Part shown: positions 1 to 64,000 of the stretch, piece by piece | How the letters are laid out: the number at the start of each line of letters is the position of its first letter | Position numbering within the stretch: the first letter of the stretch is position 1 | Assembly (NCBI GenBank): GCA_034670305.1 | Contig: JAXMNT010000004.1 | Location: forward strand, 128,001 to 192,000 | DNA from: Deltaproteobacteria bacterium | GTDB lineage: Bacteria > Myxococcota_A > Polyangia > Polyangiales > Houyiibacteriaceae | Reading direction: 5' to 3' | Length of the DNA stretch: 64,000 nucleotides | Program-made: the position numbers and the translations under genes | Notes under the pieces: model-generated | The model's database searches: none | What the model was told of the DNA's origin: nothing | Seen by the model: only the letters and a program-made list of their open reading frames with translations

Positions 1-52
1 GCAAAGCCCACGCCTTCCCCTCTGCGAAGTAGCGCCTTCGCGGACGCGGGTA

Positions 53-77
53 GCGGAGCGCCCACGGGACGCTCCGC
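53..77 (-). terminator. Hairpin just downstream of four-helix-bundle copy 1
   Basis: Minus strand GCGGAGCGTCC-CGT-GGGCGCTCCGC, 8 nt after the stop; equivalent hairpin at 40939-40962. No clear U-tract here. Confidence 0.5.
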
Positions 78-85
78 CGCCCAGG

Positions 86-386
86 CTACCCGCGACTGAG
101 CTTGAACAACATCGCGCAGACGTGGTCCGCGAGGTCGTAGACGTCCTCCCCCACGTCCACGTACCCCATCACCCCCGCGACTTGAAGAGCCGCCTTCACC
201 TCGCGCGCTTCGCCAAGCGCGCGGGAGAACCCGTCGGGGTTCCGTCCGCCCCTCGCACTCCGAGACTCCGCTATCAAAAGCGGCACCGCCTGTGCCGCCC
301 GCCGCAGCGACTTCAGCGAAGCCTCGCGAATGCGAGGCAGAACCTCGCGTACGAGCACGAAGGAGCGACTTGTCGAATACCAGCAT
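86..386 (-). pseudogene. Four helix bundle protein (23S rRNA IVP/TIGR02436-like), frameshifted
   Basis: GGAGG RBS then ATG at 386 (MLVFDKSL), out of frame with the C-terminal part [12 protein letters not shown]...[12 protein letters not shown] (span 301 nt, not a multiple of 3); about 41/70 identical by my count to the C-terminus of 40969-41283. Confidence 0.75.
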
Positions 387-427
387 GTTGACCTCCCGGT
401 CGTTGCGCCGAGCGTGAACTCGCCCGA

Positions 428-556
428 GGGCGCGAAGCGCCCCCAGCTGTCGGCGGGGTGGCGGGTCAAGGACGAGCAAGCGCGAAGCGCGCCAGCGAAG
501 CGGCGGGCATCCCGCCGGGCCGAAGGCCTCCTTGAGGCGCCGCCTCGCCGACAGCT
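428..556 (+). repeat. Structured palindromic element, copy 1
   Basis: GGGCGC-GAA-GCGCCC hairpin, then long stem 445-463/538-556 and TCAAGGA/TCCTTGA enclosing GCGAAGC, GGCGG-GCATC-CCGCC and GGCC-GAA-GGCC. Confidence 0.85.
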
Positions 557-561
557 ACGCT
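532..561 (+). promoter_or_regulatory. Putative sigma70-type promoter within the element
   Basis: TTGAGG-18 nt-TACGCT; positional match TTGAGG-17 nt-CACGCT at 41402-41430. Confidence 0.45.
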
Positions 562-623
562 GGACCATCCATCGGGCCACCCACCTCCACGAGGAGGGGC
601 GCAGACTGGAGGCTGAGGTTCTG

Positions 624-996
624 CGTCGGCTTCGGCGGGCTTGCGTCGGCATCGGCGTCGGCGTCGGTTTCGGTTTCGGTTTCGGTTTCGGTTTCGGTTT
701 CGGTTTCGGCGTCGGGCATCGGCATCGGCTTCGGCATCGGCTTCGGCTTCGGCATCGGCTTCGGCTTCGGCATCGGCTTCGGCATCGGCGTCGGCTTCGG
801 CTCGGCGTGGGCTTCGGCTTCGGCGTCGGCTTCGGCGTGGGCTTCGGCTTCGGCATCGGCTTCGGCTTCGGCTTCGGCTTCGGCGTCGGCTTCGGCGTCG
901 GCTTCGGCGTCGGCTTCGGCGTCGACTGCTTTGGGATCGGCGTCGACTTTCGAGGGCACCAGCACCAGCACCAGCACCAGCACCAGCACCAGCACC
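624..996. repeat. Hexamer mosaic tract
   Basis: (TCGGC[T/A/G])n with (GGTTTC)7 at 666-707, then (AGCACC)6 at 961-996. Confidence 0.95.
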
Positions 997-1225
997 CACG
1001 GCCCGCCCTGTCCCGTCTGAGCAGCCCGTGCGTTTTCGCGTCCAGCCCCGCCTGGCGCCCCGCCCCGGAAAGATCGTCCAGGGACTGGCGCGGCCCCGAA
1101 CCCCTTGGCTATTCTCCCGCTCCGGGGGCTGCTGGGCGTGAGCAGTCTCCCACTCCAAACCGGTCGGGGGGCCTCGGTGGTTCTCCCGGCTCGACGCAAC
1201 CCCCCAGAAGCACTAGGTAGATCCG

Positions 1226-2476
<1,251 letters not shown>

Positions 2477-2598
2477 GCGCCCGCCGACGGCCCTCCCCCA
2501 CCGACCCAGTTCGGTGAATGGGCACCTCTTGTCGGCGTCCTGCTTGCGACCCACTTCATCTGTTCAACACACACGTGGCCACGGGGCCGGGAGCTTGG

Positions 2599-5088
2599 AT
2601 GTTCTTCCATAAGAACGACGACGACAGCAAGAAGAGCGATGGGGGCAAGGCCGCGATGGTCCCCCTCCTGCCACTGCGGGACATCATCGTGTTCCCGCAC
2701 ATGGTCGTGCCGCTCTTCGTCGGACGCGAAAAGTCGATCAACGCCCTCGAAGAGGCGATGAGCCACGAGAAGCGCATTCTCCTCGCCGCCCAGAAGAAGG
2801 CGAAGACCAACGACCCGACGCCGGACGACATCTTCACCGTCGGCACCGTCGGCACCATCATTCAGTTGCTCCGCCTCCCCGACGGCACCGTGAAGGTGCT
2901 CGTCGAAGGCAAGCAGCGTGCGCGCATTCAGCGGTTCATCCCGAACGAGGAGTTCTTCCTCTGCGATGTGGAGCCGATCGAAGACGACCCGACCACCTCG
3001 GTCGAGGTCGAAGCGCTCATGCGCAGCGTGCAGACCGCCTTCGAGACCTACGTGAAGCTCAACAAGCGCATCGCGCCCGAGATGCTGAACACGGTCCAGA
3101 CCATCGAGGATCCGTCCCGCCTCGCCGACACCATCGTCGTGCAACTGACGAGCATCAAACTCGACGACCGACAGGAAATCCTCGAGACGACCGACCCTGC
3201 CAAACGCCTCGAACGACTCTTCGAACTCATGAACGGCGAGATCGAGATTCTCCAAGTGGAGAAGAAGATCCGTTCGCGCGTGAAGAAGCAAATGGAGAAG
3301 TCGCAGAAGGAGTACTACCTCAACGAGCAGATGCAGGCGATCCAGAAGGAACTCGGCGAGAAGGACGAGTTCAAGACGGAGATCCAAGAGATCGAGGAGA
3401 AGCTCAAGACCAAGAAGCTCTCCAAAGAAGCGCTCACCAAGGTCAAGAAGGAGCTCAAGAAGCTCAAGATGATGCAGCCGATGAGTGCGGAGGCGACCGT
3501 CGTCCGCAACTACATCGACTGGGTTCTGTCTTTGCCGTGGTTCGACATGAGCGAAGAGAACTACGACATCGACAAAGCCGAGCAGATTCTCGACGAGGAT
3601 CACTACGGCCTGCGCAAACCCAAAGAGCGCATCCTCGAGTATCTCGCGGTGCAGGCGCTCGTGAAGAAGCTCAAGGGCCCGGTGCTCTGCCTCGTCGGAC
3701 CGCCTGGCGTCGGCAAGACCTCACTCGCGCGCAGCATCGCGCGGGCCACCGGCCGCGACTTCGTCCGGCTCAGCCTCGGCGGCGTGCGCGACGAAGCGGA
3801 GATCCGCGGCCACCGCCGCACGTACATCGGCGCCCTCCCCGGCCGCCTCGTCCAGTCGCTCCGCAAGTGCGGCACGAACAACCCGGTCTTCCTACTCGAC
3901 GAGATCGACAAGATGTCGTCGGACTTCCGTGGCGACCCCGCGGCGGCGCTGCTCGAAGTGCTCGACCCCGAGCAGAACAGCAACTTCAACGACCACTACC
4001 TCGACCTGGACTACGACCTGTCGGACGTCATGTTCATCACGACGGCCAACGCGCTCTCGGGCATCCCGCTCCCGCTCCGGGACCGCATGGAGATCCTCGA
4101 ACTCAGTGGGTACACCGAGTTCGAGAAGCTCAACATCGCGGTGAAGTACCTCGTGCCGCGTCAGATCGAAGCCGCGGGCCTCGAAGACGTCGACGTCGAG
4201 ATCACCGAGAACGCGGTCCGCACGATCATCCACCACTACACCCGCGAGAGCGGCGTTCGAAACCTCGAACGCGAAGTGGGCAGCGTGTGCCGCAAGATCG
4301 CGCGCCGGGTGCTGACCGAAGGCAAAGACAAGAAGTACCGCATCGCCGCGCGCACGATCCCTGAGTTCCTCGGCGTGCCGAAGTTCCAACCGAACAAGGC
4401 GAACGAAGCGGACGAAGTCGGCCTCGTGCACGGCCTCGCGTACACCGTCTTCGGTGGATGCATTCTCGACTGCGAAGCGGCCATCGTGCCGGGCAAGGGC
4501 AAGCTCGTGATCACGGGCCAGCTCAGCAAGGGCATGACGGAGTCCGCGCAGGCGGCGATGAGCTACATCCGCTCGCGCCACAAGGCCTTGGGGCTCGACG
4601 AGACCTTCCACGAGACCTGCGACGTGCACGTGCACTTCCCGGGCTACGAGTCGAAGGACGGACCGAGCGCCGGCATCACGATGGCGACCACCATCGCGAG
4701 CGCGCTGCTCAAGATCCCCGTGCGCAAGAACGTCGCGATGACCGGTGAGATCACGCTGCGCGGCCGGGTCATGCCGATCGGCGGCCTCAAAGAGAAGATG
4801 CTCGCCGCGCACCGCGCCGGCATCGACACCGTTCTCGTGCCGATCGACAACCGCAAGGATCTCCGCGAGATCCCGAAGCGCGTGCTCAAGACCACCCGCG
4901 TCGTGCTCGTCGAACACATGGACCAGGTCCTCGCCGAAGCGCTCGTACTGAGCGATCCGGACGAGCTCTTCGGTCAGAACCGCACCCTCCCGATCGAGTA
5001 CCGCCAGGGCAAGCTCATCGAACCCGCCACCGAGACCGCAGCCGACGTCCCCGAGCCGACCGCCGACGCCCCCGGCGCCCAGCAGTAA
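2599..5088 (+). CDS. lon: Lon protease (endopeptidase La)
   Basis: [10 protein letters not shown]-domain, [24 protein letters not shown] catalytic Ser, GGLKEK; ATG at 2599 after GGGAG. Confidence 0.98.
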
Positions 5089-5089
5089 C

Positions 5090-5218
5090 ACTCGACACGG
5101 GCACGGACTTCGGCCCGTGTCGGCTTCCGTCGTGTCGGCGACATTCTTGGGGCACAGCCCCCAAACCCCGTCCCGGTGACACGGCTTGCTCGCTTCGCTC
5201 GGCTTCGCCGCGTCGAGT
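5090..5218. repeat. REP-like structured intergenic element
   Basis: Closed by ACTCGAC/GTCGAGT; internal CGACACGGG..CCCGTGTCG and TTGGGG..CCCCAA stems; GCGAAGC on the minus strand. Confidence 0.55.
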
Positions 5219-5222
5219 ATCA

Positions 5223-5361
5223 GCTTCGGCTTCGGCGTCGGCTTCGGCTCCGGCATCGGCTTCGGCATCGGCATCGGCTTCGGCTTCGGCTTCGGCTTCG
5301 GCTTCGGCTTCGGCTTCGGCTTCGGCTTCGGCGAATCGGCATCGGCTTCGGCCTCGGCTTC
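5223..5361. repeat. Hexamer tract
   Basis: (TTCGGC)n with ATCGGC variants. Confidence 0.95.
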
Positions 5362-5367
5362 GCGCGA

Positions 5368-5395
5368 TTGACGGTCTCAGACGCTCCGCTAAGCT
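5368..5395 (+). promoter_or_regulatory. sigma70 promoter of tRNA-Val
   Basis: TTGACG-16 nt-TAAGCT, 19 nt before the tRNA. Confidence 0.7.
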
Positions 5396-5414
5396 CGCCC
5401 CCGCTTGCTTCCCT

Positions 5415-5486
5415 GGGTGGGTAGCTCAGCGGTAGAGCGGCGCCTTTACACGGCGCTGGTCGCAGGTTCGATCCCTGTCCCACCCA
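5415..5486 (+). tRNA. tRNA-Val(TAC)
   Basis: GGGTGGG/CCCACCC acceptor stem, GCGCC-TTTACAC-GGCGC anticodon arm, GGTTCGATCC T-loop; followed by CCG, so CCA is not fully encoded. Confidence 0.97.
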
Positions 5487-5502
5487 CCGCGCGCCGCGCC
5501 GC

Positions 5503-6573
5503 TCAGAGCTGAAGGCGGCGCAGTACGGCGTCCAACTCGACCGCGGGCGAACCGGCGGTCCGAGTCACGAAGATGCCGGGCCTCGGTTGCACGGAGGTCG
5601 CGTTGCCACCGAGGAACGCAGGCGGGTTGCTGAGGCCGGACTGGCTCGCGTTCGGGCGTGCGGCGCACTCTTCGAGGCAGTACAAGACGTCCGCCGGGGT
5701 GTCGCCTTGCCGGGTGCACGCGGTGGTGGCAGCGCTCGGTTCCGCGGCGAGCCGGACCAGAAGATCGACGCGGCGTGCGCTCTGGCAGCGACCGTCCGCG
5801 GGCACGTCGGCTTCGGTCGTTGGCGCGGGGCAGGTCGCGCCTTCGGCGGTCGGGTTCATGCGGGTGCTCAGCCACTGGCTCGCGAGGCCGACCGAAGCGA
5901 CTCGGATCGTGCCCGCTCCACCGAGGCCGGTGCGGACGGAGTCGGCGGCGCGCGCGGCGCGGCACCAAGCGAGCCGTTCGTTGGCGCGGTCGCGGTTGCG
6001 GACCACGCGGGGCCACGGCGACTCGGCCCAGCCGTCGCGCAGATCGCGGCAGTCGAGGCGCTGGTTGACCGGCGGTTCGAGGTCGACGTGTCCCACCACC
6101 GCGACGTCGATCGAGTCGAGGTGGGAGGCCATCGAACGCAAGCCATGGCCGAGACACTCGAACGCGTTGGTGCCGCCTTCGCAGGCGGTGGGGCTGCCGA
6201 ACTCGTGGCGGCCGGAGGCGAAGAAGTCGTCGGCGCCACAGCTGACCCGCCACTGAAGCGGCGTGTCGCCGACGAGCTCGATTGAACAGAGCCGGCCAAT
6301 CGCGGCGCGCACCTGGCTGAGCGCTTCGGCGGCTTGCTGAAACGTCGTCGCGGGGATGGCGCTGCGACACCGCTGGTCGAGGGCGCGCATGCGGGCGACC
6401 GGCGCCGGGTCCGAGGGAACCGAGGCGACTTCGATCGCGGTGGTGCTGGCGCCGTCGCCGGCGGGCGCGGTGGTGCCGGCGCAAGGCACCGCGAGCAGCG
6501 CGACCAGAGAGAGCGCGGGGAGCGATGCCCCTCCGTGCGTAGAACGGTGCGTGAAACTGCGCAGGCCCATCAT
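5503..6573 (-). CDS. Secreted Cys-rich protein with OmpA/MotB-like domain
   Basis: Hydrophobic N-terminus; FFASG, VVGHVD, NERLAWCRA..., RRVDLLV match the OmpA C-domain pattern; ATGA overlap with the upstream gene. Confidence 0.65.
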   Translation of the reverse strand: MMGLRSFTHRSTHGGASLPALSLVALLAVPCAGTTAPAGDGASTTAIEVASVPSDPAPVARMRALDQRCRSAIPATTFQQAAEALSQVRAAIGRLCSIELVGDTPLQWRVSCGADDFFASGRHEFGSPTACEGGTNAFECLGHGLRSMASHLDSIDVAVVGHVDLEPPVNQRLDCRDLRDGWAESPWPRVVRNRDRANERLAWCRAARAADSVRTGLGGAGTIRVASVGLASQWLSTRMNPTAEGATCPAPTTEADVPADGRCQSARRVDLLVRLAAEPSAATTACTRQGDTPADVLYCLEECAARPNASQSGLSNPPAFLGGNATSVQPRPGIFVTRTAGSPAVELDAVLRRLQL

Positions 6574-8780
6574 CGGCCTCCGAGCAGCTCGATCAAGGAC
6601 GTGATGTCGACGCCGACGAAGAAGCTGTAGACCTCGTCGTCGGGGTGCGGCCAGGGCACGTGGATCGCGAAGCCCGCGGTGATGAGCCGCGGTGCGATCT
6701 CCGGCCAGCCCCAGCTCATCGACGCCATCAGTGCCGGGCTGACGCGGCTGGCGCGGCCGTCTTCCCAGGCGATGGACGCCGTCACCGGCACGGAGAGTTC
6801 GAAGACGAACCCAGCGTTGAGATGCAGGTCCGTGTAGAAAATCGGAAGCGCGATGCCGATCGCAGCCGGCGACGGTTTGCTGAAGAACACCCCGAGGCTC
6901 GCGTGTCCGAGGAAGCCGATGCGCAGCTGGCGCCGGTCCGAGTTGCCCACGTTGCCGACGACCCGTGGGTCCCACGACTTGAACGCGGCGCGCGCGAGGC
7001 AGCGTTTGCCGCGGCCGTCGTCGGAGATGAGGTGCACGTGCACGACCTCATCGGGTCCGGACTCGCCAGCGCCGCGCAGGGTCGGTTCGCCGGAAAGCGG
7101 ACACTCGGGGTCGGCGGTGATCATCGTGTACATGGCGGGCAGCGGCGAGTGGCCTGGGCCGGCCGATGCACCGACGTAGGGCGTCGCGCGGCTGAGCAAG
7201 GTCGGAGCGCCGGTGCTCGGGTGGTTCCAAGCCGCCGCGAAGCCTTCCGGGGTGGCGAGTTCGAAGGTGAGCGCGTCGTTGCGACGGCTGCGGGCGAACG
7301 TGTTCGGGTCGTCGACCTGCACGCCCTGCCAGCCGGGGATGTCGCCGGCGTCGGCGCCGTTCGAGTGACGCTGCACGCCGCGCGGGATCCAGTCGACGCC
7401 AGCGTCCACGATGCCCACCCGCCCGAGCGACACCGTCGCCGGTGCGGCGCACGCCCCCTGGGTCGCGACGCGCACGTCGTAGAAGCCGCGCGTGAGCGGG
7501 CCGGCTTCGACGGTCTCTCGACCGGAGCAGATCACGGTGCCATCGGGGATGCGCAGCGACGAGCCAGTGAGCCCGACGAAGAGCGGCGTCTCCGGCGCAG
7601 GCGCACACTCCACGTCGTGATCGCGGTCGGTGCGGGGCACCTGGCCGCTTGGGGTCACGTCGACACGGCGGTGGGTGAGGCAGACCTCCGCTGTCGCGAA
7701 CCGTTCGCCGATCGAGGCGACCGCCGCGACCTCAGGAAAGCTCCGTCCGATGTGGGTCTGGGCGCCGCGCTGAGGTTCGGCGCCGCCCTGCGACGCGCCA
7801 CCCCGGGCGCCGTAGCTCGCGTTCATGCACAGGTGCGACTCGTTGGCGAGCGCCTGGAGCCATCCGAGCGTGGGCGCGAAGCGTGTCCCGTTCTCGCCGT
7901 ACTGTTCGTTCATCCGCCCGGCGAGCCAACCTTCGTCGAACGCGACGCCACCGGCGGTCACGACCAGCGGGATCTCCTCGGCGGTCTCGTCGTCGCATGC
8001 GGTCCGCGGGGTGGCGCCTCGTTTGCGCACCACCCGAACCGCACCGGCCGCGAGGGCGGTGCGGAGTTCGGCCCACACGTCGTCGTCGCCGGCCGGCACG
8101 AACCGGAAGCCGCGCTCGCCATCCCACGACGGTCGGAGGAGCGTGGTGTTCTCGGCGCGCATCGCGGCCTGCAGCGGCGTCTCGCCGCCCGGTGCCACGC
8201 GACCGAGCGCGTACGGCGGCTGCCCCGCGGCGCTCGCCTGGACATCCCAGCCCGCCTGACAGACCGGAAGCGAGACCGTGTCGGCGCCAGGGGCGAGCTG
8301 CGCGGTCAGCCCCTCTCGGCTGTTGCGGCAGGTGAACTGAAGCGCGACGGAAGCCGCGCCACACGAAGCGGCGCGGCGGCGCACGTCGAGCGCGCCCGGC
8401 GTCGCGGCGGGCGCGACCGAGAACGCGCCGCCCGCTTGGAGCAGGTAGTCCGTGCAGTGGTGCAGGAACACCGACGACACTTCGGCCGGCAGGTCGCGCC
8501 GGCGGCCGTAGACCGTGGTCTGGTCGCCGGGATTCCAGCCGAGTCCCGCGAGCAGGCTCGTGATCGAGCCTCGGTCTCGAAGGGTGCGGAATCCTTCGTC
8601 TGGATCCCGGGAGTACTCGCAGTCCACATCCAGCTGGATGCGGTCGCCCAGCACCACCGGCGCGCTCGCGACGGCCTCACCGCCGAAGCAACGCGGCTGG
8701 GCGGCTTGCGCCGATGCCGTCGAGTGTCCGAACCCCAGGCACGCCAGAAGCGCCCCACCCCACACCACGTATCGAGTCAT
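6570..8780 (-). CDS. Large secreted/outer-membrane hypothetical protein
   Basis: Signal peptide MTRYVVWGGALLACLGFGHSTASA-Q; paired Cys; amphipathic beta-strand C-terminus. Confidence 0.7.
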   Translation of the reverse strand: MTRYVVWGGALLACLGFGHSTASAQAAQPRCFGGEAVASAPVVLGDRIQLDVDCEYSRDPDEGFRTLRDRGSITSLLAGLGWNPGDQTTVYGRRRDLPAEVSSVFLHHCTDYLLQAGGAFSVAPAATPGALDVRRRAASCGAASVALQFTCRNSREGLTAQLAPGADTVSLPVCQAGWDVQASAAGQPPYALGRVAPGGETPLQAAMRAENTTLLRPSWDGERGFRFVPAGDDDVWAELRTALAAGAVRVVRKRGATPRTACDDETAEEIPLVVTAGGVAFDEGWLAGRMNEQYGENGTRFAPTLGWLQALANESHLCMNASYGARGGASQGGAEPQRGAQTHIGRSFPEVAAVASIGERFATAEVCLTHRRVDVTPSGQVPRTDRDHDVECAPAPETPLFVGLTGSSLRIPDGTVICSGRETVEAGPLTRGFYDVRVATQGACAAPATVSLGRVGIVDAGVDWIPRGVQRHSNGADAGDIPGWQGVQVDDPNTFARSRRNDALTFELATPEGFAAAWNHPSTGAPTLLSRATPYVGASAGPGHSPLPAMYTMITADPECPLSGEPTLRGAGESGPDEVVHVHLISDDGRGKRCLARAAFKSWDPRVVGNVGNSDRRQLRIGFLGHASLGVFFSKPSPAAIGIALPIFYTDLHLNAGFVFELSVPVTASIAWEDGRASRVSPALMASMSWGWPEIAPRLITAGFAIHVPWPHPDDEVYSFFVGVDITSLIELLGGR

Positions 8781-8839
8781 CGCTGCGGTTGTGGCCAATT
8801 GAACGCGGTTGTTCAAGCGGACGCCCCGCCAGAAACGGG

Positions 8840-10126
8840 TCAGACGATGGGATCGGTGGGATCCGCCGCGACCTCGCCGGCCGCCACGCTCAAACGGACC
8901 GTGCAGCCGTCCGGCTCCGCCTGTACTTCGAGGTCGCCGCCGTGGGCGAGCGCGATGCGCCGGACGAGCGAGAGCCCCAGCCCGAGGCCGGTCTCTCCGT
9001 GCCCGTCGTGGTCCCCCCGGCTGAACGGCGCCGCGAGTTCCAAGTCGAAGCCCGGTCCGCCGTCGCGCAGCTCGAACGCGGTGACCGCACCATCCACGAC
9101 GACTTCGAGGGAGACGAGGCCACCCCCGTGGCGTTCCGCGTTGTCGATGAGGTTCGCCAGTGCGCGGGCGAGCAGGGTCGCGTCGCCAACCACCTGGGCG
9201 TCGCCATCGACCTGCAGCAGCCCAGCGTCGAGGCCTTGCCGTTCCAGCGCGCGGCGCGCCAACTCGACCGCATCGAGCGGCCGGCGGTCGACGTCCTGGA
9301 AGTCGAGTCGGGAGCGCACGAGCAACTCGCCGACCAGGTCGTCCATCTCCGCGACCTCCCGCTCGAGTTCTTCGATCGCGTTCTCGTCGCCTTCGCGCGC
9401 GAGCTCCAGCAAGAGCCGAATGTGACCGAGCGGGGTGCGCATCTCGTGGGAGACCGCGGCGAGCAACTCGCGCTGCTCCGCGAGTTGTCGACCGATGCGC
9501 GCCGCCATCTCGTTCACCGTCGTGGCCAGCAGCCCTTCCTCGCCGTGGTAGCGGTGCGAGACCCGGGCCTCGAGATCCCCTTCGCCAATCTTCTTGGCGA
9601 CCCGCGCCACTTCGCGGAGCGGCCGGCCGAGCCGGGCCGCGAGCACCCCGCTGAGCCCCATCAAGACGAACACCGCGAGACCCAGCGCGAGAAACACCGG
9701 GCCGTGCGGCGGACCAGGGCCGCGCAGGCACGCGACCACCGAACCGCGTCCCGGCACCACCACGCGGTGGGGCGCGCGGCAGGTCTGGCCGCGTCGGAGG
9801 ACGCGGCCGTCCACGTCCAGCAAGGTCAGGTTCACGTCGAGGTCGCGCGCCACCGCGTCGGCGAGTTCTTCCCGGGCTTCGACGTCGTCCCACACCTGCT
9901 CGAAGCGCCCGGCCGCGAACGACTGCAATCGCTGAAGCGATTCCTCCCAGCGTTTGCCCCCGCTGATCTGCATCACGAGCCCGACCGTGCATCCGGTCGC
10001 CGAGATCGCGAGCACGAACCAGAGAAACAAGCGTCGCCGCAGCGTGTGGCGGTGTTTGCGCCACCGCCGCCAGCCGCGCCGCCGGTGCGGACCGCGGGGG
10101 CCGTGTCCGTGTCCGTGTCCGCGCAT
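8840..10126 (-). CDS. Sensor histidine kinase (HAMP-HisKA-HATPase)
   Basis: Two TM helices, SHEMRTPL, NLIDNA, DGGPG, GLGLGL. Confidence 0.95.
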   Translation of the reverse strand: MRGHGHGHGPRGPHRRRGWRRWRKHRHTLRRRLFLWFVLAISATGCTVGLVMQISGGKRWEESLQRLQSFAAGRFEQVWDDVEAREELADAVARDLDVNLTLLDVDGRVLRRGQTCRAPHRVVVPGRGSVVACLRGPGPPHGPVFLALGLAVFVLMGLSGVLAARLGRPLREVARVAKKIGEGDLEARVSHRYHGEEGLLATTVNEMAARIGRQLAEQRELLAAVSHEMRTPLGHIRLLLELAREGDENAIEELEREVAEMDDLVGELLVRSRLDFQDVDRRPLDAVELARRALERQGLDAGLLQVDGDAQVVGDATLLARALANLIDNAERHGGGLVSLEVVVDGAVTAFELRDGGPGFDLELAAPFSRGDHDGHGETGLGLGLSLVRRIALAHGGDLEVQAEPDGCTVRLSVAAGEVAADPTDPIV

Positions 10127-10788
10127 CAGTCGCTTCCGATCACGTAGCCGATGCCGCGCACGGTGCGGATGCGGGTCTTGCCGATCTTCCGACGCAGCTT
10201 GGACACGTGCACGTCGACGGTGCGCTCGCCCACGACTTCGTCGCGTCCGGCCGCGCGCAAGAGCGCGGCCCGCGGCACCACGCGACCGGCCCGCCGCATC
10301 AATGCGACCAGCAGGTCGAACTCGAGCCCGGTCAGCTCGATGTCGCTGCCTTCGACCCGCGCACGGCGCGCGCCCACTTCCACCTCGACCCCGCTGCTGC
10401 TCAGCCGCTCTTCGCTGAGCTCCGGTCGCATGCGCCGGAGCACGGCGCGCAGCCGCGCCAAGAGTTCCCGTGGGCTGAAGGGTTTTGGCACGTAGTCGTC
10501 CGCGCCGAGCTCCAGGCCCACCACCCGATCGGTTTCGTCGCCACGAGCGGTCAGCATGATCACCGGAATGGAGGTGTCCGCGCGCATGCGGCGCAGGACC
10601 TCCAGCCCGTCGATGCCGGGCATCATCACATCGAGCAACACGGCGTCGAACGCGTCCTCGCGCAGGTTGGCGAGGCCGGCTTCGCCACTCGACGCGTGCT
10701 CGAGCGCCACCCCGTGCGGACGGAGAAAACGCTCGAGCAGCTCGAAGAGCCGCTGGTCATCGTCGATGAGCAGCACGCGCGTGGCCAT
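10126..10788 (-). CDS. OmpR-family response regulator
   Basis: LLIDDD, LLDVMMPG, GADDYVPKPF, VDVHVSKLRRK, TVRGIGY. Confidence 0.96.
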   Translation of the reverse strand: MATRVLLIDDDQRLFELLERFLRPHGVALEHASSGEAGLANLREDAFDAVLLDVMMPGIDGLEVLRRMRADTSIPVIMLTARGDETDRVVGLELGADDYVPKPFSPRELLARLRAVLRRMRPELSEERLSSSGVEVEVGARRARVEGSDIELTGLEFDLLVALMRRAGRVVPRAALLRAAGRDEVVGERTVDVHVSKLRRKIGKTRIRTVRGIGYVIGSD

Positions 10789-10796
10789 GCTCCCTT

Positions 10797-11228
10797 CTAC
10801 TCGATCCTTGGCATGCCCGCGCGGTGCGCCGCGACGGGCGGTGCGTCCTGTCGAACACCCGGTCGGACAGCCTGTGCACCACCCTGCACACCAGGCTGCA
10901 CGCCATGCGCTTGGTCCGCGCCGGGCGGCGGTTGACGCGGCGGGTGTCCACGTCGGGGGTGGCGATGACGTCGGCGACGATCCGGTCGACAGCCGGGCTC
11001 GGCTTCTTCGGCAGTGGTCACCCGGACCACCGGTGTGGGCGCCGTGGCAACCTGCTGCTGTTCGAGCCGCGCAGCCGCTTGCAGACAGACGTTCGCCACG
11101 TGCTGTTCGAAGCGGGCACGCCGCTCGTGGTGGCAGCCGTGCCGCACATGCGCGAAGCCGGAGGCGAAGCCGCCCACGGTTCCGACGGAGAAGAATGCGA
11201 TGAGCGCGCGCCGCTTCCAGACATTCAT
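10797..11228 (-). CDS. Hypothetical protein, His/Arg-rich, with N-terminal hydrophobic segment
   Basis: ATGA overlap with the upstream gene; MNVWKRRALIAFFSVGTVGGF...; lies inside the operon. Confidence 0.6.
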   Translation of the reverse strand: MNVWKRRALIAFFSVGTVGGFASGFAHVRHGCHHERRARFEQHVANVCLQAAARLEQQQVATAPTPVVRVTTAEEAEPGCRPDRRRRHRHPRRGHPPRQPPPGADQAHGVQPGVQGGAQAVRPGVRQDAPPVAAHRAGMPRIE

Positions 11229-11716
11229 CGGTACGGCCCCATGAACACGTGGTGTCCGCCGGAGTCGCCGCCCCATCGGCCACCGAAACGGCGCAACAGC
11301 CGTCCCAGCTCCGAACGTTGTTCGTCGTCGAGCGACTCGTGCACGGTGCGCAGTCCCTCCTTCAGAGACACGCGCAGCCGCGCCAGCCGCGCGTCCTGGT
11401 CTTCGAAGAGCGCGTCGATCGGCCCTTCGTCGAACACTTCACCGGTCAGCACGTCGCGGGCAGTGCCCTTCGCCTCGCCGAACGATCCGCCGAAGTTCTG
11501 GAACTCGTCCATCACATCGCGCACCGCTTGGCGAATCGCCTTCTCTTGGCCGGGGCTCGTGTCGAGTCGCTCGAACAAGAACCTCAGCTTGTGGCCAGGA
11601 CCGCCGTGACGGCCCCGGTGTCGTCCGCCACGAAAGCCTCGATGGCCGCAGCGTCCATGTCGCAGCACCTTGACGAGCCCGTACAGACTCAAAGCGCCAA
11701 TCAAAAATCCGAACAT
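11225..11716 (-). CDS. Spy/CpxP/ZraP-like periplasmic sensor-partner protein
   Basis: GGAGG RBS; N-terminal hydrophobic helix, G/H/R-rich linker, LDTSPGQ and LDDEQR (LTxxQ-like) motifs. Confidence 0.7.
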   Translation of the reverse strand: MFGFLIGALSLYGLVKVLRHGRCGHRGFRGGRHRGRHGGPGHKLRFLFERLDTSPGQEKAIRQAVRDVMDEFQNFGGSFGEAKGTARDVLTGEVFDEGPIDALFEDQDARLARLRVSLKEGLRTVHESLDDEQRSELGRLLRRFGGRWGGDSGGHHVFMGPYR

Positions 11717-11886
11717 TGGTGAACCTCCATGTGAGAACCAGCCTGGGGTCGCCATGTGGAGGAAGTGCGTGCGCCAACATGAAGAAGTGTGAAGCCGTCC
11801 TGAAAAATCGTTGATGTTCCTTGGTAACGGAGGCCGCGGAGGCGCGACGCAGCACAAACCCCTCGACAGGTGGCTTGGCTGAACTC

Positions 11887-11932
11887 AGACTTCGGGTCAG
11901 ACTCTGACTTCCGGTCATTGGAAGACCGGTCA
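11887..11932. promoter_or_regulatory. Putative TetR operator repeats
   Basis: AGAC-TTCGG-GTCA (11887) and TGAC-TTCCG-GTCA (11905), 18 bp apart, plus a GTCA half-site at 11929, directly before tetR. Confidence 0.55.
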
Positions 11933-11936
11933 CAAT

Positions 11937-12602
11937 ATGACTTCAAGTACAGCCACGACGCTAACCCGCCGAGAACGCGAAAAAATCGCCCGTCGAGAAG
12001 CCATCCTCGATGCGGCCCAGGAGGTCATGAAGGCCTCGGGGGTGCACGGGCTCAAGATGGACGACGTCGCCCGCAAGGCCGAGCTCAGCAAGGGCACGCT
12101 CTACCTCTACTTCAGCGGCCGGGACGCGCTGCTCGCGGGCGTCGCCCTGCGCACCATGGCCAGCATCGGACCCATGCTCGAGGAAGCCGCGCAGTCTGAG
12201 AACGGGCTGGAGCGGCTGCTGACGATTCAGCGTTTGATCCGCGCGCATCTGCGGAGTCTTCCGCACGCGTTTCGGTTGATGGTGGAGTGGATGCTCGAGC
12301 TCGACATCGACGATCAGAGCCCCGAGTTCCAGGCGTACCGCGAGCGCATCGCCTCGGTGCGCGGGGCGATCATCGACGCGATCGAGCAGGGCAAAGAGGA
12401 CGGCTCCATCCGAACCGACCTGCCCGCCCTCCCCCACGGCATGCATTTCTGGGCGACCACCGTCGGGGTGGCGCTCTTCGAACGTTCCCCCACCGCGATG
12501 GCCAAACGCATCGGCCATCCCGTCGACCTCGAAGCACTGGAGCGTCTCCACGAAGACGTCTTCCGCCGCGCGTTCGCGCCCTCGCCCCAAGACGACCGAT
12601 GA
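11937..12602 (+). CDS. TetR/AcrR family regulator
   Basis: ILDAA...MDDVARKAELSKGTLYLYF HTH. Confidence 0.95.
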   Translation: MTSSTATTLTRREREKIARREAILDAAQEVMKASGVHGLKMDDVARKAELSKGTLYLYFSGRDALLAGVALRTMASIGPMLEEAAQSENGLERLLTIQRLIRAHLRSLPHAFRLMVEWMLELDIDDQSPEFQAYRERIASVRGAIIDAIEQGKEDGSIRTDLPALPHGMHFWATTVGVALFERSPTAMAKRIGHPVDLEALERLHEDVFRRAFAPSPQDDR

Positions 12603-14077
12603 AACTCCCTTCCTTCTCCCCCATCGCGCTGCTGCTCGCCGCGTCGCTCGGTTGCCTTCCCCACAGCCGCGTCGAAGAACCCGAGCCCGTGCTCGATCTG
12701 CCGCCCACGTTTGGCGGCGCCGAGATCCCTGGTGCGCAAGCCAGCGAAGAGACCGCCGATTCCCGTTGGTGGCTCCGCTACGAGGATCCCGAACTGCATC
12801 GGCTGATCACCGAGGCGCTCCAGAGCAACCTCTCGCTCCGCGCCCGTTGGGTAGCGATTCAACAGGCGCAAGCGCTCGCGACGCAAGCCGCTGCCGCCCG
12901 CTACCCCACCGTCGCGGCCCAGGGACGCGCAAGCTACGGGCGCAACATCTCGGCGTTCGCAACCACCGAGAGCGTCAACCTGAGCGCGTCGTTGCCGGTC
13001 ACCTACGAGGTCGATCTCTTCGGTCGCTGGCGGGGCAACGCCGAGGCGGCCAACGTCGAAGTCGAGGCCACCCGCTACGACGTGCAAGCGCTCGCCATCT
13101 CGACCTCCGCGCAGGTCGGCGAGGCCTGGTACTCGCTGGTCGACGCCCGCGCCCGGCTGGCGCTCTTGACCACCCAGCACGAGACCGACGAGACCTTCCT
13201 CGAACTCGTGCGGCTCCGCTTCGAGCAAGGGCTCGCCTCGGCGGTCGATGTGCACCAACAGCGGCTCCAGTCCGCCGCTTCGCTCCAGCAGGTCGACGCG
13301 GTCACCTCGGAGATCGAGCTCGCCCACCAACAGCTCTCGCTCTTGCTCGGCCGGCGCGCCTCGGATGTGCAAGTCGCCGAGATCGCCCAGTTCCCCGAAC
13401 TCGGCGACACCCCGGCGCGCGGCGCGCCCGCCGACGTCGTGTGGGCACGCCCCGATGTGCGCAGCGCGCAAGAACGGGTGCGCGCGAGCGACTGGCGCAT
13501 CGGCTCGGCCATCGCGAGCCGCCTGCCCTCCATTCGTCTCGATGTGACGCCCGGCTACTCGTGGCAGCGCAACGAGCTGAGCGGCAGCATGTTCGGGACC
13601 GGTGAGCCCACCATCGCCCATGGGTTCATCTTCAACGCGGGCGCCACCCTGAACGTGCCGCTGTTTGACGGGTTCGCGGGACGCGGGGCCGTCGAGCAAC
13701 AGCAAGCCGCGCTCCAGCAACAGGTCGAAGTGCTCTCCCAGACGGTGCTCTCTGCACTGCTCGAGGTCGAAGGCGCCATCGTGCAGGAAGCGCAGCAGGT
13801 CCGCACCATCGAGCTGCTCGAGCAGCAACTCGAGATCGCCGGACAGACCCTCGAGAGTGCCCGCGAGCGCTACCGCGGCGGCTTGAGCGACTTCTTGCCG
13901 GTGCTCACCGCGCTTCAGGCCCAGCACCGGGTGGAGCTGAGCACCCAACTCGCCCGCCGCCAGCTCATCTCTCGCCGCATCCAGCTCCACCGAGCGTTGG
14001 GCGGCGACTGGCCCGACTCGCTCGAGGCCCCGCGTCCCACGGAGCTCCGCGACGGGGCGGAAGGATCCGAATCGTGA
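12599..14077 (+). CDS. RND outer membrane factor (TolC/OprM-like lipoprotein)
   Basis: Lipobox SLGC, WW..Y.DP.L, RPDV, LHRALGG; ATGA overlap. Confidence 0.93.
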   Translation: MKLPSFSPIALLLAASLGCLPHSRVEEPEPVLDLPPTFGGAEIPGAQASEETADSRWWLRYEDPELHRLITEALQSNLSLRARWVAIQQAQALATQAAAARYPTVAAQGRASYGRNISAFATTESVNLSASLPVTYEVDLFGRWRGNAEAANVEVEATRYDVQALAISTSAQVGEAWYSLVDARARLALLTTQHETDETFLELVRLRFEQGLASAVDVHQQRLQSAASLQQVDAVTSEIELAHQQLSLLLGRRASDVQVAEIAQFPELGDTPARGAPADVVWARPDVRSAQERVRASDWRIGSAIASRLPSIRLDVTPGYSWQRNELSGSMFGTGEPTIAHGFIFNAGATLNVPLFDGFAGRGAVEQQQAALQQQVEVLSQTVLSALLEVEGAIVQEAQQVRTIELLEQQLEIAGQTLESARERYRGGLSDFLPVLTALQAQHRVELSTQLARRQLISRRIQLHRALGGDWPDSLEAPRPTELRDGAEGSES

Positions 14078-15321
14078 ACACCAAGACCATCCTCAAGGGT
14101 GTGCTGCCCGTCGTGATCCTCGCTGGCGGCTTCGGTCTGATGAAGCTGATGATCGCGACCAAACCCGAAGCCGAGCGCCGCCCCCAACAGGACGAAGCGC
14201 TGCTGGTGGAGGTCGTCGAGGTGCACGCCACCCAAGAGACCGTGACCCTCACGCTGCAAGGCCAACTCCTGCCGGCCCGCCAGGTCGTACTCGTCCCCGA
14301 AGTCGGCGGGCGCGTTCAATCGATGAGCGAGAACCTGGTGCCCGGCGGCCGGTTCGCACAAGGCGAGACCATGCTCCGGGTCGACGGCCGCGACTACCGC
14401 TTGGCGGTCGACTCCCGCGGGGCCGAGGTCAACCGCGCCGAACTCGAACTCCAGCTCGAACAAGGCCGGCAGGTGGTCGCGCAGCGCGAGTGGCAAGCGT
14501 TCGGCGCGCCCGAAGCCGCCGAAGGCGGGAGCGAACAAGGCCGCGCGCTGGCGCTCCGGCAACCGCAGGTCGAGACCGCGGAGGTCGGGGTCCGGTCGGC
14601 CCGCAGCGCCATCCAGCAAGCGCGCTTGAACCTTCAGCGCACCACCCTGCGTGCGCCGTTCAACGCGATGGTGATGATGGAGAACGTCGACGTCGGACAG
14701 CTCATCGGGCCGAGTTCCCAGGTCGCGACGCTGGTCGGCACCGACGAGTTCTGGGCCCGGGTATCGGTCCCGGTCGCGCAGCTCGCGCACATTCGATTCC
14801 CCGACCGCGACGGCGAAGGGTCGCCCGCGGTGGTCTGGCAGATGATCGGAGGCCAGCGGGTGCAGCGGGCTGGCCGGGTGGTGCGGCTGCTTCCCGACGT
14901 CGACCCGATCGGCTCGATGGCGCGCGTGCTCATCGCCATCGAAGACCCGCTCGCGCTCGCGGAAGACAACGACTCGTTGCCGATGCTGCTCGGCTCGTTC
15001 GTGCAGGTGGAGATCGCTGCCGGGGTGCTGGAAGACGTCATCGAAGTGCCGCGCTTCGCGACCCGCGACGGCAACCGCGTGTTCGTGATGGGTTCGGATT
15101 CCAAGCTGGAGATCCGGCCGATCGACGTCGCGTGGAGCCGTGAGGACAGCGTCTTGGTCCGCGCATCCTCCGGCGAAGGCAGCGGACTTCGGGCCGGCGA
15201 GCGCATCGTGACCAGCCGGGTGCCGACGCCGGTCGCCGGCCTTCCACTGCGGGTGGCCGAGGCGGCGCCCCAACGCGCCGCCGCCGACGGTGCCGGTGAC
15301 GCGGCCGAGGCGACGCCGTGA
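14074..15321 (+). CDS. RND efflux periplasmic adaptor subunit
   Basis: PEVGGRV, LRAPFNA, coiled coil; operon position. Confidence 0.93.
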   Translation: MNTKTILKGVLPVVILAGGFGLMKLMIATKPEAERRPQQDEALLVEVVEVHATQETVTLTLQGQLLPARQVVLVPEVGGRVQSMSENLVPGGRFAQGETMLRVDGRDYRLAVDSRGAEVNRAELELQLEQGRQVVAQREWQAFGAPEAAEGGSEQGRALALRQPQVETAEVGVRSARSAIQQARLNLQRTTLRAPFNAMVMMENVDVGQLIGPSSQVATLVGTDEFWARVSVPVAQLAHIRFPDRDGEGSPAVVWQMIGGQRVQRAGRVVRLLPDVDPIGSMARVLIAIEDPLALAEDNDSLPMLLGSFVQVEIAAGVLEDVIEVPRFATRDGNRVFVMGSDSKLEIRPIDVAWSREDSVLVRASSGEGSGLRAGERIVTSRVPTPVAGLPLRVAEAAPQRAAADGAGDAAEATP

Positions 15322-18300
15322 GCTCCGACGGCGATCAGGACGTGCTTCCCGAGGGCACGGAGCCGCCCAAGCCTCCGGAGGGAACCGCCCGCATCGGCGA
15401 CGGGCCCTACCGCGACGGCGAACACGTCGAAGAGAAGCTCGACACCGGCGGCATCCTCGGATGGTTCACCACGAACCGCGTCGCAGCGAACGTGCTGATG
15501 GCGATCATCCTCATCGGTGGCCTCGTCATGATGCTCACCCAGGTGAAGCAAGAGGTCTTCCCCGAGGTCGAGATCGAGATGGTGCTCATCAACATCCCCT
15601 ACCCCGGCGCGTCGCCCGAGGAAGTGGAGCAGGGGGTGGTGCTCGCGGTCGAAGAAGCGGTCCGCGGACTCGACGGTGTCAAAGAGGTGCGCGGCACCGC
15701 GAGCGAAGGCATGGCCGTCGTCGCGGTGGAGCTCTTGCTCGGCGCCGACAAGGACCGCGCGCTCAACGACGTGAAGAGTGCGATCGACCGGGTGACCTCG
15801 TTGCCCGAAGACGTGGAGCGTCCGGTGGTCGCGCTGGCCACCAACCGCCGGCAGGCGATCAGTTTGGTGCTCTACGGCGACGTCGAAAATGCCGAGTCGG
15901 TGCTGCACGATCTTGCCGACCAGGTGCGCTTCGACCTGCTGGCCAAAGACGACATCACCTACGTGGAGATCAGCGGCACCCGTCCGCTCGAGATCTCGGT
16001 GGACGTCTCGCAGGAACAACTGCGGGCCCACCGGCTGACGCTCGGCGGTGTCTCGCAAGCCATTCGCGCCGCCTCGGTCGAGATCCCAGGCGGCGGCGTC
16101 AAGACCCGCAGCGGCGAAGTACTGCTTCGCACCACCGAACGCCGCGACACCGCCGCCGAGCTCGAGTCGATCGCGATTCGCAGCCGGGCAGACGGAAGCT
16201 CACTGAGGCTCGGCGACTTCGCCACCGTCACCGACGGCTTCCGGGAAGAAGACCGCGCGTCCTACTTCAACGGCGAACGCGCCGTGATGATCGACGTCTA
16301 CCGGGTGGGCGACCAGGGTCCGATCGAAGTCAGCTCCGCGGTCCACGACTACATCGCGAACGAGCTGCCCGGGCGTCTGCCCCCCGGCATGCAGGCCGCC
16401 GCGTGGAACGACTCGTCCGAAGTCTACGCGGACCGCATCGACCTGCTCAGCCGCAACGCGAAGGTCGGCCTCATCCTGGTGTTGCTCGTGCTCGGGCTCT
16501 TCCTCGAACCGCGCCTGGCGTTCTGGGTCACGCTCGGCATCCCGATCAGCTTCGCCGGCTCGCTCTTGTTCCTGCCGACGATGGACGTGTCCATCAACAT
16601 GATCAGCCTCTTCGCGTTCATCGTGACCTTAGGCATGGTCGTCGACGACGCGATCGTGGTCGGGGAGGCGATCTATCAAAAGCGATCCGAGGGCATGGGC
16701 CTCTTGCCCGCGGCGCTCGCGGGCGTGCGCGAAGTCGCCATCCCGGTGTGTTTCTCGATCGCCACCACCTGCGTCGCGTTCGCGCCGATGCTCTTCGTGC
16801 CGGGCGTGAGCGGCAAGTTCTTCCGCAACATCCCGCTCGTGGTCATCGCGGTGCTCTTGATCTCGCTGGTCGAGTCCTTGCTGATTCTCCCCGCGCACCT
16901 TTCGCACAAGATGCCGTGGTTCCTCCGGGTGCTGCTCGCCCCGCTGCTCATGCCGATGGAGCTGCTCGGCAAACTGCGCATCGACAAGGGCCTCGGCGTC
17001 TTCATCCGCAAGGCGTACCAGCCGGTCCTGGAGATGGCCCTTCGCTGGCGCTACGCGACCTTCGCGCTGTGTTGCGCCCTCGCCCTCGGCACCTGCGGCT
17101 TGCCCGCAAGCGGACGACTCCAGTTCACGTTCCTGCCGAAGATCGAAGGCGACGTGATCAACGCCACCCTGCGCATGCCGGTGGGCACCTCGGTCGAAGA
17201 GACCCAGCGCCACCAGCAGCGCATGGTGAGCGCCGCCCAGGAAGTGCTGGGCGAGCACGGCGGCGAGGACATCCTGCGCGGACTCTTCTCCGAGGTCGGC
17301 GCGGCGAGCGGTGCGGACAGCGGACCGATGGGCGGCGGCGCCAGCTCCGGAAGCCACCTCGCGACCGCACGCGTCTTCCTCGTGCAGAGCGACCAACGCG
17401 AAGTCGAGACCGCCGCGTTCGCCGAACAGTGGCGCGAGACCATCGGCGAGATCCCGGGCGCCGAAGCGATGTCCTTCAGCTACTCCATCGGTGCGAGTGG
17501 CGGCGCGCCGATCGACATCCAGCTCAGCCACCCCGACCCCGAGGTGCTGGAGAACGCCGCCGAACGGTTGGCCGCGCAGCTCAGCGGGTATCCAGGCCTG
17601 CGGGACATCGAGAGCGGCGTGAGCATCGGCAAAGAGCAGCTCGACCTGACTTTGACCGACGAGGGCCGCGCCCGTGGTCTCACCGAAGCTGGCCTGGCCC
17701 GCCAGGTCCGCGACTCCTTCTTCGGCAGCGAAGCCGTCCGCCAGCAACGCGGACGCGAAGAGTTGCGGGTCTACGTGCGCCGACCGGAATCCGAACGCAC
17801 CTCGATGGCCGACATCGAGAACCTCGTCGTGCAGACGCCGGACGGAGGCGAGATGCCGCTCGCGCACGCCGCGCACATTCGTCGCGGCCGCGCCTACACG
17901 ACGATCAAACGCACCGACGGAAGACGCGTGGTCGCGGTCACGGCCGACATCGTGATGGGGGTTGGCAACGCGAACCAGATCGTCGGCAGCCTCACCGAGA
18001 ACGAGCTGCCCGCGCTGCTCGCCGATGTGCCGGGCCTGACCTACGAGATGGGCGGCGAGCAGAAGGAGCAAGCCCGCTCGATGCAGTCGCTTCTGTACGG
18101 GCAGATGTTCGCGTTCATCATCATGTTCGGCCTGCTCGCGGTTGTGTTCCGCAGCTACGTGCAGCCGCTGATCATCATGCTCGGCGCGATCCCGTTCGGC
18201 GTGGTCGGCGCCATCTGGGGACACGTGTTCATGGACTACGGGCTGAGCATGATCAGCATGATGGGCATCGTCGCGCTCAGTGGTGTCGTCGTGAACGACT

Positions 18301-18665
18301 CGCTGATCTTGATCGACTCCATCAACCGCTTCCGCCGCGAAGGCGCCAAGGTGTGGGACGCGGTGGTCAATGGCGGCACCCGACGGTTCCGGCCGATCCT
18401 CTTGACCTCGCTCACCACGTTCTTCGGCCTCGCGCCGATGATCCTCGAGCCCTCGGTGCAGGCCCGCTTCCTGGTGCCGATGGCGATCTCCCTCGGCTTC
18501 GGCGTGCTCTTCGCGACCGTGATCCTCTTGGTGCTCGTGCCCGCGAGCTACCTCATCGTGGAAGACATGCGCAACGGCACCGGCAAACTCTCGAAGCGCT
18601 TCGGCAAGCACTTCAAGACCCCGAACCCCACCGCCGCCCCCATCGGAATCGAACCCGCCGAGTAG
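15318..18665 (+). CDS. RND efflux permease (AcrB/AcrD/AcrF family)
   Basis: YPGASPEEVE, GMVVDDAIVV, GVVVNDS, RFRPILLTSLTT. Confidence 0.96.
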   Translation: MSSDGDQDVLPEGTEPPKPPEGTARIGDGPYRDGEHVEEKLDTGGILGWFTTNRVAANVLMAIILIGGLVMMLTQVKQEVFPEVEIEMVLINIPYPGASPEEVEQGVVLAVEEAVRGLDGVKEVRGTASEGMAVVAVELLLGADKDRALNDVKSAIDRVTSLPEDVERPVVALATNRRQAISLVLYGDVENAESVLHDLADQVRFDLLAKDDITYVEISGTRPLEISVDVSQEQLRAHRLTLGGVSQAIRAASVEIPGGGVKTRSGEVLLRTTERRDTAAELESIAIRSRADGSSLRLGDFATVTDGFREEDRASYFNGERAVMIDVYRVGDQGPIEVSSAVHDYIANELPGRLPPGMQAAAWNDSSEVYADRIDLLSRNAKVGLILVLLVLGLFLEPRLAFWVTLGIPISFAGSLLFLPTMDVSINMISLFAFIVTLGMVVDDAIVVGEAIYQKRSEGMGLLPAALAGVREVAIPVCFSIATTCVAFAPMLFVPGVSGKFFRNIPLVVIAVLLISLVESLLILPAHLSHKMPWFLRVLLAPLLMPMELLGKLRIDKGLGVFIRKAYQPVLEMALRWRYATFALCCALALGTCGLPASGRLQFTFLPKIEGDVINATLRMPVGTSVEETQRHQQRMVSAAQEVLGEHGGEDILRGLFSEVGAASGADSGPMGGGASSGSHLATARVFLVQSDQREVETAAFAEQWRETIGEIPGAEAMSFSYSIGASGGAPIDIQLSHPDPEVLENAAERLAAQLSGYPGLRDIESGVSIGKEQLDLTLTDEGRARGLTEAGLARQVRDSFFGSEAVRQQRGREELRVYVRRPESERTSMADIENLVVQTPDGGEMPLAHAAHIRRGRAYTTIKRTDGRRVVAVTADIVMGVGNANQIVGSLTENELPALLADVPGLTYEMGGEQKEQARSMQSLLYGQMFAFIIMFGLLAVVFRSYVQPLIIMLGAIPFGVVGAIWGHVFMDYGLSMISMMGIVALSGVVVNDSLILIDSINRFRREGAKVWDAVVNGGTRRFRPILLTSLTTFFGLAPMILEPSVQARFLVPMAISLGFGVLFATVILLVLVPASYLIVEDMRNGTGKLSKRFGKHFKTPNPTAAPIGIEPAE

Positions 18666-18673
18666 GCGGGTTC

Positions 18674-18709
18674 GCCCTTGCCCGTGCCCGTGCCCTTGCC
18701 CGTGCCCTT
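18674..18709. repeat. Short hexamer tract
   Basis: (GCCC[T/G]T)6 between convergent genes. Confidence 0.85.
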
Positions 18710-18743
18710 CGTTCGTGGTCTGGGTCGCGCACGGGTCCCCAAC

Positions 18744-19232
18744 TCAAGGCATCTCGACCACAGAAGCCGCCGTATCGAGTAGGTGCATGAGCTGTTCGCG
18801 GTCCCGCGCGTTCAGCGCTGTGCCGCGCGCCCTCAACGCAGCGACCAACCGCACGACCTCGTCCTCGCGGCCGCCCTGATACGCGATGCCCTGAAGCACC
18901 CGAGCCGCCGCCACATCGCGCCCGGCGGCCATCAGCGCATCCACCACATCCAGATCTCGCGCCTGCGCGACCGCCGCGAGGAGCGAAACCAGTTCTGGCT
19001 CGAACTCTGAGGCCGCGAGCAGTTCCCGCAGACAGAACTCCACCGTGGCGCGCGGGCGAAGATGAACGAGCAGACTGCGCACCGGCTCGTGCCCCCCACG
19101 GGCCGCGTGACGCGTCGCGGAGAGGATGACCTCCTCGCCCAACAGCTCAATCGCCAAGAGCCGACCTGCCTCGCTCGACCCCTGGTCGGTGGGCAGCCCG
19201 AGTTGTTCGACGAGTGCGTCCCAGTCGATCAC
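18744..19232 (-). CDS. Hypothetical protein
   Basis: GTGA overlap with the cyclase stop; helical, Leu-rich (MIDWDALVEQLG...). Confidence 0.6.
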   Translation of the reverse strand: MIDWDALVEQLGLPTDQGSSEAGRLLAIELLGEEVILSATRHAARGGHEPVRSLLVHLRPRATVEFCLRELLAASEFEPELVSLLAAVAQARDLDVVDALMAAGRDVAAARVLQGIAYQGGREDEVVRLVAALRARGTALNARDREQLMHLLDTAASVVEMP

Positions 19233-21352
19233 TTCGTGGTCATCGAGGTGGAGCCGTCCCAGTCTTCGGGCGGCGCTTCGGCCATGAACGCACGGCATCG
19301 CGCCGCCATCCGCGCAGACGACATGTCCTCTCGGCCGAGGCCTTCGTACGCGGCGGCGGCGGCTTCGAAACCGGTCGCGGCGTCTTCGAACTTCCGAGCG
19401 CGGTAGGCGTCGAGCGCGGCGGCGTAGCGTTCGATCGCGGCCAGCTCCTCGTCGCTCACGTCGCCCACGGCCCCGCAGAGTTCGTGGATGAGCACCGCGT
19501 GGTCTTTGCCCTTCACCGCCACCCACTCGAGCGGGCGCAGCACCATGTGCTCGGCCACCTTCTTCGCGGTCTCGTCGCCGATGAGGATGCCGGTGCCGTA
19601 GTGTTTGTTCAGCGCTTCGAGCCGCGCGCCGAGGTTCACCGGATCGCCCATCACCGTGTAGTTGAGCCGGTCCGGTGCGCCGATGTTGCCCACCAGCATC
19701 TCGCCGGTGTTCACCCCGATGCGGGTATCGAGCCGCGGCAGCCCTTCTTTGGCCCACTTCTTCTGCAGCTCCGCGAGCGCCTTCTTCATCGCGAGCGCAC
19801 CGCGACACGCCGCGAGCGCGTGTTCCGCGTTGTCTCGGGGCGCACCCCAGAACGCCATGATGGCGTCGCCGATGTACTTGTCGACGGTGCCGCCCTCCGA
19901 CCGCACCGCGTGGCTCATCACGTCGAGGTACTCCGCCAACACCTGGACGAGCTCATCGGGTTTCAATCCCTCGGCCACGGTGGTGAACCCAGCGATGTCG
20001 CTGAAGAGCACGCTGAGCTCTTCCATGCGACCGCCGAGTTCGGCTTCTTCGCCGGTCAGGATGAGCTCCCGGACAAGCGCCTTCGGCACGTACTTGCCGA
20101 ACGAGCGCAGCGACCGTTTCATCCGGGACGTGGTGTCGCGCATGTCGTTCACCTCGCGCACGAACGACTCCGTCTCTTCGAGCGCCCCGTCTTCGACCTC
20201 GAACCGGCCGATGCGCACGAGCTCGTCCGCGATGACGCGCAGCGCGCCACTCACGCGGGTGGCGAAGAACGCACCGAGCACGATGGCGAGCAGGGCCGCC
20301 AAGAGCGCGATGAGCAAGGTCTGCCACGCTTGTTTGTGCACCTCCCCGAAGAAGTCGGACTCCGGCGCGACCACCACGACGCGCCAATCGATGCCACTGG
20401 ACTCCGGGAACCGCTCCACCATGCCGAGGTAGTCGCCGAACCGGATCTCGCCTTGATCGTGGCCGGACGCGGAGATGGCCTGCCACGCCTGCGCCAGCAT
20501 CGGGTCGGGGTGATCGCTGGCGCGCGCGATCGTGACCTCCCCATCGACCTCCGTGGTCGTTGCGCCTTCGGGGTGGCCCACGACCAGACCATCCGCGGTG
20601 ACGATGTACACCCGCCCGTTGTCGCCTACGGTCAACGTCGAAAGAAACTCGGAGAGGCCGCTCATCTCGTACTCGACCGCGAGCACACCCTTCGGTCCAG
20701 TCGGGCCGACCACGCGCCGCACGTACATGAAGCCAGGCTGCCGGACGGTCGCGAAGACGAACGGCTCCACCCAGCCGCCTTCTTCGGTGGCGTTCTGGTA
20801 CCAAGGCCGTTCGCGCGGGTCGTAGTTCGAGTCCGGCTGGGTGCCGAGTCGCGCGAAGCCCTGACCCGCCACCGGACGCAGTTCGCGCATCACGGTGTGG
20901 TTGAGGTCATTGGCATTGACCTGTGGACGGAGCGTGCGCCACGCGCCACGGATCTCCCCGTCCGGCAACCGGTGCACCGCGACGTAGCTGCCGTCCTCCG
21001 CGCCATAGCTCGCCCAGGTGAACTCTTGGTTGGCATCGATGGCTGCGTGAAAGTGCCGCAGCAAGTTCTCTGAGTCGTTCAGCCGCAAGCGGCCTTCCAG
21101 GGCCCCGCGGAGGGTGAGCTCCACATAGGGCGGCGCCGGTTCGAAGTACCGAAGGCTGCGCTGCATCGCGGAGCTCGAGATCTGCTGCGAGTAGCCCCGC
21201 CAGAGATGATCGACGATCCGCGACGAGCTCGAATAGGCGAGCAGCCCCACCCCGCCGGCCACCAGCACGATGAGCAGCACCACCACGGTCAGCAGCGTGG
21301 GACGCAGGGGCAACCCCCGCCGCACCGGCACTTCGTCCGCCTTCTCGACCAC
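19229..21352 (-). CDS. Class III adenylate/guanylate cyclase with Cache and HAMP-like domains
   Basis: FSDIAGFT, DKYIGDAIMAFW, GDPVNLGARLE; YDPRERPWY Cache motif; start uncertain. Confidence 0.93.
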   Translation of the reverse strand: MVEKADEVPVRRGLPLRPTLLTVVVLLIVLVAGGVGLLAYSSSSRIVDHLWRGYSQQISSSAMQRSLRYFEPAPPYVELTLRGALEGRLRLNDSENLLRHFHAAIDANQEFTWASYGAEDGSYVAVHRLPDGEIRGAWRTLRPQVNANDLNHTVMRELRPVAGQGFARLGTQPDSNYDPRERPWYQNATEEGGWVEPFVFATVRQPGFMYVRRVVGPTGPKGVLAVEYEMSGLSEFLSTLTVGDNGRVYIVTADGLVVGHPEGATTTEVDGEVTIARASDHPDPMLAQAWQAISASGHDQGEIRFGDYLGMVERFPESSGIDWRVVVVAPESDFFGEVHKQAWQTLLIALLAALLAIVLGAFFATRVSGALRVIADELVRIGRFEVEDGALEETESFVREVNDMRDTTSRMKRSLRSFGKYVPKALVRELILTGEEAELGGRMEELSVLFSDIAGFTTVAEGLKPDELVQVLAEYLDVMSHAVRSEGGTVDKYIGDAIMAFWGAPRDNAEHALAACRGALAMKKALAELQKKWAKEGLPRLDTRIGVNTGEMLVGNIGAPDRLNYTVMGDPVNLGARLEALNKHYGTGILIGDETAKKVAEHMVLRPLEWVAVKGKDHAVLIHELCGAVGDVSDEELAAIERYAAALDAYRARKFEDAATGFEAAAAAYEGLGREDMSSARMAARCRAFMAEAPPEDWDGSTSMTTK

Positions 21353-21533
21353 CCCACCCCCTGTCGCGTGGCCACGCCAACGCCGGCCAAGCGTGCCAGA
21401 CCGGCCGTAGAAAATCTCCCTCTGGTTGAAACGTCCGGGTGTGCAGACTAGAACAAGTTCACGTGGGCCGACCGGCCTGCGTGGCCTCGGGTGGTGCTTT
21501 GGCCGACGTCTTTCTTGGGGTTGGAGTGGTGTG

Positions 21534-24500
21534 ATGAGGGGAACGACGAGGCGCAGCGCTGCGTGGCGCACGCTGATGGTGCTGGCGGTAGGAATCGCCG
21601 TGGGCTGCGGCGGGCCCGAGTTCGCCGATCCCACCGAAGAAGGCGACCGGCTCACGCTGGGTGGCCTGGTCTACATCATCCTGCACGACAACCTCGCGCA
21701 GGCCGAGACCTGCGGCCCCGATTACGCCAGCACCCTGGAGCTCGACCGCGACCGCTTCGTGCGGACCTTCGACCACACCATCAGCGAAGACATCGTCGAC
21801 GATCTACCCGAGCTGCTCGGCGGCACGCTCCTGCCGGTGGTCGACGACGGCAGCTTGCCGGAACTCACCGACGCGATCGCCGAAGCGATGGCGGTGATGA
21901 TCGACGACGAGCTGGACCCGGAGCGCACCACCCTCCGTTCCGCGCTGGAGATCAGCCAGACCCGGAGCGTGATCGAAGGCAGCCACGCGCTGGAGGCGAT
22001 GCGCCGGGTGCTCGCGGATCCGATGCTCCCCGACCGCATCCACGCGCTCGCCGAGCTCGCCGGTGAGTCCATCACCGCGGACCAAGACGTGGTCGGCGCG
22101 ATCCTCGCGCTGGCAGCCCGCAACCTGGAGAACGTCGGCGAAGAAGGCCCGTGCGGCGACCTCGAAGTCGAAGGCCTGGCCGACACCCTGCTCCGCGAAG
22201 AGGGGTACACCCCGGTCCGCGAGTACGGCGCACCCGCCTGGGTCGTGCGCGCGGACGACCACGGCAACCCGCGCCTCTTGGGCAGCATCTCCGCGCCCTT
22301 CGTCGACGCGGACCGCGACGGCAACGCCGACGTCGACGAACGCGGCTACCCCGTCGACGCGGCCGGCGTGCGGATCGAACGCGACGCGTTCGGAAGCGGC
22401 GATGGGTACGACGACGAAGGGCGCGCGGTACGCGCAGACGGCACGCTTCTCTACGAGTACGTCGACGTGAAACAGACCACGCTCGGACACGTGCTGCAGA
22501 TGGGACGCCGCGCGCTCGACGCGGACGTGCACCGCGACTTCATCGTGGTGGCCGAAGCGGTCCTCGGCGACACCCGCGCGTGCACCGCCGCCGAAGCGGA
22601 CGGTGACCCGATCGGCTGCGTCACCTTTCCCGACGAAGACAACCCGGCCGCGGACGCCGTGTTCGTCTTGATGGAGATGCTTCGGGACCCCCGCGCCAAA
22701 GGGCTCATCGGCACGCTCGCCCAGCTGCTCCAGGACGAACCCGAGCTGGCCGAAGAGCTGCTGGTGGAGCTCGGCAAAGTGGTCGCCGCGTTCGAAGCGA
22801 GCGAGCTCTCCATCACGGACCGCAGCCTCATCGAGACCGCGATCGCAGTGCTTCCGCTCCTCGACCGGACCTTCGAAGCGGATGCGGACGGAGAGTCGAC
22901 CGGGCACCTCTTGCTCGATGTCGTGCACGAGCTCGGCGCCGAAGAACGCCGGCACCCGGTCAGCACGCAGATCGGCTGGATCGTGGACTACGCGCAGCTC
23001 TCGAAAGACCCGGCGTGTTCCGAAGAAGCGCCGGACTTCGCGATGAGTGTGCCCGTCGACTACGACCGGCCGCGCTACTACACGAGCGGCGGCACCGCCG
23101 TCGACAACCGCTCCGCGCTGGAGCAGGTCATCGAACTGCTCGACATCGCGAACTGCGGCGAGGTGCCCTTCTCGGGCGGCAAGACCGTCGCCTACGTCGC
23201 GCTCGATCTGCTCGCCGATCGCGACCCGAGCGAGGTCTGCTCGCTCATCGACGTGTTGCTCGGCGTCATGGACGTCGGCGGCGGTGCGAGCGACTTCCTG
23301 GTGGGCGGCGCGCTCGATCTCATCGGCTGCGACGGAGACCGCGTCGTGCCGGCGCTTCGGTCGCTCGATGCCCTCGCCCAGAGCGGCGCACTCGACTGGC
23401 TCTTGCCCGTCGCGAAGATCTTCAAGGAACGCGGCCAGCTCGATCTCTTGATCGAGATCCTGACCTTCGTGGCCGAAGACCTGCGGCTCGACGAAGACGG
23501 CGACCCGGGCACCAACAGCATCGTGCGGCGCGCGTTGCCGCCGCTCTCGGACTTGCTCGAGAGCGACGCCCCCGACGTGCTCTGGCAGCTGCTCGATCGC
23601 ATGCAGACGATCCCGGCGCGTGGCGACGTCGGCGGCGACGGCACCATGGCCGACGCGTTGGTCGATGCGATCTCGCTCGCCGTCGAAGAAGGCACCGTGC
23701 AGACCCGTGGCGGTCCGGTGGCGGAGACGTCGCTCGGCCGCGAGCTGCTCTTGCCGGTGCGCGACATCACCGACCGGCTGCGGACCGGCCGCGCGCGCGA
23801 CGAGTTCGACCGCCTGCTCGACTACGTCACGAGCGGACTGACCGAGACCACCACCGAAGGCGGGCGCGAAGTGCTCGCGAACCGGAACCTCCTGCCGCTC
23901 GGCGCGGAGCTGCTCGACGTCGCCGATCGGGTGCTCGACCAACCGCCCGCGCGCTACGCGTGCTGGGTCGGCGAAGCGCAGGATGGCGCGGTGTCCCTCG
24001 TGACGGGTCGTGAGCTCGCGACCCTCGTACGCATCGCGGACCGGCTGGAGCGATCATCCGACGGACAGGTCGCCGAAGACTGGATCGTCGAGATGATCAC
24101 CCCCCGTCCGGCCGCCCCGGACCACGAACTCTACGGACCGCTGCTCCAGGTCATCGGCGGTGCCGCGGGAAGCAACGTCGACACTGATCAGTTCGGCCCG
24201 CTCCTGCGCTGGCTGGGAGACGTGGCGCGGCAGCGCACCGAAGACGGCGGGGAGCTGCTCGCGTCGATGGACCGGCTGCTCCAGAGCGACGAAGACCGCG
24301 TGATGCTCGGCATCGCGGAGAACTTCCTCACCCCCTACGACTGGACCGAAGAGAACCCGGCGCAGGCGGAGACCCCCATCGAGAGCTACAGCGACATCGC
24401 GGGCTCCGTGACCGACGTGACCCCGGTCGACGCGGGACCCATGTGCACCGTCGATCCGGACCTCCGGCTCTCCCTGGAAGACGCGGAAGAGACCCTCGGC

Positions 24501-24602
24501 GGCATCGTCGACTTCCTGCAGGACGCGGAGACCGGCATGGGGGCCATCTGGGCCCTCATCGGCCAGCGACGCGACGGACCCGCCGCCCGGGCCGGCGACT
24601 AG
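21534..24602 (+). CDS. Large acidic helical lipoprotein, hypothetical
   Basis: Lipobox AVGC; DADRDGNADVD Ca-binding-like loop; about 1020 aa. Confidence 0.75.
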   Translation: MRGTTRRSAAWRTLMVLAVGIAVGCGGPEFADPTEEGDRLTLGGLVYIILHDNLAQAETCGPDYASTLELDRDRFVRTFDHTISEDIVDDLPELLGGTLLPVVDDGSLPELTDAIAEAMAVMIDDELDPERTTLRSALEISQTRSVIEGSHALEAMRRVLADPMLPDRIHALAELAGESITADQDVVGAILALAARNLENVGEEGPCGDLEVEGLADTLLREEGYTPVREYGAPAWVVRADDHGNPRLLGSISAPFVDADRDGNADVDERGYPVDAAGVRIERDAFGSGDGYDDEGRAVRADGTLLYEYVDVKQTTLGHVLQMGRRALDADVHRDFIVVAEAVLGDTRACTAAEADGDPIGCVTFPDEDNPAADAVFVLMEMLRDPRAKGLIGTLAQLLQDEPELAEELLVELGKVVAAFEASELSITDRSLIETAIAVLPLLDRTFEADADGESTGHLLLDVVHELGAEERRHPVSTQIGWIVDYAQLSKDPACSEEAPDFAMSVPVDYDRPRYYTSGGTAVDNRSALEQVIELLDIANCGEVPFSGGKTVAYVALDLLADRDPSEVCSLIDVLLGVMDVGGGASDFLVGGALDLIGCDGDRVVPALRSLDALAQSGALDWLLPVAKIFKERGQLDLLIEILTFVAEDLRLDEDGDPGTNSIVRRALPPLSDLLESDAPDVLWQLLDRMQTIPARGDVGGDGTMADALVDAISLAVEEGTVQTRGGPVAETSLGRELLLPVRDITDRLRTGRARDEFDRLLDYVTSGLTETTTEGGREVLANRNLLPLGAELLDVADRVLDQPPARYACWVGEAQDGAVSLVTGRELATLVRIADRLERSSDGQVAEDWIVEMITPRPAAPDHELYGPLLQVIGGAAGSNVDTDQFGPLLRWLGDVARQRTEDGGELLASMDRLLQSDEDRVMLGIAENFLTPYDWTEENPAQAETPIESYSDIAGSVTDVTPVDAGPMCTVDPDLRLSLEDAEETLGGIVDFLQDAETGMGAIWALIGQRRDGPAARAGD

Positions 24603-24619
24603 ACCCACCCACCAAGACG

Positions 24620-25981
24620 ATGCGCATGTACCGCTCCTTCACCGCGCGCCGGCTCGCGTGTCTCCTCGTTTGTCTGTTCGGCGTGCCTTCGCTGGCTGCT
24701 GCCAACACGCCGGAAGACGTGCAAGGCATCGGCGCACGCACCAACGCCATGGGTGGCGCCGGCACCGCGCTCGCGACGGACTTCGGCGCGACCTACTACG
24801 CGCCCGCCAACCTCGCGTACTGCGAGAACAGCGGGCTGAGCATCGACGTGCGCCACACCCACTACGAGCTCGAGACGCGCGACACCCAGCCGGGCGATCC
24901 GGAGCCCGAAGAGCTGCGCGACCAGACCCGCCTCACCGCCGGTTTCTGCAACCTGCTGCCGTACAACTTCAGCTTCGGTCTCATCTTCGGGCTCGGGCTG
25001 CAGAACCCGATGACGCTCGACCAGACCACCCTGAACGAGAAGCCGCAGTTCGCCTTGTACGGCGAAGCACTCGAGCAGCTGACCATCGGTCTCGGCCTCG
25101 GGCTGCGCATCGTGCCGGAGTTCAGCCTCGGGCTCGGCGTGAGCATCCTCGTGCGCAGCAACCTCGTCGTCGACGTCGGCATTCCGGTGGTCGACGACTC
25201 GGACGTCTCCGCGTCGCTGCACTGGGACCTCGGCCTCGCGGCGAGTCTGATCGTAAGCGCACACGCGGAGCCGGTTCCGGGGCTGCACTTCGCCGCGACG
25301 TACCGGAGCGCGCTCTTTCACGATCTGGACGCGCCCATCGACGCCGAGATCGAAGTCGCGGGCGTCTTCCTCGACGTCGAGATCTTGCTCGAGTCCGCCG
25401 CTTGGTACTCGCCTCAATCCTTCGCCATCGGGGCGGCCTGGGACCCGGTGAAGACCTTGACCGTCGCGTTCGACCTCACTTGGCACGACTGGTCCGCGCA
25501 CCCCGGCCCGTTCTTGATCATGTCGCCGATCGGCGACGACGGAGTCAGCGCGTCGCTGCGCTACCCACCGCGCGAGAACCAGGGTTTCAAAGACATCTGG
25601 GTGCCGAAACTCGGCGCCGAGTACCGCATCCGCGACGGCCACGTCGCGTTCCGGGCCGGCTACGCGTTCCGTCCCTCCATCTTGCCGCCCCCCTCGGGCG
25701 CACCGAACGACACCCAGATCGCGAACCTGCTCGACGCGAACGTGCACTCCATCTCACTCGGCGGCGGCTACTTCTTCGGCGACCGCCCCCACGAGTTCGA
25801 AGGCGAACCAGCGAACCCGTACGTGCGCGGCGCCAACGGCAGCATCGATCTCTACGTCCGCATCCACCACATGACGACGACCCACGTGCAACGCGCCGAC
25901 CCAACCACCGTGCTCGGCGCGTACAGTTACGGAGGCAACGTGGTGGACATCGGCCTTCAGTTCTCCCTCGGCTGGTTCTGA
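24620..25981 (+). CDS. FadL/OmpP1/TodX-family outer membrane transporter
   Basis: Signal peptide, GARTNAMGGAGTA..D..ATYY.PA.L plug motif, C-terminal Phe. Confidence 0.85.
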   Translation: MRMYRSFTARRLACLLVCLFGVPSLAAANTPEDVQGIGARTNAMGGAGTALATDFGATYYAPANLAYCENSGLSIDVRHTHYELETRDTQPGDPEPEELRDQTRLTAGFCNLLPYNFSFGLIFGLGLQNPMTLDQTTLNEKPQFALYGEALEQLTIGLGLGLRIVPEFSLGLGVSILVRSNLVVDVGIPVVDDSDVSASLHWDLGLAASLIVSAHAEPVPGLHFAATYRSALFHDLDAPIDAEIEVAGVFLDVEILLESAAWYSPQSFAIGAAWDPVKTLTVAFDLTWHDWSAHPGPFLIMSPIGDDGVSASLRYPPRENQGFKDIWVPKLGAEYRIRDGHVAFRAGYAFRPSILPPPSGAPNDTQIANLLDANVHSISLGGGYFFGDRPHEFEGEPANPYVRGANGSIDLYVRIHHMTTTHVQRADPTTVLGAYSYGGNVVDIGLQFSLGWF

Positions 25982-25993
25982 AGGCCCGAAGGG

Positions 25994-26412
<419 letters not shown>

Positions 26413-26427
26413 TCCCGAGCCCGCCGC

Positions 26428-27933
<1,506 letters not shown>

Positions 27934-28056
27934 AGCGCCGAGCATAGCGCCCGCGTCTTCGACCGCATCGAGAATCACAGACACGTTTCCCTCGAACCCA
28001 GGCGCCTGGTCGCGGGAGCGTATGCGTGGAAACGAGTTGCTGCTAAACCAGCGCGC

Positions 28057-29322
28057 ATGACGACCCTGCCCGGCTCCGAAGCCCCCCTCGCCGACATCGA
28101 CCCGACCATCGCTGGGCTCATCCAGAAGGAGTCGAAGCGCCAGCATCGGACCTTCCGGCTCATCCCGAGCGAGAACTACGCGTACCCCGCGGTGATGGAA
28201 GCCTGCGGCTCGGTGCTGAACAACAAGTACTCCGAGGGGTACGCCGGGCGCCGGTATTACGAGGGCCAAGAAGTCATCGACGAGGTCGAGTCGCTCGCCA
28301 TCGAACGGCTCAAGACCCTCTTCGGCTGCGACCACGCGAACGTGCAGTGCTACTCCGGCAGCCCCGCCAACCTCGCGGTGTACCTCGCGTTCTGTCAGCC
28401 GGGCGACACCATCCTCGGCATGGGCCTGCCGAGCGGCGGACACCTCACCCACGGCTGGGGCGTGAGCATCACCGGCAAGTACTTCAACGCCGTCCAGTAT
28501 GGCGTGCGCAAAGACGACCACCGCATCGACATGGACGAGGTCGCGGCGCTCGCGAAGGAGCACAAGCCGAAGCTCATCTTCTGCGGCGCCACCGCTTACC
28601 CCCGCGCGATCGACTTCGCTGCGTTCGCGGAGATCGCGGCGTCGGTCGACGCGGTGCTCGTCGCCGACATGGCCCACATCTCCGGCCTCGTCGCCGGCGG
28701 TGCGCACAGCTCCCCGGTCGGCCACGCGGGCGTCGTGACCAGCACCACCCACAAGACCTTCCGCGGCCCGCGCGGCGGCATGATCCTCTGCGACGCCGCC
28801 CACAAGAAGGCCATCGACCGCGCCGTCTTTCCGGGCCTGCAGGGCGGACCGCACAACGGCACCACCGCCGGCATCGCCATCGCCGCCGAGCTCGCCGGCA
28901 CCGACGACTTCCGGGCCTATGCGGCCAACATCGTGAAGAACGCCCAGACCCTTGGCGAGACGCTCATGGAGCGCGGCATCGATCTCATCACCGGCGGCAC
29001 CGACAACCACCTCTTGCTCGCGGACCTGACCAGCAAAGAAGTGCCCGGCAAGGTCGCCGCGAAGGCGCTCGATCGCGCAGGCATCGTCTGCAACTACAAC
29101 TCGATCCCCTTCGACCCGCGCAAGCCCTTCGACCCGAGCGGCATCCGGCTCGGCACGCCTGCGGTGACCGCGCGCGCGATGGGCGAACAAGAGATGAAGG
29201 CGCTCGGCAACTGGATGGCGGACGTCATCGAAGCGCCGACCGACGAAGCGCTGCAAGCCCGCATCGCCAGCGACGTCGCCAACCTCTGCGACCGCTTCCC
29301 CGCCCCAGGGGTGATTGGCTAA
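28057..29322 (+). CDS. glyA: Serine hydroxymethyltransferase
   Basis: SENY, KYSEGYAGRRYY, GGHLTHG, DMAH, TTHKT, QGGPH. Confidence 0.98.
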   Translation: MTTLPGSEAPLADIDPTIAGLIQKESKRQHRTFRLIPSENYAYPAVMEACGSVLNNKYSEGYAGRRYYEGQEVIDEVESLAIERLKTLFGCDHANVQCYSGSPANLAVYLAFCQPGDTILGMGLPSGGHLTHGWGVSITGKYFNAVQYGVRKDDHRIDMDEVAALAKEHKPKLIFCGATAYPRAIDFAAFAEIAASVDAVLVADMAHISGLVAGGAHSSPVGHAGVVTSTTHKTFRGPRGGMILCDAAHKKAIDRAVFPGLQGGPHNGTTAGIAIAAELAGTDDFRAYAANIVKNAQTLGETLMERGIDLITGGTDNHLLLADLTSKEVPGKVAAKALDRAGIVCNYNSIPFDPRKPFDPSGIRLGTPAVTARAMGEQEMKALGNWMADVIEAPTDEALQARIASDVANLCDRFPAPGVIG

Positions 29323-29350
29323 ACAACACGGGCGGCCGTAGACTGAGGCG

Positions 29351-30025
29351 ATGGGTGCGGTTGCTGTTCATTGGACGCCGCTCACGCGGACTCGGGCGCG
29401 TACGGTGCTCGGCTGCGTGAAGCGGGTGCTCGCGGATTCGAACCGCACCCTCGACATCGTCACGGCCGAAGAGATCACCGGGCAAGCGCAGCTCGCCCAT
29501 CTGCTCGCGGAGGGCGTCTTCGACACCGACGAAGGCCGCGCGCTGATGGCCACCCGGCCGCACCTCGCCGACGTCGACATGGACGAGATGCGCGCGCTGC
29601 CCCTCGGCAGCCTCGGCCGCGCGTGGGTGGACTTCCTCGACAACCACAACCTCTCGATCGAACTCACCAAACAGCCGACGCCCTACACGGAAGACCCCGA
29701 CTCGGCCTACGTCCTGCACCGCATCCGCCAGAGCCACGATCTCTGGCACGTGCTGCTCGGCCTCGGCGTGCGCGGACACGAAGAGGTGCTGGTGCACGCG
29801 TTCTCGCTCGCCCAGACCGGCCTACCCGCATCGATCGCGATCATCTTCTTCGGCGCGCTCAAACACATGGTCGGCGAACGCCGCTGGTCGGTGCTCCGAC
29901 ACGACGTGCGCCGCGCGTACGAACGCGGCCGGCACGCGAAGCCGTTGCTGGCGGTGCATTGGGAGACGCACATGCATCGCGGGCTCGACGAGGTGCGGGC
30001 CGCGTACGGCGTCGAACCGATCTAG
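29351..30025 (+). CDS. Coq4-family protein
   Basis: LPLGSLGR and HDLWH...EE (HDxxH) motifs. Confidence 0.8.
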   Translation: MGAVAVHWTPLTRTRARTVLGCVKRVLADSNRTLDIVTAEEITGQAQLAHLLAEGVFDTDEGRALMATRPHLADVDMDEMRALPLGSLGRAWVDFLDNHNLSIELTKQPTPYTEDPDSAYVLHRIRQSHDLWHVLLGLGVRGHEEVLVHAFSLAQTGLPASIAIIFFGALKHMVGERRWSVLRHDVRRAYERGRHAKPLLAVHWETHMHRGLDEVRAAYGVEPI

Positions 30026-30061
30026 CCGCGGCCGGGCGCGTGCAGTCGATCGAGCGCCCAC

Positions 30062-30316
30062 CCGAAGCCCAGGCCCACGACGCCGAACCCGAAGCAGAAG
30101 CAGAAGCAGAAGCAGCAGCAGAAGCAGAAGCAGACGGCGACGCCGAAGCAGACGCCGAAGGCGACGCCGAAGCCGACGCCGAAGCCGAACCCGAAGCAGA
30201 AGCCGACGCCGACGCCGAAGCCGACGCCGAAGCCGAATCCGAAGCCGAAGCAGAAGCCGAACCCGAAGCCGAACCCGAAGCCGACGCCGACGCCGACGCC
30301 GAGGCCGACGCCGACC
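30062..30316. repeat. Hexamer mosaic tract
   Basis: (GAAGCC/GAAGCA/GACGCC/GAACCC)n. Confidence 0.95.
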
Positions 30317-30341
30317 GGGTGCACGCCGAGGGTTGGGTGGT

Positions 30342-32447
30342 CTAGCGCAGAACCGTCAGCGCTCGGGTGAGGCGGGCGACGGTGTGGGCGAGGGGGCGGG
30401 CTGGACGCACGCCGGCCCACAGGCGGACTTCGAACGTCTTGGCGGCACGGGCGAGTTGGGTGAGCGCTTCGTGGGGGTCTTCCGTGTCCAGCTCAGCTCG
30501 GACGGAGCGATGGGACTTCGAGAGTTGGAACGGCAGCGGCGTGCCGCTCGTTTGACCGAGCGCGCGCGTCACGTCGTCCTGCTCGACCGGAGGTTTCCGG
30601 TAGTCGCGGTAGAACATGCCGTGTACGCGGACCGGTGCGCGCGGAAGCCAGACCGCGGTACCGCCGGCTTCTTGAACCCGGAGTCCGAGACGGGTGCGGG
30701 GTCGGGCGAGGTCGACGAGCACGCAGTTGCCGGCGTGGCTGGATTTGCGCGGGTGCTTCATCGAGGCGTGGAACGAGCGCGCGCGGTCGACGTCCGCGAA
30801 CCACAGCGCGAGGTAGCCGCGCGCGTCGGGGTCACCCGGCCCGCCTCCCACCGACGACTTGAGGGTGTCGACCAGCCGGTCTTCGTCCTCGTGTCCGAGC
30901 AGTTCGGCGACCAGCGGATGACCCGCGTCCGAGGCGACCGATTGCGCGGACGCGAGCACCTCGGTCCAGTCGGACTTCTTGTCGGCGGCGGTTGCGAAGA
31001 GCGTGTCGCCGTGCCGCTGCACCGACTTGGCGAACGCCGTCTGGAAGAGCGCGTCGCCGATCGCCTTGTCGCCACCCGCGCCGCCGATCGCGAACACGAG
31101 CTCGGCCGAGTGGTGGATGTGGACGGCGCTGTGCACGACGAGGCCGCCGTTCTTCCAGACGACTTCGCGCAGGCCCGGCAACGCGTCGTACGCATCGTAG
31201 CCGGTGGCGAGCAGCGTGGATCCGACCGCGCGCACCTGGACGTTGTCGCCTTCGCGATCGGGTTTCACGCCGTGCTCGGCGAAGAACCCGCGCAACACCG
31301 GGTTCTCGTGCGAGCTGCCGCCCGCGTCGATTAGTGCGTCGGCGATCGTCGTGGGCACGGCCGGGTCGTCGAATCGCGCGACCATCACCGTGTCGCCGCT
31401 GTTGTTGCTCGAGAACCCGGCGTAGAGCCGAACGCCATCGCTCAACCCAGAACCCTCGAACGGTCGCGCGCATCCCTTCACGTGGGCGGCAGCGCCGGAG
31501 TCGAAGTCGAAGTCGCGGTACTGCGCGAGCAAGTCGGCCGCGCCATCGAACGAACGGCGCGTTTGGTGGAAGGAACACGGGCGGAACGTCCGGTCCGGAT
31601 CGACGACGACGAAGTCGTCCCCCGCGCCGCACGCGTCGTTGGCGGTGCCATGAAAGAGACGCGGCGTGTTCGGAAGCTGGTCCGCGAAACAGTGGCTGAG
31701 TCGAATCGAGACGGGGCTGCGCGCGATGACGGACTCCAGCGCATCGAACCCATCGGCGCTTAGATGAAGTGGTTGGTCGCCGAGGTAGCGGAGCAGCGCG
31801 ACGTTGTCGCAGCCGAGTTCCGCGAGCTGCGCGAGCAAGGCCGGCAACGCATCGAGCGTCTCTGGGCGCACGACGATGTTCGCCGCGGTGCGAATGCCCG
31901 CCGCGACCAACATCGCAACGGCTTCGCCCCACGGCTCGTCTTCGTAGATCGAGACCCGTGCTTCGCCGAGCGAACCGGACAGCGCTTCTGCGATGGCCGG
32001 CGTGACCAACGTGCCGTTGGTCGTGACGTGGACCGCGAGCGGCGTCTCGGCCGCGAGCCGCCCTACGAGATCCGCAAACCCCGCGTACGCGAGCGGTTCG
32101 CCCCCACCGAACGCCACCTCGAGCGTGCCCGCATCGGCCAAGTCGCGAAGCAGCTCAAACGCCTCGTCCGCGTCCCACCGATCGGTGATCTCCGCGTCCC
32201 GCGAACAAAAATGACAGCGCAGATTGCAGGCGTGCGAGAGCCCGAACAGCACCACCCGCGGCGCCCGCCGCCGAAGCCCGCGGGTCGAAGGCGCATCGAA
32301 CCGAATCGAACGCCCCGTCGACGGCTGAAAGTAGAGAAGCGCCCCATCGAGCGCATGCGACCGAAACGCAGTGCTGTCTGGCTGAAACGCAGTGCTGTCT
32401 CGTCGAAACTCAGCCCGGTCCATCGTAGTGGTTGGAGGTTCCCCCAT
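30342..32447 (-). CDS. Radical SAM protein with twitch-like region and long C-terminal extension
   Basis: [21 protein letters not shown]...PC; start could be 32447 or 32423. Confidence 0.9.
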
Positions 32448-32491
32448 GGTCCGCCCCGAGTAACCACCCAGCGCCCGAAGTCCACAAAGAA

Positions 32492-32660
32492 CCCTTGCCC
32501 CTGCCCTTGCCCCTGCCCTTGCCCTTCGGATGAAGCGGAGTCGGCATCGGCTTTGGCATCGGGCATCGGGCATCGGGCATCGGGCATCGGCTTCGGCATC
32601 GGCTTCGGCATCGGCTTCGGCTTCGGCTTCGGCTTCGGCATCGGCTTCGGCATCGGCTTC
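32492..32660. repeat. Hexamer/heptamer mosaic tract
   Basis: (GCCC[C/T]T)n, then (GGCATCG)5 at 32555-32589, then (TCGGC[A/T])n. Confidence 0.95.
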
Positions 32661-32871
32661 AACCCTGTTCTTCGCCGCAAAAGCTCGTGGGCTCGCATCT
32701 CTCTTGCCGGCCTGGAGTCACGGTGGAGGTCCGAGTTCGTTTCGGGAGAGTTCGTAAGAGTTCCGGGGAGTGCGGGGGAGTTCTCACAAGGCCGCTGGAT
32801 GTCGCTTTGTCCTTTTGCATCGGCCCCGGTCTTCCGCGGGTCGCGCTGACATGGCACGCTGGCTACTCTGA

Positions 32872-34044
32872 TTGACCACAGGCGTGTTCAAGAACCAGGG
32901 AGTGACAGTGCTGGCCAGAGCCCATGAACGCTTCGAGAGATACGTAGGCACTTCTTCCAAAGGAGAGAAGCCATCGCCTGAACAGACGCACTCGATGGGG
33001 GCGAAGATCTCGGAACTCGGCCGCTCCACTTGGTGCCCCGAGACCCACGCGAAACTCGCTCAGATGTGCATCGACATGCTCCCGGCGGAACCGGTGGCGT
33101 CGCCTTCAACCTGGTTTCCCCTGAACTCGGCGAGCAATGCGGGACGCGATGTAGACTCAGCCCTTCACGTGAAGCCTCTGCTCGATATGTTCGAGCAGGT
33201 GGCGTCCAACCTGACGCACCAGCAAATCGAGTTTCTGAGGTCTACCCTCCTTCCCCACAGTCGAGGTCCGGCGACCGAGTGGGTCCGAAGCCACCCACTG
33301 AACTCGCCTGAACTACGTGAGTTGTACGACCCGCCGGAGGGCACCTCAGGCACAGCGTCCGCCGCTCCAGCGTCTCCGACCCTGCTGCCGTGCGCCCCCC
33401 TGTCTGGCGTGCCCGCCGAACTGAGCAGCTGGGAAGCCGCTGGCCAGGACCGAGCGTGGGATGAGCTGGTGCGTGCGCGCGGGGACGAACGCGAGGACAT
33501 CGCCCCGTGGCGTCTGGCGACTGCGGCCCGTCGATGCCTCGAAGCTCGGACACTGCCGTCCGCTCAGTGCCTGGCGCTGCACGCGGATTGGTCCACGCCC
33601 GCGAGTCTGAACTGGCTCTTTGACGAGGGCCGCCACCACTTCTCGGGTGCGCCCTTGCACGCGTCCAGGGTGTCGAGGATGTGGGCATCGCTCCTCCTCT
33701 ACAAACCGTCGGTCTGGGCGCCGGTCGACGGCACGCCCTGGGCGGCGCGGAACGTGGACACCGGGGTGGAACTCGCAGGCGAGTCTTGGACCTGCTCGCT
33801 GGACGGCGAACCGGTGCGTGCTGGCTACTTGACCCTACCCACCGCCGCCGGTGTGCAGTGGGGGGTGGACAACTATGGCTCCGCCCGCCTGCCCCACCTG
33901 CCCGCACGATTGGAGCTGCGGGCAGGCAACTTCTTCTCAGGGGTGCTTCCTGGTTTGCGACCCACGGACCTCGAGGACGAACGCGGCAAGCCACTCTCGT
34001 GTTTGGCAACGGGTGCGGTGCGGATGCTGGTGGTCGCGTCGTGA
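32872..34044 (+). CDS. Hypothetical protein (atypical composition)
   Basis: Long ORF coupled to the next by GTGA; start uncertain (GTG 32908 has GGGAG upstream). Confidence 0.6.
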   Translation: MTTGVFKNQGVTVLARAHERFERYVGTSSKGEKPSPEQTHSMGAKISELGRSTWCPETHAKLAQMCIDMLPAEPVASPSTWFPLNSASNAGRDVDSALHVKPLLDMFEQVASNLTHQQIEFLRSTLLPHSRGPATEWVRSHPLNSPELRELYDPPEGTSGTASAAPASPTLLPCAPLSGVPAELSSWEAAGQDRAWDELVRARGDEREDIAPWRLATAARRCLEARTLPSAQCLALHADWSTPASLNWLFDEGRHHFSGAPLHASRVSRMWASLLLYKPSVWAPVDGTPWAARNVDTGVELAGESWTCSLDGEPVRAGYLTLPTAAGVQWGVDNYGSARLPHLPARLELRAGNFFSGVLPGLRPTDLEDERGKPLSCLATGAVRMLVVAS

Positions 34045-35150
34045 AACTGGCCCACCCCGAGCGTTTTCCTGCCGCCCTGCGCACCATGATCACCACCCTG
34101 GAGGTCCAGCGAGCGGATGTCCGGATGTTGGAACTGCTGGCGAACGCCACCATCGACCCGGTGGCCCATCGGGACCTCGCACAGGTCCTCGCCCAATCTC
34201 CCGATGCCTCCTACGCCGCTGTCCTGATCGATCATCCCACCTGCGCTTCTCGGATCCCCAACGCGCAGCTCGCCGAAGCGGTCCTACCGAGCGCGTGGGA
34301 GAGCGCGCTCATCCAGGAGCGTCGAAAGCTGCTGCTGGCGGAGTTGGAGGCGTTCCCCGGCGCCGCCGACCAGGCGTCCGAGGTCGAGCGGAAGATCAGT
34401 TCGCAAAGGAAGCTCGAGGAGCAGCAGACCATCGCTCGTCTTGCGGAGCTCAGCGGCCACGCAGCACCCGGCCCTGCGCCCGACTTCCGCATGCCCACCG
34501 CCCCACTCGTCGGGTCCGAGCGGGGCTCCAAGTCCAGCGAAGCCCAGCGGGCGGGGTGTGAACTGGATCGGGAAGATCTCACGCGCTGGCTACTCGACGA
34601 CTCCCGAGACTTGGCCTCTGCCCGCATCGCCACCCTCGCGCATCGTGCCGTCACTGGCGGCGAAGACTCGACCGCTCGGAACGTTGTTCTCGCCGGAGGC
34701 TGGCCTACGCCTGCGACCCTGTCCCGCGCCTTCGAACATCCGGAGGCGGTGCCGTGGTGCACGGCGGACGCGGCGACTGCGTGGGCCGAGCTGGTGCTTC
34801 AATGCCCCGCGCCATGGATGCCCCGAAACGCGACTCCATGCACAGCATTCGTGGACGCGATCGGCCGTTCCTTCTCTGGTCACCGCTGGCCGGTTCGAAC
34901 CCGCACGGGCGAGTCGACCCATGTCCTGCTCGACCTGGAGTCCGCTTGGGGCGAGTACAGCACGCTCCACTTCACCGAGGCCAACGGGACGTTCTGCGCC
35001 ACGGGACTGAATCACTCCGCCCATCACTTCGGAGACGTTTGGTCCCCGGTGGACGAGACGGTGTTCGTGCGAATGCGATTGGAGGGGGGAACATCCCAGG
35101 ACGCTCTCTACCTGGCCAGGTTCCAGGATCGCATCCTTCTCGAGTACTGA
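34041..35150 (+). CDS. Hypothetical protein (atypical composition)
   Basis: GTGA overlap start; 369 aa; no recognised motif. Confidence 0.6.
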   Translation: MKLAHPERFPAALRTMITTLEVQRADVRMLELLANATIDPVAHRDLAQVLAQSPDASYAAVLIDHPTCASRIPNAQLAEAVLPSAWESALIQERRKLLLAELEAFPGAADQASEVERKISSQRKLEEQQTIARLAELSGHAAPGPAPDFRMPTAPLVGSERGSKSSEAQRAGCELDREDLTRWLLDDSRDLASARIATLAHRAVTGGEDSTARNVVLAGGWPTPATLSRAFEHPEAVPWCTADAATAWAELVLQCPAPWMPRNATPCTAFVDAIGRSFSGHRWPVRTRTGESTHVLLDLESAWGEYSTLHFTEANGTFCATGLNHSAHHFGDVWSPVDETVFVRMRLEGGTSQDALYLARFQDRILLEY

Positions 35151-35159
35151 CGCTCTCGC

Positions 35160-36515
35160 TCAGCGCACCACGGGCGTGAACTCCCGGCGCCGCTCCAGGT
35201 CGCCCACGCCCAGCCGGCCGTCGTCGTTCATGCCGGTGCAGTAGACCTCGTCGCCCGCGCGGCGGGCGCAGGTGTGGAAGCGACCGACGGCGACTTCTTG
35301 CCAGTCGTCGAAGGGGCCGACCGCGACCGGCGCGGATTGGTCTTCGAGGTCGCCCGTGCCGAGCTGGCCTTCGGCGTTGCGGCCCCAGCACTCGAGCACG
35401 CCGCCATTGCGAATCGCGCAGCCGTGGAAGGTGTCGGTGTCGAGGTCGGCGTAGCCTTCGCCGACCACCGTCGGCACGTCTCGGTCGATGCGGTCGCCGA
35501 GGCCGAGTTGTCCGTGCGAGTTGTCGCCCCAGCATGCGAGCGCGCCGCCGGCCGTGATTCCGCAGGAGTGCGACTGGCCGGCGACCGCGCGGCTCCATCG
35601 ATCGTCGCCAACCTGGGTGGGCGTGCGCCGCTGGACTGGTGCGCCGCGTCCGAGGCCGAGTTCGTGGCTGCCGTTGCGTCCCCAGCACGCGAGCGTGCCT
35701 TGCCCGTCGGTCGCGCAGGCGTGGCCTTGCCCGATGCGGACGGTTGCCCAGTCTTGGGTCGAGGCGACCATTGGGATGGGTTGGTCGGGCACGAACGGCG
35801 GTGGGTCGTCGAGGGCGAGCTGGCCTTCGTTGTTGCGGCCCCAGCATCGAAGCACGCCGAGCGCGTCGATCGCGCAGGTGTTGTCGTAGCCGCCAGCGAA
35901 CGCGACGACCGGCGGCACCTCGACGACGCCCGGCGGCCCGTCTTCGAAGTCGCCGCGTCCGAGCTGGCCGAAGTCGTTGCGTCCCCAGCACTGCAGCGCG
36001 CCGGCGCTGTCGCGCGCGCACGCGTGGGTGCCGCGTCCGCCGACTTCGACGTAGGTGCCGGCTGGCAGGGCGACCGGCGTCGGCACCAGGTGATCCGGGC
36101 CCGCCGCACCGGACTGTCCGGACGAGTTCGACCCCCAGCAGTACACCGCCCCGTCGAAGACCGCGCAGCTGTGGGTGCGTGCGGCCGAGAGCCGCCGTTC
36201 GCCAGCGACCGGGCCGCCCGCATCCGGCTGGCGCGCATCTGCCTCGAGCGCGACGTCGGGGGTGCCGACGTCCAAGACCGCCGAGTCGCCCGCATCGGCC
36301 GGGCTCAGGGTCGGCAGGTCGTCGATGCAACCGATGGAGAGAGACAGCGCGCACAACACGGCGCTTCGGGACAGCACCGCGATGCGAGACAGCACCGCGA
36401 TGCGAGACAGCACCGCGATGCGAGACAGCACCGCGATGCGAGACGGCAACGCGATTCCAGACAACACCGCGGGGTGCAGTTCCGCGGGGCCCGTTCGCGC
36501 GCGGAACGGGTTCAT
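35160..36515 (-). CDS. RCC1-repeat lipoprotein
   Basis: Repeated H.C......CWG.N..GQLG; lipobox SIGC; ATGA overlap. Confidence 0.92.
   Translation of the reverse strand: MNPFRARTGPAELHPAVLSGIALPSRIAVLSRIAVLSRIAVLSRIAVLSRSAVLCALSLSIGCIDDLPTLSPADAGDSAVLDVGTPDVALEADARQPDAGGPVAGERRLSAARTHSCAVFDGAVYCWGSNSSGQSGAAGPDHLVPTPVALPAGTYVEVGGRGTHACARDSAGALQCWGRNDFGQLGRGDFEDGPPGVVEVPPVVAFAGGYDNTCAIDALGVLRCWGRNNEGQLALDDPPPFVPDQPIPMVASTQDWATVRIGQGHACATDGQGTLACWGRNGSHELGLGRGAPVQRRTPTQVGDDRWSRAVAGQSHSCGITAGGALACWGDNSHGQLGLGDRIDRDVPTVVGEGYADLDTDTFHGCAIRNGGVLECWGRNAEGQLGTGDLEDQSAPVAVGPFDDWQEVAVGRFHTCARRAGDEVYCTGMNDDGRLGVGDLERRREFTPVVR
36370..36441. repeat. In-frame 18-bp tandem repeat
   Basis: (GACAGCACCGCGATGCGA)4 plus degenerate flanking copies; encodes (SRIAVL)n. 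Confidence 0.95.
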
Positions 36516-37525
36516 CGCCATGTGCCGAGCCCCAGCCGCGCGAAGATGGTGAAGCCTTGCACCGCGGTCAGCCGGTCGGCGCCGTCGAGCGCGGCCACCC
36601 CGGCGAGCGGTCCCCCCAGACTGACTTCGGCGAGCAGTCGGAACCGTCCGAACGCCTGACGCAACCCTGCGCCGCCGCGCAGCCCGACGCTGACCCCGGA
36701 ACGATCCGAAGCCACTCCGTCCGCTGCGGCCTCCGCGTGAAACCGGGTCCAGCCGAGGAACCCACCGAGGGTGAGCACCAAGTGGGTGCCTTGGTCTGGA
36801 CGTCCCCAAACTCCGACGCTGAGATCGAGATCTGCATGGGCACCGCGGCTTCGCACGCTGCCGAGTTGCCCCGTGCGCCGCCGCCCCACCCGGCCGCCGA
36901 TGCCGAGCCGCGCGCCGACGTGGCGGTGTAGCCACAGCTCGAACGTGAGCCCACCCCCGCCGTGGAGCTCGCCCCCGACGTAGCGCTCCAGGTTGCCGAC
37001 GACGTCGATCCAGAGCGGCAGCGAACTGCGGACGGACCCTTCGTTCTGCTGCACCACCCGGTCGACGATCGCGCGGACCTGCGGAGGCGGTGGCGCCGCG
37101 GTCTCGGGCGCGTCGTCGAGCAGCAGCTCCGTCCAGCTCGCGCGCACGAGTTCGTCGGCGGCGACCGCGATGGCGAGGCTGCGCGCGCCGGCGTCGAAGC
37201 CGGTCAGGTCGATGTCGCGCTCCACCCACTTGTCGGTCACCGCATCGCGCACCCGGATGTTGACCACGGTGTCGGTGGTGCGCGAGAGCGTGAGGCGCGC
37301 GATGGCATCGCTCGGCGCCGCACCCGCGATGCACAGATCGAGATCTTGAACCCGAAGCGCCGCGCGAAGCTCGGCCGCGATGGCCCCACGTTCGCCCGCC
37401 GGCCACGCGCCGTCGAGCACGAGATCGAGGTGCGGCCCGGCCGCGCGACAGACGTCTTGCGCGTCGCTGCGGGAGGCGGACGCGCAGACGAGGAGCAAAG
37501 CGAGGACGATGGACGGCCGGCCCAT
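36512..37525 (-). CDS. Secreted protein with probable C-terminal beta-barrel
   Basis: Signal peptide [17 protein letters not shown]; Gly-rich amphipathic strands. Confidence 0.7.
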
Positions 37526-37579
37526 GGGGGACGGTACTCCAGGCGCGGCTGGCGCGGCAGTTCGCGCGTGCCCGTGGTT

Positions 37580-37953
<374 letters not shown>

Positions 37954-39003
37954 TCAGTCGCACAGGTTGGCGAGCGCGCTGGTGTGCCGGCCTTGTGGGT
38001 AGGCGGACACGTAGGAAGCGTGGCTCTCTTGGCAGCCGGCGGTGTCGCCGAGGCGGGCAAGCGCCCTCACGATGCGGGCCATGGCGTCTTCGCGGAAGGG
38101 GGAGGCGCCGGAGCGGAGGGAGCGGCGGAAGGCGCGGACGGCACCGCGGAGGTCGCCGAGATCGTCCATGCGGACGCGGCCGAGTTCGAAGGCGGTGAGG
38201 GGGACGCGGGTGTCGCGGGGATGGCGGCGGAGCAGACGTTCGTACAGGGCCTCTGCTTCGGAGGCCGAGCCGGTGCGGCGGGCTTCGCGGGCGCGTTCGA
38301 AGAGTTCGTCGGCGGTGGGGCGTGCGGCGCGGGCGACCTCGGCGACGGGCTCGGCCTCGCCTTCTTCCGGATCTTCCAGGCCGTCCTGCCCGGGCGCACC
38401 CTGCTGCAGCCCATCCAGCCCACGCAGCGCTTCGACCACGGGTTCTTCCGCCGCCTCTTCTGTCCAGCGCTCGCCTGCGCGCACGCGCTGGACCTGTTCG
38501 CCTCGTCGGACGTCGACGGCTCCCCGTTCAACCGACACCGAGACCGACGCGCCGCGGGTCACGGTGAAGCGGGTGCCGATGACTCGGACTTCCACACCGT
38601 TCGCGAGCACCACGAACGTGCGCGAGGGGTTGCGGGTCACGTCGAAGGTCGCGGCGCCCTCTTCGATTCGGATGCGGGTCTCGTCGCTGCCAACGGGCGC
38701 GTCCTCTCGATGCAGGAGCGAATGGGGCGCGGCCGCGATGGTCGAGCCATCCTCGAGCCGCGCGTGCACCGACGTCTGCTCGGACGCCAGCGTGGTGCCC
38801 GCCCAGTGGGGTTCGGCCGACGGGAGCTGCGACCAGGCCACGACGCCCAGCAGGACCGCGGCCGCCACCGCCAGCCACGCACGCGACCGCATCGGCGTGC
38901 GCTTCGCCTCGAGCTGATCGGCGATGGCCGACCAGTTCTCCTCCACGCGCTCCGGCGAGAGATCCGGTTCGACGAGCGACCGGCGATCGAGCGGCTCGGT
39001 CAT
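37954..39003 (-). CDS. FecR-domain anti-sigma protein with C-terminal TPR
   Basis: TM helix, [29 protein letters not shown]; helical repeat C-terminus. Confidence 0.9.
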
Positions 39004-39578
39004 CGCGCACCTCGTTCGAGCCGCGCGTTCAAGAGCGTGTCGCCATCCTGGATGCGTCGCTTCACCGTCGCGATGGAACGGCCCATCTGCGCCGCGATCT
39101 CCGCGATGCTCAGCCCCTCGACGCGCCGAAGCACGAGTGCGATCCGCACATCGGTCGGGAGCGCATCCAGCAGTCCGTAGAGCGCGCGCAGCTCCAGCCG
39201 CACCTCGGCCGACGCCGTGTTCGACACCAACCGGTCCACGGCGACCGCTTCGGTCGGCAGGAAGAACCGGCGGCGGCGTTGCCGCTTTCGGATCGTGGCC
39301 CGGGCGCAGTTCACGACGATCGTCCCCAGCCACTTCGCGAAGGCCTGTGGGTCGCGCAACGTGTCGAGCCGTTCGTACGCGGTGACGAAGGCGTCTTGCA
39401 CGAGGTCGTCGACGTCGACGCCGCCAAGCAGCCGATGCGCGAGCCCGGTCGCGAGCCCGACGTGCCGGCGGTAGAGGACCTCTTTGGCACGCATGTCGCC
39501 GTCGAGCGCGCGGCGGACCCACGCCCCATCGGGAAGCTCCGCATCGGCCCCTCGGCGCAGTGGTACGACGACACCCAT
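39000..39578 (-). CDS. ECF sigma-70 factor
   Basis: [29 protein letters not shown]. Confidence 0.93.
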
Positions 39579-39642
39579 CTCCACAGGATAGGTGCACCTC
39601 GGGCCACCAACGGCTCAAAATGCTCCAACCCAGGCGCCTGCC

Positions 39643-39678
39643 TAGGGCCGCCAGTCTCGCGAAGCGAGCCAGGCCCGT
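39643..39678 (-). repeat. REP-like palindrome, copy C
   Basis: 36 nt identical to the reverse complement of 62977-63012 and 63205-63240. Confidence 0.9.
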
Positions 39679-39690
39679 GCTGGCAGAAGA

Positions 39691-40869
39691 CTACGGGCAC
39701 CGTGCTGCCTGGCCGTAGGCCATGAACCGGATCGGGTGGCTGCCGACGAACGCGTCCGCTTCCGCCCAGTTCGTTCCGTCGCTCGAGCGGTAGAAGACCT
39801 GGTCTTCGTACCAGACCTGCCAGCCCCCACGGACCCCGACGTAGGATCCATCGCCGTACGCCACCGCGCCGAGCGTGATGCCGCCGGGCGACATGTCCGA
39901 CGAGTTCCAAGTCACCCCGTCTGCGCTGCGGTGGACCTGGCCGCGGCTCCACGCGACGAACTCGGTCCCGTTCCACACCAGCTGGGAGGACACCTCGGTG
40001 CCGATCGAAGACTCCACGAAGGTCTGGCCATCGGTGGACGCACAAGCGACACCATCACCCCCGAGGATCAACGTGGTGCCGCCGCCTGCGACGATGCCGC
40101 CGCGGGTCTGGACCGACGCGCCACATGCGCTCGGCATGCTCTCCGCGTGACGCCAGCTCACGCCGAGGTCGTCGCTCAAGACGACGTCGCGCATGCCGCC
40201 GTCTTCGCCGACCATGACGAAGCGCCCGTCCCCGAAGCCCGCGCGGCGCACGTTGAAGACCGAGAGCATGCTCTCGCCGCCCTCGACCCAGGTGTCGCCG
40301 AAGTCGGTCGAGCGGCGGACGTTGCGCGCGGCGGCCAGCACCACACCACCGCCGAAGACCACGTCGCCAAAGGTCGTGTCTGCGAGCGTGCGGGTCCAGC
40401 TCGTGCCCTCGGCAGTCCAGTCGATGCCGCCGGGCGGCCCCCAGCCCCAGGTCGCGACGAACCGTGGGCCGGTCGGTGTGGGCGCAAACGCGATGCCCTT
40501 GGCGGCGCCCGGGTGGTGGTCGCAGTCGTACTCGCCCTCGGCCGGCCAACACACCGCGTCGTCGTCGAGGGAGCGGTTGGCGACCCACGTGCGGCCGCCG
40601 TCGCACGACACCGTGGTGCGCCCGACGTGTCCCTGCGCAACGAAGACGTTGACCGCGCTTGTCTCGCCCGCGTCCTCGCCCCGCGCGTCTTCACCCGCAG
40701 CGTCTTCGGCCGCCACGTCGCTCGCGGGCGCATCGCGTTCAGGACCCGAGTCCACGCTACCCGCATCCACCCGGCCAGCGTCCAGCGGATCGGACGGGTC
40801 GGAGTCACACGCCACCCCAGTGGAGACGAGCGCGCTGGCGGCGATGAGGACAAACAGAGGGCGGGTCAC
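39691..40869 (-). CDS. Lipoprotein with BNR/Asp-box beta-propeller repeats
   Basis: Lipobox GVAC; SCDGGRTW, STDFGDTW, SDDLGVSW, SADGVTW, SSDGTNW; start uncertain. Confidence 0.85.
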   Translation of the reverse strand: MTRPLFVLIAASALVSTGVACDSDPSDPLDAGRVDAGSVDSGPERDAPASDVAAEDAAGEDARGEDAGETSAVNVFVAQGHVGRTTVSCDGGRTWVANRSLDDDAVCWPAEGEYDCDHHPGAAKGIAFAPTPTGPRFVATWGWGPPGGIDWTAEGTSWTRTLADTTFGDVVFGGGVVLAAARNVRRSTDFGDTWVEGGESMLSVFNVRRAGFGDGRFVMVGEDGGMRDVVLSDDLGVSWRHAESMPSACGASVQTRGGIVAGGGTTLILGGDGVACASTDGQTFVESSIGTEVSSQLVWNGTEFVAWSRGQVHRSADGVTWNSSDMSPGGITLGAVAYGDGSYVGVRGGWQVWYEDQVFYRSSDGTNWAEADAFVGSHPIRFMAYGQAARCP

Positions 40870-40938
40870 AAAGGGTAGGAGCGTGACGGGGCAAGAACGG
40901 CTCAAATGATTCGGGAAGCGGAAGCGGAAACGGAAAGA

Positions 40939-40962
40939 GCCGGCGCCCAGGCGGACGCCGGC
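40939..40962 (-). terminator. Intrinsic terminator-like hairpin after four-helix-bundle copy 2
   Basis: Minus strand GCCGGCGTCC-GCCT-GGGCGCCGGC followed by TCTTTCCGTTTCCGCTTCCG. Confidence 0.6.
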
Positions 40963-40968
40963 CTCCGG

Positions 40969-41283
40969 TCAACGGCTTAGCTTGTAGAGCATCGCGCAGA
41001 TATGGTCGCACCGGTCGAGGAGCGCCGGGTCGACGTCGATGTACCCGAAGACCTCTGCGAGCTGCATCGCCGCCTTCAGCTCGCTGCACTCGCCACATGC
41101 AATCGAGAACTTGTCATGACACCGCAGCCCTCGCGCTTGCTTTGCTTCCGCAATGTTGAGGACCACGCTCTGCGCCGCCCGCTGCATCTGAGACGCAAGC
41201 GAAGCGTCGTGCTTGCGAACGCTCGGCAGCACCTGCGCACGCAGCGAACGAACCAGTTCGAAAGAAGTTTGAAGAACGATCAT
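40969..41283 (-). CDS. Four helix bundle protein (23S rRNA IVP/TIGR02436-like)
   Basis: 104 aa; QMQRAAQSVVLNIAE signature, A.GE..E...QLA..GYI, MLYKL. Confidence 0.9.
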   Translation of the reverse strand: MIVLQTSFELVRSLRAQVLPSVRKHDASLASQMQRAAQSVVLNIAEAKQARGLRCHDKFSIACGECSELKAAMQLAEVFGYIDVDPALLDRCDHICAMLYKLSR

Positions 41284-41320
41284 CGGAGACCCCTGAGTGA
41301 AGACGACCGAGCAGTGTGCC

Positions 41321-41430
41321 CGGCGGCCGCAGGCCGCCGTCGCCTGGTGGGTCAGGGGTCAAGGGCGAAGCGACGCGCATCGCGTCGGGCCGAAGGCCCC
41401 CTTGAGGCCTGGCACACCAGGCGACACGCT
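41321..41430 (+). repeat. Structured palindromic element, copy 2
   Basis: CGGCGGCC-GCA-GGCCGCCG hairpin; stem 41339-41356/41408-41425; TCAAGGG/CCCTTGA enclosing GCGAAGC, GACGC-GCATC-GCGTC and GGCC-GAA-GGCC. Confidence 0.85.
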
Positions 41431-41530
41431 TGATCACCTGCCGTGCACAACCCCACCCGCAAAATGGGCACTCGAATCCCCACTCCGAAGGAGAGGATTC
41501 GGCCGACCTCCGAAGGAGGAGGCTACCCGC

Positions 41531-41640
41531 GGTTTCGGTTTCGGTTTCGGTTTCGGTTTCGGTAGCGGAAGCGGAAGCGGAAGCGGAAGCGGAAGCGGAA
41601 GCGGAAGCGGAAGCGGAAGCGGAAGCGGAAGCGGAAGCGG
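41531..41640. repeat. Hexamer tract
   Basis: (GGTTTC)5 GGTAGC (GGAAGC)~12. Confidence 0.95.
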
Positions 41641-41689
41641 AGCAGAACTCTTTTGAGCCGTTTCCGAGTGCCCGGTCTCCTACCCCGCA

Positions 41690-43444
41690 ATGGGACCTGT
41701 GCCACACCTCCGAGCGTTCGTGCTCCTCGGCGTCTCCGTCGGCCTTCTCGGCTGCCAGGGGATCATCGACGAACCGAACTGGATGCCTCCGGACGACGAG
41801 TTCTACGAAGCGGAGGTCGACTTCGAGTGCCCCGCCGACCGAGCCCCCGTCGATGCGCCGCTGCGCCGCTTGAGTCGAACGCAGCTCGAGAACACGGTGC
41901 GCGACACGCTCACCGCGCTGCTCGGCGAAGGCGAGAGCGGGGTGGTCATGAACGAGATCAACCGTGAGCTCGGTGCCATCCCAGGCGACCTGCGCACGAC
42001 CGACTCCGACCAGCAAGAAGGCCAGCTCGCGTTCTACCGGGCAGACCAGTCGGTCGGCGGTTCCGCGGTCGACGCCCACTACGGGCTGAGCCTGCAGCTC
42101 GGCGAAGCACTGACCACGCCCTCCCGACTCGACGCCCTCGGCTCGGGCTGCTTGATGGTCGGCAACTCCGACGGCGCGTGCATCGACGGGTTCATCCGGC
42201 GGGTCGGCGACCTCACCCACCGCCGCCCGATGCAAGAGGACGAGTTCCGCTTCTACCGCGACGAGGTCTACACGGCGGGCGACCTCATCACCCTCGAAGA
42301 CCTGCGCGATGTGGTCACCGTGCTCTTCGCCCAGCCGAACTTCCTCTTTCACGTGGAAGGCACCGGCACCCTGACCGCACACGAAGCCGCCAACCGGTTG
42401 AGCTACCACCTGTGGGACACGATGCCCGACGACGCGCTTCGGGCATCCGCCGCGAGCGGCGATTTGCTGACTTCGGAGGGCTGGCAAGCCGAGGTCACCC
42501 GGGTGCTCGCCGACCCGCGGTCCGAACAAGCGTTCCGCAGCTTCCTCACCGAGTGGCTCCGCTTCGACCACCTCAACACCGCGAGCACCGGCACCGGCGC
42601 CGACTTCGAGGCCATCGCCGGCGACTTGGATCTCGACGCCGAGTTCGACCGCGCCGTCGAAGACGAGCTCGTCGATCTCTTCGCACACGTCGTGCGCACG
42701 GGCGGCACCTTCGAAGACTTCTTCCTCTCCGAGGTGACGCCGACGTCGCACCCGATCCTGGCCGAGTTCTACGGGGTCTCGCCCGCGGCGCCGGGCGAAG
42801 TCGTCGCCGTGCCGCCCGAACGCCGCGGCATCCTCACCCGCGTGGGCCTCTTGCTCTCCCGTGCGGAAGTCGCGCTGCCCACCATCAACTCGATCACCCA
42901 CCCCATCCTGCGCGGCGTGTTCGTCCGCCGGCAAATCACGTGCGACAACCTGCAGGCCGCGCCGGGCGGCGCGATGGACGACTTGCCCGTCGTCGACCGC
43001 TCGGTGGTCGGCTCTCGCGACGCGACCAACCGGCTGACCGGCAGCATCGACTGCAGCGGATGCCACGGCCGCATCAACCCGACCGGCTTCGCGTTCGAAG
43101 GCTTCGACGCCATCGGCCGCGCGCGCACGATGGAGCCGCTCTTCAACGCCGCCGGCGAACAGACCGCGCTGCTGCCCATCGACGCGAGCGCGCAGGTCTT
43201 CGAATCCGAAGACCCCATCACCGGGCCGGTCGAGCTCGGCCAGGTGCTCTTCGATTCCGAGAAACCCGGCGCGTGTTTCACCCGGCACTACGTACGCTTC
43301 GCGCTCGGCCGCACCGAGCGGCTCGAAGAAGACGGGTGTCTGTTGCGCGACATGGACGAAGCCATCGACGACGGACGACCCCTCCGCGAGGTGCTCTCCA
43401 TGGTGATCCTGAACCCCGACTTTCGAGTGCGAGCGGAGAACTGA
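41690..43444 (+). CDS. DUF1592/DUF1588/DUF1595-domain protein
   Basis: LRRLSRTQ, NRLSYHLWDTMPD, RGILT, PILRGVFV, CSGCH; lipobox LLGC. Confidence 0.9.
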   Translation: MGPVPHLRAFVLLGVSVGLLGCQGIIDEPNWMPPDDEFYEAEVDFECPADRAPVDAPLRRLSRTQLENTVRDTLTALLGEGESGVVMNEINRELGAIPGDLRTTDSDQQEGQLAFYRADQSVGGSAVDAHYGLSLQLGEALTTPSRLDALGSGCLMVGNSDGACIDGFIRRVGDLTHRRPMQEDEFRFYRDEVYTAGDLITLEDLRDVVTVLFAQPNFLFHVEGTGTLTAHEAANRLSYHLWDTMPDDALRASAASGDLLTSEGWQAEVTRVLADPRSEQAFRSFLTEWLRFDHLNTASTGTGADFEAIAGDLDLDAEFDRAVEDELVDLFAHVVRTGGTFEDFFLSEVTPTSHPILAEFYGVSPAAPGEVVAVPPERRGILTRVGLLLSRAEVALPTINSITHPILRGVFVRRQITCDNLQAAPGGAMDDLPVVDRSVVGSRDATNRLTGSIDCSGCHGRINPTGFAFEGFDAIGRARTMEPLFNAAGEQTALLPIDASAQVFESEDPITGPVELGQVLFDSEKPGACFTRHYVRFALGRTERLEEDGCLLRDMDEAIDDGRPLREVLSMVILNPDFRVRAEN

Positions 43445-43446
43445 CG

Positions 43447-44994
43447 ATGACGGTACGCAAGTTTGGACGACGCTGGATGCTGCTTGGTGGCGGCGCCTCT
43501 CTCATGATCCCCGCATTGCCCAGTCTGCTCCGCGGCACGAAGACCGCCGCGCAGGACGGTGCGCTGCCGCGCCGCATGGTGGCCATCGTCACGGAACACG
43601 GCGGCGTGTGGCAGGACGACTTCTACCCGGCCGAATCGCTCGCTTCGACGCCCTTCGCGCACCCGCTGCATCCGTGCCACCAGGGCGCGCTGACGTCGAT
43701 GGTGGCGGGCAGCGACCGCGTCATGTCGCCGACCCTTCGTGCACCGAGCGGCCTCTTCACCGAGAGCATCGCCTCGAAGATGAACGTGCTGCGCGGGCTC
43801 GACGTGCCGTTCTACTACGGGCACGGGCGCCACTCGCTCGGCAACTACGGGGACATGTCGAACAACCACGACGAGTTCCCGGACGACCAGCAGACGGCCG
43901 ACCAGATCATGGCGTACTCACCGGCGGTCTACGAGACCACGCCGCGTCGCCGGACCATGTACTTCGGATCCGAGGCGCTCAGCGTCGAACTCCGCGACCG
44001 CACGCTCGGCCCGTCCGGTGGGTTTCAGCCGGTCGAAGAAGTCGGCGCGCAGACCATCTTCGATTCCATCTACGTCGAGACCACCACCGAGCCGCCCCGC
44101 CCCTCGCCGATCAACGCGGTCTACGAGAGCTACGCGCGGCTCGAGTCCGGCCGCTTCGGCGCGGGTGCGCGCCTCGGTCGGGCCGACCGCCAGCGACTCA
44201 CCCAATACATGGATCGACTCAGCGACATCCGCGCCTCGTTGATGGCCGGAGTCGGCGCGTCCTGCAGCGACGTGACGCCCATCGCCGGGCTGCCCGACCG
44301 TTGGTCGCGCTACGGACGAGACACGTACGCCTTGATCAACGACGTCGTCGTGGCGGGCTTCATGTGCGACAGCAGCCGCATCGCCATCATCCGCGTCAAC
44401 GACGCATTCAACGACGCCATCGACGCGTACCCCGGCGGCTACCACGAGGTCGCGCACAACGGCGCGGGCACCGACACCAGCATGGTGGAACCCGCGGTGC
44501 TCGAGAACCTCGGCGCCATGCTGCGCGACGGCGGCCGCAACTTCTTCGCCGGCGCCTACCTCGACCTGGTGTCGAAGCTCGACGGCATCTCCGAGGGCGA
44601 CGGCACCATGCTCGACAACAGCCTCGTCTGGTGGACCCAAGAAGCCGGCTCCTCGACGCACAACGGAGACTCGATCCCCATCGTCACCGCGGGCGGCGCC
44701 GGCGACCGGCTCAACACCGGCCTCTACCTCGACTTCCGCAACCGCCCCGAGATGCGCTTCAGCGCCGAGCAGCACATCTACGCCAACGAAGGCCGCCGCC
44801 CCGGCGCGTGTTTCTTCCAGTGGACCACCACCTACCTCGACGCCTTCGGCGTCGGCCGCGAAGAGTGGCAAACCGCCGACCGCCGCGCCTTCAGCGCCAT
44901 GGGCCCCAACCACACCTGGATGCGCATGCAGTACGACCAGTCCGCCATGGACGCGAGCTGCGACGACCCCCTGCCCCACCTGATGCGTACATAA
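43447..44994 (+). CDS. DUF1552-domain protein (Tat-like signal)
   Basis: GRRWML.G.G...LP.L N-terminus, TMLDNSLV, H-x-G-D; typical partner of DUF1592. Confidence 0.85.
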
Positions 44995-45024
44995 GAGCGC
45001 CGCGCCGGAGCTGCCTCCGAATTT

Positions 45025-45096
45025 GGCCGAAGGCCTCCTTGAGGCGCCACCCCGCCGACCGCCTACGAGAAGGGGCGCAGACTGGAGGATGAGGTT
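45025..45096 (+). repeat. Truncated copy 3 of the structured element
   Basis: GGCCGAAGGCCTCCTTGAGGCGCC as at 518-541; 45065-45096 matches 589-620 at 30/32 nt. Confidence 0.9.
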
Positions 45097-45262
45097 CGGC
45101 TTCGGCGTTCGGATTCGGATTCGGCATCGGATTCGGCATCGGATTCGGCATCGGCATCGGCTTCGGCTTCGGCTTCGGCGTCGGCGTCGGCTTCGGCGTC
45201 GGCTTCTTCGTCGGCTTCTTCGTCGGCTTCGGCGTCGGCTTCTTCGTCGGCTTCGGCGTCGG
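45095..45262. repeat. Hexamer mosaic tract
   Basis: (TTCGGA/ATCGGC/TTCGGC/GTCGGC)n and 12-mer TCGGCTTCTTCG. Confidence 0.95.
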
Positions 45263-45310
45263 CGCCGCCCTCGCCCTCGCCGTCGCCAGTCGACCTCCCC
45301 CTCCGCGCCT

Positions 45311-46141
45311 TCATCCACCCATGATCGGCACCCGAATCTGCGGCGGCGGAAACGGCTGGTGGTTCGCCACCCGCCGAAGCCGCTCCGGCACATCCTCGAA
45401 CTCGAACTGCGTCCGATCGAGCGCCAGATGTTCGAGCGACTCGAGGTGCGCGATGGGTTCGAGCGATCGGATCTGCTTGCAGTTGCGGATGTCCAACACC
45501 TTCAGCTTCGACGCGCCCCGAAGCGGCTCCAGCGAATCGACGTGCGTGCCCGTGATGCGCACCTCCTCCAAGTCGGGCGCGGTCTCCAACCCGCCCAGGC
45601 TCGAGAGGCGCGCGTAGAGCACGCTCAGCATTCGCAGCCGTGGCATGGAGCGAGGCAGTTCCACCACCCCACAGTTGCTCAACTCCAGCTGCTCCACCGC
45701 GCCCAAACGAGCCACCACAGAGACCACACAATCCATGATCCGGAGCAGACGTACCTGTTGCCATTGGCCGAGGTTGTCTTCGCTCAAACCAAACGTCTTC
45801 GGGTCGTACTCAAACGGATCGACGTCCCCGATGACGATCCGTTCTGCGGCAGGCCACGCGCCACCCAACCTCGCTGCCATCGCCTGCGACGCTCGGACGT
45901 CCGTCAACTTCGCCCAGTAAGGGCGCGCCAGCTCCACGCGACACGCCAGGAGCACACTCGCCGGCGTCCGGCCCGCATGCCACACCCCATCCGGATCGAT
46001 CTTCAGCTCCGGCTCGATCGCCGCGAGCAGTGCACGCTCCAGCTCGGGATCGGCGAGAGACTGAACCAACGCCACCGCCTGAGCGGCGGACCCCTCGTCT
46101 CCCCGAAACAGCGCGAGGAGCTTCTCGACCGGGTGCTGCAC
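45311..46141 (-). CDS. Leucine-rich repeat protein
   Basis: LELSNCG, LRMLSV, LKVLDIRNC, LEHLALD; start uncertain. Confidence 0.75.
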   Translation of the reverse strand: MQHPVEKLLALFRGDEGSAAQAVALVQSLADPELERALLAAIEPELKIDPDGVWHAGRTPASVLLACRVELARPYWAKLTDVRASQAMAARLGGAWPAAERIVIGDVDPFEYDPKTFGLSEDNLGQWQQVRLLRIMDCVVSVVARLGAVEQLELSNCGVVELPRSMPRLRMLSVLYARLSSLGGLETAPDLEEVRITGTHVDSLEPLRGASKLKVLDIRNCKQIRSLEPIAHLESLEHLALDRTQFEFEDVPERLRRVANHQPFPPPQIRVPIMGG

Positions 46142-46191
46142 CGCCGCAGTGGACCAGCCCGCGCGGGTTCCGTCCACGACGTCGAGCCTCG

Positions 46192-46849
46192 CTACGGTGA
46201 GCGCCGCCGCCGACGGATAGCAAAGACCGCGAGTCCGATGACGAGCCCGCCACTGGGGTCCCCCCCAGCCGCACACCCGCAACCATCACGGGGACCCACT
46301 CCATCGCCGGCATCAGCGGGACCTCCATCCAAACCTCCGGTGTCCGGTGGGCCAGCATCGGGTCGAGACGGCGGGCGGAGACAGGCACAAACGCCATCCT
46401 GACAAGGCACCCGCTCACCGTCCCATTCCCCGTCGACGCATGCATCGAACGGGCACTCGCTGGACTCTGTGCAGCTCTGCGCTTCGAGGCAGCTGCTGAT
46501 CCCAGCACAGTCCCCGTACTCGAAGCATTGAACGGTTCGGTAGCCAGCGCAGACACTACTGCCGTCCAGCGTCTCCTGGACCCCATCCCTCCGGCACATC
46601 GAACTCGCGCACGTTGCAGCGGCAACCATCGTCGTCACAGATCTCTCCCCATCTGCAGCCACACCCGCAACGATCGTTCGTTTGGCACTGACTCCCCGTC
46701 GGGCAGTCGACGTTGTAGCTGCACTCGATGGAACGGGGCTCTTCGCCCGCGCACTCCAACCGCGGAGGCCCCGCGTCCGAGCACGCAGAGGCGGATTCCG
46801 CCACGAGCAATGCACCCATTGCGACGAGAGAAGCCAACAAGAACCGCAT
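46192..46849 (-). pseudogene. Cys-rich MYXO-CTERM surface protein, +1 frameshift
   Basis: Signal peptide ORF 46556-46849 continues in another frame to ...DGCGCAAGG..GLVIGLAVFAIRRRRR; removing one base at CCCC 46581-46584 gives ...EGWVQETLDG. Confidence 0.75.
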
Positions 46850-46982
46850 CCCTGAACACTAGCGGTTCGCGTCGCCGTGCACCACATGAAGACCGACTGT
46901 TTCGGACGTGTCCCAGCGTGGTGACTCCGCGGCCTTGCTGGACGAAATGGGTCCAGATTGGCGATACTGAGCCGTGGGCACG

Positions 46983-47996
46983 ATGAGATTCTCACTGTGT
47001 ATGGCCATCGGCCTCTTCGTCGCACTCTCGGCATGCGACCCAGAACCGGTCCGCCCTTCCTGCTCCGCCGCGCAACCGGAGTGCGGGATGGGCTGGAACT
47101 GCGTCGAGGGAACACGCCCACTGTGCCCGCGCCTCTGCGACCCGACCTACACCTGCTACGCGCAGGGGATCCTCGAAGTGGGCTGGAGCTGCATCGCAGA
47201 CTCGGAGTGCGTCGAAGGCGCGCACTGTCGGCTGCTCGAAGGCGGCTCCGCCCAAGAGTGCGCCGCCATCGAGTGCGTGGACACCGAGGAGTGTGGCGAG
47301 GGCGAGGTGTGCCGGAGCTTCGACTGCGTGCGCACCCTGGGCGCATCCTGCGTGGGCGCCCGCGGCGACTACGGCTGCAGCCCTGGGGAAATCTGTGTCA
47401 GCAGCGAATGTGTGCTCCCACCGATGGAGGGCGGGAACAGCTGCACCGACGAGACCGATTGCGCTGTGGGCTTGATGTGCACGCTCGACGCCAACTCGTT
47501 GCGACGGTGTTCGACATGCGCCAGCGACGCAGAATGCACCGACCCCGAGATTGCGCACTGCCACGAAGGCCAGTGCCACGTCTGCTCAGACGCGGCGTGC
47601 GACCCGGGCCTGTGCATCCGCAACCGCGGCTGCGTGGAGTGCCTCGGCGACGAGGACTGTGGCGAGGGCCAGTTCTGCGAACGCGCTCGAGGCACCCACA
47701 CCTGCCGCACCACGTGCACGCGCGGCGACGACGCCACCTGCCCAGAGTCTTCCGGCCAGTGCGCGTTCGGGGAGTACTGCGTGCGGGCGTTCGGCAGCCC
47801 GTGCGAGGAGCCCATCCGCCGCTCTCGAGAGTGCTTCGACGGCGCCTGCATCGACCGTGACGCCGACGGTGCGTTGGTCCCGGCCTACTGCACCCGCACC
47901 TGCGACCCGGACGACCTGCCCTGCGGCCCAGGTTCGGTCTGTATCGAGGACCACCGGTTCCCGGACGGCACGCAGACGGTGTGCCTGGCGATGTGA
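46983..47996 (+). CDS. Cys-rich repeat lipoprotein
   Basis: Lipobox LSAC; many C-x-x-D-x-x-C repeats. Confidence 0.85.
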   Translation: MRFSLCMAIGLFVALSACDPEPVRPSCSAAQPECGMGWNCVEGTRPLCPRLCDPTYTCYAQGILEVGWSCIADSECVEGAHCRLLEGGSAQECAAIECVDTEECGEGEVCRSFDCVRTLGASCVGARGDYGCSPGEICVSSECVLPPMEGGNSCTDETDCAVGLMCTLDANSLRRCSTCASDAECTDPEIAHCHEGQCHVCSDAACDPGLCIRNRGCVECLGDEDCGEGQFCERARGTHTCRTTCTRGDDATCPESSGQCAFGEYCVRAFGSPCEEPIRRSRECFDGACIDRDADGALVPAYCTRTCDPDDLPCGPGSVCIEDHRFPDGTQTVCLAM

Positions 47997-48077
47997 GCTG
48001 TCCTCGACCCTGCGTGTTGTGTTCGAGGGTTCTCGCATTGCATGGACCAATCGCGGTGCCGACCTCAGACTCGAACC

Positions 48078-48821
48078 GTGGACACACTCGATCTGCGAGG
48101 CGCGGATCTTCGCGGGGCGGACCTTCGGGGACGGACGTTTGCCGGCGCCAACCTGCGAGGCGCCCGCCTGGACGACGCGGATGCACGGGGGTGCGACTTC
48201 TTCGGAGCGAACCTCTCGCGCTGTTCTGCGCGCCGGACCCGCTTCGACGGCGCACGCCTCCAAGCGTCTTCGTTTGCGGGCGCAGACCTCCGGTGCGCAT
48301 CGTTGCGGGACGCCGCCCTCGCCCTCTGCGACCTCGAAGGCGCACACCTGGCGTGCATCGACCTCGGCCGAGAACGCACAACCACGATGCATCGCTACGC
48401 CCGCGAGGATGGTTTCCCGAGTTTCGGTTGTGCGATCTCAACCGGGCGCGAAGCGGGCTACTTGAGCGTCTCGAGGTTGGAGGCGCGGGACATGCACTTC
48501 GCGATCGAAGCCGCGCTCGAGTCCAGCGGCGACCTCGAGGCAGAGGTGAACGCGATCTTCGAAGCGTCCGACTGGCGGATGCGCGCGTATGGCTTCTACG
48601 CGGTGGCCCTGGTCCACCATTTCGGAGAGACCGTCTTCGCGAGCTGGCGAACCAACCTCGAACGTCCGTGGCCGCGCGAAGAAGCCCTGCTCGCAGAAGC
48701 GGTCCGCCGTTTCCTCGAGCCGGGTTCCATGACCGAGGAGCCACACCGCCTCGTGCAACGGCGTCTCACCGCCCTGAGCAAATGGCCTGCCCGAGCCAGC
48801 CACCCCCGTACGCCGAACTGA
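48078..48821 (+). CDS. Pentapeptide-repeat protein
   Basis: (GADLR)-type repeats in the N-terminal half; start uncertain. Confidence 0.8.
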   Translation: MDTLDLRGADLRGADLRGRTFAGANLRGARLDDADARGCDFFGANLSRCSARRTRFDGARLQASSFAGADLRCASLRDAALALCDLEGAHLACIDLGRERTTTMHRYAREDGFPSFGCAISTGREAGYLSVSRLEARDMHFAIEAALESSGDLEAEVNAIFEASDWRMRAYGFYAVALVHHFGETVFASWRTNLERPWPREEALLAEAVRRFLEPGSMTEEPHRLVQRRLTALSKWPARASHPRTPN

Positions 48822-48838
48822 GACCCTGACCTCGGGTG

Positions 48839-49393
48839 TCAGGAAGAGCGCTTGCGGGCGATCACCTGAACCATGCCACCGCTGTGTACCTTGGGCGGTT
48901 CGAACACGAGGTCCGTGCGGCTCTGCAACCCATCCCAGAGCCGAATGCCCCGGCCGAGGATGAGCGGCAAGAAGGTCAGACAGAGTTCATCCACCAGACC
49001 CGCGTCCAGCCCCTGCCGCACGAGATCACCGCCATCCAGGTAGACGTCCTTGCCACCCGCGGCTTGCTTCGCCTGCGCGACGAGCTCCTCGATCGGCCCC
49101 TCCACCGCGCGCGCCTTGCCGCCCCGGGGCGCAGGCGGAAGCGGATGGTGGGTGGCGACCAGCACCGGCCGATCGCCGTAGTGCCACACGTCGTAGTCGA
49201 GCGGCACCTGGTAGGTCCGCCGCCCCATGAGCAACGCGCCCACGTCCTCCATGAACGCTTCGAAGCCAAGCCCTTCGCCTCCGGGCGCGTCCGGCGGCGG
49301 CGTGTGTTCGGTCAGGAACGAGAGATCGTGGTCGGGACCGGCCACACATCCGTCGAGGGAACAGGCGAGGTAGACACGGACGCGAGAAGTCAT
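48839..49393 (-). CDS. Dihydrofolate reductase family (RibD C-terminal-like) protein
   Basis: ACSLDG, LMGRRTY, DGG, LVDEL, LGRGIRL. Confidence 0.9.
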   Translation of the reverse strand: MTSRVRVYLACSLDGCVAGPDHDLSFLTEHTPPPDAPGGEGLGFEAFMEDVGALLMGRRTYQVPLDYDVWHYGDRPVLVATHHPLPPAPRGGKARAVEGPIEELVAQAKQAAGGKDVYLDGGDLVRQGLDAGLVDELCLTFLPLILGRGIRLWDGLQSRTDLVFEPPKVHSGGMVQVIARKRSS

Positions 49394-49437
49394 GGGGGGC
49401 TCCAGGTCGGTGGCGCAGGATCACCGGACGGGAGACG

Positions 49438-49472
49438 GAAAACAAAACGCCCTGCTCGAAAGCAGGGCGTTT
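49438..49472 (-). terminator. Intrinsic terminator of tRNA-Asp
   Basis: Minus strand AAACGCCCTGCT-TTCG-AGCAGGGCGTTTTGTTTT. Confidence 0.9.
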
Positions 49473-49549
<77 letters not shown>

Positions 49550-49770
49550 AAGACTCAAAGAACTGCCGGGGTTGCCCACGGCGGAGCGACTATCTAGCGC
49601 ACGTCTCCGAGGGTGGCAAGAGATAGCAGCCGAGAATGCGACAGGGGCCCGCGGGCTGGGCAAACCGGCCGAAAAAGGCGAGAACGTAACGGATCCGCGG
49701 GTTCCGACGCGGGTCACGGCGATCCGATGCACGGAATCGCCACCCTTCCCTCTGCTCCCAGGATCTCCCG

Positions 49771-50718
49771 ATGGCCAAAGCGCTGATGTGTGCCCCCGAA
49801 CTGCTCCAGAAGGACCTGACCGGTCGCCGCATCGTGGTGACGGGGGGCAACTCGGGGATCGGCTTCGTCTGTGTGAAGCAGCTCGCGAAACAGGGCGCCC
49901 ACGTGGTGCTCGCGTGCCGGCGGGTGGGCGAAGGCGACAAGCGGGTCGCGGAGGTCCTGGCCGACCACCCGAACGCGAGCGTCGAAGTGCGGGCGCTGGA
50001 TTTGGGCGATCTGGCTTCGGTGCGCGCCTTTGCCGAAGGACTCGTTTCGGAAGGTGAGCCGCTGCACGGGTTGCTGAACAACGCCGGGGTGATGAACACC
50101 GACGAGGGCAAAACCAAAGACGGTTTCGAGACCCAGATCGGGGTGAACCACCTCGGGCACTTCTTGCTGACGGAACTCCTGGTGCCGCTCCTCGAAAAGG
50201 GCGCGCCGTCGCGCATCGTGAACGTGTCGAGCTGCTTTCACGACAAGGCGATGGGGCGCGACGGCAAGATCGTCATCGACGATCTCTTCTTCGAGAGCCG
50301 CACGTACGACGGGTGGGAAGCCTACGCCCAATCGAAGCTCGCGAACTTGCTCCACGCTCGGGCACTCACGAAACACCTCGAGGGCAAGGACATCGTCGCG
50401 GTGAGCGTGCACCCGGGCTGGGTCCGCACCGAGCTGATGCGGCACAGCATGCCCATCTGGGTCCAGAACTACATCATGCGCCCGTTCATGAAACTCGGCG
50501 GCATGATCGAACCGTGGGCGGGCGCGCAGACCTCGCTCCACGCATTGCTCGCGGACGACGTCTCTCCCGGCGCGTTCTACAGCCAGACCGGCAGCTACCG
50601 AGACAAGTCGAAGAACAAAGGAGGCTGGCCGCTCGTGAGCCCCAACCCCCAAGCCAACGACGACGCGATCGCAGACGCGCTGTGGGAGAAAAGCCGAGTC
50701 CTGGTCGGCCTCGCGTAG
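49771..50718 (+). CDS. SDR oxidoreductase (retinol dehydrogenase-like)
   Basis: TGGNSGIG, NNAG, NHLGHF, YAQSK, VHPG. Confidence 0.95.
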   Translation: MAKALMCAPELLQKDLTGRRIVVTGGNSGIGFVCVKQLAKQGAHVVLACRRVGEGDKRVAEVLADHPNASVEVRALDLGDLASVRAFAEGLVSEGEPLHGLLNNAGVMNTDEGKTKDGFETQIGVNHLGHFLLTELLVPLLEKGAPSRIVNVSSCFHDKAMGRDGKIVIDDLFFESRTYDGWEAYAQSKLANLLHARALTKHLEGKDIVAVSVHPGWVRTELMRHSMPIWVQNYIMRPFMKLGGMIEPWAGAQTSLHALLADDVSPGAFYSQTGSYRDKSKNKGGWPLVSPNPQANDDAIADALWEKSRVLVGLA

Positions 50719-50833
50719 CGGGCACAGGGCAACTGCCTGAGGAACGGGTCGAGGAGTGGGCTTTCCACAAGGAGTTCACCATGCCCGGCCCTCAGTCCAT
50801 CAGGAACCTGCACGCAGCTGCTATGAGAACGGC

Positions 50834-51202
50834 ATGATGGACGAAGAGAGCCGGGTGGAACTCGATGGCGACGACGGGCCCTTGTCGGATGGCAAGAAGG
50901 CCCGTCCGGAGCTGCCGCCGAAGCAGCGGGCGAAGGATGGCAAGACGATCGTCATTCCATGGGAGCGGCTCTCGCCCGACGCGTTGGCGGGGGTGATCGA
51001 GGAGTTCGTGACCCGCGAAGGGACCGAACATGGGCGCGACGACGTGCCGCTCGAGACCAAGGTCGCCCAGGTGAAGAAGCAGCTCGCCAAAGGCGTGGTG
51101 CTGGTGCTCTTCGATGCCGAGACCCAATCGGTGAACCTCGCCCACGCCCGCGATGTGGACTTGTCGACCGACTCGGAAGTGGAGCTGGATCCCGACTCGT
51201 AG
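50834..51202 (+). CDS. YheU/UPF0270 family protein
   Basis: [22 protein letters not shown]. Confidence 0.85.
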
Positions 51203-51220
51203 TTCTGCACGCAGCGGCCT

Positions 51221-51436
51221 TCGGAGTCGGGCATCGGCATCGGCTTCGGCTTCGGCATCGGCTTCGGCTTCGGCATCGGCATCGGCTTCGGCTTCGACTT
51301 CGGCATCGGCATCGGCTTCGGCATCGGCATCGGCATCGGCATCGGCATCGGCTTCGGCATCGGCTTCGGCATCGGCTTCGGCTTCGGCATCGGCATCGGC
51401 ATCGGCTTCGGCATCGGCTTCGGCATCGGCATCGGC
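51221..51436. repeat. Hexamer tract
   Basis: (TCGGCA/TCGGCT)n. Confidence 0.95.
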
Positions 51437-51459
51437 CTTCCGCTGCTACACTGTTCGAC

Positions 51460-52248
51460 GTGCGCTCCCTTTCCCTCCTGCTCGTCGCCCTCGTGGTCGC
51501 TTGCGACTGCGGCTCCGGCACCCCGACCCGCGACACCGGCCTCGCCGACGCCAACGGCCAGGACACCGGTGGCCAAGACGCTGCGCGCGTAGACGCGCCG
51601 CCGATCGATGCACCCAGGCGCGACGTCGGGACCCCGCCCAGCTGCGGCACCCTGCTCGCGGTGCTGCGCGACTTCCGGGCGGACCACCCGGACTTCGAGG
51701 GCAACCTCGGCAACGACCGCGGCCTCGTCGAAGACATGCTCGGTTCGGATCGCAAACCCGTCTACGCGGTGGATACGTCGCCGACCACCAGCAACGCCGC
51801 CAACTTCGATGAGTGGTACCGCGACGTCGACGGCGTGAACCAGCGGTTCGAGGTGCCGATGCCGTTGACCGAGGGCCCGGCAGGTGTCTTCGTGTTCGAA
51901 AGCGATGCGTTCTTCCCCCTCGACGGAATGGGCTGGGACGAAGAGATCGACGGACACAACTTCCACTTCACGACCGAGATCCACGCCAGCTTCCAGTACC
52001 GCGGTGGCGAGACGTTCACGTTTCGCGGCGACGACGATGTGTGGGTCTTCGTGAACGACCGGCTCGCGCTGGATCTCGGCGGCGTGCACGGCGCACAGGA
52101 AGCGACGATCGACTTCGACGCGATGGCGACCGAGCTCGGCATCGAAGTCGGCCGCCCGTACGCGCTCGAGGTGTTCCACGCGGAGCGGCACACGACCCAG
52201 TCGAACTTCCGAGTCGAGACCTCGATCGACTGCTTCATTCTCGAGTAG
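51460..52248 (+). CDS. Fibro-slime domain lipoprotein
   Basis: RDF...HPDFE, FFPLD, HNFHFTTE, GDDDVWVFVN, DLGGVH, FHAERH. Confidence 0.92.
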   Translation: MRSLSLLLVALVVACDCGSGTPTRDTGLADANGQDTGGQDAARVDAPPIDAPRRDVGTPPSCGTLLAVLRDFRADHPDFEGNLGNDRGLVEDMLGSDRKPVYAVDTSPTTSNAANFDEWYRDVDGVNQRFEVPMPLTEGPAGVFVFESDAFFPLDGMGWDEEIDGHNFHFTTEIHASFQYRGGETFTFRGDDDVWVFVNDRLALDLGGVHGAQEATIDFDAMATELGIEVGRPYALEVFHAERHTTQSNFRVETSIDCFILE

Positions 52249-52289
52249 GCGGACTTGCCGAGAGCCCGCGTTGCCCCCAATCTCGGGAA

Positions 52290-52583
52290 ATGGGTGCGCA
52301 CGAGCAGTGTCATTGCCCGCGGTGCAAGCGGGATGTCCGGGTCGAACGCCCCTGGCGCGGCTTCCGAGTGCTCTGGCGCGGCTGGCTCGGCCTGGTCGTC
52401 CTGCTCGGGCTGACGGCGCCGGTCTGGGCGACCGACCTGATGGTGATGATGCCCACCGCCTGCTTCATCCTGCTTGCGGGCGGCAGCCTCTCCACCTTCG
52501 CCAAACAACCCCCCACCTGCCGCCGCTGCAAACTCGAACTCACCGACCCCCTCCCCCCGGTCCAAAGCGTCCAGCCGTTCTGA
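52290..52583 (+). CDS. Small CxxC-hydrophobic-CxxC (LITAF-like) membrane protein
   Basis: CPRC ... hydrophobic core ... CRRC. Confidence 0.6.
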   Translation: MGAHEQCHCPRCKRDVRVERPWRGFRVLWRGWLGLVVLLGLTAPVWATDLMVMMPTACFILLAGGSLSTFAKQPPTCRRCKLELTDPLPPVQSVQPF

Positions 52584-52589
52584 GCAGAA

Positions 52590-52914
52590 AGCGGAAGCGG
52601 AAGCGGTCGCGGATCGGAAGCGGTAGCGGATTCGGAGCGGTAGCGGATCGGAAGCGGTAGCGGATTCGGAAGCGGTAGCGGATTCGGAAGCGGTAGCGGA
52701 TTCGGAAGCGGTAGCGGATTCGGAAGCGGCTTCCGTAGCGGCTTCGGTAGCGGCTTCGGATTCGGCGTCGGCTTCGGATTCGGCGTCGGCTTCGGATTCG
52801 GATTCGGCGTCGGCTTCGGATTCGGATTCGGCTTCGGCTTCGGGATCGGATTCGGGATCGGCTTCGGATTCGGAGCCAGGTGCCAGCAAAACCACGGGCA
52901 CGGGCACGGGCACG
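52590..52914. repeat. Hexamer mosaic tract
   Basis: (GCGGAA/GCGGTA/GCGGAT/TCGGAA)n, then (TTCGGA/GTCGGC/TTCGGC)n, then (CACGGG)3. Confidence 0.95.
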
Positions 52915-52933
52915 GAACCGCCTCGCCCGTCGC

Positions 52934-55132
52934 TCAGGAGTACACGGTCTCCGGCCACAACCGCGCCACCACCTCCCGCACCCGCATCTCCGCCGTCCAG
53001 TACTCGGACTCCGGATCGATCCGCCACGACCTCTCGAACGCCGCTTCGATCCACGCTTCCACGATCCGCGTGCTCGCTTCGTCTTCCACGACGACGTTCG
53101 CTTCACGCTCCCAAAAACTTGCGGTCGCGTCGAGGTTGGCCGAGCCGACGCTGACGACCTTGCCGTCGGCCGACATCAGCTTGGCGTGCACGTAAGGGCG
53201 CACCACGCCGCCCGCGCAGACGATGAGCGGGTGGTGCGGCTCGACGGTGTACTCGTAGAGCTCGAGGCCGCGGCGCACCAAAGGTTCGAGCCGCCCCTTG
53301 GTCATGTGTTCGAAGACCTCGCGGTAGAGCGGCCCGCGCACGAACGTCCCATCTCCGCGGCGCGGCAGCGCGTTGCCGGTCAGCAGGCAGACCCGCACGC
53401 CCCGACCAAGTGCTCTCCGCACCGCGGCGACCAAGGTCGACACAATCGGGAAGTCGTTGACGATGTACACGTGGTCCTCGGCCCCATCGAGGATCGCTTC
53501 GTACGCCGCCATGCCGTTCGCGTCGTCGACCGCCGCGTGCACCACGAGACGCGTGTGCGCATTGCCGACTTCAGCGGTCGGGCCGGAGAAGATGACGTCT
53601 TCGGGGTCGGCGTCGTTGGCACCCGCGTTGGTCTGCCAGGCGTCTTCGAACGACTGCCACACGTCTTGCACGAGCGGGCCGGTGACTTCGATGTGCGCGT
53701 CGAGCCAGGGGATGCGTTCGTAGGGCGTAGCGCTCGTGATCGCGACTTCGTCGAACCCTCGGTAGTAGAGGTCGCCCGCATTCCGACCACTGACGAAGGC
53801 GACGCGTTGGTCGAAGACGAACACCTTGCGGTGGTCACGTTTCTTGAGTGACTGAAGTTCGAAGAGATCCGTGGCCGGGATCGGGTCGGCAGCGCGCACT
53901 TCGACATTGGGCTCGTCGCGCAGCGCCTGCAGGATCGGGTTCTTCATGCCGAGCGCTTTGTCGCGCGAGTAGAGCGCGTCGACGAGCACCCGCACCTTCA
54001 CCCCACGACGGGCGGCGCCGATGAGCGCGGCGCTGAACCGGTCCATCAGGGCGCCGTCCTCGACGATGTAGACCTGCATGTCGACGCTCGTCGACGCCTC
54101 GTCGATCGACCGGACCACGGCTTCGCGGGCACGCCGGTTGTCGAACTCGACGTGGCACCGGTTGCCGGGACGGACGGGCGTCCGGGTGGTCTCGTCGAGC
54201 CGGAACCGAAATGGTCCGACGCGCCGGCGTCGTGCGTGAATTTCCTCTGCGGCTGCCCGAAGCTGCGCGACGAGCGCTGTCTTGACTGGCGATTCTCCCG
54301 CCTCCTCGCCGAGCGACGCGAGCATCTCCGGTGCGAGCAAGACGACGCCCTCCCCTTCGCAGCCCTCGAACTGATGCAGCTGATGGGTGATGAGGCCGAC
54401 GATCGCGACACCCGATGCGCGGCTGCGGCGGCAGGTGGTGCGCAGAAACGCGGCGTGAAAACTCGCGCCGTACGCCGACCGGTCGATGCCTTCGTGCACG
54501 TGGGAGAGCACGATCGAGGGCGGCAGGTTGAGCGCGGCGATGGACTGTTGAATCACTTCGAGGCGCGAAGCCTCGGCGAAGTCGACCCAGACGAGCGACG
54601 CCACGCGGGCCAGCGCGCCCAGCCGAACCGAGAGCGTCTCGGTGTTGATGCCGCTCATCGCGAGCGCGGCATCGACGTAGACAACGGGCTCGTCGCCAAC
54701 AATGTGCACCCGGGTCGAGCCGCCGCGCTGGACGACGACACCCGCGGGTCCGAGCGCCTCCCAGGTGCACACGTAGTGTCCGGGCGTGTCGTGGCGCGTG
54801 GTGAAGAACGCGGCACCGCCGAGCACCTCGGCTTCGCCCACCTGCACCACCTCTTCGCCGGAGGTGAGCGAGAAGCGGATCCGATCACTCAGCAACCCCC
54901 GCAGCGCAGAGGTCTCCGCGACGACTTCGAAGCTCTCCCCCGCCGCCACGATCTGGTCGTGCGAGCTGGGGCGCAGGAAACGGACGACGTCCGCGTAGCG
55001 TCGCAGCTGCTCCACCGAGCGCCCGACCAGCTCCGCCGCGCGACCGAGCAACTCGCGTCCTTCGGTCTCCTCGCTGCGCTCCTTCCACAAGCTGCGAAGG
55101 GTGGCGAGGGTGCCGCCTTCCTCTTCACTCAT
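52934..55132 (-). CDS. Phospholipase D/cardiolipin synthase-like protein with N-terminal extension
   Basis: Two HKD motifs: HRKVFVFD and HAKLMSAD...VGSAN. Confidence 0.9.
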   Translation of the reverse strand: MSEEEGGTLATLRSLWKERSEETEGRELLGRAAELVGRSVEQLRRYADVVRFLRPSSHDQIVAAGESFEVVAETSALRGLLSDRIRFSLTSGEEVVQVGEAEVLGGAAFFTTRHDTPGHYVCTWEALGPAGVVVQRGGSTRVHIVGDEPVVYVDAALAMSGINTETLSVRLGALARVASLVWVDFAEASRLEVIQQSIAALNLPPSIVLSHVHEGIDRSAYGASFHAAFLRTTCRRSRASGVAIVGLITHQLHQFEGCEGEGVVLLAPEMLASLGEEAGESPVKTALVAQLRAAAEEIHARRRRVGPFRFRLDETTRTPVRPGNRCHVEFDNRRAREAVVRSIDEASTSVDMQVYIVEDGALMDRFSAALIGAARRGVKVRVLVDALYSRDKALGMKNPILQALRDEPNVEVRAADPIPATDLFELQSLKKRDHRKVFVFDQRVAFVSGRNAGDLYYRGFDEVAITSATPYERIPWLDAHIEVTGPLVQDVWQSFEDAWQTNAGANDADPEDVIFSGPTAEVGNAHTRLVVHAAVDDANGMAAYEAILDGAEDHVYIVNDFPIVSTLVAAVRRALGRGVRVCLLTGNALPRRGDGTFVRGPLYREVFEHMTKGRLEPLVRRGLELYEYTVEPHHPLIVCAGGVVRPYVHAKLMSADGKVVSVGSANLDATASFWEREANVVVEDEASTRIVEAWIEAAFERSWRIDPESEYWTAEMRVREVVARLWPETVYS

Positions 55133-55304
55133 CGCTGTGCTCCCGCGCCCATGGCGGGATGCTGACACCGTTTGCCCGCCGCGGCAGGCGAATCAGCATC
55201 AGCCTCCAACGCAGTCGCTCAGGCCTCCTCCGACTTCGCTTCGCACGAGCGAGGACGGTCGTCGGCGCCTTGACAGGGCGCTCTCACAGCAGCCTGATCC
55301 TCCG

Positions 55305-56135
55305 ATGACCGAACTCCAGTTCCTCGAGGCCAACGGCGTGCGCCTCGCGTACTACAGCGAAGGCGAAGGCCCGCTCGTCGTGCTGACGCACGGCTTCCCG
55401 GACACCGCACACACCTGGGACGGGATCCGACCGGCGATCGCCCGCGCAGGATTCCGGGCGGTCACCCCGTTTCTGCGCGGCTACGCGCCCTCGGCGGCGG
55501 CGCCCGACGGCAAGTACGACTCCGACACGCTCGGGCGCGACGTGCTCGCCCTCGCGGCGGCGCTCTCCGACGAACCCGCCACGCTCATCGGGCACGACTT
55601 CGGCGCGAGCGCGTCGTATGCCGCGGCGGCGTTCGGTGGACCCGAGCGGGTCCGGCAACTCGTCACGCTGGCGATACCGCACCCCGCGGTGGTCAAACCG
55701 TCGCTCGGACTGCTCTGGCGGGCGCGGCACTTCATCGCGTTCAAGATGCCCGGCGCCGTCGGTCGCCTGCGGGCGAACGACTTCGCCCAGGTGGACGAGC
55801 TGGTGAAACGGTGGTCGCCGCAGTGGTCTTTTTCGGCCGAGGACACGCGTACCGCGAAGGAGTGTTTCGCGCAGCCAGGGAGCGCGGAGGCCGCGATCGA
55901 CTTCTACAAGCAGCTGAGCCCGAAGTTGCCCGAGGGGCACCGCAAGAAGATCGACGTGCCCACCGTGAGCTTCGCGGGCGAGACCGACGGCGCGTTGCTC
56001 GACCTGACGTTGTACGAGAAGGCGCGGTCTCGCTTCACGTCGGACTACGAGGTCGTGACCCTGCCGGGCGGGCACTTTCTGCATCTCGAGCACCCCGAGC
56101 AGTTCGAGCAGGAACTGATGCAGCGGCTTCGCTAG
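55305..56135 (+). CDS. Alpha/beta hydrolase (epoxide hydrolase-like)
   Basis: HGFP, LRGY, GHDFG, GGHF. Confidence 0.92.
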   Translation: MTELQFLEANGVRLAYYSEGEGPLVVLTHGFPDTAHTWDGIRPAIARAGFRAVTPFLRGYAPSAAAPDGKYDSDTLGRDVLALAAALSDEPATLIGHDFGASASYAAAAFGGPERVRQLVTLAIPHPAVVKPSLGLLWRARHFIAFKMPGAVGRLRANDFAQVDELVKRWSPQWSFSAEDTRTAKECFAQPGSAEAAIDFYKQLSPKLPEGHRKKIDVPTVSFAGETDGALLDLTLYEKARSRFTSDYEVVTLPGGHFLHLEHPEQFEQELMQRLR

Positions 56136-56288
56136 AAACCCGGGTGTCGGTGGGAAGCCCGCGGTTTGTCGGTTCCGTCGTGCGTGGCTGACAGCGGTGA
56201 CATGGGCTCGACGAAAGCGGCGAGAAGCGTGGGGTTCCGGGCTGGCACACGACGTGCTGTATAGGCTCCCGAAAGGATGGGAGTACCC

Positions 56289-56981
56289 ATGAAACAAACC
56301 AAGATCCACCGCGTCCTGCTCGTCACCTTCGCGCTCGTCGCGTGTTCCGGGTCGGAGGACGCCCCAGCCACCGAAGGCGCCACCGAGGCGACCGAGACGC
56401 CCACCGAGGTCGCCGCACCGGCGACCTTCGAATACACCGAGACCCCAACCCTGGACATGGTGCCCGCTGGCCCCGTTCAGGTCAGCGCCAACGGGCGCAC
56501 GATCGAGATCAAGACGATCCTCTTCCAGCCGCGGCTCGACACCTGGTCCTTCCAGATGAGCACCGGCGAACTCGAGCGACCGACCGGCATGCTGCCGAAC
56601 GGTTCGGAGACGGTGAACATCACCGGCCTGCCGCAGGAACTCGGCGTCGGCACGTACTCGCACACGATGGACGAGAGCGGCGGCGGCTACTTCCAAATCC
56701 AGCAGCCGGACGACCCCACCCGCACCACGAGCTGGAACACGCGCATGGCGTACCACCTCCAGATCACCGCATGGGATGTGGCGGAGTACGATTCGGAGGC
56801 GTCGATGTTCCAGGTGGCCGGCAAAGCGAGCGGCAAGGTCGTCGTGACCTTCCGCGGCAGCGGCGACCGCTTCGCGAACAGCTGGGCGGTGGGCACGTTC
56901 ACCGACGCGCCGGTTCGCTACATGGGCAAGCCCCGCTGGGTCCGGGATGCGGAGGAGGCGGCGGCGGCGGCGGCGGAGTAA
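56289..56981 (+). CDS. Hypothetical lipoprotein
   Basis: GGAG RBS; lipobox LVAC. Confidence 0.8.
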   Translation: MKQTKIHRVLLVTFALVACSGSEDAPATEGATEATETPTEVAAPATFEYTETPTLDMVPAGPVQVSANGRTIEIKTILFQPRLDTWSFQMSTGELERPTGMLPNGSETVNITGLPQELGVGTYSHTMDESGGGYFQIQQPDDPTRTTSWNTRMAYHLQITAWDVAEYDSEASMFQVAGKASGKVVVTFRGSGDRFANSWAVGTFTDAPVRYMGKPRWVRDAEEAAAAAAE

Positions 56982-57071
56982 GGGCTGCTGAAAGAGAAGT
57001 GAACTGGGGAAGCGCCCGGGACCGGAGACGGTCTCGGGCGTTTTCTCGTTGGGCGTTCCTCGCGAGCGGCC

Positions 57072-57429
57072 CGTGCCCCGTGTGCCCGTGCCCCGTGCTT
57101 CCGACGCCGAAGCCGATGCCGATGCCGATGCCGATGCCGATGCCGATGCCGAAGCCGAGGCCGAGGCCGAGGCCGATGCCGAATCCGACGCCGAATCCGA
57201 ATCCGACGCCGAATCCGAATCCGAATCCGAATCCGAATCCGAATCCCGCTACCGCTGCCGCTGCCGCTGCCGCTGCCGCTGCCGCTGCCGCTGCCGCTGC
57301 CGCTGCCGCTGCCGCTGCCGCTGCAGCTGTCTCTGTCTCTGTCTCTGTCTCTGTCTCTGTCTCTGCCGCTGCCGCCCGCCGCTGCCGCCCGCCGCTGCTG
57401 CCGCTGCCGCTGCCGCTGCCGCTGCCGCT
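57072..57429. repeat. Hexamer mosaic tract
   Basis: GTGCCCC 7-mers, (GCCGAT/GCCGAG/TCCGAA)n, (GCCGCT)n, (GTCTCT)n, (GCCGCT)n. Confidence 0.95.
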
Positions 57430-57432
57430 CTC

Positions 57433-58341
57433 CTACCTGGTTGCGGTGATCGCTTGGCGGAGGCGGGCGAGCGGGGCGGTGTCGTGCAGTCGGATTCCGT
57501 CGTCCGTCTCCACGACGCCGAGGCGGCCGAAGAAGGCGTCGAGGTCGACGGTGCCGCGTTGGGCGGCCATCTCGGCGTACAGGTCGGAGAGCACGGTCGT
57601 GCCGCTCAGCTCGTCGGCGACGCGGACGACTTCGGCGGTGGTCCAGCGGACGCGGGCGTTGCCGCCGCGGGCGAGGATGCCTTGCACGATCGACTGGACG
57701 CTGGCGCGGCCGCGGGTGGCCGACCGCAGACGGACGTCGGCGACCATCCAGAAGAGTGCGCCGCCCCAGTAGAGGGCGCCCCAGCTGCGGGTGTGGTCGA
57801 GGCCGCGGTCGCGGCGGCCCGGCAGGCCGTTGGGCATCTTCTGAACGAAGCGCTCCCACACCCGCTCTTCGGTGATTCTGTTCTCGCGCGCGAGCATGAT
57901 CGACTCGAGGTAGGTCGACAGGCCTTCGCGCATCCACCGGTGCCGGTTGGCGAGCATCGGGAACGCGACGTGCGCCATCTCGTGGCGCAGCACCCAGTCG
58001 CGCGCCAGCTGCTCGTCGGTCGTGTTGCGGCCGACGCGAACACGCACGCGGCGGCCGCGAAAGTGCTGTCCGAACCCGACCCGCGATCCGGAGTTCACGT
58101 TGAGCTCCACCTGCAGCGTGCGCACCGGGTATCGGCCGAAGTAGGTCGCGATGGTCTCCGCCGACTCCCGCACCCAAGTCAGCAAACGCCTGCGCTCCGA
58201 GCGGTCGACCCCGCCTTCGAACGACACCTCGAGCCGAGCCCCCGCCACCCTCAGCGTGGTCGGCCGGGATTGGGACTGCGCGTCCGCGCGCTCCGGTGCT
58301 GGTCCAGCGAGAAGGAGAAGGGCCAGGAGGGTCGTACGCAC
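57433..58341 (-). CDS. Secreted gluzincin-like metallopeptidase
   Basis: Signal peptide; HEMAH...[13 protein letters not shown]. Confidence 0.8.
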
Positions 58342-58386
58342 GCCATCGGAGGATAGCAGCCCAAACAAGGGACGGCGGGCATGCGC

Positions 58387-58692
58387 CGGCTTCGGCATCG
58401 GCATCGGCATCGGCATCGGCGTCGGCTTCGGCGTCGGCTTCGGTGTCGGCTTCGGCTTCGGTGTCGGCTTCGGATTCGGCTTCGGCTTCGGGGTCGGCTT
58501 CGGGGTCGGCTTCGGTGTCGGCTTCGGTGTCGGCTTCGGCTTCGGCGTCGGCTTCGGATTCGGCGTCGGCATCGGAGTCGGCGTCGGATTCGGATTCGGA
58601 TTCGGCTTCGGCGTCGGCATCGGAGTCGGCATCGGCTTCGGCGTCGGCTTCGGCTTCGGCTTCGGCTTCGGCTTCGGCATCGGGATCGGGAT
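58387..58692. repeat. Hexamer mosaic tract
   Basis: (TCGGC[A/G/T]/TCGGAT/TCGGTG/TCGGGG)n. Confidence 0.95.
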
Positions 58693-58742
58693 CAGGATCC
58701 CCCCCTTGCGCCCGCCCGAACCCGACCCACTCTGCGCCGCCA

Positions 58743-59633
58743 ATGCGCGCCGACGTTCTGTTCCTCCGCCCCCTCACCCCTCAAGCCACCGCCGACGGAT
58801 TCGAAGACGAAGCGCTCGCCGTCGAGATGCTCGACCTCGACGCCCATGTGATCCCCTTCGATCTCATCGTTGACGGCGAAGCCGATCGCGCGGTGGAACA
58901 GTTGCCGGAAGGGGGCGGCCGCACCTACTTGCTTCGCAGTTGGATCCTCTCGCTCGAGGAGTACGAAGCGCTGGACGAAGCGCTCGCGGAACGGGGCGAT
59001 CAGCTGGTCAGTACGCCGGAGGAATACGAACGCACGCTCTACCTGCCGGAGTGGGCGCCGCTTCTTGGGGAACGTACGCCAGCTTCCATCTGGACCGACG
59101 GCGCGGAGGCGGCCGAAGCCTACGAGCTTGCGCGCACCACGCTCGGTCCACCGCCGTGGATCCTCAAAGACCACGTGAAGAGTGCGAAGGAGCAGTGGCT
59201 CGAAGCCTGCTTCGTGGCGCCCGAAACCACCGAAGCCGAGTTCACCGCCATGGTGGACAACCTGCTCACCGAACGGGGCGAGCGGTTCGAACGCGGCCTG
59301 GTGGTGCGCAAGTTCGTCGACCTCGCCCCCCTCCCCTACTCCACCGAAGAACGCCGCATCCCGGATGAACACCGCCTGGTCTTCTTCGAAGGCGAACTCA
59401 TCGCCTCCAGCCCCTACCACGACGTCGAAGACCCCGAGTTCGAACCGGTTGACTTCCACTGGGTCGCGGACGCGCTCGACGCCCCCTTCGTCACGGTCGA
59501 CGTCGCCCGCCTCCGCGACGAAGACCCGCACTCCGCCGACGGCTGGACCGTCATCGAGATCAACCCGGGCGAAGTCACCACCTGGCCCGCCCAAATGGAT
59601 CCAAGAGCGCTGTACAAACGCCTCTTGGACTGA
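58743..59633 (+). CDS. ATP-grasp domain protein (DUF4343/R2K-like)
   Basis: [34 protein letters not shown]. Confidence 0.8.
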
Positions 59634-59676
59634 CGGCAAGAGCGGCGAAGCGGGTCGGATCGGGTCGGTGACGGAG

Positions 59677-60120
<444 letters not shown>

Positions 60121-60227
60121 CTGATCGCCGCCGCAACGGTCAGGCCAGGGCAACCGCCCAAGCCCCCGCCAACGCCAACGCCCCCGCAGCAACCAACCCC
60201 ACCGCCAACGCAGCGAGAAGGCGGTTG

Positions 60228-62945
60228 TCAGTGCGCGGCGCCCCAGGTCTTGCCCCAGCCGACGTCCGCCACGAGCGGTACCGAGATCTCCATCGCGCCT
60301 TCCATGACGCTCCGGACCACCGGCTCCACCCGCTCCTTCTCGGCTTCCGGCACCTCGAGCAGGAGCTCGTCGTGCACTGTGAGGATCATGCGGGACTCGA
60401 AGTCCTGTTTCCGGAGCGCGGCGTGCAAACGCACCATCGCGACCTTGATGATGTCCGCGGCGGTGCCTTGGATCGGGGTGTTGCGCGCGATGCGTTCGGC
60501 GCCGTGCCGGAGCGCCGGGTTCTTGCTGCGGATGTCGGCGAGCGCGCGGCGGCGGCCGAGCAACGTCGTCACGTAGCCGGTCGCCCGCGCCTCTTCGACG
60601 ATCTCATCCATGAAACGCTGTACGCCCGCGTAGCGCTCGAAGAATGCGTCGATGTAGCCGCGCGCTTCGGTCTTCGTGATGCGGAGGTTCTGCGCCAGGG
60701 CCCACTGGGTCTGCCCGTAGATGACCGCGAAGTTCACCGTCTTGGCCTGCCCGCGCTGCTCGCGGGTGACGGCGTCTTTCTCGATGTCGAAGATGGCGGA
60801 GGCGGTGCGCACATGCACGTCTTCGTTCTTCGAGTACGCGTCGATGAGCTCGGGATCTTGGGACAGATGCGCGAGCACGCGCAGTTCGATCTGGGAGTAG
60901 TCCGCCGCAAGCAACCAGCACCCGTCGCGCGGCACGAACGCGTCGCGCACGCGGCGGCCCATCTCGGTGCGGATCGGGATGTTCTGCAGGTTGGGATCGC
61001 TCGAGCTCAGCCGACCGGTCTGCGCGACCGCCTGGTTGTAGCGGGTGTGGATGCGGCCGGTCTCCGGATGACGCGCGAGCGGCAGGGCGTCGAGGTAGGT
61101 GCCCTTGAGCTTCGACATCGATCGCAGCTCCAGGATCACCTCGGGGAGCGGGTGCTGGGAGGCGAGCTCGTTGAGCACCGAGGCATCGGTCGAACGCGCG
61201 GTCTTGGTCTTCTTGATGACCGGGAGCTTCAGCTCGTCGAAGAGGATCGTCTCGAGCGCCCGCGGCGACCCCACGTTGAACTTCTGGCCCGCGAGCTCGT
61301 GCGCCTTCTTCTCGAGCCGGTCGATCTCGAGGCCGGCTTCGACGCTCATCTTCTCCAGAATCGACGCGTCGATCGCGACGCCGATGCGCTCCATGTCGGC
61401 GAGCACATGCGCGAGCGGAATCTCCAGCGTGTCGAAGAGCACGTGGAAGTCGCCGTGCTCCATGCGCGGTCGCAAGAGGTTCGTCAGACGAAGCACGTAG
61501 TCGGCCCGCGCGCCGGCGACTTCGGAGACCGGTTCCACTTCGAGTTCGTCGACCGACTGCTTCTTGGACTTGGTGAGCTTCGCCATCGTCGGCACTTCGC
61601 CGTCGAGTTCTGCCCGCGCCACGATCTCGAGCGAGTGCCCGTGGCGGCTCGGGTCGTAGAGGTAGCTCGCGAGCGCGACATCGAAACGTCCGCCGCGGAA
61701 CGTCACGCCGCGCCGGCCCCACGCGAGGTCTTCCCGTTTGAGGTCGCCGCTGAACTTCGGAAACAGCGAGTTCTCGAGCAACGGCGCAAGCACCGACTGC
61801 GCGTCGTCGAGCGACATCTGGGTCGGTACCCCGATGTAGCGGTGCGACACCGGCACGTAGACCGAGATGCCCTCCACCCAGGCGAGCCCGATGCCCACGA
61901 TGTCCGCGGTCAGAGGGTCGGTCCCCGAGAGCACCGTCTCGATCGCGAGCTGCCCGGCTTTGCGCACTTCCACCGCGACCATCTCGAGTTCTTCGACGGT
62001 CTCGAGCAGTCGCACCTTGCTCTCCATGGTCGGGGTCGGGTCGAGTTGCGCGAGCAGGCGGGTGAACTCGAGCTCCGCGAAGATGCGGCGGATCTCGTGT
62101 CCGTCGCCACCGTCGAACGCGAGCTTCTCGAGATCCCACTCGAGGTCGACGTCGTAGCGGAGCGACACGAGCTCCCGGCTGAGCCGCGCGTCGTCCTCGT
62201 GGTCGCGCAGCTTCTCCTTCACCTTGCCCTTCACCTTGTCGAGGTTGGCGTAGAGGCCTTCGAAGTCGCCGTACTGGATCAGCAGCTTGGACGCGGTTTT
62301 CGGACCGACGGAGGGCACGCCGGGCACGTTGTCTGACTTGTCGCCGGTGAGCGCCAAGAGGTCGCGAACGAGCTTCGGTTCGACGCCGAACTTCGCGACG
62401 GTCTCCGGCACACCGAACACGGTCTCGCGCATCGTGTCCCACATGACGACGCCGTCTCCGACGAGCTGCAAGAGATCCTTGTCGGCGCTGACGACGACGG
62501 CTGGACGTTTCTCTGCGCGGCAGCGCTCCACCACGGTCGCGATGGCGTCGTCGGCTTCCATGCCGTCCTGGCCGAGGAGCGGAATGCCGAACGCTTCGCA
62601 GACCTCGAAGACGCGTTTGATCTGGATCGCGAGGTCTTCGGGGGGCGGCGGCCGGTTCGCTTTGTACTTGCCGTAGATGTCGCGCCGGAACGAACCCTTC
62701 TTGCTGTCGATGGCGACGCACAACATCTTCGGGTCGCGCTCCTTGAGGAGCTTCATGACCATCGTCGTGACGCCGCGAACCGCGTGCGTCGGTTCGCCGC
62801 GGCTCGAGCTCAGTGGCGGCAGCGCGTGGTAGGCGCGGTAGATGTAGCCGCTGATGTCGATGACGTAGAGGGTGTCTGGATCGCCCTTGGGCGGGAGCTT
62901 CGTCCCCTCCCCCGTCACTGCGCTCTTCTTCTTCTTGGCGGCCAT
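60228..62945 (-). CDS. polA: DNA polymerase I
   Basis: YKANR, EADD, PGVPSVGPKTA 5'-nuclease; TGRLSS, DYSQIELR, AKTVNFAVIYG, VHDEL. Confidence 0.98.
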   Translation of the reverse strand: MAAKKKKSAVTGEGTKLPPKGDPDTLYVIDISGYIYRAYHALPPLSSSRGEPTHAVRGVTTMVMKLLKERDPKMLCVAIDSKKGSFRRDIYGKYKANRPPPPEDLAIQIKRVFEVCEAFGIPLLGQDGMEADDAIATVVERCRAEKRPAVVVSADKDLLQLVGDGVVMWDTMRETVFGVPETVAKFGVEPKLVRDLLALTGDKSDNVPGVPSVGPKTASKLLIQYGDFEGLYANLDKVKGKVKEKLRDHEDDARLSRELVSLRYDVDLEWDLEKLAFDGGDGHEIRRIFAELEFTRLLAQLDPTPTMESKVRLLETVEELEMVAVEVRKAGQLAIETVLSGTDPLTADIVGIGLAWVEGISVYVPVSHRYIGVPTQMSLDDAQSVLAPLLENSLFPKFSGDLKREDLAWGRRGVTFRGGRFDVALASYLYDPSRHGHSLEIVARAELDGEVPTMAKLTKSKKQSVDELEVEPVSEVAGARADYVLRLTNLLRPRMEHGDFHVLFDTLEIPLAHVLADMERIGVAIDASILEKMSVEAGLEIDRLEKKAHELAGQKFNVGSPRALETILFDELKLPVIKKTKTARSTDASVLNELASQHPLPEVILELRSMSKLKGTYLDALPLARHPETGRIHTRYNQAVAQTGRLSSSDPNLQNIPIRTEMGRRVRDAFVPRDGCWLLAADYSQIELRVLAHLSQDPELIDAYSKNEDVHVRTASAIFDIEKDAVTREQRGQAKTVNFAVIYGQTQWALAQNLRITKTEARGYIDAFFERYAGVQRFMDEIVEEARATGYVTTLLGRRRALADIRSKNPALRHGAERIARNTPIQGTAADIIKVAMVRLHAALRKQDFESRMILTVHDELLLEVPEAEKERVEPVVRSVMEGAMEISVPLVADVGWGKTWGAAH

Positions 62946-62974
62946 TCCGCCCCTTGTAGCACTTCTTTCTTACA

Positions 62975-63012
62975 CTACGGGCCTGGCTCGCTTCGCGAGA
63001 CTGGCGGCCCTA
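62975..63012 (+). repeat. REP-like palindrome, copy A
   Basis: CTACGGGCCTGGCTCGCTTCGCGAGACTGGCGGCCCTA. Confidence 0.9.
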
Positions 63013-63202
63013 AGTCGCGCCCGTCGCTGCCTGCACGTGCTCGCCGCCCATTCTCTGGTGCGGTGAAGAAGCACTTGGTGACATCGGCGGCTGCGCGCGT
63101 CCAGGCGCTCCTCAAGGCGCTCTGTGTTCACTTGGAAGTGTACCAGTTGCTCGGCCTGCGGCCTGCGCAGGTACACTTATCGGTGAGCTTCTCTCTTGCC
63201 AC

Positions 63203-63240
63203 CTACGGGCCTGGCTCGCTTCGCGAGACTGGCGGCCCTA
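63203..63240 (+). repeat. REP-like palindrome, copy B
   Basis: Identical 38 nt to copy A; its final CTA is the TAG stop of the next gene. Confidence 0.9.
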
Positions 63241-64000
63241 GTTGCTGGTGGTGTGCATCTCGATCACGGGGCCGCCGAGCTCCGGGACTCGGGCCGGGTC
63301 GGTTGCGAGGGCGTGCACGCGGACCAGCGCGAACCCGTCGACATCTGGGTGTCCGTCGACTGGGAAGTGGCCGTCTCCGGGCACGTCGAGCGCTGCACCG
63401 TCGAGCGGGCACAGCCGCATCACCCGCTCGCTGAACTCCGCACCTTCTCCGCCGTCGAGGATTTGGCTGGGGGGACGGAGCGCGTCGGCGCGTTGGTAGG
63501 CGACCGCCACGAGCGCGCGTCCCACGAGCCCTGCCTGCATGACGTGGGATTCGCCCACGTCGTCGGGGCGGTGCACGCGGAAGCCGGCGCTCGCGCCGCG
63601 GGCGATGGTCTCCACATACGACATCCGTCCGTCGACCCGAACGAAGCAGCCGTCGATGCGGTCGGGATCGTGGGGGACCCGGAGCGCACGCAGACGCCGC
63701 GACCGCGTCATCGCGATGCTGACGAACGCATGGTCGCCTTCGTCGGTCGCGAACCACGGGTCGGCGAGGCCATCGCCGTCGAGATCCAACCCGCCCCCCG
63801 CCAGCTCCTCCATCGAATGGCGGTGCGAGTCGGCGGAGCGCCAGACTCCGTCAAACGAGGCGAGCGCGGTCCAGAGGATGACGCCTTCCTCTTGCGCCAC
63901 ATGAACCACCACCACGAAACGGCCGGGCGCAGGCCCGAAGACCGCATCGACTTCGAAGCCGTCCGGTGCGTTGGCCACGTTCCGGGCCGCAGTCTTCAGC
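63238..64000 (-). CDS. Hypothetical protein, 5' end outside the window
   Basis: Frame is open to the window edge; contains DLDGDGLAD (FG-GAP-like). Confidence 0.55.
   Translation of the reverse strand, partial: LKTAARNVANAPDGFEVDAVFGPAPGRFVVVVHVAQEEGVILWTALASFDGVWRSADSHRHSMEELAGGGLDLDGDGLADPWFATDEGDHAFVSIAMTRSRRLRALRVPHDPDRIDGCFVRVDGRMSYVETIARGASAGFRVHRPDDVGESHVMQAGLVGRALVAVAYQRADALRPPSQILDGGEGAEFSERVMRLCPLDGAALDVPGDGHFPVDGHPDVDGFALVRVHALATDPARVPELGGPVIEMHTTSN

Follow-up and report, generated by a model that had tools for sequence, protein, structure and literature searches.

What is the branched palindrome that stands twice in the window (the whole stretch of 64,000 nucleotides analysed here), each time close to the start of a small four-helix-bundle gene of the PF05635 family, and what might it do there? 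To our knowledge, PF05635 proteins (Avd and the 23S rRNA intervening-sequence proteins) are widespread and often present in multiple copies, and we know of no function for them outside retroelements. The preliminary description, which was made from the letters of the window alone, had presented the palindrome as a multibranch structure conserved by compensatory changes and had taken it for a selected single-stranded DNA or RNA structure. Both sites indeed fold into one and the same multibranch structure and the compensatory changes are real, as the pair counts in this genome and in 14 others demonstrate; the extents first given were too short, since the enclosing helix P0 extends the two copies as follows:

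422-577, plus strand: folded element, copy A (fold; covariance-model score of 43.6 bits in R1 and 86.9 bits in R2; pair counts)
422-427 with 572-577, and 428-442, plus strand: closing helix P0 and hairpin P1 of copy A, followed by the long stem P2/P3 and the inner hairpins including P5 (GGCC-GAA-GGCC)
41319-41447, plus strand: folded element, copy B (fold; covariance-model score of 65.1 bits in R1 and 113.9 bits in R2)

The element is a three-way junction of 130-160 nt that consists of the closing helix P0, the hairpin P1 and a long stem P2/P3 with small inner hairpins. All seven structural points of the preliminary description are present in the sequence of both copies: the leading hairpins (GGGCGC-GAA-GCGCCC at 428-442 versus CGGCGGCC-GCA-GGCCGCCG at 41322-41340), the long outer stems of unlike sequence between the two copies, the G/G internal loop, TCAAGGA/TCCTTGA versus TCAAGGG/CCCTTGA, GCGAAGC, the hairpin with a GCATC loop, and GGCC-GAA-GGCC. 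Likewise, the element starts about 40 nt from the start codon of the minus-strand gene (complement of ATG at 384-386 and 41281-41283). The calculated folding energy of region 420-565 was −93.6 kcal/mol on the plus strand (z −4.19) and −95.1 kcal/mol on the minus strand (z −4.59), that of region 41310-41435 was −80.1 (z −5.08) and −73.8 (z −4.54), respectively; 0 of 200 shuffles folded as well as the region of copy A, and the same count was obtained for copy B.

A covariance model was built from the copies and searched, as had been suggested at the outset. In the two resulting alignments, which were both fitted to the model and are thus biased towards structure (the model was derived from subfamily C and then guided the alignment; 10 weak opposite-strand matches were excluded), 94.9% of the cells pair among 36 copies of this genome, versus 28.8-47.9% with the partners slid, and 24 of the 44 pairs have changed on both sides; among 31 copies from the 14 other genomes, 93.7% of the cells pair and 37/44 pairs have changed on both sides (reached by 0 of 500 shuffles). 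With a plain MAFFT alignment of 32 copies, RNAalifold detected no more than 20 pairs, owing to misalignment of the inner hairpins. The two helices nearest to the gene, P0 and P1, are free to vary in sequence, with 6/6 and 5/5 pairs changed on both sides and no conserved hexamers inside, and an invariant internal loop sits between the freely covarying helices. Between paralogues the element diverges by 7-9%, versus 27-34% at the third codon positions of the genes, i.e. 3-4 times more slowly than the synonymous sites of its gene; the paralogous genes (dS 0.51-0.68, dN/dS 0.06-0.13) are each under purifying selection. The covariation across genera and the divergence far below that of synonymous sites show that the element is a real folded structure maintained by selection.

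The genome contains 41 significant copies of the element in three subfamilies, dispersed over many of its 105 contigs, and the element recurs in 14 further genomes of this order. The carriers are GC-rich bacteria, and two of their genomes are near-complete, one of these consisting of 2 contigs. Across the phylum, a sample of 150 genomes, with 22 candidates scored per genome and weak copies possibly missed, gave no match outside G000. The element matches no Rfam family: the search of the whole window against Rfam (release 15) returned two tRNAs only, with no rRNA and no match to the element, and for six copies compared with an E limit of 1, the six rows obtained were at chance level and fell short of their gathering scores. 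This includes Gut-1 (RF01706), which PMC2864571 lists as a non-coding RNA found only in the gut. A literature search for a described fold beside PF05635 genes yielded a review of diversity-generating retroelements and papers on intervening sequences only; supplementary motif lists were outside its scope.

The element forms part of a fixed three-part module, in which the PF05635 four-helix-bundle gene is followed by the element and the element by a short tandem-repeat array. The module components in the window are:

53-77, minus strand: terminator-like hairpin just 3′ of the unit-A stop codon, found in aligned subfamily-A copies with varying stem sequence (no call on it by the consensus terminator scan)
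86-386, minus strand: four-helix-bundle gene of unit A, broken (PF05635 at 1.5e-6, 28.8 bits, below the cut-off of 33.8)
387-421, minus strand: spacer of unit A with the ribosome-binding site GGGAGG (read from the sequence; conserved in subfamily A)
646-924 and 956-996, plus strand: hexamer arrays after copy A, TCGGCT x46.5 and GCACCA x6.8 (repeat detection)
40938-40963, minus strand: terminator-like hairpin with T-rich tail, 3′ of the unit-B gene (terminator scan)
40969-41283, minus strand: four-helix-bundle gene of unit B, intact, 104 aa (PF05635 at 3e-15, 56.8 bits, cut-off 33.8)
41530-41641, plus strand: hexamer arrays after copy B, CGGTTT x5.7 and then CGGAAG x13.7 (repeat detection)

The unit-A gene differs from nine intact paralogues by deletions of 8 nt and 3 nt that result in a frameshift after codon 9; for the unit-B protein, the closest solved chain is 2gsc_A (3.1e-5). 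The distance from the P0/P1 side to the gene start ranges from a few to about 90 nt, and the gene points away from the element. The co-occurrence with four-helix-bundle genes that had been suspected is borne out: the element is located divergently upstream of 36 of the 47 PF05635 gene matches in this genome, the gene lying on the 5′ side of the fold and on the opposite strand, and the same holds for 27 of 28 testable copies in the other genomes, the 28th (L078) having the gene-start flank of its relatives. The repeat array begins 4-126 nt beyond the element side opposite the gene; its position and orientation are the same in other subfamily-A copies, and an array of locus-specific sequence is present within 150 nt in 26/26 testable external copies. 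The preliminary description had missed both this array and the promoter-like motif on the 3′ arm treated below. Copy A adjoins clpX, and the copies are generally dispersed between ordinary genes and not placed in a plasmid leading region; the 25 units with two callable neighbours follow no rule of orientation (9 between converging genes, 9 co-directional with the gene, 5 co-directional against the gene and 2 between diverging genes).

In ORF-bearing 23S rRNA intervening sequences (S23p; Coxiella, Leptospira), a PF05635 gene is likewise tied to a strong palindrome and short-repeat arrays. Unlike in the intervening sequences, the window contains no rRNA, the gene stands next to the fold and not inside it, and the arrays on the two sides are in most cases not inverted versions of one another. 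A fourth unit type of this genome does have the classical layout, its gene being framed by inverted hexamer arrays.

The dispersal over 41 significant matches raises the alternative that the element is a single-strand DNA site for recombination, transposition or priming (HUH/Y1, attC-like, or primosome/primer) by which the gene-plus-array unit would be moved or copied. The loops of a DNA-stable type, the stems restricted to Watson-Crick pairs, the orientation bias relative to the GC skew (32/41, see below), and the truncated remnants and insertion that cluster at the P5 hairpin would all suit such a site; furthermore, Frpo, in work attributed to Masai and Arai in 1997, reportedly primes DNA synthesis as well as acting as a promoter. 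In this respect, the element is comparable to the REP/BIME palindromes with their RAYT (HUH Y1), which are also multi-copy, intergenic and GC-rich and keep their pairing by compensatory changes. REPs, however, consist of one hairpin of 20-40 nt each and flank the RAYT gene to which they belong, whereas the element is branched, several times this length (130-160 nt) and tied to a different gene. The 11 Y1-transposase genes of the genome (PF01797) have conserved inverted ends of their own, unrelated to the element; their positions are absent from the 45 element matches, and no Y1 gene is near a copy. The HUH/REP-type recognition site that had been proposed as an example is thus not supported, while the proposal of a selected structure stands. 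The borders of the units showed neither target duplications nor common ends, and the contigs of four public DNA runs from one study (fragmented unitigs, repeat joints only) contained no pairs of filled and empty sites. The paralogues are moreover old (dS 0.5-0.7) and under purifying selection, unlike a recently spreading repeat. The remnants are exemplified in the window by:

45024-45062, plus strand: subfamily-A remnant without a gene, 3′ part only, from the P5 hairpin on (nhmmer E 2.8e-4)

This remnant is followed by an array at 45095-45263. Seven remnants retain only the 3′ part of the element; a 5′ truncation in the style of retrotransposition was considered for them and rejected, since they look like internal deletions, as C54 retains the terminator hairpin of the gene. 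The 80-nt insertion in the element is a separate small repeat that is present inside genes too. With these observations on both sides, we regard a single-strand site for recombination, transposition or priming as quite unlikely.

The question which of the two strands folds was addressed by loop type, wobble pairs, folding energy and strand asymmetry. In the DNA-parameter folds of the plus strand, 149 of 196 hairpin loops are triloops, 93 of them being G-N-A and 1 T-N-C, so that the plus strand, antisense to the gene, is more likely to be the one that folds, as had been proposed. The earlier argument from G-T pairs holds in part: the own-genome pairs include 39 G-T versus 8 A-C cells, the G-T cells mostly at two inherited positions, and the other genomes agree in helices P0, P2, P3 and P5 (16 versus 6) but not overall (19 versus 24). 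The helices are almost purely Watson-Crick, with G-T amounting to 2.8% in this genome (39/1411 cells) and 1.8% in the others (19/1085); wobble pairs under 3% are low for a set of RNA helices. The folding energies do not discriminate between the strands, the plus strand being lower in energy in 22/33 own and 9/27 external copies with RNA parameters, and in 28/33 and 13/27, respectively, with DNA parameters. In 32 of 41 copies the folding strand is on the C-rich side of the local GC skew, i.e. it corresponds to the template of the leading strand, of which little is exposed at replication forks; this counts against the promoter reading given below. From the loops and stems we infer that folding takes place on the antisense strand, which is the template of the gene, and in the form of DNA.

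The same strand could also be read as a plus-strand non-coding RNA, transcribed divergently from, or antisense to, the gene start and serving as RNA partner of the four-helix-bundle protein in the manner of Avd's spacer RNA. The loops and the wobble pairs (the latter, in the other genomes, in P0, P2, P3 and P5 only) favour the plus strand, and covariation around an invariant internal loop is a pattern that functional RNAs typically show; in addition, the PF05635 protein is Avd-like according to PMC10053308. A structured nucleic acid beside the gene of an Avd-like protein is also a feature of diversity-generating retroelements; here, by contrast, no reverse transcriptase is adjacent, and the fold is on the opposite strand and upstream of the gene. 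Transcription of the plus strand would have to do without a promoter-like motif left of the element, as the sole conserved motif is inside the element and would start an RNA after the long stem; the terminator scans found no terminator after the element, transcription would run head-on to replication in 32/41 copies, and the helices are almost wobble-free. We therefore consider a plus-strand non-coding RNA unlikely.

Co-occurrence with reverse transcriptases had also been proposed as a check in the preliminary description. The genome contains three reverse-transcriptase genes, none of them adjacent to any of the 41 copies, and the Pfam scan of two of these ORFs and three neighbouring ORFs gave no PF05635 protein beside a reverse transcriptase; the link was accordingly dropped. 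A variant in which the leader RNA of the gene is copied in trans by a reverse transcriptase, the Avd-like protein serving as its cofactor, into a plus-strand DNA that folds like retron msDNA would make use of the fact that the plus strand is the cDNA of the sense transcript, and G-N-A loops and stems of Watson-Crick pairs only would suit DNA. Retron msr/msd are closed by inverted repeats, which the closing helix P0 recalls, and reverse transcriptases are encoded in the genome. These three enzymes, however, are about 460-550 aa long, consist of an RVT_1 domain only and are located in unrelated contexts, which together with their distance from the copies renders a structured cDNA very improbable.

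The 3′ arm of the element carries a promoter-like motif on the plus strand, which is represented in the two copies of the window by:

532-537, plus strand: −35-like hexamer TTGAGG of copy A, in the 3′ arm of P3
556-561, plus strand: −10-like hexamer TACGCT of copy A, 18 nt after the −35-like hexamer, with A at position 2 and T at position 6
41403-41408, plus strand: −35-like hexamer TTGAGG of copy B
41426-41431, plus strand: −10-like hexamer CACGCT of copy B, 17 nt after the −35-like hexamer

A conserved TTGAC(G), a spacing of 15-18 nt and a hexamer of the form xAxxxT were found in 55 of 60 distinct full-length copies on the plus strand and in 0/60 on the minus strand, a count that documents conservation among homologues and not 55 independent trials; of 6000 mononucleotide shuffles, 98 contained the same motif. 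The second hexamer is variable in sequence (TACGCT, CACAAT, GACAAT, TACCGT and others) with A at position 2 and T at position 6 kept; it agrees with TATAAT at no more than 2-4 of 6 positions and most of it is unpaired, the −35-like hexamer being paired in P3. In copy A, TACGCT is positioned at the foot of P2 with all but its first base in the unpaired junction. A consensus sigma-70 promoter scan around both copies, with thresholds stricter than the motif reported here, gave 0 sites.

Based on this arrangement, our main reading, to which we assign a rough probability of 0.35, is that the element may be a hairpin or single-strand DNA promoter aimed at the four-helix-bundle gene. In the folded plus strand, the −35-like hexamer would be base-paired in P3 and the −10-like hexamer would lie mostly unpaired at the stem foot, in a bubble held shut by P0, so that the folded strand would imitate an already opened promoter of sigma-70 type; the template arm would pass from the hairpin directly to the ribosome-binding site of the gene and on to its coding sequence. 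In the unfolded duplex, the same motif would point the opposite way, into the repeat array. As the direction of the motif is reversed between folded strand and duplex, the DNA conformation (supercoiling or single-stranded passage) would decide on gene expression. In several external copies, no more than about 6-20 nt separate the element from the start codon, which leaves no room for a conventional promoter between element and gene.

Two known systems lend themselves to comparison with a folding-dependent promoter. According to PMC11541004 and PMC6294495, Frpo folds to mimic duplex −35 and −10 elements and drives genes that are templated by the folded strand. The Frpo/ssi promoters belong to the leading regions of conjugative plasmids (F, ColIb-P9), which enter cells as single-stranded DNA and are transcribed in this form by the host RNA polymerase; as in these promoters, a gene just beyond the hairpin foot has the folded strand as its template. 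The geometry proposed above would be that of Frpo/ssi, where −35 and −10 are placed in a duplex-like stem. Here the −35-like hexamer is on the loop side and the −10-like hexamer on the foot side of the 3′ arm, and the gene follows on the 5′ side. Unlike Frpo/ssi, the element is a branched three-way junction with GC-rich triloop hairpins, chromosomal, dispersed over about 40 sites, not next to an oriT and without a known source of single-stranded DNA; its −10-like hexamer is weak and mostly unpaired, and there is no A+T-rich UP element. The second system comprises the promoters of the coliphage N4 virion RNA polymerase, which according to PMC4496689 are hairpins that extrude at physiological supercoiling, the template-strand hairpin being stable with a sheared G:A loop. 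The N4 hairpins are small and GC-rich with a 3-nt loop closed by the sheared G:A, their extrusion depends on gyrase and SSB, and it is the template-strand hairpin that is recognised; the element resembles them in its G-N-A triloops on the template strand of the gene (93/149). The N4 hairpins, however, comprise 5-7 bp and are recognised by a single-subunit polymerase of the phage and not through a sigma-70-type motif, while the element is about ten times larger and has no phage context around it.

A conserved fold that stands immediately upstream of a gene is far more commonly explained by a structured 5′ leader RNA, which speaks against a hairpin promoter. In this alternative, the mRNA would start on the array side and the fold, as reverse complement, would be a cis-acting leader on the sense strand; it may be an autoregulatory site of the nucleic-acid-binding four-helix-bundle protein on its own mRNA, or a long double-stranded stem that RNase III cleaves, as happens in rRNA intervening sequences. 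The fold is located directly upstream of the ribosome-binding site in every copy, so that the covarying structure directly upstream of a gene that characterizes a cis-regulatory leader is present; sense transcription is certain, because the gene has its own ribosome-binding site and terminator-like hairpin. In 32 of 41 units the gene runs in the direction of the G-rich strand, versus 1238 of 2489 long ORFs, which would suit transcription that is mainly sense; 18/27 external copies fold better on the sense strand when RNA parameters are used, and the invariant internal loop between covarying helices looks like a protein-binding site. A precedent is given by the rRNA intervening sequences, which carry genes of the PF05635 family and of which the Coxiella one is a structured element according to PMC4990558. 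On the sense strand, however, the loops read U-N-C, no known stable motif (1 G-N-A-type versus 93), the 39 own-genome G-T cells become C-A mismatches, versus 8 wobble pairs, and the proportion of wobble pairs (<3%) is low for RNA helices; on the array side, where the region is not conserved between genera, no conserved promoter was seen. A sense-strand leader RNA thus appears rather unlikely.

The hairpin-promoter reading can be extended to a chromosomal conformational DNA switch, in which the relaxed duplex would fire into the array and the extruded palindrome would constitute a pre-opened promoter of the gene, extrusion by negative supercoiling or the single-stranded state putting the motif on the 3′ arm of the hairpin. 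We consider this extended version doubtful.

For the PF05635 family, the finding means that one of its clades gains a defined nucleic-acid partner, characterized by strong covariation, an invariant internal loop, fixed polarity and an ever-present array; with this partner, the function of the family becomes directly testable on a 150-nt substrate. The locus-specific array at every copy suggests, under either reading, that the modules and bacterial short-repeat arrays are mechanistically linked. If the RNA reading is true, the element would represent a new, well-supported class of structured RNA that is absent from Rfam. If the hairpin-promoter reading is true, folding-dependent promoters would not be confined to entering plasmids and phage N4 and would operate on ordinary chromosomes as well. 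If the element is indeed a switch, it would be the first class of hairpin or single-strand promoters outside plasmids and phages, present in dozens of paralogous copies per genome, and would tie the family of Avd and intervening-sequence proteins to DNA topology and to the unexplained short-repeat arrays near these genes across bacteria.

Both stretches of the preliminary description are present in the sequence as it described them, and its claim that they fold was borne out on either strand of each copy, which scored far better than shuffled sequence (z −4.2 to −5.1; none of 200 shuffles as good). An unlisted outer helix widens both copies to the extents given below. As had been stated, the start codon of a minus-strand gene is found about 40 nt from each copy; both genes belong to PF05635, the 23S rRNA intervening-sequence protein family of four-helix bundles (Pfam). 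Gene, element and a short tandem-repeat array together are termed a unit.

422-577, plus strand: element, copy A
86-386, minus strand: gene of unit A, PF05635 28.8 bits, under the cut-off of 33.8; frame broken, as 8 nt and 3 nt are missing relative to intact paralogues
41319-41447, plus strand: element, copy B
40969-41283, minus strand: gene of unit B, intact; PF05635 3e-15, 56.8 bits, cut-off 33.8

One architecture is common to the three element subfamilies, labeled A, B and C in this analysis:

P0: closing helix
P1: hairpin
P2: long stem, unlike in sequence between subfamilies, broken by an internal loop
P3: conserved stem GTCAAGG/CCTTGAC
GCGAAGC: mini-hairpin
P4: variable hairpin
P5: hairpin GGCC-GNA-GGCC

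An internal loop, GCGCAG facing CGAGCAC, is invariant, with the surrounding helices free to change. At four loci of other genomes (L100, L109, L115 and L107, in G139 and G134) an additional hairpin of about 60 nt is situated inside P4, the remaining fold being kept.

Because a plain MAFFT alignment set the inner hairpins wrongly, subfamily C and a structure checked by hand were used to build the covariance model, which recovers copies of A and B at full length. Among 36 copies of this genome 94.9% of the cells were paired, and 93.7% among 31 copies from 14 other genomes, compared with 28.8-47.9% and 33.8-40.8%, respectively, when the partners were slid. The proposed compensatory changes were encountered as substitutions on both sides in 24 of 44 pairs here and in 37 of 44 elsewhere; the covariation score amounted to 0.373 (slid 0.027-0.071) and 0.499 (slid at most 0.082), a value matched by none of 500 shuffles in either set. 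Both alignments are model-fitted and thus biased towards the structure; the fold is nevertheless secure, since the slid controls fall far below it and changes occur in every helix. Within each subfamily the four-helix-bundle genes have a dS of 0.51-0.68 and a dN/dS of 0.06-0.13, and the elements differ between copies by 7-9% versus 27-34% at third codon positions. Judged from these divergences, the copies are old paralogues, in each of which gene and fold are under purifying selection.

The window corresponds to C4:128001-192000 in an assembly of 7.9 Mb and 105 contigs (G+C 68%). In this genome 47 PF05635 matches were detected, 39 of them over the cut-off, and an element profile made from seven copies gave 45 hits (41 with E < 1e-5). 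The suggested co-occurrence with four-helix-bundle genes is pronounced: the element lies divergently upstream of 36 of the 47 gene matches (the other 11 comprise three at contig ends, seven in another cassette type and one without upstream region), and the gene is present at 27 of 28 testable external copies, the 28th sharing its gene-start flank with its relatives. Measured from the P0/P1 side, the external genes start at a distance of between a few and about 90 nt, and they read away from the element; their proteins share only about 29-49% identity with those of the window. A second model detected the element in at least 5 of 40 relatives and, within the order, in at least 10 of 150 genomes; this gives at least 14 distinct other genomes, from five families. 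In a phylum-wide sample of 150 genomes it was found in none. As only 22-82 candidates were scored per genome, all these counts are lower bounds. That this PF05635 gene clade has a genuine, selected partner in the element we regard as practically certain.

Genes neighboring the units show no consistent orientation. Paired units about 1 kb apart occur in tandem on contig C46 (57820-58981), and tail-to-tail with converging genes in two other genomes (L080, identical to L082, of G033; L112 of G138). The cassette type lacking the branched element (C14:16486, C15:131727, C1:298705, C83:18949, C32:46375, C5:239589, C63:24547) consists of a four-helix-bundle gene framed by hexamer arrays in inverted orientation, one array being CCCTTG-type and the other its complement; its short inverted ends overlap a TAG stop codon of the adjoining gene, and the majority of its copies are frameshifted or interrupted. 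Two short CCCTTGCCCCTG arrays of the window (25996-26028 and 32492-32524) resemble its arms, with no PF05635 match nearby; they may be empty or decayed cassette arms. A small repeat of about 80 nt with a GGGGGCACAGCCCCC hairpin interrupts the P5 loop of one element (C10:57229-57305) and is also inserted inside several four-helix-bundle genes (C11:27473 and several copies of the cassette just described); it is probably a miniature mobile element.

In every external copy for which 100 nt or more could be inspected (26 of 26), a tandem array lies beyond the far end of the element, starting 4-126 nt past it (period 5-14, mostly 6; unit differing from locus to locus); 10 of 23 external copies possess a second array past the gene. 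In this genome, subfamily A is followed 42-90 nt downstream by an (NNTCGG)n array of constant orientation, and subfamily C is flanked by unlike arrays on its two sides. Since hexamer arrays are extremely dense in this genome (922 of at least five NNTCGG units, 85.5 kb, besides other unit types), chance would account for part of the adjacency, but not for its constant side and distance.

Hexamer arrays in the window
646-924
5223-5362
26042-26412
30078-30314
32541-32657
37580-37953
41530-41641
45095-45263

Folding energies do not decide on the strand. With RNA parameters the plus strand had the lower energy in 18 of 32 copies of this genome in a first set, and in a further comparison in 22 of 33, beside 9 of 27 external ones; with DNA parameters the counts were 28 of 33 and 13 of 27. 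The described G-T preference for the plus strand held only weakly, with 39 G-T versus 8 A-C cells in this genome and, elsewhere, 19 versus 24 over all helices (16 versus 6 in P0, P2, P3 and P5). The loops are the clearest strand asymmetry: among 196 hairpin loops of the plus-strand folds 149 are triloops, 93 of them G-N-A and one T-N-C, in agreement with the reported richness in GNA loops; the middle base is free, G and A are constant. The d(GCGAAGC) hairpin is unusually stable. According to PMC4496689, the G-N-A triloop with its sheared G:A pair is the especially stable DNA loop of the phage N4 promoter hairpins. Wobble pairs are rare (1.8-2.8% of cells), which suits DNA, or a cruciform where both strands must pair. 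We consider an RNA made from the plus strand, the strand favored by the loops and weakly by the wobble pairs, unlikely.

The 3' arm of P3 carries TTGAC(G) or TTGAGG on the plus strand, followed after 15-18 nt, the gap being the 3' arm of P2, by a second hexamer whose second base is A and whose sixth is T (e.g. TACGCT, CACGCT, CACAAT, GACAAT, TACCGT, CACCAT). Its first base forms the last pair of P2 and the others lie in the unpaired P2-P0 junction. Of 60 distinct full-length copies, 55 have the motif on the plus strand and none has it on the minus strand, a measure of conservation rather than of independent trials because the copies are homologues; it also arose in 98 of 6000 mononucleotide shuffles. 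P0 and P1 contain no conserved hexamers. A promoter on the hairpin 3' arm, with its −35 loop-side and its −10 at the foot, would point out of the foot, and its template would be the 5' arm and everything 5' of it, i.e. P1, the P0 arm, the complement of the ribosome-binding site and the four-helix-bundle gene; in the unfolded duplex the same motif would be aimed into the repeat array. The layout would be that of the Frpo/ssi single-strand promoters described in PMC11541004 and PMC6294495. At several external copies the gap between fold and start codon is too small for an ordinary promoter.

We tentatively propose that the element is a hairpin or conformational promoter (probability roughly 0.35), a reading that explains five features together: polarity to gene and array, conservation of the hexamers, an arm of constant length, loops of the DNA type and stems of Watson-Crick pairs. 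Several points count against it. No source of single strands is known, and the second hexamer is a weak one. In 32 of 41 copies the local GC skew puts the folding strand on its C-rich side and the gene-sense strand on its G-rich side (p ~5e-4, normal approximation; long ORFs overall 1238 versus 1251). Finally, a sense leader RNA of the four-helix-bundle gene has a high prior probability; with the G-N-A loops on the opposite strand and the rarity of wobble pairs, we consider it rather unlikely.

Another role as single-stranded DNA would share the loops and stems with the hairpin promoter, and appears distinctly improbable. The suggested HUH/REP link was not upheld: 11 Y1-transposase genes are located elsewhere, with inverted ends unrelated to the element (in 10 of the 11, proteins of about 230-237 aa with conserved inverted ends of their own around them).

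PF01797 (Y1-transposase) matches, contig:position
C20:45721
C31:83470
C38:23649
C68:18551
C1:180072
C11:64206
C59:42685
C14:72834
C55:38224
C15:125984
C63:39153

A cDNA product is highly improbable: the proposed association with reverse transcriptases failed, as none of the three in the genome is adjacent to any unit. No Rfam family matches the element, in line with its presumed novelty; two tRNA genes (5415-5486 and 49476-49549) are the sole Rfam matches within the window.

The architecture of the module differs from rRNA intervening sequences and from known folded-DNA promoters; among the papers that a literature search turned up, PF05635 is treated only as Avd or intervening-sequence protein. 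At window positions 1-1226, the unit A gene and element and roughly 350 nt of hexamer arrays are situated upstream of clpX (1226-2476, plus strand), and the ORF upstream of unit A looked ClpP-like by eye. The genes clpP and clpX are usually adjacent; if this ORF is clpP, the two would stand well over 1 kb apart, a four-helix-bundle gene lying in antisense orientation between them.

Follow-up and report, generated by a model that had tools for sequence, protein, structure and literature searches.

A multi-copy myxobacterial cassette combines a PF05635 four-helix-bundle gene with a conserved leader fold and subfamily-specific hexanucleotide tracts

Introduction

Positions 40913-41640 of the 64,000-nucleotide stretch of DNA analysed here (the window) hold a small PF05635/TIGR02436 gene, a large palindrome, several hairpins and arrays of hexanucleotide repeats, and raise the question of whether these parts form one unit and, if they do, what the protein might do in it. 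The rRNA-IVS/Avd-like protein family is 30 years old. To our knowledge, no function has been assigned to PF05635 since its discovery inside 23S rRNA intervening sequences (IVSs), and the only studied relative that we know of is Avd, a protein of diversity-generating retroelements. Avd acts bound to nucleic acid and to an enzyme, inside a ribonucleoprotein.

The initial annotation of the locus proposed a dispersed unit in which the protein binds the repeat or the structured nucleic acid, possibly seeding or controlling the many orphan tracts with an enzyme encoded elsewhere. Our searches of the literature on PF05635/TIGR02436 proteins, on S23/IVS/Avd paralogs and on myxobacterial hexanucleotide repeats gave no account of a cassette of this kind. 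Here, we report that the locus is a copy of a conserved multi-copy cassette of Polyangiales-type myxobacteria.

Results

Architecture of the cassette

The PF05635 gene at 40969-41283 (minus strand) belongs to one copy of a cassette of about 0.6 kb that is repeated many times in the genome. Read in gene orientation, the cassette consists of a period-6 tract, one to three small hairpins, a conserved block of about 35 nt, a multi-stem fold of about 105 nt plus a hairpin, a ribosome-binding stretch, a PF05635 gene for a protein of 103-104 aa and a terminator hairpin, after which many copies have a further tract. This order is fixed across copies. Similarity among the copies starts near -560 and stops near +50, counted from the stop codon, and gives way to tracts and then to unique DNA.

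The gene of the focal copy is intact, encodes 104 aa and falls into subfamily A. Its upstream tract (41530-41641) is composed of CGGTTT x5.7 (41530-41563) followed by CGGAAG x13.7 (41560-41641), the latter being CCGCTT-type in gene orientation, as is typical of subfamily A. The minus-strand stretch 41483-41526 comprises a pair of small hairpins, at 41483-41493 and 41507-41519, whose loops read GAA on the plus strand, together with GGCTAC at 41521-41526 (GTAGCC in gene orientation). The TAGCC-plus-hairpin motif has 18 occurrences genome-wide, and in 17 of these a family gene is no more than 700 bp away. The minus-strand block that separates these hairpins from the fold (41425-41470) is conserved within subfamilies; a block resembling it was seen by eye in G012, a genome of another genus. 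The consensus fold of the multi-stem element itself (41340-41424, minus strand), annotated as a multibranch palindrome, has two helices, one long and outer and the other inner (CCUCAAGGG / CCCUUGA, sense), as well as two internal hairpins, and an 8-pair hairpin (41321-41339, minus strand) marks the gene-proximal end of the leader. Our first leader model, R1, matches 41321-41424, and the cross-genus leader model, R2, matches 41352-41412. The minus-strand spacer that follows (41284-41320), with a purine-rich ribosome-binding stretch ahead of the ATG, is near-invariant in the eight subfamily-A leaders.

Past the gene, an intrinsic-terminator-like hairpin (40938-40963, minus strand) of 11 pairs, nine of them G-C, carries a T-rich tail after the stem and is kept in 9/9 subfamily-A alignment rows. 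Directly beyond it, a mini-tract of four GGAAGC-like units on the plus strand (40913-40937; CCGCTT-type in gene orientation) matches the upstream tract in hexamer type and orientation, and sister copies have longer tracts at the same place. Gene, 3' hairpin, mini-tract, palindrome, GAA-loop hairpins and tracts were thus each recovered where the initial annotation had placed them. No RNA sequencing run was found to cover the 40913-41640 locus; metagenome contigs there break at the cassette and the tracts, and their joints derive from paralogues.

Genome-wide, there are 48 PF05635 matches, of which 39 score above the cut-off, and these could be sorted by eye into four subfamilies (A-D). R1 detects 38 leaders; of the 37 that are evaluable, 32 have a PF05635 match on their own strand no more than 250 nt downstream. 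Leaders of this kind are missing from subfamily D. The unit is dispersed, as had been proposed, with 38 leaders and 48 gene matches. The orientation of neighbouring genes around the cassettes, judged with a crude ORF filter, is mixed.

The order reported earlier to recur at 53-996 of the window is indeed that of a second cassette, of subfamily C, with a broken gene (86-390, minus strand) that has lost eight and three bases in an alignment with 13 sisters. Its PF05635 match (86-346; 28.6 bits) is under the cut-off, and it shares 56% identity over 88 aa with the intact 104-aa gene. The leader of this copy (428-554, minus strand) is matched by R1 with 64.8 bits and by R2 at 459-542, and its tract array (643-1003) is GCCGAN-type in gene orientation, followed by GCACCA units. 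A gene-less remnant of a subfamily-C cassette (44960-45263, minus strand), with a core motif match at about 45027, retains a tract (45095-45263) and the first part of a leader, which ends after the first internal hairpin. In total, five gene-less or truncated copies in the genome retain tract and leader.

A constrained four-helix-bundle protein

The protein encoded at 40969-41283 matches PF05635 with 56.8 bits (cut-off 33.8) and TIGR02436 with 59.7 bits (cut-off 24), and its AF2 model (pLDDT 94.6) has four helices. Foldseek returned 2gsc (XCC0516) and 2rld (BT_0352, 'S23 ribosomal protein family') as best folds with TM 0.83-0.85, and 2gsc is also the best sequence match among solved proteins (E 3.1e-5). 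Identity to these two is, however, just 22-30%, their entry titles give no cassette context, and the depositors name no function. The Avd structures 8ub7_E and 4dwl_D (PDB 8ub7 and 4dwl) rank below the IVS-protein structures at TM 0.71-0.73, and the structural kinship to Avd noted in the initial annotation therefore holds at the level of the four-helix bundle. Unlike Avd, to which identity is 10-14%, the cassette has no adjacent reverse transcriptase (RT), template repeat or variable repeat, and it is present in tens of copies per genome.

Among 32 intact genes, dN/dS is 0.093 in subfamily A, 0.134 in B and 0.054 in C, at a dS of 0.45-0.59; the copies are old and their genes are under purifying selection. 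The anti-phage defence profiles of PADLOC-DB yielded no family at E<=0.01 for the cassette protein, and no plasmid or phage protein match to it was found.

A covarying leader fold

Folding of the multi-stem element and its adjoining hairpin (41340-41424 plus 41321-41339) gives a z-score of -3.19 for sense RNA; as plus-strand DNA the same region reaches -4.62, which none of 200 shuffles equalled. Leaders are 0.88-0.91 identical, compared with 0.69-0.75 at third codon positions, and the fold is, like the gene, under purifying selection. In an alignment across two genera, a 15-pair helix has changes on both sides in eight pairs. Compensatory cells number 81 versus 31.8 +/- 3.8 in shuffled alignments (0/500 shuffles reach 81), and the covariation score is 0.306 versus 0.05-0.13 when the partners are slid. 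The palindrome therefore covaries, as had been claimed for it. A gathering-level Rfam search found two tRNAs only in the window and nothing in seven cassette loci, and a comparison of the fold with the Rfam families gave no match, with a single weak row at E 4.7. The leader is thus an apparently undescribed structured-element candidate with covariation across two genera.

The signals as to which strand folds are divided: the fold is placed and oriented like a 5' leader, whereas wobble asymmetry and loops point to the opposite strand. In the set of pairs shared by the predictions for the two strands, A.C on the gene strand (G.U on the opposite one) accounts for 17 cells and G.U on the gene strand for two; a count over the union of both strands' pairs gives 79 versus 79, which by construction carries no information. 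On the opposite strand, the first hairpin loop reads GAA, GCA, GTA or GGA in 32/32 pattern-matched leaders (of 35). The fold also contains a GCUUCGC stretch that is unpaired and invariant.

The divergent promoter suggested for this region did not materialise in a sigma-70 scan of 40850-41750, which returned no site on either strand, and inspection by eye for sigma-54 or ECF patterns revealed nothing convincing. The conserved block at 41425-41470, which has no consensus match, is a possible candidate for the promoter region.

Tracts as inherited parts of the cassette

The initial annotation had proposed to look for enrichment of the palindrome and of period-6 tracts near paralogues. Tracts occur in the 300 nt upstream of the 37 evaluable leaders more often than by chance: the strict detector places one at 29 leaders and the relaxed detector at 34, compared with 4.2% and 5.4%, respectively, of random 300-nt windows. 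The hexamer differs by subfamily, with CCGCTT-type units in 7/7 tract-bearing copies of A, CAGCRR-type units in B and GCCGAN-type units in C; CCGCTT and AGCGGC account for 6.8% and 2.7% of tracts genome-wide. The tract is thus an inherited part of the cassette, and its hexamer type is specific to each protein subfamily, which could reflect simple descent given that the copies are kin.

The gene sits between short-unit tandem arrays, each protein branch having its own unit, and these arrays are direct. Among 13 cassettes with tracts on both sides, seven have direct, one weakly inverted and five unlike repeats. In 5/5 classifiable copies of subfamilies A and C, the two flanking tracts agree in hexamer and in orientation. 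In subfamily B, the repeats differ between the two sides, and the terminator's 3' arm leads directly into the repeat downstream of it. The subfamily-D gene is part of an element whose ends and hexamer arrays are inverted; the left end of this element was counted 119 times, including 66 occurrences at contig ends.

Across the genome, 755 tract loci, mostly intergenic, cover 1.36% of bases. Only 56 of them are within 700 bp of a cassette and 699 have no cassette nearby, so that in this genome tracts can exist without an adjacent protein gene. The flanks of the tracts are unique sequence without cassette remnant in 1265 of 1484 cases; when the flanks of orphan tracts were compared for further repeated units, only three clusters of at least three flanks emerged, the largest of which (172 flanks) is joined by residual repeats. 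With so few loci near a cassette and so many unique flanks, the suggested seeding of orphan tracts is not borne out. Of 1520 tract segments, 1427 fall into the hexamer classes of the four subfamilies, classes that were drawn post hoc.

Conservation in other genera

In G012, a tract precedes 23 of 27 family genes at a distance of up to 700 bp, in most cases 220-315 bp, although control DNA of this genome has only six tract loci in 400 kb (0.13% of bases). Its subfamilies keep their own hexamers (9/9, 6/6 and 9/11). Being subfamily-specific, set at a fixed distance and kept in a second genus with few other tracts, the tracts are part of the unit, as the initial annotation had assumed. R1 gave no convincing match in 30 relatives and missed the G012 leaders that are visible by eye; R2, which matches these, recorded 38 hits in G000, 25 in G012, five in G013, six in G027 and one each in G005 and G015 among the 31 genomes searched. 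The leader model thereby matches three further genera beyond the host genus and that of G012. The neighbouring DUF1592 gene has its best match in another genus (L125) at a locus with neither tract nor leader upstream; this locus is not a clean empty site because the upstream neighbour differs as well.

Candidate partner enzymes

The genome encodes three RTs that look retron-type by eye. None of them directly neighbours a cassette; the shortest distance, to the copy on contig C67, is about 5 kb. G015 and G026, with ten and nine family genes, have no RT match at E<=1e-5. We set the RT link aside: adjacency is lacking, and co-distribution is weak and confounded with genome size. All 11 Y1 HUH genes belong to another, unrelated element with its own inverted ends of about 50 nt, which are unlike the cassette hairpins, and the HUH link was likewise rejected. 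Neither partner enzyme of the initial annotation was thus recovered, its co-distribution check included. For cassettes A-C, no transposase, integrase, target duplication or terminal inverted repeats were found.

Discussion

The cassette shares features with several known systems and is unlike each of them. ORF-bearing 23S rRNA IVSs are also very small elements with stable stems and S23p/PF05635 as sole gene. However, the cassette lies outside rRNA (Rfam found none in the window or in the seven cassette loci), its gene is not enclosed by a stem but preceded by a self-contained fold, and its flanking repeats are direct, whereas IVSs have complementary ends around the ORF that constitute an RNase III substrate; inverted hexamer arrays do occur in subfamily D. 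In the report on the Coxiella burnetii 23S rRNA IVS (Warrier et al., 2016; PMC4990558), the element is considered selfish, without an established benefit, and is reported to undergo reductive evolution and to yield no protein in vivo. In contrast to the Coxiella IVS so described, the cassette genes here are intact and constrained.

Like bacterial hexanucleotide microsatellites, the tracts repeat a 6-base unit head to tail, include variant units, vary in length and are mostly intergenic. The cassette tract, by contrast, is a constant component at a defined distance, and its unit type follows the protein subfamily across genera. REP/BIME sequences with their RAYT transposases, and MITEs, are short intergenic hairpin-forming repeats present in many copies. 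A GTAG-like head ahead of the hairpin in the cassette recalls REP/BIME. Unlike in REP/RAYT systems, the Y1 HUH genes here are flanked by their own long inverted ends rather than by cassette hairpins, and, unlike REPs and MITEs, cassettes A-C carry a constrained protein gene and display no terminal inverted repeats or target duplications.

We consider the whole best explained, with a probability of about 0.5, by a resident cassette whose protein binds the nucleic acid of that cassette for its own control or maintenance. Binding of the protein to the leader or the repeats is plausible, and binding to repeat or fold would account most economically for repeats that are specific to each subfamily. 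The small protein would recognise the fold with its unpaired GCUUCGC, the cognate repeat array, or both, and binding would control the expression or maintenance of the cassette. The tracts would be slippage-prone repeats, seeded from the cassette ends, that persist because they are part of the recognition unit. New copies would have arisen by rare duplication into intergenic DNA, a process for which a dedicated enzyme would not be needed, and none was found. Counting against this reading are the empty sigma-70 scan, the conflicting strand signals, the possibility that the hexamer types reflect simple descent, the unlike repeats on the two sides of subfamily B, the leaderless subfamily D and the 699 tract loci away from any cassette.

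The cassette could instead be a selfish insertion, a mobile relative of the ORF-bearing rRNA IVS that is copied into intergenic DNA with tracts, whose protein serves its spread and whose tracts are landing sites or integration scars. The dispersed copies with sharp limits and unique flanks, the five gene-less or truncated copies that still have tract and leader, the 119 left ends of the subfamily-D element with its inverted ends and arrays, and the L125 locus without tract or leader would suit such an origin, and the like hexamers on both sides of A and C (5/5) are what a cassette should show once it has inserted into, or recombined with, a tract of the same type. However, 32 intact genes with dN/dS of 0.05-0.13 at dS 0.45-0.59 do not form the pattern of a recent burst followed by decay, cassettes A-C have no transposase, integrase or target duplication, no plasmid or phage match is known from our searches, and the L125 locus, with its differing upstream neighbour, is not a clean empty site; we hold this account to be tentative, and clearly the less probable of the two. 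An ordinary cis-regulatory leader, in which a 5' UTR fold senses a ligand or another factor and the tracts are neutral hitch-hiking microsatellites, would agree with the fixed position and orientation of the fold upstream of the start codon, with the conserved ribosome-binding stretch and with a microsatellite-rich genome (755 loci, 1.36% of bases). It seems improbable to us, in that G012 tracts are rare and yet stand at a fixed distance upstream of 23/27 genes, that each subfamily has kept its hexamer at dS of about 0.5 when a neutral microsatellite should decay or vanish, and that no Rfam family matches the fold.

We give equally little credence to the proposal that the protein acts with an RT or HUH enzyme encoded elsewhere on a single-stranded copy of the fold, to seed or control orphan tracts. 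Tracts travel with cassettes, 1427/1520 segments fall into the (post hoc) subfamily classes, the protein fold is related to that of the RT partner Avd, and wobble asymmetry and G-N-A loops favour folding of the non-gene strand, perhaps in the form of DNA. Against this stand the three retron-type (by eye) RT genes away from cassettes, the family-bearing G015 (ten genes) and G026 (nine) without RT match, the 11 Y1 HUH genes in their unrelated element and the 1265/1484 unique tract flanks without cassette remnant. Moreover, G012 has at least 25 tract-bearing cassettes, yet tracts make up 0.13% of its control DNA; cassettes alone therefore do not flood a genome with tracts.

The PF05635 family is represented here by tens of constrained copies per genome, each with a conserved fold and a subfamily-specific repeat, and since every copy is tied to its own fold and repeat, the question of the family's function becomes directly testable, for example by pairing protein A with fold A or a CCGCTT array, and protein C with a GCCGAN array. 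The cassette also offers a lead on why some myxobacterial genomes are rich in hexanucleotide satellites. A bolder combination, which we rate as a long shot, would have the proteins be sequence-specific binders of their own array and fold, the cassette a self-maintaining satellite seeder, the cassettes or their decayed remains the source of the 755 tract loci, and the fold functional on the non-gene strand, whether in antisense RNA or in single-stranded DNA. Were this true, protein-guided birth and upkeep of microsatellites would be the first function for the rRNA-IVS/Avd-like family.

Results

Organization of the cassette and its copies

The open reading frame at 40969-41283 on the minus strand is intact (104 aa) and matches both PF05635 (56.8 bits; cut-off, 33.8) and TIGR02436 (59.7 bits) in profile searches. 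The structural model of its protein (pLDDT 94.6) lies nearest to 2gsc and 2rld (TM 0.83-0.85), followed by Avd (TM about 0.72). On the gene strand, the gene is followed by a terminator hairpin of 11 pairs with a T-rich tail (40963-40938), beyond which lies a mini-tract of four GGAAGC-like units (40913-40937). Moving upstream from the gene, a spacer leads to an 8-pair hairpin (41321-41339) and then to a multi-stem element (41340-41424); farther out lie a conserved block, a pair of small hairpins (41483-41519), and a period-6 tract composed of CGGTTT x5.7 and CGGAAG x13.7 (41530-41641). The features listed in the initial annotation are each present within 40913-41641, and the second copy at 53-996 indeed repeats their order; its gene is broken by two deletions, of 8 bases and 3 bases, and is 56% identical to the intact gene over 88 aa. 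The divergent promoter suggested there is unconfirmed, since a scan gave no sigma-70-type site on either the plus or the minus strand.

The unit had also been proposed to be dispersed, which the host assembly (7.93 Mb, 105 contigs, 68% G+C) bears out: it holds 48 PF05635 matches at E<=0.01, 39 of them above the cut-off, and 38 copies of the leader fold found with a first covariance model (R1). Because metagenome assemblies such as those used here break at repeats, all copy numbers are lower bounds, and the copies are kin and hence not independent data points. By eye, we assigned the genes to subfamilies A (n=9), B (n=14), C (n=14), and D (n=11); the gene at 40969-41283 falls in A and the copy at 86-390 in C. 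Similarity among A, B, and C copies spans from ~560 bp before to ~50 bp after the stop codon; the borders are tracts, with unique DNA outside. A PF05635 match follows within 250 nt on the same strand in 32 of 37 evaluable leaders, and the five gene-less or cut copies include a remnant at 44960-45263 in the window; in one of the five, the fold is fused straight onto the terminator. Likewise, 17 of 18 occurrences of a TAGCC-plus-hairpin motif and 18 of 19 of a leader motif are near a family gene. The closest named records to a neighbouring gene are MAGs labelled Polyangiales or Myxococcota (55-68% identity).

A covarying fold precedes the gene

Subfamilies A, B, and C have a common fold architecture consisting of two helices (a long outer one and an inner one) and two or three internal hairpins, together with an unpaired GCUUCGC stretch and one further hairpin. 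Either strand may be the one that folds, and the fixed site ahead of the start codon is what a 5' leader would show. An Rfam search matched the fold to no family. When 38 distinct sequences from the host and from G012 (another genus, assembled as one contig) were aligned, a 15-pair helix emerged with changes on both sides in 8 pairs. Doubly changed cells numbered 81, compared with 31.8 +/- 3.8 in shuffles (0/500 as high), and the covariation score was 0.306 for the real helix versus 0.05-0.13 for slid partners; the covariation claimed for the element is thereby upheld. For the cassette at 40913-41641, fold stability was z = -3.19 as sense RNA and z = -4.62 as plus-strand DNA. For the pairs that both strands are predicted to form, there are 17 A.C cells on the gene strand (G.U on the opposite strand) but only 2 G.U cells on the gene strand. 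The loop of the first hairpin reads, on the opposite strand, GAA in 24, GCA in 6, GTA in 1, and GGA in 1 of the 32 leaders (out of 35) matched by pattern; G-N-A triloops closed by C-G form an unusually stable type of DNA hairpin. Some leaders contain hairpin-forming insertions of ~70-90 nt (L017 and L023 in B, C19:96076 in C; similarly L072, L076, L077, and L102 in G012), which differ between the two genomes and look like MITE-type hitch-hikers inside the cassette.

Period-6 tracts accompany the cassette

Using our own detector, we found 1520 period-6 segments in the host genome (755 merged loci, 1.36% of bases); the same detector returned 0 segments for period 5 and 8 for period 7. Whether the paralogues lie nearer to tracts than expected could be answered directly: a tract lies within 300 nt upstream of the leader in 29 of 37 cases at strict and 34 of 37 at relaxed settings, against random-window rates of 4.2% and 5.4%. 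In gene orientation, the upstream tract is of CCGCTT type in all seven tract-bearing A copies, B copies have CAGCRR-type tracts upstream and CGGCTT downstream, and C copies have GCCGAN-type tracts; because the copies are kin, this association does not represent independent events. Among all segments, the CCGCTT type accounts for only 6.8% and the AGCGGC type for 2.7%. The two tracts flanking a cassette are direct, not complementary (n=13: 7 direct, 1 weakly inverted, 5 unlike repeats). In subfamily B, the downstream repeat starts directly from the 3' arm of the terminator, a join that looks like tract seeding by slippage.

Few tracts adjoin a cassette: just 56 of the 755 loci are within 700 bp of one, the remainder being orphans, and unique sequence makes up 1265 of 1484 flanks. 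On the other hand, 1427 of the 1520 segments belong to hexamer classes seen in the four subfamilies, classes drawn after inspection of the data, so the orphan tracts may or may not descend from cassettes. Orphan arrays in the window (26000-26412, 32492-32657, 57069-57434) are composite and polar: longer GCCGAN or CAGCGA arrays carry a short CCCKTG or GCCCGT mini-array on one of their ends. G012 cassettes (L075, L079) are accompanied by tracts of the same order, GTGCCC units followed by GCCGAW units. Long reading frames over tracts, such as 37744-39180 on the plus strand, are spurious dipeptide-repeat frames (PT, PL, EA, GF) that show up in ORF lists as 250-480-aa 'proteins'.

The association extends to other genera

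Of 31 genomes surveyed (the host and 30 relatives of the same family and order), 22 contain PF05635 matches, with up to 31 per relative. In G012, a tract lies within 700 bp upstream of 23 of 27 listed genes, mostly at 220-315 bp; for random sites, a tract within that distance to either side occurs in 2.2% of cases. Control DNA sampled at even spacing (400 kb) contained 6 tract loci (0.13% of bases). The three main G012 subfamilies have their own hexamers (GTCTCA-type, 9/9; GCCGAW, 6/6; GCCGAW-type, 9/11), and the G012 leaders are homologous, the inner helix showing compensating changes. Among the loci examined in other relatives, tracts stand beside family genes at 3/4 in G002, 1/1 in G030, and 0/1 in G008; G013 has ~19-20-base repeats in their place. 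A later, cross-genus model of the fold (R2) matched 38 sites in the host, 25 in G012, 6 in G027, 5 in G013, and 1 each in G005 and G015, all those in relatives having been missed by R1; matches in G013, G027, and G015 that could be paired with listed genes lie about 110-150 nt upstream on the same strand.

Family genes in G012, G002, G013, and G030 frequently form convergent pairs, 45-140 bp apart; the two genes have one terminator region in common, and each has a tract on its outer side. A long near-perfect palindrome precedes each gene in G030, replacing the multi-stem fold. G012 also contains a repeated non-IVP unit of ~300 nt with a common left flank and a CCGAAC-type tract at its end (control loci L104:12245, L119:7957, L122:5566), so that tracts may be attached to other unit families as well.

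Candidate partner enzymes

The initial annotation envisaged an enzyme encoded elsewhere. The host has three reverse transcriptase (RT) genes, all away from cassettes (C23:86418-87011, C10:168437-169069, C67:18832-19467), with open frames of 437-559 aa, long N-terminal extensions, and motifs that are retron-like by eye; RT matches are absent from G015 and G026, which carry 10 and 9 family genes, respectively. Neither these genes nor the Y1 HUH genes (PF01797, ~235 aa) were retained as partners. The latter occur at 11 sites (e.g. C20:45721-46002, C31:83470-83760) and belong to an IS-like family with no relation to the cassette; its copies have ~50-nt inverted ends in common, and one copy adjoins and truncates an A copy at C15:123159. 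Searches with the cassette protein gave no match in PADLOC or in plasmid and phage collections. At G004:C48:23970-26180, an RT gene stands 1.3 kb from a high-scoring PF05635 gene (111.5 bits) on the same strand; the two are probably the RT and Avd of a true DGR, unlike the cassettes.

Discussion

The main rival to a functional cassette is a slowly spreading selfish element. Gene-less remnants are in line with it, as is subfamily D: its genes, mostly broken, are enclosed by a high-copy left end (a hairpin, then about five CCCKTG hexamers; e.g. C14:16226, C1:99) and by a right end that matches it in inverted orientation (37 copies), flanked by TA or CTAG. Of the 119 left ends in oriented form, 66 stand no more than 400 bp from where a contig stops, so this left end breaks the assembly; no copy of it falls within 40913-41641. 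The best match to the neighbouring DUF1592 gene, at locus L125 in another genus, has no cassette before it, support that is weakened because the upstream neighbour differs there too. The age of the copies and the selection on them weigh against the idea that a purely selfish element spread in a recent burst. Within-subfamily mean dS is 0.53 in A, 0.45 in B, and 0.59 in C, and dN/dS is 0.093, 0.134, and 0.054, respectively, for 32 intact genes (A 8, B 13, C 11; one further, apparently intact C copy was excluded by the start-codon pattern applied in the analysis), while leaders are 0.88-0.91 identical compared with 0.69-0.75 at third codon positions. The copies are therefore long-lived and each maintained by selection, and the non-coding fold is likewise constrained.

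No published description of the cassette came up in literature searches. The reading best supported by our data is a conserved cassette, in which gene, fold, and repeat are inherited and constrained together. We further infer, at about even odds, that the protein recognises the nucleic acid of its own cassette: it would bind the fold, the repeat, or both, and thereby control the expression or upkeep of the cassette, with the tracts being slippage-prone parts of the recognition unit.
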